A stretch of DNA of 64,000 nt from Thermoanaerobaculia bacterium (GTDB lineage Bacteria; Acidobacteriota; Thermoanaerobaculia; Multivoradales; Multivoraceae). Position 1 is the first letter of the stretch; each line of letters begins with the position of its first letter. The translations under genes were made by a program, and so were the position numbers. Shown here in pieces: positions 1-64,000 of the stretch. The stretch covers positions 6,144,001 to 6,208,000 of the forward strand of contig OY761158.1 of NCBI GenBank assembly GCA_963664405.1, given 5' to 3'. The notes beneath the pieces are model-generated. The model searched no databases. It was not told the origin of the DNA and saw nothing but the letters and a program-made list of their open reading frames with translations.

Positions 1-1209
1 CAGACTGTCGCCGTCGATCGGCTGGGGCCCGGTTGGCGTCGGTAAGCCCGCCAACTCGGTGAGGGTGGGGAAGAGGTCGACGGTTTCGACCAGGGCGCTG
101 GAGCTCGAGCCTGGCTTGGTGATTCCGGGGGCCGAGATCAGGATCGGAATCCGATTGGCTTGTTCATAGTTGGTGTGCTTGGTCCACATGCCGTGGTCGC
201 CGAGGTGGTAACCGTGGTCCCCCCACAAGACGATGATCGTGTTCTCTTCGAGTCCCAGGCGGTCGACCTCGTCGAGCACTCGACCCACCTGCGCATCCAT
301 GTAGCTGAGGGCTGCGAAGTAGCCGTGAATGAGCGTACGCTGCATCTCGTCGGCGACGGGAGGCTTCTCGGGGATCGGCTTGTAGGCCGACAATTCACCG
401 AGCGTCTTGCCGGCGTAAGCCGGAGCGCCCTGCGGTGGCTCCCTCAATTCCGCGAGCGAGAGCGCGCTTGGATCGTAGAGATCCCAGTACTTCTTCGGAG
501 CGCAGAAGGGCAGGTGCGGCTTGGTGAATCCGAGGGCCAGAAAGAACGCCTGGCCGGACTCTTTGTAGGCCTTCAGCCGTTTGATTCCTTCGCTGGCGAT
601 GCGTCCGTCGGCGTAGGCTCCGTCGTCGACATCCGCCTTCTCCCAAGCCGCGCCGCGAGTGAGTCCCGCTGCAGACTTGTTGCTGAAGAGGGCCTCTTCA
701 CGGGTGAGCTGGCCGTTGGTGCTGTCCGGGAGCACATAGTCGATCACTTTGTCCGGGTGGAAGGGCACGCTCCAAGAGTGGGTGTCGTTGATGTTGCCGT
801 GTCCGATATGAAAGACCTTGCCCACCCCGGCCGAGTGATACCCGTTCTGCTTGAAGTACTGTGGCATCGTGACCGCATCGGGCACCGCTTTGCGAAAGTG
901 GGTTTGCAGTCGATAGATCCCGAGCGACGTCGACCGCGATCCCACCAGCAGATTGTTGCGCGAGGGGGCACAGACCGCTTGATTGGTATAGGCCATATCG
1001 AATCGCATGCCCCTCGCGGCCAGCCGATCAAGGTTCGGTGAGTGAACCCATTTCTCTCCGTAGGCTCCGAATGCAGGCTTGAGATCGTCGACCAGAATGA
1101 GGAGGACGTTGGGTTTAGCCACGTCCGCGAAAATGAGCTGCGGACACAATCCGAGACACGAAAGGACAAGAGCAAGCGCAGCTGGTCTCGGGTTCATCCG
1201 ATTCATCAT
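1..1209 (-). CDS. Sulfatase, iduronate-2-sulfatase-like, secreted; 3' end runs off the window
   Basis: Manual translation from ATG at 1209: signal peptide, KPNVLLILVDDL, formylglycine motif CAPSR, GFTKPHLPF, WGDHGYHLGDHGMWTKHT. Missing from the ORF track because the stop lies outside the window. Confidence 0.9.
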   Translation of the reverse strand, partial: MMNRMNPRPAALALVLSCLGLCPQLIFADVAKPNVLLILVDDLKPAFGAYGEKWVHSPNLDRLAARGMRFDMAYTNQAVCAPSRNNLLVGSRSTSLGIYRLQTHFRKAVPDAVTMPQYFKQNGYHSAGVGKVFHIGHGNINDTHSWSVPFHPDKVIDYVLPDSTNGQLTREEALFSNKSAAGLTRGAAWEKADVDDGAYADGRIASEGIKRLKAYKESGQAFFLALGFTKPHLPFCAPKKYWDLYDPSALSLAELREPPQGAPAYAGKTLGELSAYKPIPEKPPVADEMQRTLIHGYFAALSYMDAQVGRVLDEVDRLGLEENTIIVLWGDHGYHLGDHGMWTKHTNYEQANRIPILISAPGITKPGSSSSALVETVDLFPTLTELAGLPTPTGPQPIDGDSL

Positions 1210-1264
1210 ACTGCGGCGAGCGGATGGTTGGACTAGTGAGTGGCGTGGCCGCTGCGCAATATCT

Positions 1265-1279
1265 TGGCAAGGATTTTGC
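1265..1279 (+). promoter_or_regulatory. Possible sigma-54 (-24/-12) promoter
   Basis: TGGCAAGGATTTTGC matches TGGCAC-N5-TTGC with correct GG/GC spacing; about 210 bp upstream of the CDS at 1490. Confidence 0.4.
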
Positions 1280-1489
1280 GACTAGTGAGTGAGCGACAAG
1301 TCGAGAGTTCCGGATGCCGCTCATCGCAAGGGTTCCGGGCTTCGAAGCCCACCCAGGTTGACGAAAATCGGGACCAAGGCCTGTCAAAAATTCGGGTGCC
1401 TCCGTGGTGCCACATTCCTCGCTCGCTGAACGGGCGGGATTCTATCGGCCTTCGGCCATTTGGGCTTATGCCCAGGGAGAGATGATCGG

Positions 1490-2809
1490 ATGACAAGAAG
1501 GGGTCCTTTTCTCGCAGTCCTGCTCCTCGCCGCAGTCGCGGCCGTGCCAGTCACCGCAAACCAGACCGTACTCGCGATCTCGAAGATTGCGGATTTCCTC
1601 TACGTCATCGACCCGAGCCTCGGGACCATTCTGACGGACTTGGAGCTCAGCGGCACCAATCTCCGCAGTGGCTTCACGCTCGGGCTCGCGGTAAGCCCGG
1701 TGACCGGCGAAGTCTTCTCCGTGCTGCGCTTCGACAACCCCGATGGCGACAATCACCCCCTCCTGGTGATCGATCCGGTGTCAGGGGTGGCCACCGAGAT
1801 CGGTAGTACCGGAGGCTCAGGCAACCTGAAGTTCGCCGATCTTAGTTTTGGGACCGACGGTACCCTCTACGGTGTGACCGGTGACGGCTCACCGACATCT
1901 CCCTCATCCCTCTTCATCATCGATACGTCGACGGGTTTTGCGACTCTGAAATTCGCTCTGGGGAACGGAGACGACGGCGAAGCTATCGCCTTCAACCCAG
2001 AGGATGGGCTCATCTACCACTTCTCTGGCTTTGGAGATCTGATTTTTGAGTCGGTCGATGCAACGACCGGTGCCACGACCGCGATCCCTCTCTCGGGGCC
2101 CGACGGCAACAACTTCCAAGAAGTGCTTTCGATGACCTACGCCGGCAATAGTAGCTTCTACACCGTCGATAGGGCTGGCAATGTCACCGTGGTTTCGACC
2201 GCAGGCGTTGCTACTACGAGCGGAGATCTCGGCAACCTGGCCAAGGGAATCGCCGTCATGCGGCCTATCGCCCTCTGTCTTGATCAGGAAGAGGTCGCCG
2301 ATAGTCAGTGTCTGGCCGACGCCTCGGTTGACGCCGGCTCCTTCGACCCCGACGGCGACTCGGTGACGCTCACGCAGAGCCCGGCGAGCCCCTACGGTCT
2401 TGGCGTGAGTGACGTAACCCTCAGCGTCTCGGACGGCGACGTGTCCACGAGCTGCGAGGCGAAGGTGACAGTCGTGGACCTCGCCCCGCCTGACGTGGAG
2501 TGTGGCCTACCAGCGAGTCTTGGTCCGCCGGACACACCTGTCGTCATTCAGGCGACGGCCGAAGACAACTGCAGCGCAACTGCCACGGTGGGGCCGGTCG
2601 ATTGCTACAAGCTCAACGGTGCCGGTAAGCGGATCGATGCCAACGATTCGTGCTCCGTCGTCAGCAGCGGTGACACCGTCACCATCCTGAACACCGGCGG
2701 CGTAGGTACCGTGCTCGAGTGGGAGGCTACCGCCGAGGACTCGAGTGGAAACACCGCCACCGAGACGTGCTCGATCGAAGTGTCGAATCCCGGCAAAGGT
2801 AAGAAGTAG
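1490..2809 (+). CDS. Secreted protein with N-terminal beta-propeller-like repeats and C-terminal Cys-rich HYR/Ig-like modules
   Basis: ATG 1490 after a GGGAGA RBS; signal peptide; repeated (I/V)DP.TG.AT motifs; C-terminal SFDPDGD, TATAEDNC-like and ATAEDSSGN motifs. Confidence 0.7.
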   Translation: MTRRGPFLAVLLLAAVAAVPVTANQTVLAISKIADFLYVIDPSLGTILTDLELSGTNLRSGFTLGLAVSPVTGEVFSVLRFDNPDGDNHPLLVIDPVSGVATEIGSTGGSGNLKFADLSFGTDGTLYGVTGDGSPTSPSSLFIIDTSTGFATLKFALGNGDDGEAIAFNPEDGLIYHFSGFGDLIFESVDATTGATTAIPLSGPDGNNFQEVLSMTYAGNSSFYTVDRAGNVTVVSTAGVATTSGDLGNLAKGIAVMRPIALCLDQEEVADSQCLADASVDAGSFDPDGDSVTLTQSPASPYGLGVSDVTLSVSDGDVSTSCEAKVTVVDLAPPDVECGLPASLGPPDTPVVIQATAEDNCSATATVGPVDCYKLNGAGKRIDANDSCSVVSSGDTVTILNTGGVGTVLEWEATAEDSSGNTATETCSIEVSNPGKGKK

Positions 2810-2889
2810 CGCCACTCTCGTCGTGGAGCGCGTCGGCACCGTCCCTTCTCGGTGCTCAGGTACGACATCCTGGACTCTGAGCCTGAGAC

Positions 2890-3012
2890 TTCGACGCCTT
2901 CGAGCAGGCCGATGTCACCTCGACCCGACGCTACGGCGGAACCGGTTTGGGATTCTCAATTACCAAACGCTTGGTCGAGTTTCTTGACGGGCGTATCGGC
3001 GTCACCAGCGAC
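2890..3012 (+). pseudogene. Fragment of a sensor histidine kinase HATPase_c domain
   Basis: Translates as [40 protein letters not shown] (F and G2 boxes); no start and no other kinase domain. Confidence 0.8.
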
Positions 3013-3066
3013 GTCCTTCGGTTGAGATTCTCCGGCTAGGTAGAGCGGAGTTGCCTACGACCATTT

Positions 3067-4368
3067 TCAACGCTGCTGCCACTCCCCACCCTGCATCACG
3101 CGTTCGATCTTGCGTGTGTTTTGGATGTCGGCCTCGGGATCCGCAAACAGAAGAACGAGATCTGCGATCTTGCCGCGGGTCAGAACCCCGAACTCGGCAG
3201 CTCCGCCCTCCAACTGCTTTGCTCCGTTTCCAGTAGCCGCTGCGATCGCCTGGACTGGCGACAGGCCGGCTTCGACAAAGAGGCGCATCTCGTGGTGGGT
3301 TGCCCACCCGAAGGGGACATTGCCCGCACCGCTGTCCGAGCCGACGAGGAGGGTCACTCCGGCGTCACGCATGGCGCGCACGAAGTGCTGTTGTCTGGCG
3401 TAGATCGTCCGCCAGCGCGCGGTCGCCGGGCTGGCCAAGATCTGCTCCCGGGTCTCCGCGCTCTCCAGCCGCTCGAGTGTGGCGGCTCTGAATCCGGCAC
3501 GGATGTCGGGGTCGCTCAGCTGATCGGGGTTCTCGGGCAGGAACCATGAATCTTGCGTCTTGGTAAGGGCGGGAGCGAACGAGAGACCCAGCTCCTTCGC
3601 CTTCTGGCCGAAGGCGAGCCCCACCTCATGGGAGCGTACGCCGTGGAGAAACTGCCGTACGCCGACCTCCGCCAACTGCCAGATGTCGGCCTCATCGAAG
3701 ACATGGGCCACGGTCGGAATCCCGTGGAGCCTCGCTTCGTCGGCGATCGCGGCACGGATCTCAGGCGAGATCTTCTTCTTGGTGCCGTTCCAATCGTCGA
3801 TCCACATCTTGACGAAGTCCAGCCGGCCGGAGGTCTGCGAGCGCACCATCTCACGCGCCTCTTCCTCACTCGTGGGCGCGTTCATCCCTGGCGGATTCCC
3901 GTCCGGATAGATGAATCCAACGCCGGCGGTGTAAAGCCGTGGGCCCGGGATGACTCCGGCCTCGGCATCCGCCATTATGGCGAGATTGTCCTCGCGATCG
4001 TTTCCCATGCCGCGAGTCGTTGTCACTCCCATCCGCAGTTGAGCGAGGTACTGCCGCTCGACCTCCTCACGGCCGCCGCCGTAGTGGCAGTGGAGGTCGA
4101 TGAGGCCGGGAATCACCACTTTGCCGGCACCGTTTACGATCTCCGCCTCCTCGGGAAGAGCCGTAACGGAGCGCCTTCCCACGCTTTCGATTCGGCCGTC
4201 GCGAATTACGATCAGGGAGTCGTAGATCGGCTCGGCGCCTGTCCCGTCGATGAGCTTGGCTCCTACGATGGCAATTGCCTGGGGCCCGATCGTTGGCGGT
4301 GCGCTCTCGCTTTGACATCCGACCGCGAGGATGGCGACGCTCAGAAGAGACAGCAGAGGACGTTTCAT
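3067..4368 (-). CDS. Amidohydrolase family lipoprotein
   Basis: Lipobox LAVGC; PGLIDLHCH metal motif; GSDSG; GKIADLVLL..DP. Confidence 0.9.
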   Translation of the reverse strand: MKRPLLSLLSVAILAVGCQSESAPPTIGPQAIAIVGAKLIDGTGAEPIYDSLIVIRDGRIESVGRRSVTALPEEAEIVNGAGKVVIPGLIDLHCHYGGGREEVERQYLAQLRMGVTTTRGMGNDREDNLAIMADAEAGVIPGPRLYTAGVGFIYPDGNPPGMNAPTSEEEAREMVRSQTSGRLDFVKMWIDDWNGTKKKISPEIRAAIADEARLHGIPTVAHVFDEADIWQLAEVGVRQFLHGVRSHEVGLAFGQKAKELGLSFAPALTKTQDSWFLPENPDQLSDPDIRAGFRAATLERLESAETREQILASPATARWRTIYARQQHFVRAMRDAGVTLLVGSDSGAGNVPFGWATHHEMRLFVEAGLSPVQAIAAATGNGAKQLEGGAAEFGVLTRGKIADLVLLFADPEADIQNTRKIERVMQGGEWQQR

Positions 4369-4592
4369 CTCCGTAGAATCTTCTCGAATGCTAGAGTCCC
4401 AATCGAAGTCAGTCGACCGATAGGAGAAGCCGGCGCGCCAATGGCGCGGGCTTCCGGAAAATGACAGATATCACTTCCATCAGCTAGTGGTTTCTGGCCG
4501 AGTGCCCATCTGGGCGACTCGCTAGCCTGCTGCGCAGGCCGCGACACTCCGTTTTCTGTACACCGATCTCTACTCCTCCGGGAGGGGGGCGC

Positions 4593-6179
4593 ATGTCTTC
4601 TATCGTCTTCGACAAGGTCGACTTTCACTATAGCAAGCCGTTCTGCGACGTCTTCACCGGCGTCGACCTCGTGATCGACACCGACTGGCGGACGGCTCTC
4701 GTTGCGCGCAACGGGCGAGGCAAGACCACGCTTCTGCGTCTGATCGCCGGCGACGCTCGGCCTACTCGCGGGCACCTCGAGGCCGATTTGACAGCGCTGA
4801 TCTTTCCCTACGATCCGCCAAGCCCGGCGGCGGCCACTCGCTCGGTGATTCGCGCCGCGGTGGCCCCATTCGACGCCTGGGCACTGCGGATGACTGAGCT
4901 CAGCGAAGACCCGAGTGAGGAGGCGATAGAGCGCTACGGTGAGATCGCGTCACGCTTCGAGGAGGCGGGTGGGTACGAGATCGACTCTCGAATCGAGCGC
5001 GAGGTCGCGGCTCTGGGTCTCGACGCCGAGATCCTCGAGCGGCCTTTCACTACGCTCAGCGGTGGCGAGCAGACCCGGGCCCTGATCGCCGGCCTCTTTC
5101 TCAGCCCTGGCGCCTTCCCGCTCATCGACGAGCCGACGAACCATCTCGACATGGCGGGTCGAAGCTTGTTGGCCGACTACCTTTCACGCAAGAACGGGTT
5201 CATTGTCGCCTCTCACGACCGCGCACTTCTCGATGCCTGCGTCGACTACGTGGTCGCGATCGAGAGGTCCGGCATCTCTGTCATCCACGGCAACTACTCG
5301 ACCTGGCGAGAGCAGCGGGATCGCACAGAGGAGCACGAGCGGCGGCGTAGAGAGAACCTCGAGCGCGAGGTGAGCCAGCTCCGTAAGGCCTCCGGCGCGC
5401 GCCGCCAGGGCGCCACGAAGAAGGAGCGGGAGAAGCGAGGGGCGGCAGACAAAGGCTTCATCGGTCATCGGGCGGCGAAGCAGATGAAGCGGGCCATCGA
5501 AATCGAACGGCGGGTCGAGCGCCGACTCGAGGAGAAGGAGGGCCTGTTACCGAACTGGGAAAAGGACCGCTCTCTAAAGCTCGAAGCTCGTGCCGACGGG
5601 CCGACCATCGTCCTCACGGTCAACAACCTGCGTCTCACTCTCGAGGACCGCGCACTGGTCGATAACCTCTCTTTCACTCTTCGGCGCGGCGATCGTATAG
5701 TCCTCACCGGTCCCAACGGCTGCGGCAAGTCGACCCTCCTCGATGCGATCGCTGGAGAGTCTCTCGCCGGTCCCTTCTCGACCGGCGGTACGGTCTCGCG
5801 CCCGGCGCATCTGCGTTGCTGCCGTAGCTTTCAGCTTCCGGTCTGGAATCACGGGTCGCTGGCCGAGGTCCTCGAGCGAGCCGGGATCGACGAGACGCGT
5901 TTCCGCCAGATGCTCGGCGTCCTCGACGTGGACCGGGAGGTCTTCGACCACCCACTGGAGACCTTGAGCCAAGGGCAGCTGAAGAAGGTGGATCTTGCGC
6001 GCTCACTGATGGACCCCGCCGATCTCTTGATCTGGGACGAGCCGATGAACTTCATCGACGTTTTGTCGCGGGAGCGAATCGAAGAAGCGATTCTCGCCGG
6101 GGAGCCCACTCTCCTGATCGTCGAGCACGATCGAGCCTTCGTCGATCGGGTGGCGACCGAGGTCATCGCCCTCGGCTAG
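4593..6179 (+). CDS. ABC-F ATPase, Lsa-like ribosomal protection family
   Basis: Two ABC domains (RNGRGKTT/LSGGE/LIDEPTNHLD and GPNGCGKST/LSQGQ/IWDEPMNFID), charged linker, no transmembrane segments; N-terminal IDTDW motif as in Lsa proteins. Confidence 0.85.
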   Translation: MSSIVFDKVDFHYSKPFCDVFTGVDLVIDTDWRTALVARNGRGKTTLLRLIAGDARPTRGHLEADLTALIFPYDPPSPAAATRSVIRAAVAPFDAWALRMTELSEDPSEEAIERYGEIASRFEEAGGYEIDSRIEREVAALGLDAEILERPFTTLSGGEQTRALIAGLFLSPGAFPLIDEPTNHLDMAGRSLLADYLSRKNGFIVASHDRALLDACVDYVVAIERSGISVIHGNYSTWREQRDRTEEHERRRRENLEREVSQLRKASGARRQGATKKEREKRGAADKGFIGHRAAKQMKRAIEIERRVERRLEEKEGLLPNWEKDRSLKLEARADGPTIVLTVNNLRLTLEDRALVDNLSFTLRRGDRIVLTGPNGCGKSTLLDAIAGESLAGPFSTGGTVSRPAHLRCCRSFQLPVWNHGSLAEVLERAGIDETRFRQMLGVLDVDREVFDHPLETLSQGQLKKVDLARSLMDPADLLIWDEPMNFIDVLSRERIEEAILAGEPTLLIVEHDRAFVDRVATEVIALG

Positions 6180-6595
6180 AGGCTTCCCCTTGGCACCACC
6201 CATTCCACCGACTGGCCGGTGACTTCAGAGATCGTGTCGTAATCGCTGTCGTAGTGCAGAACCGTGAGGTTGGCGATCTCGGCCGCTGCGGCGACCAGGA
6301 GATCGGGTATCGGAACGCGATGCCGGCCGCTCTTGGCGAGCTCTCCCTGAACATCCATCGCCCGTTCAAAAACCTCTTCGCTGAGTGGAACCTTCGGGTA
6401 GGCGAGGGCCCGCCGTTCCCGTGTACGCCTGTGCTCCTCGAAGCTTCGGACGCTGTAGAGCACTTCGAGGTCGACGATCGAACAGCTTGCCACCTCACCA
6501 GCTTCGATGATGGGAGCCAATCGCCGCCTTACCGGCTCGAGCGGCATTCGTGAGAGCGCACTCTTGTCGGCAAGAAAGCGGGTCACGACCGCCAC
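6176..6595 (-). CDS. vapC: PIN-domain toxin
   Basis: FLADKSA, DLEVLYS, IPDLLVAAAA, VLHYDSDY PIN motifs; overlaps the upstream antitoxin. Confidence 0.9.
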   Translation of the reverse strand: MAVVTRFLADKSALSRMPLEPVRRRLAPIIEAGEVASCSIVDLEVLYSVRSFEEHRRTRERRALAYPKVPLSEEVFERAMDVQGELAKSGRHRVPIPDLLVAAAAEIANLTVLHYDSDYDTISEVTGQSVEWVVPRGSL

Positions 6596-6798
6596 GCCCC
6601 GGCCATCACTTCCGGGTCGGCCAGGTCGAGATCCTTCATCCGGGTCAGCGCCTTGACCTCCTGACGCCTGGCTTCCGTCCGCAAAACGTCGCGAAACGCC
6701 TCTTCGACGGTCTCCCTGATTGTGCTCGTGTCGAGGATCCGTTTCGCAGCTTCGAGCAATTCGTCGTCGATCTCTACGCTTGTCTTTCTACTTCCCAT
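6583..6798 (-). CDS. vapB: VapB-type antitoxin
   Basis: [28 protein letters not shown]; 71 aa, directly upstream of the PIN toxin. Confidence 0.85.
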
Positions 6799-6909
6799 TC
6801 GTTGGACCTTTTCGGTGCGATCGAAAGGAGAATATCAAGAATGGGGGAATTGGATATCTCTTTGAGTCGTGTCTAGATATCTATTCATTCGGGCAGAATT
6901 CAGCTTCCG

Positions 6910-7058
6910 ATGACACTCGAAGCAGGTTCGACTCTCGTTACGAGATCCTTGCGCCGTTGGGAGCCGGCGGCATGGGGGAGGTCTACCGCGCCCGCGACCT
7001 CAATCTCGAACGCGAGGTCGCATTTCTCGAGAAGTACTTCGGCCCAGTCGAGCGCTAA
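6910..7058 (+). pseudogene. Internally deleted Ser/Thr protein kinase remnant
   Basis: MTLEAGST, frameshift, then [29 protein letters not shown] (subdomains I-II) joined to [11 protein letters not shown]. Confidence 0.8.
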
Positions 7059-7063
7059 CGGCT

Positions 7064-8977
7064 CTACGGCGTATACCAGATCGGCGAGGACCAGGCGCGC
7101 TCCTGAATCGTGGCAGGGAAGTCCTGACGCGGTGCGACCCCGGCACGCAGTGCGTCCCAGGTCGACCAGCGGCAGGTCGGGTTCTCCAGCACTCGCACGT
7201 AGTAGAAGGCCCGCTGGCCGGCGTCGAAGTCCGGGTCCGTCCAGGTGGTCTTGAGCTCGGTAGCGCCGACACCCTCACTGATCGAGCAATCGCTCAGATC
7301 GACGGAGGCCCCATTGTCTGGACAGCGATGAGTGGCCGAGTTGACAGCAAGTCCGTCTGAGCAGGCGACGTCATAGACGCGCTCCTCGGTTTCGGTGCCC
7401 ACCGACCAACCTTTGACGATCTGCACCCGCTGAAGGGGTGCAGTCATGGCGTCGCGCATCGCCCAGACCAGGAAGCTGGGTGCGCCGCCTCCGTTGAGAT
7501 CGCCGCCCATCGGCACGCCGGCCCGATAGGCTGTCTCGATCAGATCCGACGCCTCGAGGTCGAGCCCCGCCAGATCCGTGCCGCCGAAGAAGCGCACTCG
7601 CATGCGCGTGCCGGAGGTGGCGAAGGTTTCTTTACGGCGCATGCCGTCGAAGAGAGATGAGCGGGTGTTCTCCTCGGCCCATACCCCGGCAAGACCCGAG
7701 CCGCCGTTAGTGATGGTGGTGGTGAAGGGGTAAGTGCGACCGCTGCCGTCGTCGACCGCCTCGATGTCGCCCGTCGGCTCACTGGGTACCGAGGCCCGTT
7801 GCTCGGCCGAGTTGGTTTGTAGCCCGGATGCGCCCCAGAAGTCCTCTTCACTAAAAGAGCCGGCCGCGACATGGGTGTCACTGGAGCCGATGACGCCGAG
7901 CTTGTAAGGGTTGTCGAGACCGCTGGCCTCGATCTCGAGCCCGCGGCGAAAGGCGTCGCGGACATAGCTCCCCGGCGGCTCACTGAGGATACTTGTCGAG
8001 ACCCGATAGGGCATGATCTCGAAGTCGGCCCATTCGTCGTTGGGAGAGAGGGAAGGATGGGTTTCCGAGGTGCCTTTGGTCTGAGTGATCTCGGCGAGTG
8101 GCTCGTTGCGGCTGCGCTTCTCGACGTAGGCGCTGTCGATGGCGCCGCCCTCGAAATACTCCTTCTCGAACATACGGCCGCCGGAACCGTTCATGTTGTG
8201 AGGGATGGCCAGCGCTTCGATGCCGTCGGCGCGCCACTCGTCCATCTTCGCCCACAGGTCTTCGGGATTGAAAGAGTCGAGGCGCGAGAAAGGAATGTCG
8301 GGCACCTTCGAGCCACGGAAGACCACATTGCGGTGTAGGTTCTCGTAGATACCGCCAGGACCGGCCGAGGTGTACTCATAGGCGATAAAGGCGGTGAAGA
8401 CGCCTGGGTCATTGTGGCGGTTCGCGGATGCGGCGATCTCGCTCCATGCGGAGCGCACGATGTCCTTGTTGAGATGCGTCCTTATGCTCGGGTCGGCGTC
8501 TTTCATATAGCGGACGTAGGGCTGCATGGCGGCAAAAATACTCTGTCGCTCGGCCTGGGTCTCGCCCCCGTTCCGTACGGTCTCGGCCGCCGGGTGACCA
8601 TAGGCCGGCGAGTCGGGGTCGTTCATCGCGACCAACATGCCCAGGTAGTTGGCGTGGTCGGCAACGCCTTGAAAGTCCAAGGGTCGGTCGAGCTTCAAGT
8701 CGAAGCCCGCGGGATGCTTGATGGCGTTACCCTTGGCATATTCGTAGGCCTCGTCAGGACCGGCTCGCGTTCCGAACACGAATGCGTCGTACGAATAGCG
8801 GGTGTGGACGTGGAGGTCGCCGAAGTAGGCGTTGCGCTCGTGCGGTGCTGCCGCCGAGCCGGATTCGCCGGCATCTCGGCGCGCCGCATCACTCTCGTGT
8901 GTCGACGGATCCGGAGTCTCGGTGGAGCAAGCCGCAATTAGAGAAGCACCCAGAAGCAGCGCAGTGATTCGGCGCAT
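7064..8977 (-). CDS. DUF3604 family PHP-like metallohydrolase, lipoprotein
   Basis: ATG 8977 after GAGGAGG; lipobox IAAC; YFGDLHVHTRYSYDA, AYEYTS, NLHRNV, IPHNMN, KGTSETHP, SDTH, ERAWSSPIWY. Confidence 0.9.
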   Translation of the reverse strand: MRRITALLLGASLIAACSTETPDPSTHESDAARRDAGESGSAAAPHERNAYFGDLHVHTRYSYDAFVFGTRAGPDEAYEYAKGNAIKHPAGFDLKLDRPLDFQGVADHANYLGMLVAMNDPDSPAYGHPAAETVRNGGETQAERQSIFAAMQPYVRYMKDADPSIRTHLNKDIVRSAWSEIAASANRHNDPGVFTAFIAYEYTSAGPGGIYENLHRNVVFRGSKVPDIPFSRLDSFNPEDLWAKMDEWRADGIEALAIPHNMNGSGGRMFEKEYFEGGAIDSAYVEKRSRNEPLAEITQTKGTSETHPSLSPNDEWADFEIMPYRVSTSILSEPPGSYVRDAFRRGLEIEASGLDNPYKLGVIGSSDTHVAAGSFSEEDFWGASGLQTNSAEQRASVPSEPTGDIEAVDDGSGRTYPFTTTITNGGSGLAGVWAEENTRSSLFDGMRRKETFATSGTRMRVRFFGGTDLAGLDLEASDLIETAYRAGVPMGGDLNGGGAPSFLVWAMRDAMTAPLQRVQIVKGWSVGTETEERVYDVACSDGLAVNSATHRCPDNGASVDLSDCSISEGVGATELKTTWTDPDFDAGQRAFYYVRVLENPTCRWSTWDALRAGVAPRQDFPATIQERAWSSPIWYTP

Positions 8978-9131
8978 GAAAACCTCCTCGTGGCCAAAAC
9001 CGTTATGTGACTGGCGAGGCATCTTACACCCGCGGCCGGGGGCAGTTGGGTCACCCTTCCCGTCGACGAGCGGTGTCAGCCAGCGCCTCTATCTTAGGTC
9101 CACGCCGAGTGGGATATGATTTCGACCACTT

Positions 9132-9953
9132 GTGCTGATCAGATCGAAGGTTCCCCGATCGCGCCGCTCCAGCAGAGCGGCGTTGCTCGTTTTCGCCATG
9201 GTCCTACTGGCCTTGACGGTAGTGGCGCAGGAACCGGGGGATCCCGACGCTGATCGGATCGCCGGACAGACCGACGCGGACCGTGAGCGCGGCGAGAAGC
9301 TGTTCGAAGCTCACTGTGCCCGCTGCCACAGCGTTGGCGGCACCGGCGGTGAGGGACCTGCACTGACCCGCCCGACTCTGCGCCGAGCCGCCGATCACTC
9401 GGCGCTGGTGGCGCTCATCCGTCTGGGGATCGTCGGCACGGAGATGCCGGCGAACTCGATGCTGAGCGAGGACGAGGCCTGGCAGATCGCCGGCTATGTC
9501 CGCTCCCTCGGCCGGGTCGAGATCGGGCCGCTCCCTGGCGACCCATCGAACGGCCGGACGCTTTACGACGAGCAGGGCTGTGAGGCCTGCCATATCCTCC
9601 GGGGGCAGGGACGAGGCATCGGGCCCGAGCTCACCGACATCGGCATCCGCCGAGGCGCCGACCACCTGCGCCAGGCCTTGATGGATCCGGCCGCCGTGAT
9701 CGCGGACGACTACCTGATGGTTCGCGTGCGCACGGCCGATGGCCGCACGCTGCGCGGCCTGCGCCTCAACGAAGACGCCTTCACCATCCAGCTCCGCGAC
9801 GCCGACAACCGCCTCCACTCCTTCGACAAGGCCGAGATCCAGGCCCTGCGCAAGGAGCCGGGATCTACCGTCATGATCTCCTACGCCCGGCGTCTTTCGA
9901 AGCGAGAGCTCGACGATCTCGTCGCCTGGCTGGCCAGCTTACGCGGAGACTGA
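9132..9953 (+). CDS. Di-heme c-type cytochrome, probable partner of the adjacent quinoprotein
   Basis: Signal peptide; CARCH and CEACH heme motifs; GPELTDIG. Confidence 0.85.
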   Translation: MLIRSKVPRSRRSSRAALLVFAMVLLALTVVAQEPGDPDADRIAGQTDADRERGEKLFEAHCARCHSVGGTGGEGPALTRPTLRRAADHSALVALIRLGIVGTEMPANSMLSEDEAWQIAGYVRSLGRVEIGPLPGDPSNGRTLYDEQGCEACHILRGQGRGIGPELTDIGIRRGADHLRQALMDPAAVIADDYLMVRVRTADGRTLRGLRLNEDAFTIQLRDADNRLHSFDKAEIQALRKEPGSTVMISYARRLSKRELDDLVAWLASLRGD

Positions 9954-9956
9954 CTC

Positions 9957-11552
9957 GTGATCAGAGCCGCAGCGTCTGTCCTACTCCTGATCTTCGCCCC
10001 CGGCCTCCTGGCCGCCCAGGTGCCGTACGAGCGCATCCGCGACACGGACAAGGCACCGGGGAGCTGGTTGACTTACTCCGGCAACTACGGCGCCCACCGA
10101 TTCTCGCCACTCGACCAGATCACACCAGACAACGTTGCCGATCTCGAGACCATCTGGGTCTACCAGGTGCAGGAGGCGGGACTGGTCGAGACGACGCCGC
10201 TGGTGGTCGACAACGTCATGTACATCACCGAGCCGCCGAGCACGGCCACCGCCCTCGACCTGCGCACCGGCCGGCGTCTATGGACCTGGCGGCGCCCGCT
10301 GCCCCAGGAGCTCCTGACCATCGGCTTTCCCCGGGTCAATCGCGGCGTCGCCATTCTCGACGATGCCGTCTTCATCGGTACCCTCGACGCTCATCTCTTC
10401 GCCCTCGACGCCAAGTCCGGCGCCGTCCGCTGGGAGACGATCGTGGCCGACAACGCCACCGGTCACTCGATCACCATGGCGCCGCTCGCCCTGGACGGCA
10501 AGGTGATCGTCGGCATCAGTGGCGGTGAGGCCGGAATCCGCGGCTTCATCGACGCCTACGACGCCGCCATCGGCGAACGACTTTGGCGGTTCTGGACGAT
10601 TCCCGGCCCCGGCGAACCGGGCAACAACACCTGGGGCGGCGACGCCAGTTGGAGGACCGGGGCCGGCGCCACCTGGCTCACCGGCTCCTACGACCCGGAC
10701 CTCGACCTGCTGTACTGGGGCACCGGCAATCCGGGACCCGACTGGAACGGCGACGCGCGCCCTGGGGACAACCTCTACACGAGCTCCGTCGTCGCGCTCG
10801 ACCCGGACACAGGCGAGCTTCGCTGGCACTTCCAGTTCACGCCGCACGACCTCCACGACTGGGACGCAAATCAGATCCCGGTGCTGGTCGACCTCGAGCT
10901 GTCAGGAGAGCCGCGCCGGGTCCTGGCCATGGCCAACCGCAACGCCTTCTACTATCTCCTCGACCGTTCGAGCGGTCGCTTCCTGCGCGCCACGCCATAC
11001 GCCAAGCAGACCTGGGCGGAGCGTATCGACGAGCTGGGTCGTCCGGTGGTATTGCCGAACACGGAGCCCACCGAAGAGGGCAGCCTGGTCTACCCAAGCC
11101 TGCAAGGCGCCACCAACTGGTTCAGCCCGGCCTACAGTCCGAGGACCCAACTGCTCTATGTGCCGACGCGCGAGATGGGAGCGGTCTACTTCAAGAGCGA
11201 CGTCGACTACGAGCCCGGCAAGCCGTTCATGGGAGGTGGCGAGCAGGCTCTGGACGGCGAGGACGCTTACGGCGCCATCCGGGCTCTCGACGCAAGGACG
11301 GGCGAGCGCAAGTGGGAGTTCCGTCTACGAACGCCTCCGTGGTCGGGTGTCGTGGCGACCGCCGGTGGGCTCGTCTTCGGTGCCTCCAACGAGGGCAATG
11401 TCTTCGCTCTGGACGCGGAAACCGGCGAGCCACTCTGGCGCTTCCAAACCGGCGGCGCCGCGCGCGCCAACCCGATCTCCTTCCTTATCGATGGCAAGCA
11501 GCGCGTCGCCACAGCTGCCGGCAACGCGCTCTTCGTCTTCGGCCTCGACTGA
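9957..11552 (+). CDS. PQQ-dependent dehydrogenase, methanol/ethanol family-like
   Basis: ETTPLVVD, VNRGVA, LYWGTGNP, PHDLHDWDA, Trp-docking repeats ALDA.TG...W; signal peptide. Confidence 0.9.
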   Translation: MIRAAASVLLLIFAPGLLAAQVPYERIRDTDKAPGSWLTYSGNYGAHRFSPLDQITPDNVADLETIWVYQVQEAGLVETTPLVVDNVMYITEPPSTATALDLRTGRRLWTWRRPLPQELLTIGFPRVNRGVAILDDAVFIGTLDAHLFALDAKSGAVRWETIVADNATGHSITMAPLALDGKVIVGISGGEAGIRGFIDAYDAAIGERLWRFWTIPGPGEPGNNTWGGDASWRTGAGATWLTGSYDPDLDLLYWGTGNPGPDWNGDARPGDNLYTSSVVALDPDTGELRWHFQFTPHDLHDWDANQIPVLVDLELSGEPRRVLAMANRNAFYYLLDRSSGRFLRATPYAKQTWAERIDELGRPVVLPNTEPTEEGSLVYPSLQGATNWFSPAYSPRTQLLYVPTREMGAVYFKSDVDYEPGKPFMGGGEQALDGEDAYGAIRALDARTGERKWEFRLRTPPWSGVVATAGGLVFGASNEGNVFALDAETGEPLWRFQTGGAARANPISFLIDGKQRVATAAGNALFVFGLD

Positions 11553-11561
11553 GGTCCCGGG

Positions 11562-12527
11562 TCATCCCTCGACGAAACACTCCTCGAGGCCCGCGCTCGT
11601 GAGCCAGTCGAGCACGGCGCTCCGCTCACTCTCATTCGACAGATTTTGGAGACGCTCCGTGATCAGGGTGGCCGAAAACGGCGGATACGGACGTGTCAAA
11701 TAGCTCACGTCCTCGTCGTAGATCACCGCATGAAACGCCTTGGCGCCTGCGGCCTGGGCCTCCCGATTCGCCAGTAGGTAAGGCCTGTAGGTGTCCCGCA
11801 TCTCGCCAAGCACGAAGCGCGCAAACTCGGTGGACTCGGGAAACGGAGCAAGCTCGCCGGATCCATCCCATTTCTCCGCTTCGCTCTCACACCATGCAAT
11901 CACGCCGGGATAACCCGCGGTGATCTTCTTCGGATCCGGGTCCATGTTGGTGTGCGCGCGCAGGCCTCCGAGCACGATGCAATCCACCGCCGTGGGTCGA
12001 TTGCCAAGGAGATAGGGCGTGTCCTCGAGCTGTGCCTCCGCCGCCTCCAGTATTCGCACATACTCCGCCTCGGCCTCTCGCTGCTGAATCTCCGATTCGG
12101 TTCCGGTGGCGCGACATGCGCGCGGACCCCAGGCGAGCACCCGGGCCGCCATCTCTTCGTTGCCTGCCATGCGACTCGACGCGAAGCGTGCACTTTCCTC
12201 GTAGTGCCAGCGATAGTGCACCATGGTGCGCGCGATCCACTCGTCGAAGTATTCCTCGACCACCTGCACCAGCACCCCGATCGGACCCGCTGGAAACAGC
12301 CGCCGCCGGGGGAAGCGTTCGTCCAGCATCGTCATCAGCGGCGTAGTATCGGCGATCATCCAGTTCTCTGGAGTGTGAAGCACCGGAACCTGATGCGTTC
12401 CTGAGCGCTGTTCGGCTTCAGGGGTCTTCCTCTTCATCTCGAAGTCGGCGCCGTAGAATCTCATCGCCGCTTCGAGCTTGCGCGTGAAGTAGCTGAGCTC
12501 GCCGCCGTAGATCGTGTAGTGGCCCAT
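11562..12527 (-). CDS. Glutathione S-transferase family protein
   Basis: ATG 12527 after GGAGG; SYFTRKL, QVPVL, DTTP, PYLLGNRPTAVD. Confidence 0.8.
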   Translation of the reverse strand: MGHYTIYGGELSYFTRKLEAAMRFYGADFEMKRKTPEAEQRSGTHQVPVLHTPENWMIADTTPLMTMLDERFPRRRLFPAGPIGVLVQVVEEYFDEWIARTMVHYRWHYEESARFASSRMAGNEEMAARVLAWGPRACRATGTESEIQQREAEAEYVRILEAAEAQLEDTPYLLGNRPTAVDCIVLGGLRAHTNMDPDPKKITAGYPGVIAWCESEAEKWDGSGELAPFPESTEFARFVLGEMRDTYRPYLLANREAQAAGAKAFHAVIYDEDVSYLTRPYPPFSATLITERLQNLSNESERSAVLDWLTSAGLEECFVEG

Positions 12528-12641
12528 ATCGTTTCCTCCCGTCGGAATCTTATACGTACAGCCCGCCTGCTTCATCGGTCGCGCCGAGTAGATGCTGCCG
12601 CTTGCCTCCTTGACAAGGAATGAGTCCTTGCTAGGGTAAGG

Positions 12642-12938
12642 ATGATGGCGAAAGTCACGAGCAAGCTTCAGGTCACGATTCCCAAGGCCATTGCGAGTGA
12701 GTTTGGAATCGAGCCGGGCGACGAGATCGAGTTCCAGGCCGCCGGCGAGGTGATTCGCATCATTCCGCCTCGCGGGCGCCGCCGTCTGCGTCTCAGCTTG
12801 GAGGAGCGCCTCCGGCTCTTCGATGAAGCGACGGCCCGTCAACGGGAGCGCGAGAAGACGATGAAGCTCCCCGCCGAGAAACCCCGCCGGCGCGATTGGA
12901 AACGCGAGGATCTCTACACTCGTGGCAAGTCTGGTTGA
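12642..12938 (+). CDS. AbrB/MazE/SpoVT family antitoxin
   Basis: AKVTSKLQVTIPKAIA..FGIEPGDEIEF; C-terminal WKREDLY. Confidence 0.9.
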   Translation: MMAKVTSKLQVTIPKAIASEFGIEPGDEIEFQAAGEVIRIIPPRGRRRLRLSLEERLRLFDEATARQREREKTMKLPAEKPRRRDWKREDLYTRGKSG

Positions 12939-13431
12939 TACCAACGTCATCGTTTACTGCTTTGATGCCCGGGACGCCGAGAAGCAGCGCATCGCTCGCG
13001 AGCTTCTCCGCCGCGGCATGATCGAAGGGGAACTGGTTCTCCCTCATCAGGCAATCATCGAATTCGTCGCTGCGGTGACGCGCCCCCGCAAGGACCTCGG
13101 CGGGGCCCCGCTGCTCGTTCGGGAGCACGCCTATCGGCAGGCTCGAGAGTTGATGAGTCAGTACCCGATTCTGTATCCGGGCCCAGAGGTCCTCGACACT
13201 GCCTTGTTGGGCGCCGCCACCTACGGCCTCTCGTGGTTCGATGCTCATCTTTGGGCGTACGCTGAGGTGAACGGTCTGTCCGAGCTCTTGTCCGAGGACT
13301 TCGAGCACGGCCGCTACTACGGCAGTGTCCGGGTCGTCGATCCTTTCCTTGCGGCCGCGGGAGAAGTTCACGAACTGCCGCCGATGTATGACTCAGACTC
13401 TCTGCCCCGGGGTGGGGCAACGAGCGAGTAG
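12922..13431 (+). CDS. vapC: PIN-domain toxin
   Basis: SLVDTNVIVY, LSWFDAHLWA, LLSEDF; overlaps the AbrB-type antitoxin. Confidence 0.9.
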   Translation: MASLVDTNVIVYCFDARDAEKQRIARELLRRGMIEGELVLPHQAIIEFVAAVTRPRKDLGGAPLLVREHAYRQARELMSQYPILYPGPEVLDTALLGAATYGLSWFDAHLWAYAEVNGLSELLSEDFEHGRYYGSVRVVDPFLAAAGEVHELPPMYDSDSLPRGGATSE

Positions 13432-13470
13432 GATGGCTCTCACCGCCGGCGACCGGACGAAGGAGCAGCG

Positions 13471-14205
13471 ATGAAGATCGAAGTCGAAGGGGCAACCTTG
13501 CATGTCGAAGTCTCGGGACCGGCCGAAGCTCCCGCGGTACTCCACTGGAACGGCGCTTGGTGCACGAGCCATATGTGGGATCCGGTCGTGCCACGGATCG
13601 AGGATCGACTGCGGACCGTGCGCTTCGACACTCGCGGCATCGGCCAGTCGACGCCGGCGGCGGATCCGGCGCAGTACTCGATGGAGCAGTACGTCGCCGA
13701 TGCTGACGCGATCCTCGACCATCTGGGCATCGAGCGCGCCTACGTCTGGTCCCATTCCTGGGGCTCGCGGGTCGCGCTCGCCTATGCCTTCCTACGCCCC
13801 GAGCGGGTGATTCGCCTCGCTCTTTTTGATGCGTCGATCGGCGCTGCCGACGTCGAGGCGCAGAGGCTCGGGCACAAGAAGGCGATGGAGAGACAGGCGG
13901 CTGCGGGCATAGAGCGTTTCCCTCGACCCGCCGGCTTGAATGACAACGACCACCCAGACGAGGTGCAACCGGCTTTGGCGGGCGTGGGTGGGTTCGATCT
14001 GGTGGCAGCCGCGAAGGGGTTGGAGGTCGAGACATTGGTCGCCACCGGCGACTGTGATCCCAACCTGCCCTCGAGTCGCGATCTGGTGGAGCTGGCTCCG
14101 CGCGCGCGACTCGTGGTGATGGAGAACGTAGGCCACGGCTCGGTTCTCCAGCGTCCCGATCTGACCACCGAGCTCTTCCTCGACTTCATCGAAGAGGCCC
14201 AGTAG
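13471..14205 (+). CDS. Alpha/beta hydrolase
   Basis: RFDTRGIGQS, SHSWG nucleophile elbow, ENVGH. Confidence 0.85.
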   Translation: MKIEVEGATLHVEVSGPAEAPAVLHWNGAWCTSHMWDPVVPRIEDRLRTVRFDTRGIGQSTPAADPAQYSMEQYVADADAILDHLGIERAYVWSHSWGSRVALAYAFLRPERVIRLALFDASIGAADVEAQRLGHKKAMERQAAAGIERFPRPAGLNDNDHPDEVQPALAGVGGFDLVAAAKGLEVETLVATGDCDPNLPSSRDLVELAPRARLVVMENVGHGSVLQRPDLTTELFLDFIEEAQ

Positions 14206-14241
14206 CGGCCCGATCGAGCCCTGCCTCTCGATCGGCCTCGC

Positions 14242-15477
14242 TCAGAGAGCGGTATCACCCCTGAACAGACGCTGAGCGATGGTGCGAGAGAGGATCTCGT
14301 TGGTGCCGTCGGCGACATTGACGATCCGCAGCGACTGCCAGGCCTCGGTCAGGCCCAGATCGTTGGTGAAGCCGAGGCCGCCGTGGGTCTGGATGGCGCG
14401 GTCCACCGCCCTCACTCCGACCTGAACCGAGTAGGCTTTGGTCATGCTCAGCTCCTTGACCGCCCTCTCGCCGCGGTCGAGAAGCTGGGAGGCATTGAGC
14501 CCCATCAGATGGGCGGCGTGGAGCTCGGTGGCGGATTCGGCGAGAGGAAAGGAGATGCCTTGATACTCGGAGATGGTGCTGCCGAAGGCGACCCGCTCCT
14601 GGGCGTAGCCGAGCGCCTTCTCCAGTGCCCAGCGGCCGTAGCCGACCGCCCGTGCCGAGTTGTAGACCCGGCCCAGTGAGACGCCGTAGAGCGCGGCCCG
14701 GAGTCCCTGGCCCTCCTCTCCCACGATCTGCCAGGGCTCGGCGCGCAAGCCGTCGAAGCCCAGCTCGACTTCGTCGCTGCCGAGATGGCCGAAGATGCGC
14801 AGCACGCGTTTGACCTCGAAGCCGGGCGAGTCGGTCGCCACCAGGAAGGCGGTGATGCCGCCGCGGCCGGCGTCGCGGGCCTGTGGGTCGGTGACCGCGA
14901 AGAGGATGCAGTAGTCGGCCAAGGCGCCGTTGCTTGTCCATATCTTGCCACCATTGATCCGCCAGCCGTCGCCGTCGCGCGTCGCCGTCGTCTGCATCCC
15001 GCTCACGTCCGAGCCGCCGCCGGGCTCGGTGAGCCCGAAGCACATCGATCGGGTGCCGTCCATCAGACCCGGGAGCACTCTTTCCCGCGCTTCGTCTGTC
15101 ACCTTCTCGAGCAATCGACTGGGCCCGAAGGCCCAGTGGGCAAGGGCGTAGAGCATCAGCCAGTGCTTGGGCCCGAAGCGGCGGAAGAGTCGTTGCCAGG
15201 CTGCGTAGTAGGCCAGGTGACCCAGGCCGCCGCCGCCGAGCGCCTCGGGCACACACATCGAGTAGAAGCCCTCCGCCGCCGAAGCGATCCTGACCTCGCG
15301 GATGAGCTCGACGACCTCGTCGCTGAGGCGGCCGTCTTCGCGGTGCAGCCTTCGCGGGTCTTCGAAGAGCGTGGAGTGGTCCTGGTGGCGGGGCCGAATC
15401 TCGCGCTCGGCGAAATCGGCGATGCCTGCGCATGCGGTTTCGATCTCCTCGGGAAGCTCGAAGGCGATGGCGCTCAT
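14242..15477 (-). CDS. Acyl-CoA dehydrogenase
   Basis: FGLTEPGGGSD, INGGKIWTSN, RVAFG, AIQTHGGLG, DGTNEI. Confidence 0.92.
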   Translation of the reverse strand: MSAIAFELPEEIETACAGIADFAEREIRPRHQDHSTLFEDPRRLHREDGRLSDEVVELIREVRIASAAEGFYSMCVPEALGGGGLGHLAYYAAWQRLFRRFGPKHWLMLYALAHWAFGPSRLLEKVTDEARERVLPGLMDGTRSMCFGLTEPGGGSDVSGMQTTATRDGDGWRINGGKIWTSNGALADYCILFAVTDPQARDAGRGGITAFLVATDSPGFEVKRVLRIFGHLGSDEVELGFDGLRAEPWQIVGEEGQGLRAALYGVSLGRVYNSARAVGYGRWALEKALGYAQERVAFGSTISEYQGISFPLAESATELHAAHLMGLNASQLLDRGERAVKELSMTKAYSVQVGVRAVDRAIQTHGGLGFTNDLGLTEAWQSLRIVNVADGTNEILSRTIAQRLFRGDTAL

Positions 15478-15568
15478 GGGGCAATGATAGTGCGTGGCGC
15501 GGTCGAGCGTGACCCGGTCGAAGGTAGACTACGCGCCGTTCGCGGAAGAAAACCGGAAGGACGAGCTT

Positions 15569-16579
15569 ATGAGCTATCGAATCCTCTGGCCCTTCATACG
15601 CTGGGCAGACGCGAGGGAAATCGAGATCGAGTCGGTCGGACCTGAGGGCACTGCGGAGTTCGAGCAGTCCTTTGAAGACGTAAGCGACGACCAGTGGGCG
15701 GGCTGCGACGCATTGGTTTGTGGCCCCGACGTGCCACCCGAATATCGTGCGAAGCTCTCGAAGTGCAAGATCTTGGTCACGCCGAAAGTCGGCTTCGACA
15801 ACATTGACCTGCGCGCCTGGGGGGAGCTCGGGATTCCGGTCTCGAACGTGCCGGACTATGGCACCCTAGAAGTGGCCGACCACGCCATCGCCCTCATGCT
15901 GACGCTGATGAAGGGCATCGCCTTCCACACCGATCGCCTGCGCCGGGACATCGCCTCCTCGTGGCAGCCCGCGCTCAACCCCTACGGCAGACGTCTCTCG
16001 GCCTGCTCCTTCGGCGTCGTCGGCTGCGGACGCATCGGCACCGCCGCCGTTCTACGCGCCAAGGCCTTCGGTATGCGATGCGTCTTCTACGACCCCTATC
16101 TGCCGAACGGAGCCGAGCTCGCGCTGGGAGTGGAGCGGGCGCACTCCCTCGCCGCCCTCTTCGCCTCGAGCGATGTGGTCAGCATTCACACGCCGCTCGA
16201 CGAAGACACGCGCGAGCTGATCGATGCCGAAGTGCTGTCGCACTCGAAGGAGGGTCTGATCCTCATCAACACGGCGAGGGGCGGAGTCATCGATCTCGAA
16301 GCGCTCTACGACGCGCTGAAGAGTGGTGGCGTGCAGGCAGCCGGCCTCGATGTCCTTCCTGTCGAGCCCGCGGACATCGGGCATCCTCTCATCCGCGCCT
16401 TTACCGCCGAGGAAGATTGGCTTCACCACCGTCTGCTCCTGACGCCTCACTCCGCATTCTGCACCCCCGAGTCGATGCGCGACATGCGCTTCAAGGGCGG
16501 CGAGGTGGCGATGACCTATCTACGCGAAGGGCGGTTGCAAAACGTCGTCAACCGGGCGTATCTGACGCCCGACTTCTGA
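15569..16579 (+). CDS. D-2-hydroxyacid dehydrogenase (CtBP-like)
   Basis: VGFDNID, NVPDYG..EVADH, GCGRIG, INTARG, GLDVLP.EP, LTPHSAF. Confidence 0.9.
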   Translation: MSYRILWPFIRWADAREIEIESVGPEGTAEFEQSFEDVSDDQWAGCDALVCGPDVPPEYRAKLSKCKILVTPKVGFDNIDLRAWGELGIPVSNVPDYGTLEVADHAIALMLTLMKGIAFHTDRLRRDIASSWQPALNPYGRRLSACSFGVVGCGRIGTAAVLRAKAFGMRCVFYDPYLPNGAELALGVERAHSLAALFASSDVVSIHTPLDEDTRELIDAEVLSHSKEGLILINTARGGVIDLEALYDALKSGGVQAAGLDVLPVEPADIGHPLIRAFTAEEDWLHHRLLLTPHSAFCTPESMRDMRFKGGEVAMTYLREGRLQNVVNRAYLTPDF

Positions 16580-19500
16580 CGCCGCTCGAGTTGCTCTCCT
16601 GCGCTTAGTAGCGGGACCTAGTTCTGCTAGGGTAGATCTAGATTCACTTGGACCCTGCTGACCCTCACCGCGATGGACGATTTTCTCGCTTCGCTGGGCT
16701 GGCTCGAGGCTGAGCCGACACTCCCGGGGGAGCCCGAAGACAGATGACGTTGCCGCAGCCTGGTCCTCATCGGCCCGACATCGACGGCTTGCGGGGAATC
16801 GCCGTTGCCGGTGTGGTCTTGTTTCATCTGGGCTTCACCAGCTTCGGGGGCGGCTTTGTCGGCGTCGACGTCTTTTTCGTCATCAGTGGGTTTCTCATTA
16901 CCCGCCTCATCCTCGATGACCTCGGTGCCGGCCGATTTTCGTTCGCGCACTTCTACGCCCGTCGTGCGCGACGAATCTTGCCCGCGTTGCTGACTACCGT
17001 GGTGCTGAGTCTGCTCGGTGGCCACCTGCTGTTCTCGCCCGCGCACTACGAGAGGCTGGCCCAGGTGGCCTCGTTCGCGACCCTGGCGGCCTCGAACTTC
17101 TACTTCTTCTCGGAGAGCGGGTACTTCGACATCGATTCCAGCGTCAAGCCCCTGCTTCACACCTGGTCGCTCGCAGTGGAGGAGCAGTTCTACGTCTTCT
17201 GGCCGCTCGCCCTCTACCTTTGTTTCAGGCTCGCGCGGCGCTGGATTCCCTTTCTCGTCTGCGCGGCCGGAGTTGTGAGCCTCACCTTCTCGCAATTCTT
17301 GCTTGAGGTCAGCCCCAGCGCCTCCTTTTACCTGGCTCCGTTCCGCGCCTTTGAGCTCTGCCTCGGTGCACTGATGATCTGGGCTCTGCGGGCGCCGCCT
17401 CCCTTCCGCTGGATTGATGAGCTCCTCTTTCTGCTCGGTCTCGGTCTGATGGTCGCGCCGATGGTGCTCTTCAGCGAGAACACCCTCTTTCCCGGTGTCC
17501 GCGCCCTGGTTCCCTGCGGGGGCGCGGCGATCTCGATCTACAGTGGCGGCCGGGCACGTCTGGCGCTTGTGCTGAAAAGCGCGCTCGTTGTCTGGATGGG
17601 GAAGATCTCTTACTCTTTGTACCTGGTGCACTGGCCGGTTATCGTGTTTTACGGTTACTGGAACTTCGGGCCGTTGGACCGGAGCCAGGCCGTCGTTGCG
17701 GCGGCTCTGTCGCTGGTGGCTGCGACGATCATGTTCCGATTCATCGAGACCCCCTTCCGCGAGCGAAGGGTCGAGGCCGTTCGCCTGGCACCTTCGACGG
17801 TGGGGTGCGTGTTCAGCTGTCTCGTCGCCTTGATCATGGTGGGCGCTTCGCTCGTCCGGGGCCAGAACGGGTTTCCCTCGCGTGTCAGGGAGTCGTTTCA
17901 GATCATCCCACGCGCCGGAGACGATTTGAGGCAGGTGCGGGAGCTGTGCAGGATGGTCCCCAACGGCGAGCGCCTGAGGCTGTGCAGGTTCGCCGCCGAG
18001 AGCGACGGGACCTACGACTATGTTCTCCTCGGCGATAGCCACGCGGAGCACTCCTTGTACGGCCTCGATCACGTGCTGCGAGAGAAGGGTCTTTCAGGGC
18101 TCTTCGTGGCGACCGGTGACGACAACGTTCCGCTCGTGGGAGGCGTATTGTTCTCCGGGGGTGTCGCCGGCCGCACCGACACCGACAAGGCTTTCGCCTA
18201 TCTCGACGGGATCGAGTTTCGGCATGTCATCCTGGCGGCGCGTTGGCACCTCTACGTGAACTCCAAGGCCCACGATCAGAGCAGCGCGAGGATCTACAAA
18301 TGGGGAGAGCATCAGGGGGATGACTTGTCCTCTTCGCACGCCGCTCTGGCGGCCGCTACGCAGCATACGGTCGAGCTCTTCCGAGATCGCGGCAAGCCCG
18401 TGTCTATCCTCGGACAGGTTCCACCCTTCGGACCGGATCCCAACCTATGCTTCAACCGCCCGGACTTTCTCAGTGATCTATCGGGGAAGCGGTGTGGCGG
18501 CATGCCGCAATCCAGGGTGGTCGAGATCGCGCGACTCTCCGACGAGCTCTTCGGAAGACTGTCGAAGGAAGTGGGGTTCGAGTTCATCAACCTCACCTGG
18601 GAGCTCTGCAAGGAGGAGTGCTCTTCGGTCATCGACGGTACCTTCATCTACCGCGACGACGATCATCTGAATCGCTTCGGTAGTGCTGTGATTGCGCGCC
18701 GCTTGTTCGAACCCAAGCCCGGGCGGCCGCAGCTCTGTCCTTCGTGTCTGCGCCGCGCGCCGGCCGATTGGAACTCCGCCTCTTCTTCGGCACCCTCGCC
18801 ACCGGCTCCTACCAAAGCGCGCACGGTCGTCGCCGAAGCACCACGACCGACGACGTCGAATCGATCTCGCACGGCTTCCGCAGCGGTGCCGTTGGTTTCG
18901 GGCGCCAAGCAGATCCTGAACTCGACTGGGGGTGGTGCGGGGGCGTTGCTCGACGGCCCTCTCGGCATTGCGGCCGACCCGTCTGGCAACGTCTTCGTCA
19001 CCGGTTTCGCCTCCGACAATGTCTTTCGCATTCAGTGAGCTTGCGGCCTGGCCCCGCCGTTGGCGACGAGCCGGCCGAAGGCGTGGATCTAGCGGCCGAC
19101 GTCTCTCGGCCTGCTCCTTCGGCGTCGTCGGCTGCGGACGCATCGGCACCGCCGCGGTCCTGCGCGCCAAGGCCTTCGGCATGCGTTGCACCTTCTACGA
19201 CCCCTATCTGCCGAACGGAGCCGAGCTCGCGCTGGGAGTGGAGCGGGCGCACTCCCTCGCCGCCCTCTTCGCCTCGAGCGATGTGGTCAGCATTCACACG
19301 CCGCTCGACGAAGACACGCGCGAGCTGATCGATGCCGAAGTGCTGTCGCACTCGAAGGAGGGGTTGATCCTCATCAACACGGCGAGGGGCGGAGTCATCG
19401 ATCTCGAAGCGCTCTACGACGCGCTGAAGAGTGGTGGCGTGCAAGCGGCCGGTTTGGACGTCCTTCCCACTGAGCCGGCGGATATCGATCATCCTCTGAT

Positions 19501-19684
19501 CCGTGCCTTCATCGCCGAGGAGGACTGGCTTCATCACCGACTACTTCTGACTCCTCACTCAGCCTTCTGCACCCCCGAGTCGATGCGCGATATGCGCTTC
19601 AAGGGCGGTGCGATTGCGGTGACCTACCTACGCGAGGGCAGGCTGCAGAACGTCGTCAACCGGGCTTATCTGCCGCTCGACTTC
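15990..19684 (+). repeat. ~590-bp imperfect direct repeat (15990-16576 and 19098-19684) of the dehydrogenase 3' half, flanking an acyltransferase gene
   Basis: Both copies begin GACGTCTCTCGGCCTGCTCCTTCGG, offset 3108 bp; central stretch identical, flanks diverged. Confidence 0.95.
16744..19038 (+). CDS. OafA/YrhL-type acyltransferase-3 with SGNH domain and unusual C-terminal tail
   Basis: RPDIDGLRGIAV, GGFVGVDVFFVISGFLIT, HTWSLAVEEQFY, ISYSLYLVHWP, LGDSHA, YRDDDHL. Confidence 0.9.
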   Translation: MTLPQPGPHRPDIDGLRGIAVAGVVLFHLGFTSFGGGFVGVDVFFVISGFLITRLILDDLGAGRFSFAHFYARRARRILPALLTTVVLSLLGGHLLFSPAHYERLAQVASFATLAASNFYFFSESGYFDIDSSVKPLLHTWSLAVEEQFYVFWPLALYLCFRLARRWIPFLVCAAGVVSLTFSQFLLEVSPSASFYLAPFRAFELCLGALMIWALRAPPPFRWIDELLFLLGLGLMVAPMVLFSENTLFPGVRALVPCGGAAISIYSGGRARLALVLKSALVVWMGKISYSLYLVHWPVIVFYGYWNFGPLDRSQAVVAAALSLVAATIMFRFIETPFRERRVEAVRLAPSTVGCVFSCLVALIMVGASLVRGQNGFPSRVRESFQIIPRAGDDLRQVRELCRMVPNGERLRLCRFAAESDGTYDYVLLGDSHAEHSLYGLDHVLREKGLSGLFVATGDDNVPLVGGVLFSGGVAGRTDTDKAFAYLDGIEFRHVILAARWHLYVNSKAHDQSSARIYKWGEHQGDDLSSSHAALAAATQHTVELFRDRGKPVSILGQVPPFGPDPNLCFNRPDFLSDLSGKRCGGMPQSRVVEIARLSDELFGRLSKEVGFEFINLTWELCKEECSSVIDGTFIYRDDDHLNRFGSAVIARRLFEPKPGRPQLCPSCLRRAPADWNSASSSAPSPPAPTKARTVVAEAPRPTTSNRSRTASAAVPLVSGAKQILNSTGGGAGALLDGPLGIAADPSGNVFVTGFASDNVFRIQ

Positions 19685-19696
19685 GACGCGAGCTGA
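19098..19696 (+). pseudogene. 5'-truncated copy of the D-2-hydroxyacid dehydrogenase
   Basis: Homology begins abruptly at RLSACSFGVVGCGRIG; the N-terminal ~140 aa are absent. Confidence 0.9.
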
Positions 19697-19840
19697 TCAC
19701 CAGTGGCGGGACCAAGCGTACTGCTATGGAACGCCTCCTGCCCGGATAGTATCGGTGCCTAGAAGCGCATTACCAACTATGGTGTCCTTTGTCGACACAT
19801 GGGACCGATCGATGTCCCGAGCTCTCTCGTTTCCAGGGAT

Positions 19841-20476
19841 ATGAACGAACCAAGAGACATCTTCGAGATTCTCCACACCACCCGCGCGATGCGGCGACTG
19901 AAGCCCGACCCGCTGCCGGACGAGCTGGTTGACCGAATCCTCCAGGCCGGGATCTCGGCGCCCAGTGGCGGTAACCGGCAGAATTGGGGCTTCGTCGTCG
20001 TGCGCGATCCTGAGATCAAGAAACGGGTGCAGGTCTTCTACAAGCGCGCCTTCGATGAGGTGGTTGGACCGCGTTACGCTACCAGCGATCCACCCCGCGG
20101 AGTCACTAGAGATCAATACCAGCGGCAACATCGGGCAGTCGAGTACCTCACCGATCACTTCCACGAGGCGCCGGTGTGGATTGTCGCCTGCCTGGACTCC
20201 GGCGCGACGCGACCGGGACGGGGCGCCGGCGCGTCGATTTACCCGGCGGTGCAGAACATGCTGCTGGCGGCTCGGGCGTTGGGACTCGGTGCGACGCTGA
20301 CCACGCGGCATATGTTGCACGGTAGGGAGGTTGACGAGATCTTGCGCCTTCCCGAAGGCATACACTCTTACGCGATCGTACCCATCGGCTACCCCATGGG
20401 CCGCTTTGGGCCGGTGCGCCGGTCGCAAAGAGGGATCGTGTTCGAAGACACCTGGGGCGGTCCCCGGAGTGGATAG
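19841..20476 (+). CDS. Nitroreductase family protein
   Basis: TTRAMRRLKPDP, APSGGNRQNW, IYPAVQNMLLAARALGLG, PIGYP. Confidence 0.9.
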   Translation: MNEPRDIFEILHTTRAMRRLKPDPLPDELVDRILQAGISAPSGGNRQNWGFVVVRDPEIKKRVQVFYKRAFDEVVGPRYATSDPPRGVTRDQYQRQHRAVEYLTDHFHEAPVWIVACLDSGATRPGRGAGASIYPAVQNMLLAARALGLGATLTTRHMLHGREVDEILRLPEGIHSYAIVPIGYPMGRFGPVRRSQRGIVFEDTWGGPRSG

Positions 20477-20485
20477 AGCCCCGGT

Positions 20486-21592
20486 TCAGCGACCCTTGTT
20501 TTCGTAGTACTCCTTTTCCAGCTGCCGGGCCCCACGCAGCATGCCGCCCATCGAGTAGTTGCCTTCGTGGCAGGCGTACTCGAAGAGCCTCTGATCGGTG
20601 CGGGGGAAGGGGAGTGAACCACCGTAAGCGGCTGTCCGGTCCGGGTCTTCGACCTCGAACTCGTACATCAGAGTGTCTTTGTCGATGCGGGTGAAGCGCT
20701 CGACGACGTGCCGGCCTTCGTGAGGCTGGCCGGGGCTGCGCACGAGCGCGGATCCTTCCTTGGAGTAGGCGGCCGCTTCGGGCTTGTGCGGAACGCTGGC
20801 ACGCTTGAAATTGGTAGTGTCGACGACCAGAGTGTCGCCCTCCCACCAGCCGATCGAGTCACCGCCCCAGGAGATCATCTCCGCCGGCAGGTGTTCGGCC
20901 GGGCGCCCGTTGGCGGTGAGGCGTATCACCCGCGCCCAGTGCTGCCACTCGACCAGAATCGTGACGTGGGTGTCAGTCTGTGTGATGGTCTTCACATTGT
21001 TGTAGGTCGTGGGCTGCATCGGTACGGTTGCGCCGCCGCTGTAGAGGCAGCGGGTGGTGTGAGTCTGGTACTCGGGGTGGTCGTATAGGTCGTCGTCGGC
21101 CTCGAGCCACCAAGCGTCGCCCGGGTTCTTGTTGTAGATGCCGAGAGTCCTGGCCTGCATTGCCCTGCCCTGGTCGGAGAGAGGGGGCAGCTGTCCGTTG
21201 GAGGGATTGGTGATCACCGAGTTGCGATACTTGCCATCCACCTTGAAGGCGCCAGAGCCACGATCCCACCAGAATCGATTGTGCCCGCCGATGTTACTCG
21301 GGTGCCCGTCACCACCCGTGGGGGGCGCCGGCCGGTCGCCGTCGATGGGGGCGATGTCGTGCTCGTAACCGTCTGCGGCACTGGAGGCGATGTCCTGGGC
21401 CTCTTCGTCGGTCATATAGGGCGACTCGCCGTACTTGGGATTGCGCGTGAACGGCGTCAGCCATTTGATGTCGTAGGTCCCGGAGAGATCCGGCTTGCCG
21501 TCATGTCGTCGGGGAGCTTCCTCCTCCGCTCCCATGATCGGGGCGTACACCAGGCAGAGAAGGACGATCAGGAATAGTCTCGTTGTTCGCAT
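20486..21592 (-). CDS. Conserved secreted hypothetical protein
   Basis: Signal peptide; DGKPDLSG, GDSIGWWEGDTLVVDT, VVERFTR and EYACHEGNY motifs of an uncharacterised family. Confidence 0.75.
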   Translation of the reverse strand: MRTTRLFLIVLLCLVYAPIMGAEEEAPRRHDGKPDLSGTYDIKWLTPFTRNPKYGESPYMTDEEAQDIASSAADGYEHDIAPIDGDRPAPPTGGDGHPSNIGGHNRFWWDRGSGAFKVDGKYRNSVITNPSNGQLPPLSDQGRAMQARTLGIYNKNPGDAWWLEADDDLYDHPEYQTHTTRCLYSGGATVPMQPTTYNNVKTITQTDTHVTILVEWQHWARVIRLTANGRPAEHLPAEMISWGGDSIGWWEGDTLVVDTTNFKRASVPHKPEAAAYSKEGSALVRSPGQPHEGRHVVERFTRIDKDTLMYEFEVEDPDRTAAYGGSLPFPRTDQRLFEYACHEGNYSMGGMLRGARQLEKEYYENKGR

Positions 21593-21805
21593 GTTCGGTT
21601 TCTCCATTCAGCTTTCATGATCAGACAAGACATTCTTGCGCGGTTTCGCTGTTTCCGCCATCCCTGGTGGAAAGCTTATGCAGAGTCGACGGTGGGCGCT
21701 TGCCGCCTTGGTCGGGGCCATTCCCTGGGAGGAACCCGGCGGGCAAAGCCCGAGCCACGTCGGGCCCGCTGCGCTATATTGCAGCCTTCACGGAGGTAAC
21801 CCCTA

Positions 21806-23221
21806 ATGAAGATGTTCTTTCTTGGTAAGTGGGTCGAGAAGTCGGAGACGATCGAGGTCAAGAACCCCTATGACGGCTCTGTTGTCGATACGGTGCCGAA
21901 GGGCGACGCGGGAGATGTCGACGCCGCCATCGCCGGCGCGGTCGAGGGCGCTGAGATCATGCGTCGGATGCCGGCCTACGACCGGTCGCAGATCCTGCGC
22001 AAGGCAGCGCAACTGATGCACGAGCGCGAGGACGAGCTCGGGCGCGTCATCGCTCAGGAGGAAGGTAAGACGCTGGCCGAAGGCGTCTTCGAGGCCTCGA
22101 GGGCGGTGGAGACGATGGATGTCTCGGCCGAGGAAGCCAAGAGACTGACCGGTGAGGTCCTTCCGCTCGACGGGGCTCCCGGTGCGGCGGGGCGGCTGGG
22201 CATCACGCTGCGGGTTCCCTGCGGCGTCGTTGCGGCGATCACGCCCTTCAACTTCCCCCTCAATCTGGTGTGCCACAAGGTCGGGCCGGCGCTGGCGGCG
22301 GGCAACTCGGTGATCGTCAAGCCCGCAACGGACACCCCGCTCTCCGCCTTGAAGCTGGTAGAGATTCTGCTCGAAGCGGGGCTGCCTCCGTTGGCGATTA
22401 CGTGTGTGACCGGCCCGGGAGGAGAGATCGGTAAGGTCATCTCCGGCGATTCGCGGGTGCGCAAGATCAGCTTTACCGGAAGCCGCGACGTAGGAGAGGT
22501 CATCTGCCGGGACGCCGGTCTCAAGCGAGTGACGATGGAGCTGGGCTCGAACAGTCCGCTGATCGTGATGGAAGATGCAGACATGGAGAAGGTCGCCGCA
22601 GCGACCGTGGCCACCGGCTACTCGAACGCCGGTCAGGTTTGCATCTCGGCCCAACGAGTCATCGCGCTGGACGGTGTGTATGAGGAGTTCCTCGACGCAC
22701 TGACTCCGCAGGTTGCCGCCATCGCCGCCGGAGATCAGCTCGCGGACGGCACCACCATGGGGCCGATGATTCGCGAGAGCGATGCGGTGCGGGTGGGGGA
22801 GTGGATCGACGAGGCCGTGGCCGCAGGGGCTCGCGTGCTCGTCGGTGGAGGCCGGCAGGGCGCTCTACTCGAGCCGACTCTAGTCGCGGACATGCAGCCG
22901 GATATGCGCATCAGTCGCGAGGAGATCTTCGGACCCGCGGTGGGTGTCGCTCGAGCCGCCGATATCGACCAGGCGATCGCCCTGGCCAACGACTCCCGCT
23001 ACGGACTCAGCGCCGCGATTTTCACCCAGAATATCGACTCGGCGCTCAAGTTCGCGCGCGAGGTCGAGTCAGGCAATATTCACATCAACTGGGGGCCGCA
23101 GTGGCGCGCCGATCTCATGCCCTACGGCGGACTGAAAGAGAGCGGCTTCGGTAAAGAAGGACCGAAGTACGCCATCCACGAGATGACCGAGATGAAGACG
23201 GTCATCTTTCACGGGAGTTGA
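21806..23221 (+). CDS. Aldehyde dehydrogenase
   Basis: ITPFNFP, SFTGS, ELGSN, GQVCIS, EEIFGP, PYGGLKESGFG. Confidence 0.95.
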   Translation: MKMFFLGKWVEKSETIEVKNPYDGSVVDTVPKGDAGDVDAAIAGAVEGAEIMRRMPAYDRSQILRKAAQLMHEREDELGRVIAQEEGKTLAEGVFEASRAVETMDVSAEEAKRLTGEVLPLDGAPGAAGRLGITLRVPCGVVAAITPFNFPLNLVCHKVGPALAAGNSVIVKPATDTPLSALKLVEILLEAGLPPLAITCVTGPGGEIGKVISGDSRVRKISFTGSRDVGEVICRDAGLKRVTMELGSNSPLIVMEDADMEKVAAATVATGYSNAGQVCISAQRVIALDGVYEEFLDALTPQVAAIAAGDQLADGTTMGPMIRESDAVRVGEWIDEAVAAGARVLVGGGRQGALLEPTLVADMQPDMRISREEIFGPAVGVARAADIDQAIALANDSRYGLSAAIFTQNIDSALKFAREVESGNIHINWGPQWRADLMPYGGLKESGFGKEGPKYAIHEMTEMKTVIFHGS

Positions 23222-23961
23222 GTACGGTGGACGATGGCGAACGCGTGGTTCGTGTCGAAGTCAACGAGGGATGGGCGGAGGTTGTGCTTGACCGACCGCA
23301 GCGTAAGAACGCTCTCACCGGGCCCCTTGCCGTACAGCTGAAGGACGCCGTGATCCGGCTGAACGGCGATGAGGAGATCGCCGCGATCGTGCTGCGGGGC
23401 GAGGGGGGAAGCTTCTGCTCGGGGATCGATCTCAAGGAGCTCCAGGCGGATCCGCCACACCCCTGGGCCGCGGATCTTCAGCGGGATCTTCGTGCAGCGC
23501 ACCTAGCTCTTTTCGCCTGCACAGTGCCGATCTTCGGGGCGTTCGAGCGCTACGGGATCAATGCCGGCGCTGCGGTGGCGCTCGCCTGCGATGTGTTGAT
23601 AGCAGGTGAGTCGGCCTTTCTCCAGATCGGTGAGATCCAGCAGGGGGCCGATATCCCGATCAATGCCGCTTGGCTGCGAATCCGTGTCGGTGAGGCCATT
23701 GCGGCACGGATCACTCTCTACGGCGATCGAGTGCCGGCCTCCGAGCTCTATCGCCTCGGTCTGGTCGCCGAAGTGGTGGCGGACGACGAGGTCCTGCCGC
23801 GGGCCCGCGCCCTTGCCGAGCGTCTCGCGGGATTTCCGAAGGGGAGTCCGGCACAGGTCAAGCGCGCGCTACGGGCCCAGGGAGCGGTCGAGGACCCCGA
23901 GGACTGGTTTCAGCTCGCCTCCGGCGCTGCTCTGCGGAGCGCGGACCAGGTTCGGGACTGA
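23218..23961 (+). CDS. Enoyl-CoA hydratase/isomerase family protein
   Basis: LDRPQRKNAL, FCSGIDL, ALACD; overlaps the ALDH stop. Confidence 0.88.
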   Translation: MSTVDDGERVVRVEVNEGWAEVVLDRPQRKNALTGPLAVQLKDAVIRLNGDEEIAAIVLRGEGGSFCSGIDLKELQADPPHPWAADLQRDLRAAHLALFACTVPIFGAFERYGINAGAAVALACDVLIAGESAFLQIGEIQQGADIPINAAWLRIRVGEAIAARITLYGDRVPASELYRLGLVAEVVADDEVLPRARALAERLAGFPKGSPAQVKRALRAQGAVEDPEDWFQLASGAALRSADQVRD

Positions 23962-24083
23962 AGCCAGGGCGAGGTCGAATCACCAGTTCGGCGGTCGCAC
24001 CCAGTCGGGGGGCGGTGGAGCGACTTCCTTGGTCTGTATCGGTGGCTCGTGAGCCGCACTGCCGGTCTTGCCTGGGCGCGGGA

Positions 24084-25466
24084 TCAGCAGCTTCGATTCG
24101 CGACCAGGCCGATCGGGCGCGCCGTCGCAGGAACGTCGATGCCGGGATCGACAGGCCAGTTGGGGCCGTCCCCCAACTCCTCACGTGCCTGGTCGAGCAG
24201 GCCCTCCAAGCGCTCAGTGATCTCGCGGTTCCGGGCCGCGACATCGGTGGTCTCGGAGATGTCGGTTTCGAGGTCGTAGAGCTCGCCGTTGGCATGGAGC
24301 TTCCAACGGCCACTTCGAACGGCGCCCAGTTGGTAGCCTTTGTAGTAGTAGAGGGCATCGTAGTGAGAGGCTCGCTCGATCTCGCCCAAAAAGACGCGAG
24401 AGATGTCGTGACCGTCGATGACCCGATCGGTCGGCGCCGTGGTGCCCGCCAGTGCGGCGAAGGTCGGAAGGACATCCATCGTGCTTGCCACTCCGTCATA
24501 GGAGACACCGGCAGGTACGGTTCCCGGCCACCAGGCGATGGTGGGCTCGCGCATGCCACCTTCATAGGTGCTGCCTTTGCGTCCCCGCAGGGGGCCCGCA
24601 CTGCCGCGGGCCGGGCCGTTGTCCGAGGTGAATAGGACGAAGGTGTCTTCGGCCAGGCCGAGCTCTTCCAGCTTGGAGAGAACCTGGCCGACGCTCCAGT
24701 CGAGCTCCTCGATGGCATCGCCCAGAATCCCATTGCTGGAGTTTCCGCGGAACGCGTCTCCCGCGTACAGCGGGACGTGAACCATGGTGTGCGCCAGATA
24801 GAGAAAGAAGGGCGTCTGCTGATTCTGCTCGATGAAGCGGAGGGCCTCTTCCGTGTAGCTCCCGGTCAGGAAAGACTGGTCCTCTGGGACCTCGAGGATG
24901 ACTTCGTTGTTGCGGAGCAGCGGGATCGGAGGATAGTTCCGCGGGCTGCGAGGCATGAAGGGGCTCATGTCGTTCGAGTAGGGGAGCCCGTAGTAGGAGT
25001 CGAAGCCGTTTTGGGTCGGCAGGAACTCCGGCTGATCGCCAAGATGCCACTTACCCACCATTCCGGTCGCGTAACCCTGCTCGCGGAGGATCTCGGCGAC
25101 AGTTAGCTCATCGGCATGGATGCCCTGGGTGTCGGCCGGCATCAGGACCGGGTGCCAGGAGCCGGTTTGGAGACCGTTGCGAATCGGGTAGGAGCCGGTC
25201 ATCAATGCCGCTCGAGAGGGGGTGCAGAGAGGGGCGGCGTAGAAGCTGGTCAGCTTCATCCCTTCGGCGGCCATGCGGTCGAGGTGTGGCGTGCGATTGG
25301 CCGTCGAGCCGAAGGGGCCGATGTCTCCGTAGCCCATGTCATCGATGAAGATGATCACCAGGTTCGGCAGCCGCTCGACGACCTCTTCCGGTGTGCCCGT
25401 CGAGCACGAGCAGATGCACAAGAGAACCGCGAGGAGCGTTGCTCGATCCGTCACGCGACTGATCAT
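24084..25466 (-). CDS. Arylsulfatase A-like lipoprotein; possible 1-bp frameshift near 24094, true end possibly 23980
   Basis: PNLVIIFIDDMGYGD, CTPSRAALMTG, GKWHLG, SDNGP, GSTYEGGMR. Confidence 0.92.
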   Translation of the reverse strand: MISRVTDRATLLAVLLCICSCSTGTPEEVVERLPNLVIIFIDDMGYGDIGPFGSTANRTPHLDRMAAEGMKLTSFYAAPLCTPSRAALMTGSYPIRNGLQTGSWHPVLMPADTQGIHADELTVAEILREQGYATGMVGKWHLGDQPEFLPTQNGFDSYYGLPYSNDMSPFMPRSPRNYPPIPLLRNNEVILEVPEDQSFLTGSYTEEALRFIEQNQQTPFFLYLAHTMVHVPLYAGDAFRGNSSNGILGDAIEELDWSVGQVLSKLEELGLAEDTFVLFTSDNGPARGSAGPLRGRKGSTYEGGMREPTIAWWPGTVPAGVSYDGVASTMDVLPTFAALAGTTAPTDRVIDGHDISRVFLGEIERASHYDALYYYKGYQLGAVRSGRWKLHANGELYDLETDISETTDVAARNREITERLEGLLDQAREELGDGPNWPVDPGIDVPATARPIGLVANRSC

Positions 25467-25499
25467 TTAGGAAGGTCTGACCTGATCATCTGTAGGTGT

Positions 25500-25637
25500 C
25501 CGAATGCGCCGTCCTCGGCGCCATGTTCAACATCCGGAGGAAATGATAGCGATCATTTCCGTAGGAGTCTGAATGCGCCGTCCTCGGCGCCATGTCATTT
25601 AGCTTTTGGAAATGATACTCATCATTTCCGAAAGCTA
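25500..25637. repeat. Two tandem double-hairpin REP-like units
   Basis: GAATGCGCCGTCCTCGGCGCCATGT at 25502 and 25571, each followed by GGAAATGAT-N4-ATCATTTCC; third copy at 34349. Confidence 0.8.
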
Positions 25638-26441
25638 ATGTCTTATTCGGTCGGTGAGTTGGAGGACGAAGCCGCCTGCGTCTTTCGGGTGAACGAACCA
25701 GTGGGGGTCGTTATGGACGTGTCGGACTCCGGCTTCGTCGGCCCGCGCCAACGTCTGCTCGAGATCGGCGACCGGGGTGGCCACCGCCTGGACGCCCTCC
25801 CCCGCCTTCTCGAGGCGATCCGCGACCGCCGAGGACTGACCCGCGAGCGGGCTGATGAGCTCCACCATCTGTTCTCCGAGCTCGAGTCTGGCAGCTTCGA
25901 AAGCGCCACCAGAGATCGGGTGCACGCCCATTTGAATGGCTGTGGCGCCGGTGATCTTTTCCCATCTCGAGCTCGCGCTCCGGAGGTCGGCGACTCGCAC
26001 CGCGACGTGGTCGAGACGGGCGCTTGCTGAGCCGCCACCGCCCCCAAGGTCGATTCGGGGTGTTAGCTGCACGAGGATCCCGTTGGCGGATTTTGGATGA
26101 ACGAAGACATGGCCGTCGGCCTCGAGGAGCCGGGCCCCGTCCGCCTCGAGTGCCGCGCGAGTAGCATCGAGGTCCGGAGCCGGGAGGCACACCAGATAGA
26201 ACCCCGGACCGCTCGCTTGCAAGCGTCGTTGGATAGCTCTTCCGATGCCGGCTTCGGGCTCGCCGAGAGGCTGGGCGAGCTCGATCATCGCCGCGCCGAG
26301 CTCGAAGCGCCAAAGACTGGCGGAACCGTCGGGAGAGGGATGCTGCGAAGGGCTGGCGCCGGTGACGGCTTCGTAGGTGCGGACGAACCTTGGGTCGTCG
26401 ATGGCGACGACGATGTGATCGAGAGTGCTTGGTTGGCTCAT
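25635..26441 (-). CDS. Two-domain VOC family protein (methylmalonyl-CoA epimerase-like)
   Basis: Duplicated LDH(I/V).(V/A)..D / IELxxPL / FVHPK...G...QLT modules. Confidence 0.85.
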   Translation of the reverse strand: MSQPSTLDHIVVAIDDPRFVRTYEAVTGASPSQHPSPDGSASLWRFELGAAMIELAQPLGEPEAGIGRAIQRRLQASGPGFYLVCLPAPDLDATRAALEADGARLLEADGHVFVHPKSANGILVQLTPRIDLGGGGGSASARLDHVAVRVADLRSASSRWEKITGATAIQMGVHPISGGAFEAARLELGEQMVELISPLAGQSSAVADRLEKAGEGVQAVATPVADLEQTLARADEAGVRHVHNDPHWFVHPKDAGGFVLQLTDRIRH

Positions 26442-26497
26442 GGGTCGTAACTCGCCTTTCGGAGATGGGAGAAACCTAGTCTAGCGAAGCTTGGCGC

Positions 26498-27484
26498 TCA
26501 GAAGGCGGCGACGCGCTCGATCACCCAGAAGGTCGCGATGCTGCCGAGACTGTAGGCGGCGGCTCGTTCGAGAAGGCGCTGCCGTCGCGGGGTCCGGAGT
26601 AGGCGGTAGAGGCCCCACAGAGTGATACCGAAGAGACTCGCGAACGCAATCTGACCGGCCTCGATGCCGAGATTGAACAGCAGCAGAGTCAGCGCCAGAT
26701 CACCCCGCGGCAGGTCTATCTGAAGTAGGGCCCCGGCGAAGCCGAATCCGTGCAGGAGTCCGAAGGCGAAGGCCATGCGCCAGGGTCGCGACAGGCCGTC
26801 ATCTCGGTCGTTGCGGCGGGCGATCTCGTACGCTAAGTAGACAATCGACAGAGCGATGAAGACCTCGACCGGTGGGGATGGCACACGGACGAGATCGAGG
26901 ACGGTCAGCCCGAGCGTGAGCGAGTGAGCCAGGGTGAAGGCGGTGATCGTCTCGACGATAGGGCGGGTCGAGCGAAGAAGGAGAATCATTCCGGCGACGA
27001 AGAAGAGGTGATCGAGCCCGCCGAAGATGTGCTCGACGCCCAACAAGAAACGATCCTTGATGCCCGTGACACCGCCGCTCAGCGGCACCTCGGTGAAGGC
27101 TTCCGAGAAGACGCGCGCCGAGCGGTTAGCCTCGAGGTCCTCGACCCGCACCAGCACCTCGACGAAGCCGCCGTCGATGCCGACCAGGCCGAGCACCGGG
27201 GGCGGGCCGTCGAGAGCGCAGGAGAAGGTCCGTTGGATCACCAGGTTGCCCGGCCGCTCGTAGCGGCGCTCGGCGACGGTGTCTTCGCACTGAGACGGAA
27301 GGCGCGTTTCGATCGGCCACGCCGAGCGTCCGAGCATCGGAACCTTGAGCGCCGAGGTGTACTCGCGGGGAGCGGTCTCGCGGATGTCGAGAAACGCCAT
27401 CCGCGTCTCGTGCGCGCCGGTCGCAATCGGGTACAGGAGGAGGCCGAGAAAAGCCGAGCCCGACAACCACAGCGGTGAGCGCAC
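26498..27484 (-). CDS. HupE/UreJ family membrane protein
   Basis: AHE at the mature N-terminus; GVEHIFGGLDHLFF, TAFTLAHSLTL, FGLLHGFGFA, FNLGIEAGQ. Confidence 0.9.
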   Translation of the reverse strand: MRSPLWLSGSAFLGLLLYPIATGAHETRMAFLDIRETAPREYTSALKVPMLGRSAWPIETRLPSQCEDTVAERRYERPGNLVIQRTFSCALDGPPPVLGLVGIDGGFVEVLVRVEDLEANRSARVFSEAFTEVPLSGGVTGIKDRFLLGVEHIFGGLDHLFFVAGMILLLRSTRPIVETITAFTLAHSLTLGLTVLDLVRVPSPPVEVFIALSIVYLAYEIARRNDRDDGLSRPWRMAFAFGLLHGFGFAGALLQIDLPRGDLALTLLLFNLGIEAGQIAFASLFGITLWGLYRLLRTPRRQRLLERAAAYSLGSIATFWVIERVAAF

Positions 27485-27488
27485 CTCC

Positions 27489-28385
27489 CTAGTCTCCCGT
27501 GTTGCTCGGCAAGGGCTGGCTTTTGGCGGCCGGATAGGGGGCTACTTCGACTTCGTAAAGCGCAAGCATTTCGCGGTAGCGTTGCTCCTCCTCCGCGTCA
27601 CCGGTCTCTCGACGCCAATCCTCGAGCACCTGCTCTCGTGCGTCTTCGAAGTCTCGCTGGCGTGACGGTGTGAAGGTGTCGATTCGAACCAGGTGGAATC
27701 CGTAGGCGGAGGGAACAGGGCCGAACCACGAATCCGCGCCGTCGGGGCCGCTCGCACGAGTGAGTAGCGCATCTCGAAATGCAGTGCCGAATACCCGCAC
27801 CAGTCGCTGGCTACTCTGCTCTGTCAGCGTCTTCGACGCGTGGAAGCTGTCATCGTCGACAGCGTCGCCCTGATGGAGGCGCTCGAGGGCGGCGGCAGCG
27901 TCCGCTGCCGCTCGCTCGCCGCGCTCATCGGCGTTGAAGAATTTGTGGGTCAGGCTCAGCTCTGCCGATTCTCGGTAGCGCTCGAGGTTCGCATTGTAAT
28001 GCGCTCGCAGCTCGCCTTCTTTCGGCTCGGTCATCGCCACGACGTCGATGAGTGCGAGCTCGAGCTTGTCGGCGAGGCGTCGGCGTACCAAGGCGTCGTT
28101 GTCGTCGAGATTGAGTGCGAGCGCCTCGCGGTAGAAGACCTCCTCCCGGATGCGGTCGGCGACCATTCCGGAGAGCTCGGCTTCGGTCGGGGGCCGTCGC
28201 CATTGCGCATGCCACAGTGCCGTCAGCCGTTGGAGCTCGTAGTGGTCGATGGTGATCTTGCGCTGTCTTGCTTCGTCGCTGCCGCCGCCGATCGCGTAGA
28301 AGACGAAGCCGAGCGCGCCCAGGGCGAGAAAGTGGGTGAGGGGATCGCGCAGGATGCGCCGTGCCCTGGACCCTCCCGTGGCCAA
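27489..28385 (-). CDS. PpiC/rotamase-type peptidyl-prolyl isomerase
   Basis: RDPLTHFLALG anchor, REEVFYREALAL.LD..D..VRRRL, WFGPVPSAYGFHLV. Confidence 0.88.
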   Translation of the reverse strand: MATGGSRARRILRDPLTHFLALGALGFVFYAIGGGSDEARQRKITIDHYELQRLTALWHAQWRRPPTEAELSGMVADRIREEVFYREALALNLDDNDALVRRRLADKLELALIDVVAMTEPKEGELRAHYNANLERYRESAELSLTHKFFNADERGERAAADAAAALERLHQGDAVDDDSFHASKTLTEQSSQRLVRVFGTAFRDALLTRASGPDGADSWFGPVPSAYGFHLVRIDTFTPSRQRDFEDAREQVLEDWRRETGDAEEEQRYREMLALYEVEVAPYPAAKSQPLPSNTGD

Positions 28386-28386
28386 A

Positions 28387-30110
28387 CTACTCGTCGGGCT
28401 GATACCAGATCGGCGACGTATAGGCCCGCTCCTGCAGTGTCGGCGCGAGATCTCCCCGCGGCGGCAGTCCGGCGGCAGCGGTGTCGTAGGTCGACCAGCG
28501 TGGGGTCGGAATCTCGATCACGCGCAGGTAATAGAAGGCCGGCACGTCGGCATCGAAATCAGGATCGGTCCACACCGCCCGCAGGGTCGCGGCGCCAATA
28601 TCGTTGGTGTACGTCGCTTTCCATACGTCGACCGTGTTGCCGACGGGCGGCGCCTTGTCGGTGGGGCCGACTTCGCGGCCGTCCGACAGCGTCAGATCGT
28701 AGATGCGCTCGAAGGTCTCGCCGTCGTCGGTCCAGCCCTTGATCAACTGGATACGGTCGAGATTTGCGCCCTTCGGATCTTTCGCCGCCCATACGACGAA
28801 GTGTGGGGGGGCGTGCGCCGACCCTCGCAGGACGCCGCCCATGGGGACGCCACCGGCATAGCCTGCCCTGACCCAGTCATTCTTATCGAGGATGTCGCTG
28901 TCATAGTGCCAGCCGCCAAAAAAACGCACCGTGATGCGGGGCCCCGTAGTGGCGTAGGTCTCGCGACGGCGTATTCCCGCGAAGAGCTCTTCGCGGGTAT
29001 TCTCCGGCGCCCAGATGGCGGTCAAGCCTGCCGCGCTGCGCCCTTGAAAAGGCATCCGGCTCCAGGTGCTCGTGGTCAGGCGCTCTTCGAGAGTGCCGTC
29101 GACCGTGTCGCCGGACATGCTGCTCATGTTGTTTTCTTCTACCGCCGAGGTGCCGGAGTGGAAGTCCGTCGCTCCCGCAAAGCCGAACTGGAAGGGGTTG
29201 TAGCCTTCCTCTGCCTGTAGCCGGACCCCGTTCCTCAGGGCTTCACGGACGTAACTGCCCGGCACTTTGCCGATTCTGCCTTCGGCGACCAGGAGCTCGG
29301 GAAAGAGCTCGAAGTCGGCAAACTCGTCATTCGGCGACATCACCGGATGGGTCTCGGAGGTACCCTTTGCCTGCGTGATCTCGACCACGGGCTCGTTGCG
29401 CATGCGCTGCACGGCGTAGCTCGCGGTCAGCGGCTCGCCGGCGAAATCGACCAGCGCGAACATCCGCCCGTCGCTCACATTCATATTGTGTGGGATCGCG
29501 ACGGCGTCGACGTTGTGCGCGCGCTGGGTATCGAGGTAATCCCAGAGGTCTTCGGGGTTATCCGAGTCTTCTCCGGAAAACGGCATTGGCAGGCCTTTAG
29601 TGTCTTCGAAGATCACACAGCGGTGAAGGTTGCCGCGGTCGATAGCAACGGTCCATTCGTAAGCGGCGAAAGTGGTGAACTCGCCCGGCGCGTTGTGCCG
29701 ATCGGCGGACGCGACGATCTTGCGCCAGACCTCACGGCCGACCTCTGGGTGGTCGAAGAGCTCCATGTTCTCTCCGGTGCGGCGGGCATTGCTCCAGTCA
29801 TAGAGGCCCTGCAGTCGGGTCTCCCGGTCGCGCGAGTTGGCTCGTTTGACGATGGGGTGGTCGCGATCAGGATGATTGGGGTCGGTGAAGGTCTGGAGGA
29901 CGCCGAGATTTTCGGCGTGGTCGGTCACCGCCATGAAATCGAAAGGCGTTCCGAGTTGAATGCGGGTGCCCCCGATGTGCGCCACCTCTTCCCCCTTGGC
30001 ATAGCGGTAGGCATCGTCGGGCGTCCGCTCCGTACCGAAGGCGAAGGCGTCATTCGAATAGCGGGTGTGGAGGTGGAGATCGCCGAAGTAGACGTTCTCG
30101 GCCGGCTCAG
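28387..30110 (-). pseudogene. DUF3604 metallohydrolase, main body, cut from its signal peptide by a transposon
   Basis: NVYFGDLHLHTRYSNDA, AYEWT, NLHRCV, KGTSETHP, ERAYTSPIWY; joins in frame with 33669-33743 once the element and one CTCAG are removed. Confidence 0.9.
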
Positions 30111-30143
30111 TGAGAGTGATCACGGTAATCGATGGCGGGCTGA

Positions 30144-30491
30144 TCACAGTAAATGATGGTCTGGGTCTTGGCTGCTGTCGCGGATGAGAGTTTCAAGGTA
30201 CCGGAGGTAGCCGTTATCGAGGGGTCTATCGCGAATCTCTCGGATGACGGGGAGGAAGTAGTGGAGACTCTGGATGGGGGTTGTGGTGTGTGCCTCGTTG
30301 CATCTCCTGGCGGCGACGAGTAGTAAGGCAGCGTTGATGGTGTCGAGGGTAACGCCGTTTCGATAGAGATGTACGGCGAGGCGGCGATCGGCGTTTCTGA
30401 CTCGTCCGGTGGTTTGGGGATGTCGTCGATAGAGCTCGAGGACGCTCTGGAGGTGCCGTCGTTGTTGCTGGGCGGATGGGGAGTCAGGCAC
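30144..30491 (-). CDS. Transposon-encoded hypothetical protein (ORF4)
   Basis: 115 aa, overlaps the ATPase stop, ends inside the terminal repeat region; PIQSLHYFLPVIRE motif. Confidence 0.7.
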   Translation of the reverse strand: MPDSPSAQQQRRHLQSVLELYRRHPQTTGRVRNADRRLAVHLYRNGVTLDTINAALLLVAARRCNEAHTTTPIQSLHYFLPVIREIRDRPLDNGYLRYLETLIRDSSQDPDHHLL

Positions 30492-31329
30492 GGGCTTTCC
30501 TGGGAGAGCGCTGGGAGGTAGGTGGCGAGAAGACCTCGAGGTAGAGCTTCTGATCGATGTTGGGTAGCTCTTCTTTGGCGGCCATGGCGAGGAGCTCGTT
30601 GGCCATGTGTGCGAGTACTCTGAGGTTTCTGGCGGCGTGCTCGGCGAGAGTGGTGATGACCTCGTGGTCGAGGAGACTGGGGTTTCCGGCTTGTGTCAGG
30701 GAGTGCTGGAGCCATTCGGCCAACGTCTCTGGGGGCAGGTAGTCGAGGAGGAGGAGGCGTACGCGGATGCGGCTGGCGACGGGTAGGAAATCGTCTCGTC
30801 GGAAGAGCTGTGTGAGTCGGGAGTCGCCGCACAGGACGACGGTGAGGATGGAGCGTGAGTCGAAGTCCGCAGAGGCGAGGATGCGCAGTTCGGCCAGCAC
30901 GTTGGCGGCGAGCTCCTGTGCTTCGTCGATCAAGAGTACGGGTCTTTGATGGGTGGCATCGACATGGGAGAGCCAGGTCTGTCGGAGGGCTTTGAATCCG
31001 GCCCATCGGTTGTGTGGATTGAGCGGGACCCCGAAGAGCTGTCCGAGCTCACGGTAAAAGTCGGCGAGACTGCTCTGTGGCCGCGTGAGGACTCCGGTGC
31101 GCAGGTCGGGCAGGTGTTGAAGGTGGTGAGCGAGGGTGCGTAGAGCGACCGACTTGCCGGTGCCGGGATCACCGGAGATCAATGCGAAGCCACCGTCGTG
31201 GACGAGGGTCTCCAGGCGCCAGCAGAAGTGGTCGAGATGCGGGTGTCGCCACAGCGCTTCGACGGGGATGTTGGGGGTAAAGGGGTTCCATTTGAGTCCG
31301 AAGAGTGCCAGTAGTTTCTGGTTGTTCAC
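30484..31329 (-). CDS. ExeA/TnsC-like AAA+ ATPase of the transposon
   Basis: FGLKWNPF, Walker A GDPGTGKS, Walker B LLIDEAQ, ASRI; coupled to the transposase. Confidence 0.9.
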   Translation of the reverse strand: MNNQKLLALFGLKWNPFTPNIPVEALWRHPHLDHFCWRLETLVHDGGFALISGDPGTGKSVALRTLAHHLQHLPDLRTGVLTRPQSSLADFYRELGQLFGVPLNPHNRWAGFKALRQTWLSHVDATHQRPVLLIDEAQELAANVLAELRILASADFDSRSILTVVLCGDSRLTQLFRRDDFLPVASRIRVRLLLLDYLPPETLAEWLQHSLTQAGNPSLLDHEVITTLAEHAARNLRVLAHMANELLAMAAKEELPNIDQKLYLEVFSPPTSQRSPRKARA

Positions 31330-32750
31330 GGTGTCTCCTTTTTGAGGTAGGCGGGCGGGAGCCCGGTGGCGGCGTACTCCGCCATGTGTTTGCGGAGTAG
31401 GGGTGCGATGCCAGGCTCCGGGCCTGTCGGCTCGTCGGTGCTCTGGGGTTGGATCGGGCGGCGGATGCCGGAAGCGTTTCTTGCCTTGTCGATGGGGTAG
31501 AGGCGCTCGAGTGGGACGTCGGAGCTTTCGTCGACCATGAAGACGGAGCTTTTCTCCCAGCTCTGGTATCGCACCGAGATCCGGTTGAGATGATGGAAAC
31601 GAGAGGGGATCTCGAAACGGGTGCCGTCAAGACTGATGGTGCCGTCGCTTTGGCGCTGGGTGCGCTTTCGAGCGGCGGTGAAGGCGAAGCGCAGCTCGTC
31701 CAGGCTGGGGCAGATCCGAGAGACGGAGGGACCCTCGAGAAAGCGGTCGAGCGGCGTCTGGCCGGTCTCGGAATGGACGCTGCGGTGATACTCCATCTCC
31801 ACCCAAGCCAGCGTCGCCTCATTGAGCAATGCCAGATTGAGATCCGCGTGTCCTTCGAGCATGGCGAGGAGGCGGGATTCGACTTGAGAAAAGAAGTTTT
31901 CTTGTTTCCCGTTTTGATAGGGGCTCCGGGGCAATGTGGTGCGATGGACGACGGAGAGGCGTAGGAGCCCCTCGGTGGTCTCGTCGGCGATCATGGCGCT
32001 GCCGTTATCGGTGAGCAGTGAGCGGCACAGTCCGCGTTTGATGAAGGCTTGGATCAGAGCGTGGATCAGACACTCGGCGGTCTCGTGCAGATACCACTGC
32101 AGATGGCAGGTGAGCCGGGAGTGATCGTCGAGAATCGCCAGCAGCATCGGTACTTCCCAGGTCCCTGCGGAGCTCGGGATCTTGCGCGAGCCGTGGTGGA
32201 AGTCGAGGTGCCAGAGCCCGTTGACGTACTCGGCTTCGTAGCTGCGCTTCTCGCGCGCAGGGGCACCGGAGGCAGTGCTGCGATCCTTTCCCTTCGTGCG
32301 TCGTTGTTTGGGCCAACCGTGCGCGATCATGAAGCGGCGCAGGGTGGAGTAGGAAGGCACCTTCCCTGGCTCCGGTCGCTCTTTTAGCACCACGTCCAGA
32401 TTGTCCCAATGGAGCTGGTAGCTCCACGTCGGGTGGGCCTTGTATTGCGTGTGGATCAGCTCGGCGATCCGGGTTGGGATGGCGCGCGCTTGGCCGCTGT
32501 CGCTTCTCGATCGGCGTTGTAGCGCCCCGATCGGATCGCGACCGGCCAGGGCCGTGTAGTACCAACGCTCAATCGTCGAGCGGGCAAAGTACACCGCCTT
32601 CTCCGTGATCGGATGGCGCCAGGCCTTCTGGGAGAGTCGAGACAATTCCACCTGCAGATGTCCCGGTGCGGGAGGCGCAGCCAACAGCTCACCCACCACA
32701 CTGAAGCGAAACTGCGCCCAGCGTTGTTGCGTCGAGGCTCGATGGCTCAT
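31326..32750 (-). CDS. DDE transposase (rve core with Mu-transposase-like C-terminal domain)
   Basis: STIERW HTH, WHLDFH, LLTDNGS, NGKQENFF, YHRSVHSETGQTP, DGTISLDGTRFEIP. Confidence 0.92.
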   Translation of the reverse strand: MSHRASTQQRWAQFRFSVVGELLAAPPAPGHLQVELSRLSQKAWRHPITEKAVYFARSTIERWYYTALAGRDPIGALQRRSRSDSGQARAIPTRIAELIHTQYKAHPTWSYQLHWDNLDVVLKERPEPGKVPSYSTLRRFMIAHGWPKQRRTKGKDRSTASGAPAREKRSYEAEYVNGLWHLDFHHGSRKIPSSAGTWEVPMLLAILDDHSRLTCHLQWYLHETAECLIHALIQAFIKRGLCRSLLTDNGSAMIADETTEGLLRLSVVHRTTLPRSPYQNGKQENFFSQVESRLLAMLEGHADLNLALLNEATLAWVEMEYHRSVHSETGQTPLDRFLEGPSVSRICPSLDELRFAFTAARKRTQRQSDGTISLDGTRFEIPSRFHHLNRISVRYQSWEKSSVFMVDESSDVPLERLYPIDKARNASGIRRPIQPQSTDEPTGPEPGIAPLLRKHMAEYAATGLPPAYLKKETP

Positions 32751-32856
32751 CTCCCTCTCCTGGGCGCCGATTCCTTCAATCGGCGGCGAGAACAGAGACC
32801 TTAAGGCCCGCTTCTCGGCGAGTCGAGACGCATCTTCTGCGGGTTTCCGGCGACCC

Positions 32857-33423
32857 TCACACAGCGAGCACAGAGGGCCCGACCAATAGGGCGCGAATCA
32901 CCGCCAGCACCCTCTCGCCTGCCGGCGACAATTGACGAAAGACTAGGAGCAGAGAGCCCGGCAAGTCTTGCCGCTGGATCGGCTCGGCATGAAAGCCTTG
33001 AAAGCGAGTCATGACCGGGCTGAGACCGAAGTCCTCTCGCCACCATCTCTGCCATCGGCGCACCGTACGTGCGCTCACCTGAAACAATTCCTGTAGACGA
33101 TGCAGCCGCTCTCCCTTGGCCCCTTCCCGCAGCACTGGGACCAGAAGTACCAACACGCTGAAGTACACCTTCCGGCCCAGAAAACGAAAGGACGCAGGCG
33201 TCTGACGACGACGGCACCCCTCCACCGAGCAGCAATAGCTCAGCCGCAACGAGGTCCTTCTGCGCAGCTCCTCGGGCCCTCCGCGAGGCTTACGTGGATA
33301 GTGAGCCTGGTGCAAACGCCCACCGCATTCGCAGCCTAGGGCGCGAGTCTTCTCCGCTAGATCCTCGTCGAGTCGCAACAGTAGATCGTAGAAACTGGCA
33401 TCCTGAAGCAGGGTCTGGTACAA
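32857..33423 (-). CDS. Transposon-encoded Cys-rich/HTH hypothetical protein (ORF1)
   Basis: TTG start after AAAGGAGA; CECGG..H..HYPRKPRG, SYCC...GCRRR.TP.S.RFLGRKVY, VSARTVRRWQRWW. Confidence 0.8.
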   Translation of the reverse strand: MYQTLLQDASFYDLLLRLDEDLAEKTRALGCECGGRLHQAHYPRKPRGGPEELRRRTSLRLSYCCSVEGCRRRQTPASFRFLGRKVYFSVLVLLVPVLREGAKGERLHRLQELFQVSARTVRRWQRWWREDFGLSPVMTRFQGFHAEPIQRQDLPGSLLLVFRQLSPAGERVLAVIRALLVGPSVLAV

Positions 33424-33668
33424 GAGGGCTGTCTCCTTTCGGCCTTTCGTTTTTAAATTCAACGAAAGAAGACACGCCCTCCGAGGGGACGTCAACCCCC
33501 GGAGGGCACCTCACTCCCCCCCCACAACAACGGCGCGCCCGGTGGCCGCGGATGATGCCGGCTCTTTTGCCCGCTTTGATCACGCTATCCGAGGGACCAG
33601 TACGCTCTTCCCTCGACTACCGTGACTAGAACAGAGGCGAATCCCATCAACTACCCTGATCACTCTCA

Positions 33669-33743
33669 CTCAGCGCCAGATGCCGGCCCGCTCGTGAGGA
33701 CCCATGCAATCCCAATAAGGCCTGTAGCCACACGGCCGCACAT
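33669..33743 (-). pseudogene. Signal-peptide 5' end of the interrupted DUF3604 gene
   Basis: ATG 33743 after a G-rich RBS: MCGRVATGLIGIAWVLTSGPASGAE, continuing as PAENVYFGDLH across the insertion. Confidence 0.85.
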
Positions 33744-33783
33744 CACGACGACCCCCCTTGCGAGTTTGGGCAATTGGGTGCGC

Positions 33784-34305
33784 TCAGTGCAGCTTGGTGC
33801 ACGCACTCGCGGCGCCCAGCGGATCGATGGCGCCGCCGCCCGACTCGACGTAGGCGATCTTGCCGTCTTTGCCGACCACAAAGGTCGTGCGATTCGCCAT
33901 GACTCGTCCCTCGATCAAGACTCCGTACTTGCCTGCGACAGATCCGTCTTCATCGCTGAGCAGAACGAACTCGAGATCGAGCGACTCAGCGAACTCTTTG
34001 TTGGTGGCTAGCTTGTCTGTACTGATTCCGAAGACGACCGAGTCGCTCTCTGTGAACTCCGTGATACCAGCCTGGTATCCCTTCATCTCACGAGTTCAGC
34101 CACCGGTGAAGGCTTTGGGAAAGAAGGCAAGGACCACGTTGCTCTTGCCCGTGTAACTAGACAACGAGGATGAGTTGCCATCCGAGCCCGGTAGGGTGAA
34201 GTCGGGAGCCGTGTCTCCGACTTCGAGTGCCGCTGAGGCGGCGCCAGCCGAGACCGTGGCGGCTGCGGCCAAGGTGATCAGAAGCTCGCGGGGAAAGAGT
34301 CGCAT
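33784..34305 (-). CDS. Exported peroxiredoxin (BCP/AhpC-TSA), probable selenoprotein with Sec at TGA 34096-34098
   Basis: Two track ORFs are in frame across one TGA: VGDTAPDFTL..VVLAFFPKAFTGG*TREMKGY..VFGISTD..LLSD..RTTFVVGKDGKI. The TGA is at the peroxidatic Cys position. Confidence 0.85.
34056..34095 (-). promoter_or_regulatory. Putative bacterial SECIS hairpin
   Basis: mRNA directly after UGA: ACUCGUGAGAUGAAGGGAUACC-AGGCU-GGUAUCACGGAGU; perfect upper stem, G-containing loop about 22 nt from the UGA. Confidence 0.65.
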
Positions 34306-34348
34306 GAGGTCTCCTTTTTCGCTCTGGGGAGTCTGCGCTGGCAGAGCT

Positions 34349-34412
34349 CCGAATGCGCCGTCCTCGGCGCCAAACAGCAACTAGCTGGAGGAAATGATAG
34401 CAGTCATTTTCG
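34349..34412. repeat. Third copy of the double-hairpin REP-like unit
   Basis: CCGAATGCGCCGTCCTCGGCGCCA followed by GGAGGAAATGATAGCAGTCATTTTCG. Confidence 0.75.
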
Positions 34413-34435
34413 GAGGCTCCGGAGGCACCGTGAGG

Positions 34436-35314
34436 CTAGCCCTGAGAGTACTCGAAATAGGCGTTCGAAACGACTACTTTGTCCTCGACCCGAGCTTCGA
34501 AGAGCACCCGGCCCGGGCTCTCGTGCCAGGCACGGACTCGAAGGGTGTCGCCCAGGAAGACTGGATAAGAGAAGCGCACTTTGATCTTGTGGAAGCGAGT
34601 TGAGTCGCCGTCAGCCAGGACTCCGAGCAAGAGTTGCCCACAGTGGCCGAATGTGCACAAGCCATGGAGAATGGGCTCGTCGAAGCCTCCGAACTTGGCG
34701 GCTTCCGGGTCGATGTGGAGAGGGTTGTAGTCGCCGGATAGGCGATAGATGTGGGCCTGGTTCTCGGGCACTTCGGCCTCGACGACGACGTCTGGGTCCC
34801 GTTCAGGGACGGTGAGCTTTGCTGAGAATGTCTGACCTGAGCCCTCGAAGGGCTCGATGTCGCCGAGCACTTCGACGCCGCGCCGAAATGATCCATTCAC
34901 CATCTTCACGCACTCGTTGCCGTCGGCGTCGCTGACCACGCTCTCGAACTCCACGAAGCCGTTGCCCTTGCCTCGAGGGTGGATTCCGATCACGCGCGCC
35001 CGTACCGAGACTTCGCCTTCGATCGGTAGTGGACGAATCATCTCGAGATAGCGCTCGGCGTCGATATTGAGAGGGCCGGGTGAGTTGGGAACGAGGGCAC
35101 GATCTAACGGTGCTCCGGCTCCGCCCCAGCGGATCGGGAAGGTGGGGAAGACGGAGAATTCCGGGTCGCCCTCGAACACGAAGCGCAGGTCGCGGGCACC
35201 GACTCCTACAGCGTAGAGGAGAACGTCTCGCTGGTCGTAGCGGATCTTGACGGGTTCTCCCCAGGGTCCTGGTTCACCCCACGGCAGGGCTGCCAGTGCG
35301 TCATAGGTCGCCAT
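34436..35314 (-). CDS. MaoC-like (R)-specific enoyl-CoA hydratase 2
   Basis: DVLLYAVGVG; hydratase-2 motif YRLSGDYNPLHIDP..A..GGF..PILHGLCTFG. Confidence 0.9.
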   Translation of the reverse strand: MATYDALAALPWGEPGPWGEPVKIRYDQRDVLLYAVGVGARDLRFVFEGDPEFSVFPTFPIRWGGAGAPLDRALVPNSPGPLNIDAERYLEMIRPLPIEGEVSVRARVIGIHPRGKGNGFVEFESVVSDADGNECVKMVNGSFRRGVEVLGDIEPFEGSGQTFSAKLTVPERDPDVVVEAEVPENQAHIYRLSGDYNPLHIDPEAAKFGGFDEPILHGLCTFGHCGQLLLGVLADGDSTRFHKIKVRFSYPVFLGDTLRVRAWHESPGRVLFEARVEDKVVVSNAYFEYSQG

Positions 35315-35327
35315 CTCGCTCTCCCTT

Positions 35328-36326
35328 TCAATCGATGTTGCGGGCGAGGTCGGCTGACGCAAGATCCGTCCACAGCGCATCGGGAATCGCGCTTGCGATC
35401 AACTCGAGATTGGCGTGGACCTCGTCGACCGACCAGACTCCTGGAATCACGGACGCAACGGCTCGATGGCGGAGTGGATACTGCAGGGCCGCGGCGCGCA
35501 TGTCGACGCCGTGGTCCTGACAGATCTCGCGAATACGCTGAGTGCGTTGCCACCGCTCGTCGTCGACCGGCTTGTAGTTGTAGGTAGCCCGTTGCCGCTG
35601 GGTAGTGGCGAGTAGACCCGAATTATAGGGGCCGCCGATGATCACCGAAACATTCTTGTCGAGGCACTTTGGTAGGAATTCATCCAGCGGCTCTTGCTCC
35701 AGCAGGGTGAAGCGGCCGGCGAGCAGGAAGCAGTCGACGTCGAATTCGTCCATCACGCGGCTACAGACCTGCCACTCATTGACGCCGAGTCCCCAGGCTC
35801 GAATAACGCCTTGGGCGCGCAGGTCGGCGAGGGCGGGCAAGATTCCTTGCGCCGCCTTCTTGTAGATCTCAGGTTGTTCCTCGCCGTGCGTCCAGACATC
35901 GATGTCATGGCAAAGAAGAATATCAACACGGTCGAGGCCGAGTCGTTCCAGGCTCCCCTCCAGCGACTTGCGTGCTGCGTCGTAGGTGTAGTCATAGCGG
36001 ATCGCGAACGGTTCCTCGTCACGCATCTGCGGACTCCGCTCGCCTTCGTCGGTGGGCACCAGCAATCGACCGACCTTCGAAGAGAGCGTGAAGTCCTCGC
36101 GCCTGAGGCGTCGCAGTACGCTACCGAGCCGTTTCTCACCAAGGCCATGCCCATAGAGCGGTGCGGTGTCGAAGTAGCGCACACCGCCGTCGAGCGCGGC
36201 GCCGACGATCGCGATCACATCGTCATCATTCAGGCGGTGGCCGACACCGCCGAGAGGCGCGCCACCGAAGCCCAACGTTGTCAAGGTGACATCGGTCGCT
36301 CCGACCGTACGTTGTTCCAGCGGCAT
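35328..36326 (-). CDS. Aldo/keto reductase (D-threo-aldose 1-dehydrogenase-like)
   Basis: LGFGGAPLG, FDTAPLYGHG, SSKVGR, LLAGRFTLLEQ, GGPYNSG. Confidence 0.9.
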   Translation of the reverse strand: MPLEQRTVGATDVTLTTLGFGGAPLGGVGHRLNDDDVIAIVGAALDGGVRYFDTAPLYGHGLGEKRLGSVLRRLRREDFTLSSKVGRLLVPTDEGERSPQMRDEEPFAIRYDYTYDAARKSLEGSLERLGLDRVDILLCHDIDVWTHGEEQPEIYKKAAQGILPALADLRAQGVIRAWGLGVNEWQVCSRVMDEFDVDCFLLAGRFTLLEQEPLDEFLPKCLDKNVSVIIGGPYNSGLLATTQRQRATYNYKPVDDERWQRTQRIREICQDHGVDMRAAALQYPLRHRAVASVIPGVWSVDEVHANLELIASAIPDALWTDLASADLARNID

Positions 36327-36483
36327 GGGTCATCGATCTTATCGCTCCCGCGGCGCCTCCGAGAGGTACCACCCTCTTAGTTGTTCGAAGGCTCTGACCT
36401 CGACCCGCTTTGTGGAGACGCTCATCTACGCAAGGGCCTAGTCCTCACTTACGTCTATTGATGTCAGGAGGAATTGCAAAGAA

Positions 36484-37419
36484 GTGCGGAAACCCAGAGG
36501 ACTGGTCGCAAACCGCCTGGTGGAGATTACCTGCCGGACACAGCAGGGACGCTTTCTCCTGTGCCCCTCGCCGGAGGTGAATCGGATCATCCTCGGCGTC
36601 ATAGGTCGCGCTCAGCGTCGCATGGGAATGACGATATGCGGGCTCGCCGTTCTCTCGAACCACTACCACATGCTGGTGATTCCCGAGAGCACGGAGCATC
36701 TGAGCGACTTCATGGAGTTCGTGAACGGTAACATCGCTCGCAAGGTCGGTGTGCTTCACGGCTGGTCGGGGAAGTTCTGGAGCAAGCCCTACAGTCACAT
36801 CATAGTTTCGGATGAGGAGGAGGCCCAGATCGGGCGTCTTTACTACCTTCTCTCTCACGGAGCGAAGGAGGGTTTGGTCCGCGACCCCAGGGACTGGCCC
36901 GGTGTTCATTGTGCAGGTCATCTCCGACGCGGCTACTCGGAAATGTTGGGCGGGGAGTGGCACGACGAGACTCAAGAGTACAACGCTCGTCGTAAAGGTA
37001 AAGAGCTGAATCTAGGCGACTTTCTGTACGAGGAGTCGGTCGTGTTGACGCCTCTTCCCTGCGCGAAGGATTGGAGCTTCAGGAAGAAGATCGAGTTGGT
37101 CCGGGGTCAGCTACGAGAGATCAGTGGGGTGGTCCGGCAGCGGATTGAGGAAACCGGGAGGCCTCCGTTGGGAGTGAAGAAGATTCTGCGGCAGGATCCC
37201 CACTTCCGGCCGGAGAAGCTGAGCAAGTCGCCGGCTCCCGCCTTTCACGCGGCCTCGAGAGAGCACTACGAGAAGCTCCGAGAGATGTATCGGGACTTTG
37301 TCAATGCTTACCGTGAGGCTGCGGAGAAGCTCAAAGAGGGAGTGCTGGATGCGGTATTCCCGCCGGGTTGTTTCCCTCCCGGACTACCTTACGTGCCCGA
37401 GGTGCGGGCCGGACCGTGA
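36484..37419 (+). CDS. Y1/HUH transposase (RAYT-like)
   Basis: ITCRT, LSNHYHMLV (HUH), GKFW..PY, YYLLSHGAKEGLV..PRDWPG; C-terminal FPPGCFPP. Confidence 0.8.
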   Translation: MRKPRGLVANRLVEITCRTQQGRFLLCPSPEVNRIILGVIGRAQRRMGMTICGLAVLSNHYHMLVIPESTEHLSDFMEFVNGNIARKVGVLHGWSGKFWSKPYSHIIVSDEEEAQIGRLYYLLSHGAKEGLVRDPRDWPGVHCAGHLRRGYSEMLGGEWHDETQEYNARRKGKELNLGDFLYEESVVLTPLPCAKDWSFRKKIELVRGQLREISGVVRQRIEETGRPPLGVKKILRQDPHFRPEKLSKSPAPAFHAASREHYEKLREMYRDFVNAYREAAEKLKEGVLDAVFPPGCFPPGLPYVPEVRAGP

Positions 37420-37729
37420 TCGGTGACCCCATAGCTCGGGTGTCTAACATGGCGGAAGCGTCGATCGCTGAGCGCTCCACGCCTGGCTGATGTGTGTCCA
37501 GCGAACGCGTTTGGCGTTCTTTTCCGACTGTTGCGGCGGGCCGCAAGGTGGATCTGGCCGTGAGGGCCGCCTAAGCACTCTTCTTCGAATCTCGGAGGAA
37601 GCGGGGTCCGCTTTTGGGCGGACTTTCTTCGTACTTTCTTCGAAGCGGGGCTACTTTCTGGGCTACTTTTTTCGAAGTGGGTGGGACTTCTTTCTTTAGG
37701 GGACTTCTTTCTTTAGGACTCCATCTGGT

Positions 37730-38452
37730 CTAAGCGTTCGAGCGGAGCGCCTGCTCGAAGCTCATATCCAAGCCGGTGAGAATTTGCCTCTTGGTTCGTG
37801 CGAAGGCCTCGGAGTCCAAACTCGCAACTTCTTCGAGAAAGGGTCGCGCTACCTCGCGAAGTGCGGAGCCCGCCGCATAGAGACGATGGACTAATCCCCG
37901 TTCGTAGGCCAAGGTCCCGGTCATGGTCTCGCCCAGATAGGCGATCGGGGCAAGGAGAGATAGGTTGAGCTGGCGCGGCAGCTTGTAGCTCCAACCCTCC
38001 GCCGCCCATAGTGCACGCTGCATTCGCGGGTCGCCGTAGTTCGCATCTTCGGTGGCGACGCGAAAATCACAAGACAAGCTGTAGTCGTAGCCTGAGCCGA
38101 GCGCGTGGCCGTGAATAAGCACAACCGTGGGCTTGCTGGTCGAGCGTAGGGCCGCACAAGAATCTAGCAGGAGGACCGGACCCATGCCCAGATCCAAGTC
38201 GACCCGACGCCGCTCGAGCTCTTCTGGTAGATCGCGCTTGCCGGCCGTCAGGTCGTCTCCGGCACAGAAGGCGCGCCCTACCCCCGAAAGCGCGATCACC
38301 CGCACTGAAGGGTCGGCTTCCGCCGCTCGGACCGCGTCACGAATTCTGAGGTGCTGATCGATGTCGAGCGCGTTGAGCTTCTTCGGCCGATTCAACACCA
38401 GATGGCGGACCGGTCCCTCGTCCTCGAGGATCAAGGCATCGTCGTCGCTCAT
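37730..38452 (-). CDS. Enoyl-CoA hydratase/isomerase family protein
   Basis: LNRPKKLNAL, AFCAGDDL, IHGHALGSG, SCDFR. Confidence 0.88.
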   Translation of the reverse strand: MSDDDALILEDEGPVRHLVLNRPKKLNALDIDQHLRIRDAVRAAEADPSVRVIALSGVGRAFCAGDDLTAGKRDLPEELERRRVDLDLGMGPVLLLDSCAALRSTSKPTVVLIHGHALGSGYDYSLSCDFRVATEDANYGDPRMQRALWAAEGWSYKLPRQLNLSLLAPIAYLGETMTGTLAYERGLVHRLYAAGSALREVARPFLEEVASLDSEAFARTKRQILTGLDMSFEQALRSNA

Positions 38453-38454
38453 CG

Positions 38455-39267
38455 TCAGCGCCCCTTGAACTCGGGCTTCCGACGCTCTTGAAAAGCGAGG
38501 CGGCCCTCTGCGACGTCTTCGATGACGTGGGTCTGGCGCACGCCGAGACAGTGCATCATGGCTGCGTCAAAGGCGAGATCGAGCTGCGGCAGAATCTGCT
38601 TCTTGTGCACCTCCCAAGAACGAGTGGGCAGCGCCGCGACTTGCGCGATGAGGGCCTCGGCCTCGCGGTCGAGGTCGCTGTCGTCGATTACCCGATGAAT
38701 CAGTTGAATCCGTCGTGCTTCTTCCGCGCTCAGAGTCTCGCCCAGGAGGAGAATGCGCATCGCCTGTGACTGGCCTATGAGGCGCGGTAGCACGTAGGAA
38801 ATGCCCGTCGACGCCGCACGCCCCTGATGAATCCTCGGATCCCCGATCTTGGCCGACTTCGACGCGATCCGCAGATCGCACACACAAGCGAGATCCATCG
38901 CCAAACCGAATGCTCGGCCATGGATGACCGCCAAGGTCGGCTTGACCAGATCGCGAAGAGCACCAAGGGCGTCTTGCTCCGGAATCGGCCCAGGACCGTG
39001 ACCGCCTTCCGGCCTCCTCGATCGCAGCCGCTCCGGCCATTCCCCCATGTCTTCCCAATCATCGCCCGCCGAGAAGGTATCGCCGCGGCCTCGCAATACG
39101 ACCACTCGAACGGAGTCGTCGTGCTGCGCTTCAGCGCAGACTGCCGTCAGCGTCTCGAGCATGGCGTAGTTGATGAGATTGCCCGCTTCGGGCCGATCGA
39201 ACGCGATCTCGAGCCGGCCGTCCGCGAGTGAGACGGCGAGATCGCTGGTTGGAGATGCGTAGGTCAT
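38455..39267 (-). CDS. Enoyl-CoA hydratase/isomerase family protein
   Basis: FSAGDD, IHGRAFG, CDLRIA, LPRLIG, AFQERRKPEFKGR. Confidence 0.9.
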   Translation of the reverse strand: MTYASPTSDLAVSLADGRLEIAFDRPEAGNLINYAMLETLTAVCAEAQHDDSVRVVVLRGRGDTFSAGDDWEDMGEWPERLRSRRPEGGHGPGPIPEQDALGALRDLVKPTLAVIHGRAFGLAMDLACVCDLRIASKSAKIGDPRIHQGRAASTGISYVLPRLIGQSQAMRILLLGETLSAEEARRIQLIHRVIDDSDLDREAEALIAQVAALPTRSWEVHKKQILPQLDLAFDAAMMHCLGVRQTHVIEDVAEGRLAFQERRKPEFKGR

Positions 39268-39983
39268 TTCGGAATCCTTCCTCCAGGAAGCTCGACGAGC
39301 TCGACCCAGATGCCGCCCGGATCTTCGAAGAAGGCGAGGCGAACCGTATTGAAAGAGCGTGGCGGTATCGGTAAAGGCGCGCCGATCTCCTCGAGTCGAG
39401 CCGAGGTCGCGTCAAGCTCGGAGGTGAAGAAGCCGATGTGGTCGATCGGCCGCGTTTCCTTCGCCTCCACCGGTTCTGACGTGAACGACATCCACATGGT
39501 GTCGTAGCCGACACCGAGCCGCGACGGGTCCCAGGGGCACGTCCCGGCGGCGCCGCCGAGATGCTCGGCGTACCAGCTCTGCATCGATTCCGGATCGGAG
39601 GTCGAGATCTGCACGTGGCTGAAGGTCGGCGCTGCGGCCTCGACCAGCTCGACGCGAATGCCGTCAGGGTCTTCGAGCAGAACGCCGGTCTGTGACTCCG
39701 TCAGCACTTTCGCGCCATCGCCGACCGCGCTCGCCGCAGTGGCATCGATGTCGGCGCAGCCGATTCCGATGCAATCCAGCGACGCCGACCCCTGGGTGGC
39801 CACTGCCCGACTTTGCACCTGAATGACGTTGCTGCCGTAGCGCAGATTGACCGAGCGCTTGGTCGCTCCGCCGTCTCCAGCTCCCAGGTGATCGACGTAC
39901 CAGCGCCCGGATCGCACTCGGTCCTCGGCTGTCACATGGACGTGGTGCCAAGGCAACGCTCCGGCTGCTTGGTTGTCCGTCAT
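39264..39983 (-). CDS. VOC/glyoxalase family protein
   Basis: WHHVHV, DPDGIRVELVE, IDHIGF, FEDPGGIWVELVE. Confidence 0.85.
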   Translation of the reverse strand: MTDNQAAGALPWHHVHVTAEDRVRSGRWYVDHLGAGDGGATKRSVNLRYGSNVIQVQSRAVATQGSASLDCIGIGCADIDATAASAVGDGAKVLTESQTGVLLEDPDGIRVELVEAAAPTFSHVQISTSDPESMQSWYAEHLGGAAGTCPWDPSRLGVGYDTMWMSFTSEPVEAKETRPIDHIGFFTSELDATSARLEEIGAPLPIPPRSFNTVRLAFFEDPGGIWVELVELPGGRIPK

Positions 39984-40128
39984 GGCGAGGTTTATAGCAG
40001 ATCAAGGCGCATGTTCTCGGCCGCCTCGTTTGCGCCGGCTCACTTCCCGGTGTTACGTTCTATCTTCTGCCCACAACGGAGCTGGCGCTGTCGGAGCTTT
40101 GTTCCCGCCGCCGGCGAAGGAGTCCACG

Positions 40129-41592
40129 ATGAAGAGAAACGGAAGTTCTCCCTCTCGAAGAGAGTTCCTAGTAGGAGCCGCCGCCGCGACCGCGACAGCG
40201 TTCACCGGATGCGGCGGCGAGGCGCCGGCGCCGGCGCCGATCCCTGGACCGCGCGCGATCCGCCGCCCGAACATCCTCTTCTTCTTCTCCGACCAGCATC
40301 GCGGGGACTGGCTGGGTCGCAATCCGGAGATCCCGGTTCCGACGCCGAATATCGACCGTCTTGCTGCCCGCGGCGTCGACTTCACCCGTGCCATTGTGCC
40401 GGCGCCGGTGTGCGGTCCGTCTCGCTCCTGCCTCGCCTCGGGCATGGAGTACGAGAACTGCGGCGTCGAAGTGAATGGAGACATGTACCCCGCACAGGCG
40501 AGGCCGACTTTCTACAAGCACCTGCACGACAGCGGCTATCACACCATGGCGACCGGCAAGATCGACCTCCACAAGGGTCCTGACGGTCGGCGCCCCGACG
40601 GCAAACTGCACATGGAGGAGTGGGGCTTTTCCGACATGCTGATCACCGGCAGCAAAGGGGGCGGCCTCGATAACCCTTATGGGGTCTACCTGGCCTCGCT
40701 GGATCCGCCGATGGACCAGATCCACCGCGAAGACATGGCGCGACGTAGCACTCCCAGAGAAGTGAATTGGTTTGGGATGACGGACACAAGTCCGCTCGAC
40801 GACGAGGCCTACAAAGACAACTACACCGCGCGAACCGCGCTCCAGCTCCTCGAGCAGGCCCCTGACGGCACCCCTTGGTTTTCGATCGTCAACTTCAACT
40901 GCCCCCATCCGCCGATGGACATCACTCGTCGCATGGAAGCGCAGTATCGCGGGCCCGACCGGATCATCGAGAACTTCAAGCAGCCCCACCACTACACCGG
41001 ACCCTTCACGCCTGAACACCACATCCGTATCCGTCAGAACTACGCGGCGATGATCGAGAACCTCGACCGCTGGGTTGGCCTCTTCCAGGAGAGACTGGAG
41101 GAGCGCGGGGAGCTCGACAACACCATCGTCATCTACGCCAGCGATCACGGCGAGATGCTCGGCGATCACGACCTGTGGGGAAAGGGTCTTCCCTTTCAGG
41201 CGTCGATGGGAGTGCCTTTGGTGATGGCCGGCCCCGGCATCGCATCCGGAGTGAAGAGCGACGCCCTGGTGAGCGTGATGGATCTCGCCACTACCTGCAT
41301 CGACTATGGCGAAGCCGCGATTCCGAGCGAGATGGAGAGCCGCTCGCTGCGTCCGCTTCTCGACTCGGGCGGCGGCGAGCATCGCGACTACCTGCGCTCT
41401 GCGCTGAAGACAGGGAAGGCCGCCGCCGGCCGTTTCCGCTCGGTCAACGATCATCGTTACAAGCTGGTCGAGGGCTACTTCGAAGAAAAGGCGCTGTACG
41501 ATCTCGAGGCCGACCCTTTGGAGACCGAGAATATTGCCACCGGCAAGCCTGGAGAGGTGGCGCGTCTCGAGAAGCTCTTCGTCGACGCTTGA
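40129..41592 (+). CDS. Tat-exported sulfatase (choline-sulfatase-like)
   Basis: ATG 40129 after AAGGAG; SRREFL Tat motif; PNILFFFSDQHR, CGPSRSCL, SDHGEMLGDH. Confidence 0.9.
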   Translation: MKRNGSSPSRREFLVGAAAATATAFTGCGGEAPAPAPIPGPRAIRRPNILFFFSDQHRGDWLGRNPEIPVPTPNIDRLAARGVDFTRAIVPAPVCGPSRSCLASGMEYENCGVEVNGDMYPAQARPTFYKHLHDSGYHTMATGKIDLHKGPDGRRPDGKLHMEEWGFSDMLITGSKGGGLDNPYGVYLASLDPPMDQIHREDMARRSTPREVNWFGMTDTSPLDDEAYKDNYTARTALQLLEQAPDGTPWFSIVNFNCPHPPMDITRRMEAQYRGPDRIIENFKQPHHYTGPFTPEHHIRIRQNYAAMIENLDRWVGLFQERLEERGELDNTIVIYASDHGEMLGDHDLWGKGLPFQASMGVPLVMAGPGIASGVKSDALVSVMDLATTCIDYGEAAIPSEMESRSLRPLLDSGGGEHRDYLRSALKTGKAAAGRFRSVNDHRYKLVEGYFEEKALYDLEADPLETENIATGKPGEVARLEKLFVDA

Positions 41593-41610
41593 ATGACCTA
41601 GGAGTCCCCA

Positions 41611-43113
41611 ATGAAGAAGAGCTCGAGCGCCCCCTCTCGACGCGAGTTTCTCGCCGGAGCCGCCGCGGCCACGGCGACCGCTCTGACCGGATGCGGGGGG
41701 CAGGCCCCGCCGCCGATCCCAGGACCGCGCGCGATCCGCCGCCCGAACATCCTCTTCCTCTTCTCCGACTAGCATCGTGGCGACTGGATGGGCCGCAATC
41801 CGGAGATCCCGGTTCCGATGCCGAATATCGACCGTCTCGCCGCCCGCGGCGTCGACTTCACTCGGGCCATCGTGCCGTCACCGGTGTGTGGCCCCTCTCG
41901 CGCCTGCCTCGCCTCGGGCATGGAGTACGAGAACTGCGGCGTCGAGGTGAACCGCGACAACTACCCGGCGCAGGCGAAGCCGACCTTCTACAAACACCTC
42001 CGTGATGGCGGCTATCACACCATGGCAGTCGGCAAGATCGACCTCCACAAGGGGCCGGCCGGAGTGAGCCTCGACGGGCGCCTACATATGGAGGAGTGGG
42101 GCTTTTCCGACATGCTGATCACCGGCAGCAAATCCGGCCTCTACAACGGCGAGGGTGACCCGACCCGACGCAACGAGTCCACGGTGATCGGCCCCAAAGA
42201 GCCCTATATGGCTTATCTCGATTCGCTGGACCCGCCCCTCGGCCGCATCCACGCCGACGACATCGATCTACGCGCGGTTCCCAAAGACCAGAACTGGTGG
42301 GGTATGACCGACCCGACTCCCCTCGACGACGAGGCTTATAAAGACAACTACACCGCCCGCACCGGGCTCGAGCTGATCGAGCGTGTGCCCGACGGGATGC
42401 CGTGGTTTTCGATCGTCAACTTCAACGGCCCGCATCCGCCGATGGACATAACCCGTCGCATGGAGGCGCACTACCGTGGCCCCGACCGCGTCATCGAGAA
42501 CTTCCCGCAACCCCACCACTACACCGGACCCTTCACCGCTGAACACCACATTCGCATCCGCCAGAACTACGCGGCGATGATCGAGAACATCGACCGCTGG
42601 GTGGGCCTCTGCCAGGAGAGACTGGAGGAGCGCGGGGAGCTCGACAACACCATCGTGATCTACGCCAGCGATCACGGCGAGATGCTCGGCGACCACGACC
42701 TGTGGGGAAAGTCTCTTCCCTACCAGGCCTCTGCGGGAGTGCCCTTGGTGATGGCCGGCCCCGGCATCGCGACGGGGGTGAGGAGCGACGCGCTGGTGAG
42801 CGTGATGGATCTCGCCACCACCTTCCTCGACTATGGCGAGGTCGCGATTCCGAGCGAGATGGATAGTCGCTCATTGCGTCCGCTCCTCGACTCGGGCGGT
42901 GGCCAGCATCGGGACTACCTACGCTCGGCGCTGAAAACGGGCAACGCCGCCACCGGCCGTTTCCGTTCGGTCAACGATCATCGTTACAAACTGGTCGAGG
43001 GCTTCTTCGAGGAGAAGGCGCTCTATGATCTCGAAGCGGACCCTTTAGAAACTGAGAATATTGCCGCGAGCAAGCCATCAGAAGTGGCGCGCCTCGAGAG
43101 GCTCTTCGCGTGA
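41611..43113 (+). pseudogene. Tandem sulfatase paralogue with an in-frame TAG at 41770-41772
   Basis: Close paralogue of the upstream gene; SD-TAG-HR where the upstream copy has SD-CAG(Q)-HR; the rest of the frame is open. Confidence 0.85.
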
Positions 43114-43139
43114 GCCGGGAGCACCGCAAGGTGGGGCCC

Positions 43140-43260
43140 TTCGCGACTTCCTTCCGCGAGCTCGAGTATCGTCGCAGTCAGTTCTCCTTCTATCGCAAGC
43201 ACCGACCCGATTGGGAGAGCCGCCTACTCAACCGGCGGCAGCGTTGCAGGTTCTCGCGCC
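43140..43260 (+). pseudogene. Possible C-terminal remnant of a family 2 glycosyltransferase
   Basis: ELEYRRSQFSFYRKHRPDWESRLL resembles GT2 C-terminal helices. Confidence 0.45.
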
Positions 43261-43415
43261 TCGCGGAGGCAATCGGGAGACCCCGTTGCCGTCGAAGTGT
43301 CTGCCGCCAACGCCGGGAGCCCTGTGGCCCTGGCCTCGGCCTCTCCGATCGAGGCCCAGGTAGAGACCGTCGGAACGACGACAATTCGCTAGATCGAACG
43401 CTAAGAAACACGTCT

Positions 43416-44519
43416 ATGTTTCTCCGGCTGCTGCCGCTCGTCCTGATCTCCGCTGTCGCGGTAGGTGCGGCCATGGCGGAAGATTCAACGATAGAAACGC
43501 TGCAGATCTATCTCGTCGATGTTGAAGGAGGCAACGCCACCCTGTTGGTGTCGCCGTCGAAAGAGACGCTCCTGATCGACACCGGTAACGGGGGCGCCAG
43601 GGCCGCGCGCGATGTAGGGCGCATCATGGAAGCGGTCGAGAGCGCCGGAGTGAAGAAGATCGATCACTTGATCACCACCCACTGGCACGGCGATCACTAT
43701 GGCGGAATGGCCGAGCTCGCTACACGGATACCGATCCTCGATTTCATCGACCATGGACCGAGTGTCCAGGCCAACCCGAACACTGACGAATTCGTCGAAG
43801 GTGCGTATCAGAGCCTGGTGGGGAAAGCTCGCCGCACTGTGGTCAGGCCCGGTGATGCAATTCCTCTAGCGGGCGTAGGTCTCACCGTCATGGCGTCGGG
43901 AGGCGAAGTCCTTGAGCGACCCTTGTCAGGCGCCGGGGGGCCGAACCCCTACTGCGCCGACTTCGAGCCCCAGGCCGAGGATAAGGGTGAGAATGCTCAG
44001 TCGGTCGGCGTCCACTTTAGTTTCGGTCGCTTCCGAGGGCTGCATCTTGGCGACCTGACCGTGAACAAAGAGTTCGAATTGATGTGTCCGAACAATCCGA
44101 TCGGTACAGTCGACCTCTTTGTCGTGTCGCACCATGGATTGCCCACTTCGAACTCCGCGGCGCTTGTCCACGCCATCGAGCCGCGCGTCGCCTTGATGAA
44201 CAACGGGACCCGAAAGGGCGGCGACCCGAGAACGATGACCACGCTCTACTCTTCGCCGGGCCTGGAGGATCTCTGGCAGCTCCACTTTTCGGTATTGGGC
44301 GGCCAAGAGTACGCTGTTCCCGGTCTCTTCATCGCCAATCACTTCGATGAACAGCCGGCGGCGCTACCCGTCTCTCCGACGCCGCGCCCCGCACGGGGTT
44401 CCAAGGCAGCTCCGGCTCCCGCCCACGAGGGCACCGCTCACTGGCTCCACGTTGCGGCCCGGCGCGACGGAAGCTTCACAGTTACGAATACTCGGAACGG
44501 GTTCAGCAAGACCTACTGA
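43416..44519 (+). CDS. Secreted MBL-fold metallo-hydrolase (ComEC/Rec2-like)
   Basis: Signal peptide; VDVEGGNATL, LIDTG, THWHGDHYGG, LGDL, VSHHG. Confidence 0.85.
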   Translation: MFLRLLPLVLISAVAVGAAMAEDSTIETLQIYLVDVEGGNATLLVSPSKETLLIDTGNGGARAARDVGRIMEAVESAGVKKIDHLITTHWHGDHYGGMAELATRIPILDFIDHGPSVQANPNTDEFVEGAYQSLVGKARRTVVRPGDAIPLAGVGLTVMASGGEVLERPLSGAGGPNPYCADFEPQAEDKGENAQSVGVHFSFGRFRGLHLGDLTVNKEFELMCPNNPIGTVDLFVVSHHGLPTSNSAALVHAIEPRVALMNNGTRKGGDPRTMTTLYSSPGLEDLWQLHFSVLGGQEYAVPGLFIANHFDEQPAALPVSPTPRPARGSKAAPAPAHEGTAHWLHVAARRDGSFTVTNTRNGFSKTY

Positions 44520-44564
44520 GATTCTTGGCGTGGGCCTTCCTTATGCGCGGGTTACACTCCGGCG

Positions 44565-46604
44565 ATGCGATCCAGTCGACCGATCCTGAGCCCCGTCGCG
44601 GCACTCGCCGCCACCCTTCTGGCTCAGGCCTGTAGCCTGAGACACGAGGACTGGCCCGTATATCTGGGCGACCCTGGTCGCACCCACTACACGCGCCTCC
44701 GACAGATCAATCGAGACAACGTCAGCCAGCTCGAGCTCGCCTGGGTCTACGATTCCTCGGGCGGGTCGCCAACGACCCGGTCGTCGATGTATGCGAGTCC
44801 GTTGGTGATCGACGGCGTTCTTTATGGGTTGTCGCCAAGACTTGTCGCCTTTGCCGTGAATGCGGCCACGGGTGAAGAGCTTTGGCGCTCGGACCAGGGC
44901 CTCAGCGGTGACGCTCAGCGGGGATTGATGTGGTGGGAGAAGGGCGACGACCGGCGCCTGTTTTTTACTCACGGCAAGGACTTGCTTGCCTTGAACGCGG
45001 AGAACGGGCGGCCGGTCCAGAGCTTCGGTGAGTCGGGCCGGCTCGATCTGACCCCGAAGATAGCGAGAAGGGGAAATATCAGAGTCACCGTACCTGGCGT
45101 CGTGTATGAGGATCTGCTCATCCTCGGCTTCACCACCAGCGAGAGTGAAGACGCGTTTCCGGGTTCGGTTCGTGCCTTCAGCGCGATCGACGGAAAGCCG
45201 GTCTGGCAGTTCGACACCATCCCGGCTCCCGGCGATCCGGGGTCCGAGACCTGGGCGGAGGGGTCGCTCGAGCACGCGGGCGGTGCCAATGTCTGGAGCG
45301 GAATGGCGCTCGACGAAGAGCGGGGCATCCTCTTTGCTCCGACTGGGTCGTCGACGCCGGACTTCTACGGCGCCAACCGCCTGGGCGACAACCTCTTCGC
45401 CAACTCTCTGCTTGCAATCGACGCACGGAACGGAAAGCTCAAGTGGCATTTTCAGGTCGTGCGCCACGACTTGTGGGACAAAGACAATCCCTCGCCCCCG
45501 ACCCTGGTCGAGCTCGAGCGCGACGGCAAGACGATTGATGCGGTGGCGCTCACCACCAAGACCGGACAGCTCTTTGTCTTCGACCGTGAGACCGGCGAAT
45601 CGATGTATCCCATCCACGAGGTGGAAACTCCGCTTCCAAGTACGCTTCCAGGCGAGGTCCCGGCTTCGAGTCAACCGGCTTCGTCGGTCATCATCGCCCG
45701 GCAGGAGTTCGAGATAACCAACCGTAGCGAGGAGGCGCGGAAGTTCGTCGAGGAGAAGATACAGGACTGGGATCTACGGCCCTGGGCACCGCCAAGGGTA
45801 GGAACCGTTCTCTTCTATCCCTGGTACGACGGGGGTGCGGAGTGGGGTGGCTCAGCCTTCGATCCGAACAGCAATCATCTGATTGTGAACTCGAACGAAG
45901 CAGCCGCCATTCTCGAGCTCACCGAGGTTCCGGTTGGCTCGAGTAACTACGGTACCTACGCACGCCACTGCGCCAGCTGTCATGGACTGGTGCTCGAAGG
46001 CACCGACGCGGCACCCGAGCTGCTTGGAGTCGGCAAGCGCCTGGGCCTAGCCGAGATCCGCCGGATCATCCGCGAAGGTACGGGTCGCATGGACGGATTC
46101 GCTTTTCTCGCCGCGGTCGAGCTGCGGGCCGTCGAAAGGTACATTCTCGCGCCCGAGCCCGAGATCGACGAGCCGACGTCGGACCTCTCGTACTTCCTCT
46201 CCAGCGGCTATGTCTACCTACGCGACCACGAGAACCTCCCAGGGAACTCGCCGCCCTGGGGCACGCTGAATTCGATCGACCTGGCTACGGGTGAGATCGC
46301 CTGGAAGGTGCCCTTCGGCGATTACCTCTCGCACCCCGACCTCGGCTTCGGAGCCGTCAACTACGGCGGCCCTGTCGTCACCGCTTCGGGATTGATCTTC
46401 ATTGCGGCGACGCCTGACGAAAAGTTCCGCGCCTACGACACCCGAAGCGGCGAGGTGCTCTGGGAGACCAAGCTGTCCGCCGCGGGCCATTCGACGCCGG
46501 CGGTCTACAGTGTCGACGGCAAACAATACGTCGTCATCGCCGCCGGCGGCGGCCGAACGGGGACGCCCTCGGGCGCCGACTATATGGCCTTCGCCCTCCC
46601 CTGA
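44565..46604 (+). CDS. PQQ-dependent glucose/quinate-type dehydrogenase with an internal cytochrome c domain
   Basis: GGANVWSGM.LDEERG, RHDLWDKD.P, CASCH, PPWGTL..IDLATG, GGPVVTASGLIF. Confidence 0.9.
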   Translation: MRSSRPILSPVAALAATLLAQACSLRHEDWPVYLGDPGRTHYTRLRQINRDNVSQLELAWVYDSSGGSPTTRSSMYASPLVIDGVLYGLSPRLVAFAVNAATGEELWRSDQGLSGDAQRGLMWWEKGDDRRLFFTHGKDLLALNAENGRPVQSFGESGRLDLTPKIARRGNIRVTVPGVVYEDLLILGFTTSESEDAFPGSVRAFSAIDGKPVWQFDTIPAPGDPGSETWAEGSLEHAGGANVWSGMALDEERGILFAPTGSSTPDFYGANRLGDNLFANSLLAIDARNGKLKWHFQVVRHDLWDKDNPSPPTLVELERDGKTIDAVALTTKTGQLFVFDRETGESMYPIHEVETPLPSTLPGEVPASSQPASSVIIARQEFEITNRSEEARKFVEEKIQDWDLRPWAPPRVGTVLFYPWYDGGAEWGGSAFDPNSNHLIVNSNEAAAILELTEVPVGSSNYGTYARHCASCHGLVLEGTDAAPELLGVGKRLGLAEIRRIIREGTGRMDGFAFLAAVELRAVERYILAPEPEIDEPTSDLSYFLSSGYVYLRDHENLPGNSPPWGTLNSIDLATGEIAWKVPFGDYLSHPDLGFGAVNYGGPVVTASGLIFIAATPDEKFRAYDTRSGEVLWETKLSAAGHSTPAVYSVDGKQYVVIAAGGGRTGTPSGADYMAFALP

Positions 46605-46625
46605 AGGGACGTTCGCCCCTCGGCC

Positions 46626-47662
46626 CTAACGCGGCACGACTGTGAAGTCGGCGGCCCACTCGTGCAGGCCCCAGTGAATCACCAGAGTGCCGCTGTCTTC
46701 GCCTGTCGGCACCAGAACGGCACCGAGCGAGCGCCTCGATTGACCTGTTCGTGAGTAGGTCAGGCCGATTTCCGCGGTATCGAAGGCAGGATTGTGCTGG
46801 GTGCCCCACGAATCCGGCTCGTTGTTGAAAACCAGTCGCCAGCCTCCGGCCGAGCGTTTGATCCAGAGGCCGTAGGAGCCGGGGAAGTCGGGGGCCAGAT
46901 TGTCAGTGGGCACGGCTGCACCGCCGAAGTCGAGCGAGACCTCGGTGCGGAGGCGGATCACCGCCGCTTCGCTGAGACGGATGACATCACCCTCCGCCGC
47001 GGACTCGATGCGGTAGAAGTCGTCGTGGTCGGCGTTGATCGTCTTTCCGTAGAGCATGCTTATCTGCGACCCGTCAGGCCGCGCCAGAGCCGTCTCTTGT
47101 CGCTTGCTCAGGGTGGTAAGCCGCGAAAAGGCGCTGAGATCGCTGTCGAATTCTCGGCGGCCGTCCAGACCAGCGGCCCCGACAGGCTGCGGCCCCCTCG
47201 GCTGCTCACCAAAACCGTAGTCGGCGGTCCATCGGTGCTCGCCCCAAGCTAGAACCAGCTGACCTGCGTCATCAGCGGTTGGCACGAGCGCGGCTGAGAG
47301 GGTTTGAAAGACGCTCTCTTCGAGGCTGTGAGACAGCGGAATCGTACCGACGACATCTCCGCTGGCGGTCGCGCCGTCGGACGCCGCTTGTTGGGCCTCG
47401 AGGGTCCATCCGCTTTCGAGGTGGGAGAGCCAGAGGTCGTAGCGACGACCGCCGCCCTGTTCGCACCCTCGCTGGCACTCAGTGAAGCTGGAAACAGGAG
47501 TGACAAGGGACGAACGCCCAAGGTCAGACGCGACTGCAGTCTGCCTTCTGCCGCGGCATCGGCCGCCCGACTCTCTACCTCGAGGCCGGACGAGAGAAGA
47601 CAGATTGCAAGAGCAAGAGTCAACGGCTCACAATGGAGCGCGCGCACGCTGAATCTCAGCAC
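46626..47662 (-). pseudogene. Secreted DUF2911-like protein, frameshifted near 47455
   Basis: Signal-peptide frame switches to GGRRYDLWL..LVLAWGEH..; second module GSYGLW..W.LVFNNEPDSWGTQH..LVIHWG. Confidence 0.55.
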
Positions 47663-47664
47663 GA

Positions 47665-48384
47665 CTAGTTGTGCCGGGCCGTCGCGCCTTCTTTCGACGG
47701 CGAAGTCGCGTCGTCTTCCAACTCCGCGTAGCTGATGAAACCCAGAGACATTTCGTCGTTGGTTCGGGGGCCGAAGCCAACGGCCAGGTCGCCGTCGAAT
47801 CCACGGCTGGCACCACGCTCGGTCGTTCTGTCGTACCAGAAGTCCACTTCGATGCGAGTGCCCTTCGGCAACAGCTTCGGCTCCTTGTACTTGTAGGTCA
47901 CCTGCCAGGCCTGGTCGTATCGTGGTACATCCAACAGAACCTCTTCGCTCCCGTCCGGGTAGTAGGCAATGTAGCGCGAGGCCGTGGCCCGCAAATGAGC
48001 GTGGGGCCAGTAATTGAGGACCAGCGTGTCTTTCTCGAGAGGGCGGGCCATGCCGATTCGATAGTTTGGCTGGTTCGGCGGAATCTCGAATGCTGAGTTG
48101 CCTAGCGAGTCGGTTATCACCTTGTGGGTAACCGGTCGCTCTTCGACGAAGAACCCGACTTCTGCTTGGCTGGCGAACGAGGTCCCTGGGCCGGGCTCTT
48201 TGTTGAAGTGCAGACTGAAGACCAGAGAGGTTCCCTTCTGGAGAAGCAGGCCATAGCCGTCGGGAAGCATTCCGGACTCACCACCCTCGGCCACGCAGCT
48301 GAGTAAACCGCCGCCGGCGCCCTCGCCGACTTCTGCGGTGTCCGCACCGGCGACGCCATTCACATCCTGGACAAAGGCGCACAT
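47665..48384 (-). pseudogene. 5'-truncated copper type II monooxygenase-like protein
   Basis: Begins abruptly at HHM; FEIPP, PHAHLR, LLDVPRYDQAWQ.TY, LPKGT, DEM; only ~30 bp from the divergent TPP gene, so there is no room for the N-terminus. Confidence 0.65.
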
Positions 48385-48416
48385 GTGGTGCCGGCGGTCC
48401 CTATAGAATCGCTGCG

Positions 48417-50123
48417 ATGTCCGACTCGGAGAGGAGGGCCCCCCAGACCGTCGCCGAGGCCTATTTGGCTCTGCTCGCTTCGCGCGGCATCGAGTGGCTC
48501 TTCGCCAACGCCGGGACCGACTTTGCGCCGCTCATCGAGGCGCTCGCGGGTGCCGGGGGCGAGGCGGGCCCCAGAGCCGTGGCGGTACCCCACGAGGTGG
48601 TGGCAGTAGGGATGGCCCACGGCTATTACCTCGTGACCGGCCGGCCGCAAGCGGTGATGGTGCACGTCGATGTCGGCACCGCGAACGCTCTGGTCGGAAT
48701 CATGAACGCTCACCGCGCTCAGGTGCCGATGCTCTTTTGCTCCGGCCGCACTCCCTACACCGAGAGCGGCCACCTGGGGAGTCGTGATCTGCCGATCCAC
48801 TGGGGCCAGGAGATGTCCGATCAGGGGAGCCTCGTCCGCGAGCACGTCAAGTGGGATTACGAGCTTGCCGTGGGCGACCAGCTGGTGTCCGCCGTTGATC
48901 GGGCGCTCGCGATCGCCATGGCGCCGCCGCGGGGCCCCGTGTATCTGAGCCTGCCGCGTGAGGTCCTCGCCGAGCCTTGGACCGCGGGTGGCGTCTCGCC
49001 GAAGACCGGCCAGAGCGTGCCGACTCCCGCCGCTCCCGATCCGGCCGCCATCGAGACCGCGGCCGATTTGCTCGCCGCCGCGCAGCGGCCGATGGTCATC
49101 AGCTCCACCTCCGTGCCTCGTAGCGTGTCCAGTCTCGGTGATTTCGCCGATCGTTTCGCCTTGCCGGTGGTCGAGCATTGGTCCCCTTGTCTCGGCCTCT
49201 CGACCGAGCACCCCATGCACGCAGGGTTCGATCCGGGGGGACTCCTCCCAGAGGCCGACGCCGTGCTCGTACTCGACGCGCCAGTGCCGTGGATCCCGGC
49301 GCGCCACCAACTCAGTGACGATTGCGGAGTGATCCAGGTGGCTCCAGATCCCAGCTATTCCCACCTTCCACTGCGTGGCCACCGGGCCTCCGTTGCCATT
49401 ACTTCCGACGTCGAGGCTGCGGTCCAGGCTCTGGGGTCGGTGCTCGAGAGTCGCCTCGATGTCGCCGGCAATGCTCTCGAGCGTCGTCGTCAGGAGCTCA
49501 CGGCTCGGCATCTCGCGGCGCGGGCGACGGTTCGCGAGCGCGCCGCGAGGCAGCCGGAAAGCCCGACCCGACTGTGGGCGAGCCACCTTCTCGACCGCGC
49601 TATCGGCCCCGATGCACTGGTCTTCAACGAGCTCGGCTGTGTACCTCCGGCGATGCGCTTCGAGCAGCCGGGCTCGCTATTTTCTATCTCGATCGCCGGC
49701 GCCTTGGGCTGGAGCTTGCCTGCCGCTCTTGGCGCCCAGCTCGCCGATCGCGACCGCCTGGTAGTCGCCACCGTGGGCGACGGCTCTTACGTATTCGCCA
49801 ATCCCGTGGCCTGTCACCAGGTCGCGGCGGCCCTCGATCTACCGGTGCTGACCGTGGTGTTCAACAACCAGGGGTGGCAGGCCGTGCGGCATGCAACGCT
49901 GGGCCTCTACCCCGAGGGCCACGCTCGAGGAGCCGGCGAGATGCCGCTCACTCGGGTGGCACCCTCGCCACGTTACGACCAGGTCGTCGCAGCAAGCGGC
50001 GGGCACGGTGAGCGGGTGGAGAGAGCCGAGGATCTAGCCGGAGCTTTCGATCGCGCCCTCCGTGTCGTTCGCGAGGAGAGGAGGCAGGCGTTGGTTGATG
50101 TAGTGATCGGCTGGGACGTGTGA
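48417..50123 (+). CDS. Thiamine pyrophosphate-dependent enzyme (acetolactate synthase/decarboxylase-like)
   Basis: FANAGTDFAP, PHE..AVGMAHGY, HVDVGTAN, GDGSY..NN TPP motif. Confidence 0.92.
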   Translation: MSDSERRAPQTVAEAYLALLASRGIEWLFANAGTDFAPLIEALAGAGGEAGPRAVAVPHEVVAVGMAHGYYLVTGRPQAVMVHVDVGTANALVGIMNAHRAQVPMLFCSGRTPYTESGHLGSRDLPIHWGQEMSDQGSLVREHVKWDYELAVGDQLVSAVDRALAIAMAPPRGPVYLSLPREVLAEPWTAGGVSPKTGQSVPTPAAPDPAAIETAADLLAAAQRPMVISSTSVPRSVSSLGDFADRFALPVVEHWSPCLGLSTEHPMHAGFDPGGLLPEADAVLVLDAPVPWIPARHQLSDDCGVIQVAPDPSYSHLPLRGHRASVAITSDVEAAVQALGSVLESRLDVAGNALERRRQELTARHLAARATVRERAARQPESPTRLWASHLLDRAIGPDALVFNELGCVPPAMRFEQPGSLFSISIAGALGWSLPAALGAQLADRDRLVVATVGDGSYVFANPVACHQVAAALDLPVLTVVFNNQGWQAVRHATLGLYPEGHARGAGEMPLTRVAPSPRYDQVVAASGGHGERVERAEDLAGAFDRALRVVREERRQALVDVVIGWDV

Positions 50124-50126
50124 GTG

Positions 50127-50349
50127 AAGCTCGAAGCAGCGGGGTTCGAGGTCGTCGAGTCGCGTGACGGGCGAGTACCGCGATGTCCGTACCGGCTCTC
50201 TAGCCCAGGAGGAGAGGCTTTCCGCTGAGCTGACCGAGGTGCTCGGTGCCGAATCTCTTCGTACGCGTTTCGACAGCTATCGCAGAAAGCTGCGCGCGGT
50301 CGACGCGGGCCTCCAGCTTCGATCGATGTTTGTCGTAAGGCCCGTCTGA
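50127..50349 (+). pseudogene. Possible C-terminal remnant of a SAM-dependent methyltransferase
   Basis: LEAAGFEVVESRD, frameshift, VTGEY..LRSMFVVRP; no N-terminus. Confidence 0.45.
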
Positions 50350-50411
50350 CCTCCTGCTATACTCCGAGCTTCCAAAGTTCAACCGCTCTAACGATCCAAG
50401 GGGAGGGAACC

Positions 50412-51242
50412 ATGAAAGCCCGTCTAGTCGGTCTCGCAGTCGCGCTCCTGCCAGCTTTGGCTCCGTCGATCGCGCAGGGCCAGCTCTACAACACCGCCAA
50501 GCAAAAGCTCATGGACGGCAAGCAGGTCATCGGTGGCACGATCTCCTCGCCCGACCCGGCTGTCTACTGCGCGATGGCCAACGCCGGATTCGATTATCTG
50601 TGGATCGAGATGCAGCACAGTCCGCTGACCTATCAGGAGGTCGCGCTGATGATTCGGGCGTGCCCCGGCGCCGCCGCGGTCCCGTTTATCCGGGTGCCCG
50701 ACGCCACCGAAGGCGACATCCAGAAGGCGACCGACATCGGTGCGCTCGGCATTATCGTGCCGATGGTCGCGTCGGTGGAGAAGATCGAGAATGCCGTCCG
50801 CTTTGCTAGCTACCCGCCCCGAGGCGTGCGCAGCCAGGGCGGGGGTCAGTACGGTGCTCTGTGGGGCAGTACCTACCGCAAGACGGCCAACGACAACATC
50901 ATGATCATCGCGATGATCGAGTCGCCGGCCGGAGTCGAGATCGCCGACGAGATAGCGGCGGTTCCCGGGGTCGATGTCGTATTCGCCGCGTCCTCCGACC
51001 TGCGCAGTTTCTCCGGCTATAGCCAAGGCGAGCCGGAGTATGAAGCCTTGATCACCGCAATCCACGACGAGACTCTGAAGGCGGGTCGCAAACTCGGCGG
51101 TCCGGTGGCATGGAGAAATCGCGAAGGATTCAGCTTCTTTCAGGCCCCGCCCGCGACCTCACTGATTCGCCAGGGGGCGAAGGCGCTGCTCACGACGACG
51201 GGTTCGGGAGTGGCTCCTATCGAGGGGTCAGAACGGAATTGA
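50412..51242 (+). CDS. HpcH/HpaI aldolase family protein with signal peptide
   Basis: GFDYLWIEMQHS, IRVP, DIGALGIIVPMV, YPPRGVRS, AMIES. Confidence 0.88.
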   Translation: MKARLVGLAVALLPALAPSIAQGQLYNTAKQKLMDGKQVIGGTISSPDPAVYCAMANAGFDYLWIEMQHSPLTYQEVALMIRACPGAAAVPFIRVPDATEGDIQKATDIGALGIIVPMVASVEKIENAVRFASYPPRGVRSQGGGQYGALWGSTYRKTANDNIMIIAMIESPAGVEIADEIAAVPGVDVVFAASSDLRSFSGYSQGEPEYEALITAIHDETLKAGRKLGGPVAWRNREGFSFFQAPPATSLIRQGAKALLTTTGSGVAPIEGSERN

Positions 51243-51254
51243 CCGAGAGGCAAG

Positions 51255-52010
51255 ATGTACAACACGGTCAAGCAAAAGCTGGCCGAGGGCAAGAAGGTCG
51301 TCGGCGGGACGATCTCCACGCCGGACCCGGAGATCTACCGCGCCATGGCGAACGCCGGCTTCGACTTTCTGTGGATCGAGATGCAGCACAGTCCGCTCAC
51401 CTATCAGGAGACTGCGAGGATGATCTGGGCCGGTCGCGATGCGCCCGCGGTTCCGTTCATTCGCGTGCCGGATGCGACCGAAGGCGACATCCAGAAGGCG
51501 ACCGACATCGGAGCCCTGGGGATCATCCTGCCGATGGTTACCTCCACGGAGAAGGTCACCAACGCGGTCAAGTTCGCCAGCTATCCGCCTCGGGGTGCCC
51601 GCAGCCTGGGCGGGGGGCAGTGCCATGCGCTCTATGGACGGGAGTATCGCCAGACGGCCAACGACAACATCATGATCGTGGCGATGATCGAGTCGCCGCC
51701 CGGAGTCGAGATCGCCGACCAGATCGCCGCGATACCCGAAGTCGATGTCGTCTTCGCCGCCGCGACCGACTTGAGTAGCTTTTCCGGCTACAGCCAGGGC
51801 GAGGCGGAGTACGAAGCGATGATTACGCGAATCCACGACGAAACGCTGGGTGCGGGTCGCGCCCCCGGGGGGCCCTATGCGTGGAAGGACCGCGAGGGAT
51901 TCAATTTCTTCCAGGCCCCGCCCGCGGAAGTACTGCTCCGTCAGGCCGCCAAGGCGCTCCTCGAGACGGCGACGTCGGGTGTTGCCGAAACCGAGGGGTC
52001 GGAACGCTAG
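51255..52010 (+). CDS. HpcH/HpaI aldolase paralogue without signal peptide
   Basis: Close tandem paralogue starting MYNTVKQKL after a GAGAGG RBS. Confidence 0.88.
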   Translation: MYNTVKQKLAEGKKVVGGTISTPDPEIYRAMANAGFDFLWIEMQHSPLTYQETARMIWAGRDAPAVPFIRVPDATEGDIQKATDIGALGIILPMVTSTEKVTNAVKFASYPPRGARSLGGGQCHALYGREYRQTANDNIMIVAMIESPPGVEIADQIAAIPEVDVVFAAATDLSSFSGYSQGEAEYEAMITRIHDETLGAGRAPGGPYAWKDREGFNFFQAPPAEVLLRQAAKALLETATSGVAETEGSER

Positions 52011-52014
52011 CCCC

Positions 52015-54813
52015 CTACTGCGAGGGGTAGCCGCCGACCCAGATCGGGCTCGACCAGGCGCTGGCGTCATTTAGCTGGCGCACATGGACGTAGTAGTAGT
52101 CGCCCTGTTTCGGGTCCTCGCTGTCGGTGTGGCTGAATTCGATGTCGCGAGGCCCGTCGGTGACGATGCGCCGCAGGGTGATGGCATCGTCCGGGTAATT
52201 CTCGATCGGCATCTTGCGCTCGAGCCGGCCACCGCTGAGGTCCGACAACCGTAGCTCGACCCGTCCTCCTTCGATGGTGGCAACCGGACGAAAGAAGGGT
52301 GGCGCCGACCCGGTCTCGGCGGCATCTTCCAGCGCGAGCACGAGGGTCGCGCCAGGCTGTACCTTCGACAGTGTGAGCCGTAGCGAGCTCGAGTCGCCCC
52401 GTGTATTAGTAGTGAAGCGAGCACCGTTCGCGTGCGGCTCCAGCGATTGGGTGGTTGCGTTGACGAAATCGGACGCTGAGATTGCATCGACGTTTGCTCC
52501 GGTCACCGTCAAGTCGCCGCGCCAGTGCCGCCAGCCTCGAGGTGCGTCTCCGGCATGCAAAGGAGTCTCTTCGGAGTAGAAAGAGAGCAGCAACTCCATC
52601 ACTCCGCCGCCCCGCCCCTCCGCCGAGGAATACTCTCGCTGCCAGATCGCGGTGTCGTTTTTCATCAGACGGATCGACGCGACAGGGGCAGTGCCGATGA
52701 CCCGTCCCCGAATCTCCCTGGTTTCGGCAAAGAGCGCTCGTTGGCCCATCGGAACATCGTTCACCTTCATGTCGAGGATGATCCGGTCACCGGTCGTCGC
52801 GTAGGTCTTTCGCTCCTTCATCGAGTCGAAGATCGCGTCCCGAGATCGCTCCGGCGCCATCACCGCGCCCAGGCCGCCGCGCTGGGCGAGCGAGTTCCGA
52901 GTGGGCGCTGAATAGCCTGGGTGCGAGAGATGGTCGTCGGAGGCGGCGACCACTCCCACTTGATGGCCGTGGGATAGATACGCCTGCATGAACCACTCGA
53001 AAGAGCCGTGCATCGACATCATCTCGACCAGGGTCTCGAGCTTCACGTCCGACTGGCGGTAGTCGCCGGGGTTGTGCGCGTGGGGAATGACCAGCACATC
53101 CGCCGGGTCGTAACGCTCCTTCAGCTCCTTGTAGAGCTCCGACAAACCGGGGAATTCGAGCCCAGACACCCGCTCCTGGTTGCCGACGGTACGGAAGAGG
53201 ACGTTGTGATGGCCGCCGAAGCGAGCGTGACGGGTCCACTCCCACCCCAGATAAGGAATGAATCTCCCGGGGTCGTCGAATGCCGCGGAGGTCTTGCGCA
53301 TCAGTTCCCACTCGCCGTCGTCGAGCCAGCTGTCGTGCTCGGAATGGGTGACGAAGTCGAGGCGGGCGTCATCCCGAGCGAAGGTCAGATAGAAGTCGAT
53401 GGTGCCGATGCCTTCCGCATAGCCGGAGTGGCCATGGGTGTCGCCCCAGTAGATGCCGTAGTCAGGGTCGTCGAGAGCCAGAATCGGGTTGGCCTCGCCG
53501 GTGATCGCTCCGTCCGCCGAGCGCAGCGTGATCCAGTGAGCCCCAGCGCACTCCAGTGACATGTCGACCACCGTGATCGCGTCGTCGCCGGCGGCGGTGG
53601 AGGAGTGGGGCTCGCCGTCGACCAGGATGTCGAAAGCCGGAATGTCGCCGGTGGCGCGATTGTAGAAGGCGTCTTCGGCGCGTACCGAGAGCTCGAAGGC
53701 TTCGCCCGTTTTGACGATGCTCGGGGCGAAACCATGGACTCCCGCGACTTCGTTGCCGATGACGACAAAGGGCTGGATCGGTAGCGGCCGCCATTCCCCG
53801 GAACCGTCGAGATCGACGTAGAGGGGAAGCGGCATGCGGACACCGGTCATGCTAGGCATCAGAACGCCCTGGCCTCCGCCACTGGTATCGCCATAGGTGA
53901 TGGTGACGGTTTCGCCTGGATCGATCTGGCCCTCAGCAAGGCGAAACGCGACCGCCGGCTCAGGTGCCCGGAATCCGCCGTGGGGGCCCGAAGCCATATA
54001 CACCTCGACCTCGAAGGCGGCATCCCCGTCGCTGCTCTCGATCGAGATATAGCCTTCGGCGGCCGGGTCGTCGGCTTGAAAAGGGCCGAAGTTGGGGTTG
54101 AAGTGTCGCGCCACCCAGAAGCCGCCTCCGGTCTCGACCGGATGGGTGCCGGCGGTCCAGGTCTGCCTGAGGGTGGCGTAGGTACGCGCTTCGAAGGGTC
54201 CAAGGGACTCGGCAACGAGCTCGCCAAGAGCCCCTTCTTCTTCGCGGAGGATGAACTCGCGCACCAACCGGTCGACTCTCGCCGCTGACACGATCGCCGC
54301 TTGGCCGGTCGGGGGGAGGGTGGCGACGATGCGGACTGCGGGGCCCTCGAGCCCGACATCACCGCCGGCCAGCGCGTAGGCGTCGGCCCAATCGGCAAGG
54401 ACCCTGGCACGCTCCGCCACGTTGGTTTCATCCGACGGTGCGGCGGCAACGGCGGATTTGAGCTGGTCGACTTTGGCGCGGAGCTCGGCGTCGAGGTAAT
54501 CCCCGGCTCCGTCGCCGGGTCCGGGCGCGCAGGCGGCGGTGAGTAGCAAAACGAAGCAGGCGATTGCTAGACCAGCGTTTCCAAAGTTCGTGTCGCATAG
54601 CTCGAGGTCATTCTGTTCGCTGGCCAGGCGCGCCGACGCAGGCATATTGGGCAATATATCGAGGAGCGCGGGGCTCCCAGCCAACGCCGCCAGCGGGCAG
54701 AAGGGGCCGAGATATGTGCGCGAACTTTGGAAACGCTGGTCTAGGGTGTCGCGTTGCCGAGGGCTAGAGGTCAGACTCGAGTTTTCGACCCATCTTGGCT
54801 TGCGTTCACACAT
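52015..54813 (-). CDS. Long DUF3604-like PHP metallohydrolase lipoprotein with an in-frame MITE in its signal region
   Basis: YWGDTHGHS, SEHD, GWEWT, GGHHNV, IPHAH, ASDDH, TYATTG.R, YYYV.V.Q..AWSSPIWV; lipobox LTAAC; ATG 54813 after GGAG. Confidence 0.85.
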   Translation of the reverse strand: MCERKPRWVENSSLTSSPRQRDTLDQRFQSSRTYLGPFCPLAALAGSPALLDILPNMPASARLASEQNDLELCDTNFGNAGLAIACFVLLLTAACAPGPGDGAGDYLDAELRAKVDQLKSAVAAAPSDETNVAERARVLADWADAYALAGGDVGLEGPAVRIVATLPPTGQAAIVSAARVDRLVREFILREEEGALGELVAESLGPFEARTYATLRQTWTAGTHPVETGGGFWVARHFNPNFGPFQADDPAAEGYISIESSDGDAAFEVEVYMASGPHGGFRAPEPAVAFRLAEGQIDPGETVTITYGDTSGGGQGVLMPSMTGVRMPLPLYVDLDGSGEWRPLPIQPFVVIGNEVAGVHGFAPSIVKTGEAFELSVRAEDAFYNRATGDIPAFDILVDGEPHSSTAAGDDAITVVDMSLECAGAHWITLRSADGAITGEANPILALDDPDYGIYWGDTHGHSGYAEGIGTIDFYLTFARDDARLDFVTHSEHDSWLDDGEWELMRKTSAAFDDPGRFIPYLGWEWTRHARFGGHHNVLFRTVGNQERVSGLEFPGLSELYKELKERYDPADVLVIPHAHNPGDYRQSDVKLETLVEMMSMHGSFEWFMQAYLSHGHQVGVVAASDDHLSHPGYSAPTRNSLAQRGGLGAVMAPERSRDAIFDSMKERKTYATTGDRIILDMKVNDVPMGQRALFAETREIRGRVIGTAPVASIRLMKNDTAIWQREYSSAEGRGGGVMELLLSFYSEETPLHAGDAPRGWRHWRGDLTVTGANVDAISASDFVNATTQSLEPHANGARFTTNTRGDSSSLRLTLSKVQPGATLVLALEDAAETGSAPPFFRPVATIEGGRVELRLSDLSGGRLERKMPIENYPDDAITLRRIVTDGPRDIEFSHTDSEDPKQGDYYYVHVRQLNDASAWSSPIWVGGYPSQ
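54571..54740. mobile_element. 170-bp MITE
   Basis: Perfect 20-bp inverted repeats ACCAGCGTTTCCAAAGTTCG; CTAG on both sides (54567-54570, 54741-54744). Confidence 0.9.
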
Positions 54814-54901
54814 CCTGATCTCCGTGCTTGTTGGGCGGCCTTCCGCGGCGGGTGCCAGAGCATACGCTAAGCTCGTTCCAACCCAGGAGATCGGCAGCGC
54901 G

Positions 54902-56459
54902 ATGTATCCAGGCACGCATGCACAGAGCTTCCCCGACAAGCCGGCAGTCATCATGGCCGGGTCCGGGCGCGCCGTTACCTATGGCGAGTTGGACGAGCGC
55001 TCGAACCGGCTGGCGCAGCTCTGGTGGGACCAGGGGCTACGGCCTGGAGATCACGTCGCCATCTTGATGGAGAACAACCCGCGCTACTACGACGTCTACT
55101 GGGCGGCGATGCTCCGGGCTCTACCTGACGACGATCAATCGCTACCTGACCGCCGAGGAGGCGGCCTACATCGTCGGCGACTGCGGTGCGCAGTCGATCG
55201 TCGCTTCCGCCGCGCTGCGCGAGGTCTGCGAGGAGCTCGCCGACCGTATTCCCTCCTGCCCGCGGCGGCTCATGGTCGACGGTGTTGCCGACGGCTGGGA
55301 CGCCTACGAAGACGCGACCGCCGCCTATCCGGCGCAAAAGCTGGCCGAGGAGCCGCGCGGCATGACCATGCTCTACAGCTCCGGAACGACCGGCCGTCCC
55401 AAGGGCATCAAACGCCCGCTCTCCGGTCTCATGGCCTACGATGCCGATGAGCGCGCCGACCTCTTTCTGCGCGGCCTCTTCGGGATCACCGAGGCGTCCA
55501 CCTACCTCTCCCCGGCGCCCCTCTACCACGCCGCTCCGCTGGGCTTCACCGCCGGCACGCAGCGCCAGGGTGGCACTGTCGTCGTCATGGAGCGCTTCGA
55601 CGAGGAGCTGGCGCTGCGTTATATCGAGCAGTACGAGATTACGGTGAGCCAGTGGGTGCCGACGATGTTCGTGCGTATGCTCAAGCTCGAAGAGGAAGCT
55701 CGCCACCGGCACGATCTCTCCAGTCACCAGAGGGCGATTCACGCCGCCGCTCCCTGCCCTGTCGAGGTGAAGCGACGGATGATCGAGTGGTGGGGACCGA
55801 TCCTGCTCGAGTACTACGCCGGCACCGAGGGCAACGGCACCTGTTTCATCGACTCGCAGACTTGGCTGGAGAGGCCGGGGTCGGTCGGCCAGGCGGCCAA
55901 CGCAACACTTCATATCTGTGACGACGAAGGCGACGAGGTCGCGGCCGGCACGGAGGGCGTCATCTACTTCGAACAGGATCCCGACATCCCACTCTTCGAA
56001 TACCACAACGACGAAGAGGGGACCGTCGGCTCGCGTAACCCCAGAAACGAACGTTGGACCACCCTCGGCGACGTCGGCTACGTCGACGAAGACGGCTTCC
56101 TCTTTCTCACCGACCGCAAGGCGTTCATGATCATCTCGGGCGGTGTCAACATCTACCCGCAGGAGATCGAGAACGCCTTGATCATGCACCCCAAAGTCGC
56201 CGACGTGGCGGTGATCGGCGTGCCCAGTGAAGAGATGGGCGAAGAGGTCAAGGCGGTGGTGCAGCTCCGAGAGCCCCTGTCGGCCGGCGAAGAGGTCGCC
56301 CAGGAGCTGATCGCCTACTCGCGTGAGCACGTCGCGGCCTACAAGGTGCCGCGCTCAGTGGACTTCGAAGAGGAGCTGCCTCGCCTGCCCACGGGCAAGC
56401 TCTACAAGCGCCTTCTACGCGACCGCTACTGGGGCAACCACGGCTCCCGCATCGTCTGA
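54902..56459 (+). pseudogene. Acyl-CoA synthetase with a frameshift near 55110 (real or sequencing error)
   Basis: MYPGTHA..PDKPA..WAAM, then shifts to SGLYLT..; YSSGTTGRPKG, YAGTE, GDVG, RLPTGKL; restored by 2 bp (ATG C[GC] TCC). Confidence 0.85.
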
Positions 56460-56577
56460 CGCTGCGCTGTCGAGAGCCTGAGTGACGATCGCCGAAGAGC
56501 CCTTCTCCCCTCGTCTGGCAGCGATTTCGAGCAGACGTGCACGGTGCTCGGTCTTTGATCTCGATTGCGGTCCTCAT
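56460..56577 (-). pseudogene. Remnant of a ribbon-helix-helix antitoxin
   Basis: MRTAIEIKD, +1 shift, EHRARLLEIAARRGEKGSSAIV..AL; truncated against the acyl-CoA synthetase end. Confidence 0.55.
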
Positions 56578-56814
56578 TGAGTAAGTCAAACAGACATGCA
56601 GATGCATGTGAGCGCCGAGAGCATCGTAAGGAAGAGATGGCGCAGCTGACTCGGCAAAGCGGGAGCTCCATCGCCGAGACCGCCGGCGAATCTGACGACG
56701 ATCTCGAAGGAAAGACCTGACTCTCCGCGATCGTTCTCTCAACAGAGATGCAAACTACGACGAAAGCCGCAGACCCTCTTTGCAAGCTATAACGCGGCAC
56801 GTTATAGTCTCTAA

Positions 56815-57096
56815 GTGATCCGCTCCTTTCGCTCTCGAGAGACCGAGAAGATCTGGGAGGGGGAAGGGTCGCGGCGACTACCCAAGGAAATCCAACCGAC
56901 CGCGCGTCGGAAGCTGAGAATGCTCCACAACGCTCAAAGTCTTCGTGATCTCCGAGTGCCCCCAGCAAACCGCCTGGAACGCCTCAAGGGCGATCGGGCA
57001 GGAGAGTACAGCATCCGCATCAACCAGCGTTGGCGCGTTTGCTTCGAGTGGAAGCAGGGGGACGTATTCGCCGTCGAGATCGTCGACTACCACTGA
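56815..57096 (+). CDS. higB: HigB (RelE-family) toxin
   Basis: MIRSF..ETEKIW, RKL.ML, PPANRLE.LKGDR.G.YSIRINQRWRVCF.W, VEIVDYH. Confidence 0.93.
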   Translation: MIRSFRSRETEKIWEGEGSRRLPKEIQPTARRKLRMLHNAQSLRDLRVPPANRLERLKGDRAGEYSIRINQRWRVCFEWKQGDVFAVEIVDYH

Positions 57097-57106
57097 GGTT
57101 TCAGCC

Positions 57107-57412
57107 ATGACCGAAAGATTGCCCAACATCCATCCTGGTGAAGTGCTCTTGGAGGAGTTCCTCGAGCCGTTCGGGCTGAGTCAGAACCAGCTTGCGCGGG
57201 AGATCGGTGTTCCGCCGCGGAGAGTCAACGAAATCGTTTTGGGTAAGCGTTCCGTTACCCCCGATACAGCGATGCGCCTGGCCCGTTACTTCGGCAGTTC
57301 GGAACGCTTCTGGCTTGGTCTGCAAACAGACTATGACCTGGAACAAGCGCATCGCGCCTTCGGTGAGACGGTCGAGCGTCAGGTGCAGCCGCGCGCCTCG
57401 GCTCACGCTTAG
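57107..57412 (+). CDS. higA: HigA antitoxin
   Basis: IHPGEVLLEEFL, SQNQLA..IGVPPRRVNEIV.GKR.VT.DTA.RLARYFG.S..FWLGLQ. Confidence 0.93.
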   Translation: MTERLPNIHPGEVLLEEFLEPFGLSQNQLAREIGVPPRRVNEIVLGKRSVTPDTAMRLARYFGSSERFWLGLQTDYDLEQAHRAFGETVERQVQPRASAHA

Positions 57413-57555
57413 GGAGAGAACACTAGAGCGCCCCCGGGTAGCGCTCCCTTCCCCTTCAAACGGCCTGAATATTCAACATTTGAAGCTCAATGCATTATTT
57501 TGAGTTTTGGTCACGACTACTAGCACAACATATGGTATATTCAATCTTCCTCTAG

Positions 57556-59112
57556 GAGTCTGCGCAGCAGGAGTGCGGGCACGATGAAGCTTCCACCGCG
57601 CTGACGAATGAATGCCGCATTGGGGTTTCGGATGGCGGAGAGTGCGTGGAGCAAGCCTGACGAGGCGTCAGGAAGTGCGATGTGGGTCGTATAGGGAGCT
57701 CTAACTCGGTTGCGTCGGCCCAGCAGCGGCTCATGAAGCCGCTTGGAGGACGTGGAAGCGCTTCAGGTTGACGGCCAGACACACCAGGTCCCACTCATAG
57801 CCGACGTTGTCTTGGCCCCGGAGGCTGAATCTTCGGAAGCCCAGCACCTCTTTGATCCACCCGATCACCGGTTCCACGACCGCCTTGCGCCGTCGGTAGC
57901 GTTGCCGGCCGGCCTCGCTGGCGAGTTTGTTCTGCATGCGGCGAGACGCTGCGAGCTGCCTACTCACCGCACACTTCTTTCCCTCTCGACCCAAGGAGAT
58001 GTAAGCGTCAATGCCTCGCTTCTCGAGCTCGAGCAAGATCGCCTCGCTGCGATACCCCGCGTCCGCCAAGACCTGGTCGGGATCCCCCCCCATCGCCGCC
58101 TTCGCCCGTGACAGCAACGGCATCATCTCGCCCACGTCCGCGGCGTTGTTCGTCAGGCTCGTCGAGACGATCATCTGCGACTCTTCCTCCACCGCCAACT
58201 GGCCGTTGTAGCACTGATCGTAGCCATGGGCCGTTTTCATGATCCGACTCTGCGGATCGGTGAAGTTGTCTTGGGCCCGGTCCTCCGGAACACCAAAATC
58301 GCGCGCGAAGGGCCGCCCGCGACGAGGCGGATCGTCGTCGTCATCCTCCTTACGGCCGCGCTCGCGGTCCTTCTCGGCCTGGCGCGCCTCCAGCCTCTCC
58401 TTCGCCTGCTGGATCTTCGCCAAGCGCTGCTCGCGACGCTGCAGCTCGGCCGGCAGCTCATCGCCGCGCACCTGTGCACCATGCTCCGCATCCTCGGACA
58501 TATCCACCGCCTCGGCCTGCGCCACGAGCTGTGCGATCTCCTCCTCCAGACGCTTCTCCTCCTCCAGCATCCGACCGTAACTCATCGACTTGCGCTTGCT
58601 CGCTGAGGCCTTGACCTTCGTACCGTCCACCACCAACGTCCCCATACGCAGCACCCCTGCCTCACGGGCGATCTGCACCACCTGCACGAACAGCGCCCGG
58701 AACGCCGCTAAATGAAACTGACGAAACTCACATATCGTGCGATGCGCCGGTGAGTTGCCCGCCGCCAGAAAACGATACGCCACGTCCTCCTCGAGCTTCC
58801 GGGCGATGCCACGCGACGAATACGTCCCCGTCGCATAGGCATACAACAAAATCTTCACCATCATCCGAGGATCGAAAGGCTGATTCCGACGACCATCCCC
58901 CTCGTAGCGGGCATAAAACGACGACAGATCCAGCGCCTCAACCGTCTCGGACAGGAAGTACACCAAGTGACCTTCCGGCAACCACTCACGAGGGCTCGGA
59001 GAGAGCAGATACAGCTGATCCGGTGCATACGGACGAAATGACGTCGGCATGATCCAACTCTACGACGTCTTCGATCTTTTCACTAAACACCCCGTTTCTG
59101 CCGCGCAGACTC
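57556..59112 (-). mobile_element. IS1182-family insertion sequence (1,557 bp)
   Basis: Inverted repeats GAGTCTGCGC(A/G)GCAG; CTAG at 57552-57555 and 59113-59116; single transposase. Confidence 0.92.
57731..59050 (-). CDS. IS1182-family DDE transposase
   Basis: WLPEGHL, DPRMMVKILLYAY, SSRGIAR, VDGTKVKASAS, NFTDPQSRIMK, LADAGY, RKAVVEPVIG.IK..LGFRRFSLRG. Confidence 0.93.
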   Translation of the reverse strand: MPTSFRPYAPDQLYLLSPSPREWLPEGHLVYFLSETVEALDLSSFYARYEGDGRRNQPFDPRMMVKILLYAYATGTYSSRGIARKLEEDVAYRFLAAGNSPAHRTICEFRQFHLAAFRALFVQVVQIAREAGVLRMGTLVVDGTKVKASASKRKSMSYGRMLEEEKRLEEEIAQLVAQAEAVDMSEDAEHGAQVRGDELPAELQRREQRLAKIQQAKERLEARQAEKDRERGRKEDDDDDPPRRGRPFARDFGVPEDRAQDNFTDPQSRIMKTAHGYDQCYNGQLAVEEESQMIVSTSLTNNAADVGEMMPLLSRAKAAMGGDPDQVLADAGYRSEAILLELEKRGIDAYISLGREGKKCAVSRQLAASRRMQNKLASEAGRQRYRRRKAVVEPVIGWIKEVLGFRRFSLRGQDNVGYEWDLVCLAVNLKRFHVLQAAS

Positions 59113-59314
59113 CTAGCCCCCCCCCTGTATACAACATATGGGATGGCATCGTCTTTGCGTTATGTTTTAAGGCGTTTGTTTGAAACCGGCCCCGAACGCT
59201 GGATAGTAGAACCGCTCTTCCCACATAAATTAGGAGTTTCATCTGCCGCCGGCCCCCTGAGGCTCTGCCCAACGCCCGGTGGACACGTCAAGTCGAGACT
59301 TTGGAGGATCCGTC

Positions 59315-62038
59315 ATGAAAGCCACCGCATTTAGATCACTCGTCCTGATCGCTTCCCTCTGTCTCTGCGCTCTACCGCTATCGGCGGACGGTCCGTCGAC
59401 CGCAACCATCGACGGCCGCGTCCTCGACGCCCAGGGGCAAGCCCTGCCCGGGGCGACGGTGACCCTCGAGGGTCCGCAGAGAACGACGAGCACCATGTCC
59501 GATGCCGAAGGGCGGTATCGCTTCGCGCTCCTGCAGGCAGGGGAGTTCACCGTCACCGCCGAGCTGGAGGGGCTGGGGGCGGCCGAGCTGGCGACCACGC
59601 TCGCTCCGGGTGAGCGCCGTGGCGTCGACCTCACTTTGGAAGGGGGAACCGCGGAAGAGATCACCGTCACCGGCGAAGCGGCGCTGATAAGCAAGTACGA
59701 AACCGGCTCCGTCAGCTCACTGAAGTCGGAGGTGATCGAGAACGTTGCCTTCGTGACTCGCTTCTATGCCTCCACCCTTCGCGCGCTTCCCGGCGTGGTG
59801 AACAGAAACGAGCTCGACACTACGTCCGGAATCAACGGCGGCATTTACACCGAGACGCAGGTCTTGATCGAAGGTGTGGACACCTCGAACACGCGCGGTG
59901 GGGGTACGATGAGCGTGATCATGCCGGCGTCGGCGCTGTCCGAGACCAGGCTCGAATCGATGGGCTACGGCGCCGAGTACGGCCGGGCGACCGGCGGCAT
60001 CATCAACTCGACCGTCAAGACCGGCACCAACAACTTTCACGGCGATTTTCTCTACATCGGCCAGAATCCGAAGTGGAGAGCCGAGAACCAGTTTCAGTTG
60101 GAGCGGCCGGACGACCAGGTCAACAGCTACGAGACGTCGCTGGGCGGGCCCATCTTGCGCCAAAAGGCGTGGTTCTTTGCCGCCTACGCCGAGATGACCG
60201 AAAACCTCCTGGACCAATTAGCGAGCGGCGACGTGGTTGACCGCAGTCACACCTCGGAGCCCCGCATCCTCAAGCTCAACTACCAGCCTAGCGATCGCCA
60301 CCAGCTGGCGGGGACGTGGATCGATTCGCGCGGCGAGTCCCTCGCCAACACGTCTGTCACCGGCGACCGTGCTGCCATCACGCTCCGTCCGCTCTACGCG
60401 CAGGTACTGACCGGGAGCTGGAGCTTCGCCGCTACCAGCTCGACCTTCATCGAGGTCAAGGTATCCGAGCACAAATTTCTCTTTCCTCGCACTCTCAAAT
60501 TCCCCAAGGATCCGGCGACACTGTGCCCCGAGTGCTCCGACAATCCGGTCGACAACAATTTCCGCTACCGCGATCGGGCGCAAAGTAACGTTCGCTTTAA
60601 CGGCGTGGTGAGCGGCCAGGGGATCGGCCACAACACCTTCCCTCGCGACACGGCCCATGGCTCGGCGACCTTGTTCAAGGGGCGCAACGAGATCAAGTTC
60701 GGCATCGACATCCAGGACATCGCGTACGAGAATTTGGGCAACCCGGGCAAGGAGTATCGCGGCAGCAACTTCTGTTTTGAATGCCCCGGAGGCTTCCTGA
60801 GACCGCAGCGCAAGCGGGTCTTCTTGCCGTCCGTGGCGTCGCGTACCGAGGGTGTCGTGGGCTCGGCCTATGTGCAGGACCGCTTGGACGTCGGTGATCG
60901 CTGGAGCCTCCACATGGGCGTGCGCTACGACGCCGAGACGATCGATAACGACGTCGGCACGCAGGTCCACGATACCTCAGACATCGCACCCCGTCTGACC
61001 GTGGTCTACGACGTCAAGGCCGACGGCAAGCTGCTGGTGCGCGGCAGCGTCGGGCGCTTCTACCAGATCGTCGGCCTGGATTTCGCCTTCCGCGAGTTCA
61101 GTGCGCTACCCGTTGGGAATCAGAGCTACGACGAGTTCAATTGGAATCCCGCCACCGAGCTCTACGATAGGTTCCGCACGAGCAGGAGGCCGGCGTTCGA
61201 GACCCAGACCCTGCAGCCGGTCGAGAACCCCTACAAGGACCAGGTCGCGGTTGGCGTGGACTGGCAGCTGGCCCAGAACTGGGTCTTCAAGTCGAGCCTG
61301 GTGTACCACGAGACCGACGACGTCTTCTTCGGCAACGACCAGTACATGGACAACGGCACCGGCATCGCGCGCCTGGTGCAGAACTGGCCCGGTGCCTTTC
61401 GCGAATATTCGGGAGTCAGCCTCGAGCTCAATCGCAGGTTCCGCGGCGGCTGGACGTTCCGGTCCAACCTGACGGTGGGCGACGCCGAAGGGAATACCGA
61501 CACCACCAACAGCCTCGAGAGCCTGTTCGAGGGCCTCGGCGGCCTCGAGCTGCCGAACCAAACGGTGCAGGACGCGGGTATTGCACCTGGCGCGACCGAC
61601 GCCACCGCCAGGTTCCGGGCCGGGCGCATGCGTCACGATATCGATCGGCTCAACCTCATCGCCATGAAGCAATTTCAGTTCGGCAGGCAGGCCCTGACCC
61701 TGGGTGGCTTTTTCGCCGTCAGCAGCGGCAGGTACTTCGGCGGGACTGCCTCCACCACCGTAGCGCATCCGGTGACCGGTCTCGAGATCGACACCGAGAC
61801 CCGCGTCGAGCCGCGCGACGGCCAGCAGCTGGACGGCATCTATACGCTCGACTTCTCGGCGATGTGGTCGTTCCCGATCAAGGGTCCGGTGGAAGGGCAG
61901 CTCGGCTTCGAGGTCGCCAACATCACCGACGAGCAGGAGGTGCTCGAGATCGACACCAATACCCTTCAGCCCATCAACGCGCTCCGGGCCTGGCAGCGGC
62001 CGCGCGAGTTTCGTCTCAAGGTTGGGATTCGTTTCTAG
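59315..62038 (+). CDS. TonB-dependent receptor (Oar-like, N-terminal carboxypeptidase-regulatory-like domain)
   Basis: Signal peptide; GRVLDAQGQALPGATVT, AEYGRATGGIIN..KTGTN.FHG, LGGPI..KAWFF, YVQD, APRL, C-terminal PREFRLKVGIRF. Confidence 0.9.
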   Translation: MKATAFRSLVLIASLCLCALPLSADGPSTATIDGRVLDAQGQALPGATVTLEGPQRTTSTMSDAEGRYRFALLQAGEFTVTAELEGLGAAELATTLAPGERRGVDLTLEGGTAEEITVTGEAALISKYETGSVSSLKSEVIENVAFVTRFYASTLRALPGVVNRNELDTTSGINGGIYTETQVLIEGVDTSNTRGGGTMSVIMPASALSETRLESMGYGAEYGRATGGIINSTVKTGTNNFHGDFLYIGQNPKWRAENQFQLERPDDQVNSYETSLGGPILRQKAWFFAAYAEMTENLLDQLASGDVVDRSHTSEPRILKLNYQPSDRHQLAGTWIDSRGESLANTSVTGDRAAITLRPLYAQVLTGSWSFAATSSTFIEVKVSEHKFLFPRTLKFPKDPATLCPECSDNPVDNNFRYRDRAQSNVRFNGVVSGQGIGHNTFPRDTAHGSATLFKGRNEIKFGIDIQDIAYENLGNPGKEYRGSNFCFECPGGFLRPQRKRVFLPSVASRTEGVVGSAYVQDRLDVGDRWSLHMGVRYDAETIDNDVGTQVHDTSDIAPRLTVVYDVKADGKLLVRGSVGRFYQIVGLDFAFREFSALPVGNQSYDEFNWNPATELYDRFRTSRRPAFETQTLQPVENPYKDQVAVGVDWQLAQNWVFKSSLVYHETDDVFFGNDQYMDNGTGIARLVQNWPGAFREYSGVSLELNRRFRGGWTFRSNLTVGDAEGNTDTTNSLESLFEGLGGLELPNQTVQDAGIAPGATDATARFRAGRMRHDIDRLNLIAMKQFQFGRQALTLGGFFAVSSGRYFGGTASTTVAHPVTGLEIDTETRVEPRDGQQLDGIYTLDFSAMWSFPIKGPVEGQLGFEVANITDEQEVLEIDTNTLQPINALRAWQRPREFRLKVGIRF

Positions 62039-62159
62039 GTTTCCAAGCTCTGTCTCGGGGCGGGTGGCGCTCCGGCGCTCCCGCCTCGCGACGGTCTTTC
62101 GGCCCGGGTAGCCCCGGATCTTCGTCTCGACGAGATGGGGCAGGTGAGCTAGCCTCTAG

Positions 62160-62350
62160 CCTGGACTATTCATGGAGCTCCTACTGCGGTGCCCCAGCTG
62201 CCTGAATCTACTGCGTTGCGCTCGGACTGGGCGTCCCCGTCGCGCCCCTCGACGTACTGCCAAATACGCCTGCGGTGCCCTCGGTCGCGACGCCTTGTAT
62301 CTCCCCGGGCATCTGCGGCACCTCGCTACGGACCTCATGAATAATCCAGG
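62160..62350. mobile_element. 191-bp MITE
   Basis: Inverted repeats CCTGGA(C/T)TATTCATG (14/15); CTAG at 62156-62159 and 62351-62354. Confidence 0.85.
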
Positions 62351-62550
62351 CTAGGAGTATGACCGAGTAACCTAGATGCTGAATTTCCCGCTCCACTGGA
62401 TGTCCGCGAGACACAGAAATCTGCTGGTACGCTCCACTCAGAGGCCGAAGAAACAAAAAATCTTCCGCACCTGGTCCATTCGATGATCGGCCGAGGTATT
62501 ACTTGGACAGACTCCTAGCTCTCCCCATCAGATCAAAACAGGAGAACGAC

Positions 62551-63009
62551 TTGATCCTCGGCATACACCACACCGCCATCTCGGTGAAAGACATGGACAG
62601 GTCACTGGCCTTCTACCGTGATTTGCTGGGCATGGAGGTGCTCTCGGACCAGAGCTGGGAGAGCAGTCGAGAGAACAACCCGAAACCGGAAAAGATTCTG
62701 GATCTCGAGAACCCCGCTGCACGACAGGCCATGCTGAGGTGTGGAAACGCTCATATTGAGCTGTTCGAGTTCAGCAAGCCGGAACCCGCCCCCATGGCAG
62801 TGGACCGGCCCGTGCATGATCATGGGTACACGCACTTCAGCCTGGATGTGACGGACGTGGATGCGGAATACGAGAGGCTGCTGGAAGCCGGGGTGACGTT
62901 CCATTGTCCACCCATCAATCTCGGCCCTAAGTGCAGGACCACCTACGGTCGAGACCCGGATGGCAACGTGATCGAGTTTCAGGAGCTGTTCGAGAGCGCT
63001 CGCTGGTAA
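62551..63009 (+). CDS. VOC/glyoxalase family protein
   Basis: TTG start after AGGAGA; IHHTAISVKDMDRSLAFYRDLLG, IELFEF, YGRDPDGNVIE. Confidence 0.9.
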   Translation: MILGIHHTAISVKDMDRSLAFYRDLLGMEVLSDQSWESSRENNPKPEKILDLENPAARQAMLRCGNAHIELFEFSKPEPAPMAVDRPVHDHGYTHFSLDVTDVDAEYERLLEAGVTFHCPPINLGPKCRTTYGRDPDGNVIEFQELFESARW

Positions 63010-63069
63010 AACTCGCTGCGCCGCCGAGCACGGAGTGCTGGATCGAGGCGGGCTTGCCTGGCGTTGGAC

Positions 63070-63166
63070 ATGCGCCTGGCACGTTACTTCGGCAGCTCGG
63101 AACGCTTCTGGGTTGGTCTGCAAACAGACCATGACCTCGAGGAAGCGCATCGCGCCTTCGGTGAGA
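63070..63166 (+). pseudogene. Partial copy of the higA 3' region
   Basis: 90/97 nt identical to 57272-57368 by manual alignment. Confidence 0.9.
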
Positions 63167-63242
63167 GCGCTCGCCGCGACTCTTGGCGTGTAATTTGAAG
63201 TCTGTACCTTCGTATTACATACAGGATGGTAGCATCCGCTTC

Positions 63243-64000
63243 GTGATCATCGAACGTACGCTCGAGGTTCCTGCCCGGAACCTGTTCGCCAAATATCCAG
63301 TCCTGACCGTGACCGGACCGCGGCAATCCGGGAAGACCACGCTCTGTCGACGGGTCTTCCCCGATCTCCCCTACGTCAGCCTGGAGTCCCCGGACCAACG
63401 CCAGTTCGCGATCGAGGACCCGAGGGGCTTCCTTCGCGAATACGAGAACGGAGCGATTCTTGACGAGATCCAGCGCACTCCAGATCTCGTCTCCTACCTC
63501 CAGGAGCTGGTGGACGAGAATCGAGGCAATGGGCGCTTTGTGCTCACGGGTAGCCAACAGTTTCGGGTGACTCGCGCGATCACTCAATCACTCGCGGGCA
63601 GGACGGGAATCCTACGATTGCTGCCGTTCTCGATCGCCGAGGCTGTTCAGATTCGGTCGGATCTCGAACCCGAGACGATGCTGTATGCGGGGTTCTACCC
63701 GAGGATCTACGATCACGGACTCGACCCTACTCAGGCCCTGGGCGACTACTTCGAAACCTATGTCGAGCGCGACGTGCGTCAGATCAGCGAGATCCGCAAT
63801 CTCTCCAGCTTCCGGACTTTCGTGAAGCTGTGTGCCGGCCGAAGTGGCCAGCTACTGAACCTGCACAGCCTCGGCAACGACGCGGGTGTCTCGCACACCA
63901 CCGCGCGGGAGTGGATCAGCGTACTCGAGGCCAGCTACATCGTCTTCCTGCTTCAGCCCCTTCACGCAAACGTATCGAAGCGGCTCATCAAATCGCCGAA
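63243..64000 (+). CDS. AAA_14/DUF4143-type ATP-binding protein; runs off the window end
   Basis: Manual translation from GTG 63243: TGPRQSGKTT, ILDEIQRTPDL, FVLTGS, SLAGR, GFYP, TYVERDVR. Confidence 0.88.
   Translation, partial: MIIERTLEVPARNLFAKYPVLTVTGPRQSGKTTLCRRVFPDLPYVSLESPDQRQFAIEDPRGFLREYENGAILDEIQRTPDLVSYLQELVDENRGNGRFVLTGSQQFRVTRAITQSLAGRTGILRLLPFSIAEAVQIRSDLEPETMLYAGFYPRIYDHGLDPTQALGDYFETYVERDVRQISEIRNLSSFRTFVKLCAGRSGQLLNLHSLGNDAGVSHTTAREWISVLEASYIVFLLQPLHANVSKRLIKSP

Follow-up and report, generated by a model that had tools for sequence, protein, structure and literature searches.

The analysed DNA, a 64-kb stretch referred to here as the window, very probably carries an intact and recently active member of the Tn6049 family. 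Recent activity is indicated by five near-identical genome copies with open reading frames and flanking direct repeats, by an empty site in the public sequencing run X8, and by the restoration of a host reading frame when the element is removed. Judged by its protein sequences, the element is a distant relative of Tn6049 from Cupriavidus metallidurans CH34. It encodes a cysteine-rich protein (ORF1), a DDE transposase (TnpA), an AAA+ ATPase and a small protein (ORF4).

Results

Boundaries, end sites and copies of the element

The transposon occupies positions 30111-33668 (3,558 bp, genes on the minus strand), and its boundaries match those of the five genome copies. The termini read TGAGAG...CTCTCA and have the TG..CA form, and the terminal inverted repeat has 31-nt arms that are 87% complementary. 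The target-site duplication CTCAG could be read from the sequence on the left (30106-30110) and on the right (33669-33673); the span of 30106-33673 given in the first-pass annotation takes in both copies.

At the ORF4-side end, the terminal inverted repeat (30111-30135, plus strand) consists of TGAGAG and an outer 18-bp site (30118-30135). An inner 18-bp site (30142-30159, plus strand), 24 bp start-to-start from the outer one, overlaps the stop and final codons of ORF4. At the ORF1-side end, the terminal inverted repeat (33644-33668, minus strand) is composed of an outer 18-bp site (33644-33661) and CTCTCA. Allowing ≤3 mismatches, GATCACGGTAATCGATGG occurs three times in the 64-kb window (30118, 30142 and, inverted, 33644) compared to 0.04 expected occurrences, and three were reached in 0 of 100 shuffles of the window. 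Two additional sites named in the first-pass annotation, an inner inverted site 34 bp from the outer one (33610-33627, minus strand) and a degenerate direct site (33578-33595, plus strand), each have four mismatches, the latter counted against the best site, and form a palindrome with each other; they are therefore considered weaker yet real-looking. The 24-bp doublet was also identified in six relatives (L019, L022, L030, L014, L020 and L034) and in Tn6049 (L091), and the 34-bp spacing of the ORF1-side sites in three (L030, L038 and L043). The 18-bp end motif is common to Tn6049 and many relatives. In the ORF1 leader, upstream of ORF1, a scan for terminator-like structures detected a G+C-rich hairpin of 14 pairs (33474-33509, minus strand), which may hinder read-through transcription or serve in regulation.

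Five full copies with 99-100% identity, differing at 4-27 positions, were found in the genome, and all four ORFs are open in 5/5 copies. The flanking direct repeats measure 5 bp at four copies and 6 bp at one. Direct repeats of 5, 6 or 7 bp adjoin related non-autonomous elements, and therefore the stagger may deviate from 5 bp in some cases. The five insertion sites are unrelated and dispersed, and no common target sequence was evident among them. In a Logan contig of run X8, position 30105 is joined to 33669 with 3,563 bases skipped, which represents an empty site; the joint has five ambiguous bases and contains CTCAG only once. In runs X1 and X2, the element assembles as a separate 3,555-bp contig that is deeper than the flanks. 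No RNA run was present among the public runs listed with the element.

The element disrupts a host gene on the minus strand. The DUF3604 part (28387-30110; Pfam DUF3604, E 6.6e-214) is severed from its signal-peptide-like start, and the 5' fragment (33669-33743) comprises ~25 codons, with the ATG at 33743 as the presumed start. In-silico excision of the element together with one CTCAG resulted in a single DUF3604 frame of 643 aa.

Transposase, ATPase and the relation to Tn6049

TnpA (31326-32750, minus strand, 474 aa) contains an HTH_32 domain (residues 59-140) and an rve core (residues 176-277; Pfam rve, E 2.5e-9). D183, D248 and E284 are its candidate catalytic residues, and the DDE-context motifs are present in the CH34 protein too. 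The best NCBIfam model for TnpA was IS481 (NF033577), with 123.4 bits and below the cut-off of 224; on the IS21 model (NF033546) it scored 43.7 bits, under the cut-off of 160, and it also remained under the IS3 cut-off. The ATPase (30484-31329, minus strand, 281 aa) is ExeA-like: AAA_22 was the best match (E 1.9e-22), and IstB_IS21 was not one of the 15 Pfam families that reached E ≤ 0.1. The residues of its Walker A (G53-K59) and Walker B (D135-E136) motifs are invariant in 32 relatives. Among sequences of solved structures, MuB (8xvb) was the nearest and the only transposition protein matched. As this match is weak (E 0.033, residues 47-171), the analogy to IstB, MuB and TnsC rests on domain class and gene order. 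The genes for TnpA, the ATPase and ORF4 overlap successively by 4 and 8 bases. The proposal of the first-pass annotation, an intact transposon that has multiple end sites, a duplication of ~5 bp and a DDE transposase next to an AAA+ ATPase, could be confirmed.

Compared with the pMOL28 copy of Tn6049, the identities of ORF1, TnpA and the ATPase are 42, 48 and 55%, respectively, near full length and in the same gene order. In RefSeq, the Tn6049 transposase carries the label 'IS481 family'. The Tn6049 end carries GAGCACGGTAATTGATGG and GAGCACGAGATTCGATGG, compared to GATCACGGTAATCGATGG in the window element, and in L091 Tn6049 is 3,517 bp as read, with TATGG 5-bp repeats beside the pMOL28 copy. 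The excerpt of PMC2864759, which cites Van Houdt et al. (2009) for the original description, reports that Tn6049 measures 3.5 kb, is present in C. metallidurans CH34 in 12 copies and has an ATPase named 'gspA', and gives no mechanism. A Tn6049 copy on the Pseudomonas aeruginosa plasmid pHS87a has 12-bp inverted repeats and a 4-bp direct repeat (PMC4739549). The layout had been regarded as a poorly described family; it is indeed poorly described, going by the excerpt of PMC2864759, but it is not new, as the named Tn6049 already covers it.

In species-representative genomes 343 loci were found, 80 of which were kept for synteny. In the kept loci, the ATPase follows a full TnpA in 56/57 cases, and the ORF1-TnpA-ATPase synteny spans many phyla. 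On sequence evidence, the Tn6049 family is widespread and comprises transposons of ~3.5-4.8 kb whose common basis is three syntenic genes, for ORF1, an IS481-related TnpA and an ExeA-like ATPase. Since the fourth gene is variable across the family, it is not counted as family-defining.

ORF1 is a conserved third protein

ORF1 (32857-33423, minus strand, 188 aa) starts with TTG behind a AAAGGAGA ribosome-binding site; a longer frame, up to 33495, is present in the ORF listing. The protein has an N-terminal cysteine cluster (C31, C33, H38, C64, C65 and C70) and an RKPRGGP motif, and C-terminal to the cluster an HTH at about residues 99-135. None of its 742 homologues carries a name, the cysteines are invariant across 81 sequences, and HTH_23 was detected (Pfam) in 55 of these 81 family members. 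Conservation with the transposase-ATPase pair, which had been expected for both accessory genes, was found for ORF1: TnpA follows it in 72 of 76 assessable loci, and in complete copies gathered from the TnpA side ORF1 is located upstream. Its sequence characterizes ORF1 as a family-specific, predicted zinc-ribbon and HTH protein, the third core protein of the Tn6049 family. Between ORF1 and the Cys-rich protein of a four-gene IS21-type element no homology was detected (hhalign probability 0.02).

For the structure model of ORF1 (pLDDT 74), Foldseek identified no solved-structure relatives at E ≤ 0.001, and the best VIA Z of 5.4 is in the range that the tool calls common. Fold searches matched generic HTH domains, such as those of TnpE (2rn7, Z 5.1), Mu C (9l0x, Z 5.1) and Mu Mor (1rr7, Z 4.3), and TniQ was not among the matches listed. 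ORF1 had no TniQ match in Pfam at E ≤ 0.1, and TniQ was also absent among 25 of the 37 Pfam families, those listed for the 81 members. The earlier suggestion of a TniQ-like ORF1 receives no backing from Pfam, from the fold search or from the sequences of the insertion sites, and ORF1 is probably not a target selector. Most likely, it is a sequence-specific DNA-binding partner or regulator that acts at the ORF1-side end or promoter of the element itself, where the palindromic site pair is located.

ORF4 and the variable fourth gene

ORF4 (30144-30491, minus strand, 115 aa) is a small protein modeled with five helices. The two genes overlap by 8 bases between the ORF4 start and the ATPase stop, and ORF4 is probably translationally coupled to the ATPase. 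At E ≤ 0.001, 1,577 representative homologues (sequence clusters) were found. For the structure model (pLDDT 88.7) Foldseek returned no solved-structure relatives at E ≤ 0.001, the best VIA Z of 7.3 again lies in the range called common, and the ORF4 profile showed no similarity to solved chains.

At the ORF4 loci in metagenomes, the gene directly follows IstB in 67/76 assessable cases and an ExeA-like ATPase in 6/76. In the genome studied here, the four-gene IS21-type element is present in ~24 copies, with an ORF4 homologue after IstB. These two observations contradict the earlier statement that IS21 elements consist of two genes only. ORF4 is primarily a gene of IS21-type elements and is a module borrowed from or shared with them.

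Among 45 relatives with a full ATPase, the fourth slot holds a RepA-like helicase in 28, ORF4 in 12, a RepB'-like primase in 1 and another gene or none in 4; a DnaG-type primase gene is added in some helicase-type relatives. In the clade of the window element, ORF4 therefore occupies the slot that is filled by the helicase in most relatives. RepA (1g8y, E 2.7e-9) is the match found for the fourth gene in most relatives, and RepB' (3h25, E 8.8e-11) the one for that of L061. The ORF4 profile had no similarity to the RepB'-like protein of L061, and Pfam RepB_primase_C matched 9/20 ORF4 members weakly (best E 0.0016, short of the cut-off). With 12 of 45 relatives carrying it and an unrelated 71-aa ORF in Tn6049, ORF4 is not conserved with the transposase-ATPase pair. 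In a quick TnpA tree, rooted by midpoint only, the ORF4-type elements group in a single clade (19 rows, SH-aLRT 99) that branches among the helicase-type elements. A fusion of the ATPase and ORF4 genes in L023 and L032 was a first reading, which was rejected on re-examination. ORF4 most likely partners the AAA+ regulator, or replication/repair proteins, at the transposition intermediate.

Discussion

In the proposed mechanism, the transposase would bind the 18-bp sites, two of them 24 bp apart at the ORF4-side end, and one terminal and two degenerate ones at the ORF1-side end. It would then pair the ends, cut at the TG/CA termini and join them to the target with a 5-bp stagger. By analogy with IstB, MuB and TnsC, the ATPase in its ATP state would coat and prepare the target DNA and switch the transposase on.

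It is possible, though rather doubtful, that transposase and ATPase are enough for movement and that ORF1 and/or ORF4 are purely regulatory, acting in repression, copy-number control or immunity. The resemblance of the ORF1 HTH to small transposon and phage regulators (TnpE, Mu C and Mu Mor) is in line with this, as are the degenerate palindromic site pair and the hairpin upstream of ORF1, and the free swapping of the fourth gene within the family suggests that it is dispensable for the core reaction. However, ORF1 is found with the transposase in almost every assessable relative, across many phyla, and has invariant cysteines, a conservation stricter than expected of a simple repressor, yet compatible with one, and ORF4 has a fixed position directly behind the AAA+ gene in two unrelated transposase families.

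A more specific role for the fourth gene is put forward tentatively and is considered unlikely: the Tn6049 superfamily might be a separate AAA+-assisted DDE lineage whose movement depends on DNA synthesis being started by a dedicated step, and in the clade of the window element ORF4 would serve as the adaptor. Most members would then supply their own primosome parts, either a RepB'-type primase or a RepA-like hexameric helicase, the latter in some cases together with a DnaG-type primase of the zinc-ribbon/Toprim kind, and ORF4 would bridge the AAA+ target complex and the host helicase-loading/restart machinery. If this is true, ORF4 would be the mark of an undescribed accessory step in two transposase families.

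It is very unlikely that the element follows a Tn7-like logic, in which ORF1 would select targets in the manner of TniQ/TnsD and bring the ATPase to chosen sites, with ORF4 as an adaptor. TniQ-type proteins likewise combine a cysteine cluster with an HTH, and a transposase/AAA+ pair, several end sites and a 5-bp duplication would fit as well. Against this stand the missing TniQ matches of ORF1 (Pfam, E ≤ 0.1) and, among the 25 Pfam families listed, of its family, the five insertions at unrelated sequences, the absence of a TnsA gene, and a transposase that is IS481-like and not TnsB-like. The element has room for no more than four ORFs, and a domain of TnsA, TniQ, a resolvase or a Mu-type transposase was detected in none of them (Pfam/NCBIfam). 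A plain IS21- or IS481-family insertion sequence with passenger genes is highly improbable: IS481 is the RefSeq label of the Tn6049 transposase and the best NCBIfam model, and ORF4 is otherwise IS21-associated, but the transposase stays under both cut-offs (123 vs 224 and 44 vs 160 bits), IstB_IS21 is absent among the 15 Pfam families listed for the ATPase, IS481 elements are known as single-gene elements, and ORF1 and the ATPase are conserved core genes and not passengers.

Transposons that combine a DDE transposase with an AAA+ protein (Mu, Tn7 with its CRISPR-guided relatives, and IS21) are the best models for the coupling of target choice to catalysis, and they also supply genome-engineering tools. 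The barely studied Tn6049 family, to which the element most probably belongs, proves widespread among species-representative genomes, and it combines a strictly conserved third core protein with a variable slot that usually holds replication proteins. ORF4 represents a newly uncovered family of small proteins. That it stands behind the AAA+ gene in elements of the Tn6049 type as well as of the IS21 type points to an accessory step common to both, which is missing from the published two-protein IS21 model. With five near-identical copies, non-autonomous derivatives and an empty site, a good natural test system is available in one genome.

Among known systems, the IncQ plasmid RSF1010 is similar in that relatives of its RepA (helicase) and RepB' (primase) occupy the fourth slot of other family members, whereas the window element has neither a helicase nor a primase catalytic domain. 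With Mu (MuA/MuB) and Tn7/Tn5053 (TnsB/TniA, TnsC/TniB, TniQ) the element shares TG..CA ends that each carry multiple transposase sites, a duplication of 5 bp and an AAA+ partner protein, but it is far smaller and its insertion sites are dispersed. It differs from IS481 elements by its four genes, three of which are conserved family-wide. As in IS21, several end sites are present and the DDE transposase gene is followed by an overlapping AAA+ ATPase gene, and ORF4 homologues are found behind IstB in a large subgroup of IS21 with four genes, the first of which likewise encodes a Cys-rich protein; however, the ATPase is AAA_22/ExeA-like and not IstB, and TnpA falls far short of the IS21 cut-off. 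The excerpt of PMC11208146 describes, for the solved complex of IS21, an insertion site of 5 bp, and it also covers the role of the AAA+ regulator. Tn6049 itself differs in its fourth gene, which encodes 71 aa without BLAST similarity to the 115-aa ORF4, in its terminal hexamer (TGTGCA vs TGAGAG) and in its host (Betaproteobacteria vs Acidobacteriota-like). Both elements share a size of ~3.5 kb, a gene set of Cys-rich/HTH protein, IS481-like transposase, ExeA/'GspA'-like ATPase and small ORF, the 18-bp end motif, which forms a 24-bp doublet at the distal end, a 5-bp repeat and a multi-copy presence in the host.

Ends and genes of the transposon

The transposon spans 3,558 bp (30111-33668), starts with TGAGAG, finishes with CTCTCA and is flanked on either side by CTCAG. 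Its termini form a 31-nt inverted repeat with arms that are 87% complementary. An 18-bp motif, GATCACGGTAATCGATGG, was found in direct orientation in two copies 24 bp apart at the left, ORF4-side end (30118 and 30142) and in one inverted copy at the right, ORF1-side end (33644). With up to 3 mismatches allowed, 3 matches were obtained versus 0.04 expected by chance. Two degenerate sites with 4 mismatches each, one inverted (33610-33627) and one direct (33578-33595), together form a palindrome.

All genes are encoded on the minus strand. ORF1 (188 aa, 32857-33423) has a TTG start preceded by AAAGGAGA and is followed by a DDE transposase with HTH_32 and rve domains (474 aa, 31326-32750), an AAA_22 ATPase (281 aa, 30484-31329) and ORF4 (115 aa, 30144-30491), the end of which falls within the inner left end site. 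Overlaps of 4 and 8 bases join the last three genes. D183, D248 and E284 are in place as candidate catalytic residues of the transposase, and the ATPase has Walker motifs whose residues do not vary among 32 relatives. The first-pass description of an intact element, with its ends, target duplication and four genes, was confirmed in detail, and the first-pass interpretation proved right in part. A G+C-rich hairpin of 14 pairs (33474-33509, minus strand) is situated between the start of ORF1 and the end sites on that side; it may be a barrier to incoming outside transcription or may act in ORF1 regulation. A sigma-70 promoter scan across the transposon returned 0 sites, and no public RNA run was listed as containing the transposon.

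The transposon is intact, multicopy and recent

The genome (6.78 Mb, one contig) contains five full copies with 99-100% identity, which differ at 4-27 positions and have all four ORFs open in every case. Direct repeats of 5 bp flank four of the five copies and repeats of 6 bp the remaining one, and the five target sequences are unrelated to one another. The window copy splits a DUF3604 gene (28387-30110 and 33669-33743) between a signal-peptide-like start and the domain; in-silico removal of the transposon together with one CTCAG restored a single frame of 643 aa. The host gene has several paralogues in the genome and in relatives, with 65-90% DNA identity, and when the empty site was sought in three relatives (G164, G186 and G196) just these paralogous genes were found. 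In a contig assembled from the public sequencing run X8, position 30105 is joined to 33669, with 3,563 bases skipped and 5 ambiguous bases. This junction is the empty site and gives independent support for the transposon. In two other runs, X1 and X2, the transposon was assembled as a separate 3,555-bp contig at depths of 35 and 24.5, respectively, with flank depths of ∼3-10 and ∼5 (one end bin higher in X2), the greater depth being that expected for a repeat. The element is a real and recent transposon.

Two fragments elsewhere in the genome, a solo left end of 113 bp with 96% identity to the transposon (G000:C1:395820-395932) and an internal piece of 166 bp with 92% identity (G000:C1:2641592-2641757), appear to be relics of older copies. 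A closely related genome contains a copy that is broken near transposase codon 38 by the nested insertion of the IS21-type element described below (L011:5565-9183; also L114 and L126; G164).

The transposon and the Tn6049 family

Searches with ORF1 identified 742 homologues of about 188-193 aa, none of which has a name. A scan of species-representative genomes gave 343 loci in Acidobacteriota, Planctomycetota, Pseudomonadota, Myxococcota, Chloroflexota, Gemmatimonadota, Rokubacteria and other groups. Of these, 80 were kept for a gene-order tally, 4 of them without room to judge the transposase. A transposase follows ORF1 in 72 of the 76 assessable loci (the other 4 had room but no transposase), and of 57 assessable loci with a full transposase, 56 have an ATPase gene behind it. 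The expectation that the Cys-rich/HTH protein is conserved with the transposase-ATPase pair was borne out by this tally. When searched from the transposase side, 6 of 201 Acidobacteriota genomes were positive, and both complete foreign copies also have ORF1.

Plasmid records with ORF1 homologues came mainly from Cupriavidus (18 of 23). The annotation of pMOL28 from C. metallidurans CH34 lists, in order, a 'transposase' of 181 aa, an 'IS481 family transposase', an 'AAA family ATPase' and a hypothetical protein of 71 aa; this element is Tn6049. Tn6049 is described as a 3.5 kb element present in 12 copies, each with an ATPase gene provisionally named gspA (PMC2864759), and on pHS87a, which is also among the plasmid records with an ORF1 homologue, as having 12-bp inverted repeats and a 4-bp repeat (PMC4739549). 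Compared with the window proteins, those of Tn6049 show 42% (ORF1), 48% (transposase) and 55% (ATPase) identity, whereas none is similar to ORF4. The 18-bp motif is also present in Tn6049 and in many further relatives, where it forms a 24-bp doublet at the distal end; three relatives (L030, L038 and L043) have a 34-bp spacing at the ORF1-side end. The protein identities and the common motif argue that the window transposon is a distant member of the Tn6049 family, a family that already has a name. The excerpts of the 'Tn6049' literature seen report occurrence and not mechanism, which agrees with the earlier view of a poorly studied transposase-plus-ATPase family, and a literature search of incomplete coverage gave no paper on the mechanism of the Tn6049 family.

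ORF1 is favoured as a DNA-binding partner or regulator

Conserved in ORF1 are C31, C33, C64, C65, C70 and an RKPRGGP motif, followed by an HTH; H38 is nearly invariant in an alignment of 81 sequences. The structural model (pLDDT 74) consists of a long helix, a small cysteine-bearing beta-ribbon and then helices that include the HTH. Foldseek against the PDB returned nothing at E ≤ 0.001 for this model, and an ORF1 profile compared with solved-structure sequences nothing under E 0.2. A wide fold search (VIA) matched the HTH part only, to generic HTH DNA-binding proteins with Z up to 5.4, a range common for helical bundles. HTH_23 was found in 55 and HTH_Tnp_4 in 32 of the 81 members, and TniQ was not among the Pfam families listed for them. 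A relationship with the Cys-rich protein of IS21-type elements was rejected (hhalign probability 0.02). Since TniQ appeared neither among the listed Pfam families nor in the fold searches, the proposed analogy of ORF1 to TniQ is unsupported, and given also the dispersed insertion sites, the favoured role is that of a DNA-binding partner, or else a regulator, acting on the transposon itself.

The fourth gene is variable and often of replication type

In 45 relatives with a full ATPase gene, the slot after it is occupied by an AAA_25 protein of ∼317 aa in 28, by ORF4 in 12, by another protein in one (L061) and by nothing recognisable in 4. For the AAA_25 protein, a match to the RSF1010 RepA helicase was obtained (1g8y, E 2.7e-9; for example L057:3325-4700). 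A DnaG-type zinc-ribbon gene is added in 6 helicase-type elements, in one of which (L034:3089-5026) the added gene also has a Toprim domain, and the L061 protein (L061:3120-3899) matches the RSF1010 RepB' primase (3h25, E 8.8e-11). Relatives with such replication-type genes are ∼4.7 kb long. The ORF4-type elements group as a single clade of 19 rows (SH-aLRT 99) in a quick tree of the transposase. Of these rows, 13 have ORF4 and the other 6 come from contigs too short for a decision. The clade is nested among the helicase-type elements under midpoint rooting only. Within the Tn6049 family, ORF4 is a clade-specific and not a family-wide gene.

Several candidate features of the fourth slot were discarded. 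An apparent ATPase-ORF4 fusion in L023, L032 and L079, from hmmsearch on stop-to-stop frames, was dismissed, as a stop ends the ATPase and ORF4 starts just after it in another frame. 'Unknown' fourth genes of 270-350 aa were artefacts, produced by reading the RepA-like helicase gene in alternative frames. The C-terminal 'DHHLL/DHQLP' of ORF4 is not a peptide motif; it is conserved because the same codons form the inner end site CCATCATTTACTGTGATCA at the DNA level. A comparison of the ORF4 profile with the RepB'-like protein of L061 gave a probability of 0.11.

ORF4 homologues in IS21-type elements

The genome contains about 24 paralogues of ORF4 with 41% identity, and those examined each close an IS21-type element of 3,391 bp that encodes, in this order, a Cys-rich protein, IstA, IstB and the ORF4 homologue (131, 523, 266 and 121 aa, respectively, in L140, G000:C1:6498220-6501610). 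About 24 copies of this element are present genome-wide and 0 in the window. Its Cys-rich protein represents a real family with 232 unnamed homologues. An ORF4 homologue again follows IstB in other Acidobacteriota genomes (11 of 201, the unpublished genome G049 included), and the order IstA-IstB-ORF4 also occurs on other Acidobacteriota and metagenome contigs. Of 80 metagenome loci found with an ORF4 motif, 67 have IstB directly upstream, 6 an ExeA-like ATPase and 3 neither, while 4 have no room. The earlier statement that IS21 has only two genes does not hold here, and ORF4 is not conserved with the transposase-ATPase pair. Of the papers returned by a literature search of incomplete coverage, none deals with a third gene of IS21 elements.

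With a cut-off of E ≤ 0.001, the ORF4 family has 1,577 representative clusters, most of them stand-alone proteins between 100 and 150 aa in length. ORF4 was modelled confidently (pLDDT 88.7) as a five-helix bundle. Foldseek against the PDB gave no match at E ≤ 0.001 and the ORF4 profile nothing under E 0.2 among solved-structure sequences. In the wide fold search, the best matches were to the lid domains of AAA+ proteins (Z up to 7.3), to replication domains of the DnaD type (Z 6.0) and to TnsC (Z 5.0); all are within a range common for helical bundles and none is decisive. Pfam RepB_primase_C was matched weakly, below the cut-off, in 9 of 20 members (best E 0.0016). It is concluded that ORF4 is a mobile accessory module placed behind AAA+ transposition regulators. 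A tie to replication is suggested by what ORF4 replaces and by these weak fold and Pfam resemblances.

Non-autonomous derivatives

Fifteen non-autonomous elements were identified in the genome, the first 51 bases of which are 86-88% like the left end of the transposon. Eight are of a short form of 477/478 bp, densely filled with copies of the 18-bp motif (for example G000:C1:1966600-1967076). The other seven are of a long form of 1,849 bp (for example G000:C1:2516723-2518571), in which the short form has taken up an IS256-like insertion sequence that encodes a 399-aa Mutator-type transposase. As this insertion has a constant internal position, the composite seems to have moved as one unit. Exact direct repeats are present at 9 of the 15 elements (5 bp at five, 6 bp at two and 7 bp at two). 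No further transposase of the family was found elsewhere in the genome, and the five transposon copies are therefore the sole candidate transposase source, although the ends differ.

A short and a long element are arranged head to tail at G000:C1:3800330-3802657, their abutting ends separated by one C (CTCTCA c TGAGAG) and the pair lacking a clean flanking direct repeat. IS21 forms reactive tandem junctions, which this abutted pair resembles.

Comparison with known systems

Four findings, all at the family level, had no description in the sources, in part excerpts, returned by a literature search of incomplete coverage: conservation of the first gene, the slot for replication proteins, the link of ORF4 to a four-gene IS21 subgroup and the non-autonomous derivatives. 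The transposase scored best on the IS481 model, with 123 bits versus a cut-off of 224, and far under the cut-offs of the IS3 and IS21 models. The ATPase is AAA_22/ExeA-like with no IstB or TniB Pfam match, and its sole solved transposition-protein relative by sequence is MuB, a weak match (E 0.033). An 'exeA-int' gene pair is reported beside mcr-9 in Tn6230-related regions of enterobacterial plasmids (PMC13049778); it may be another pair of an ExeA-like ATPase and an integrase-fold protein. By analogy, the transposon likely works like other transposase-plus-AAA+ systems, and it appears to belong to none of the classical families among them.
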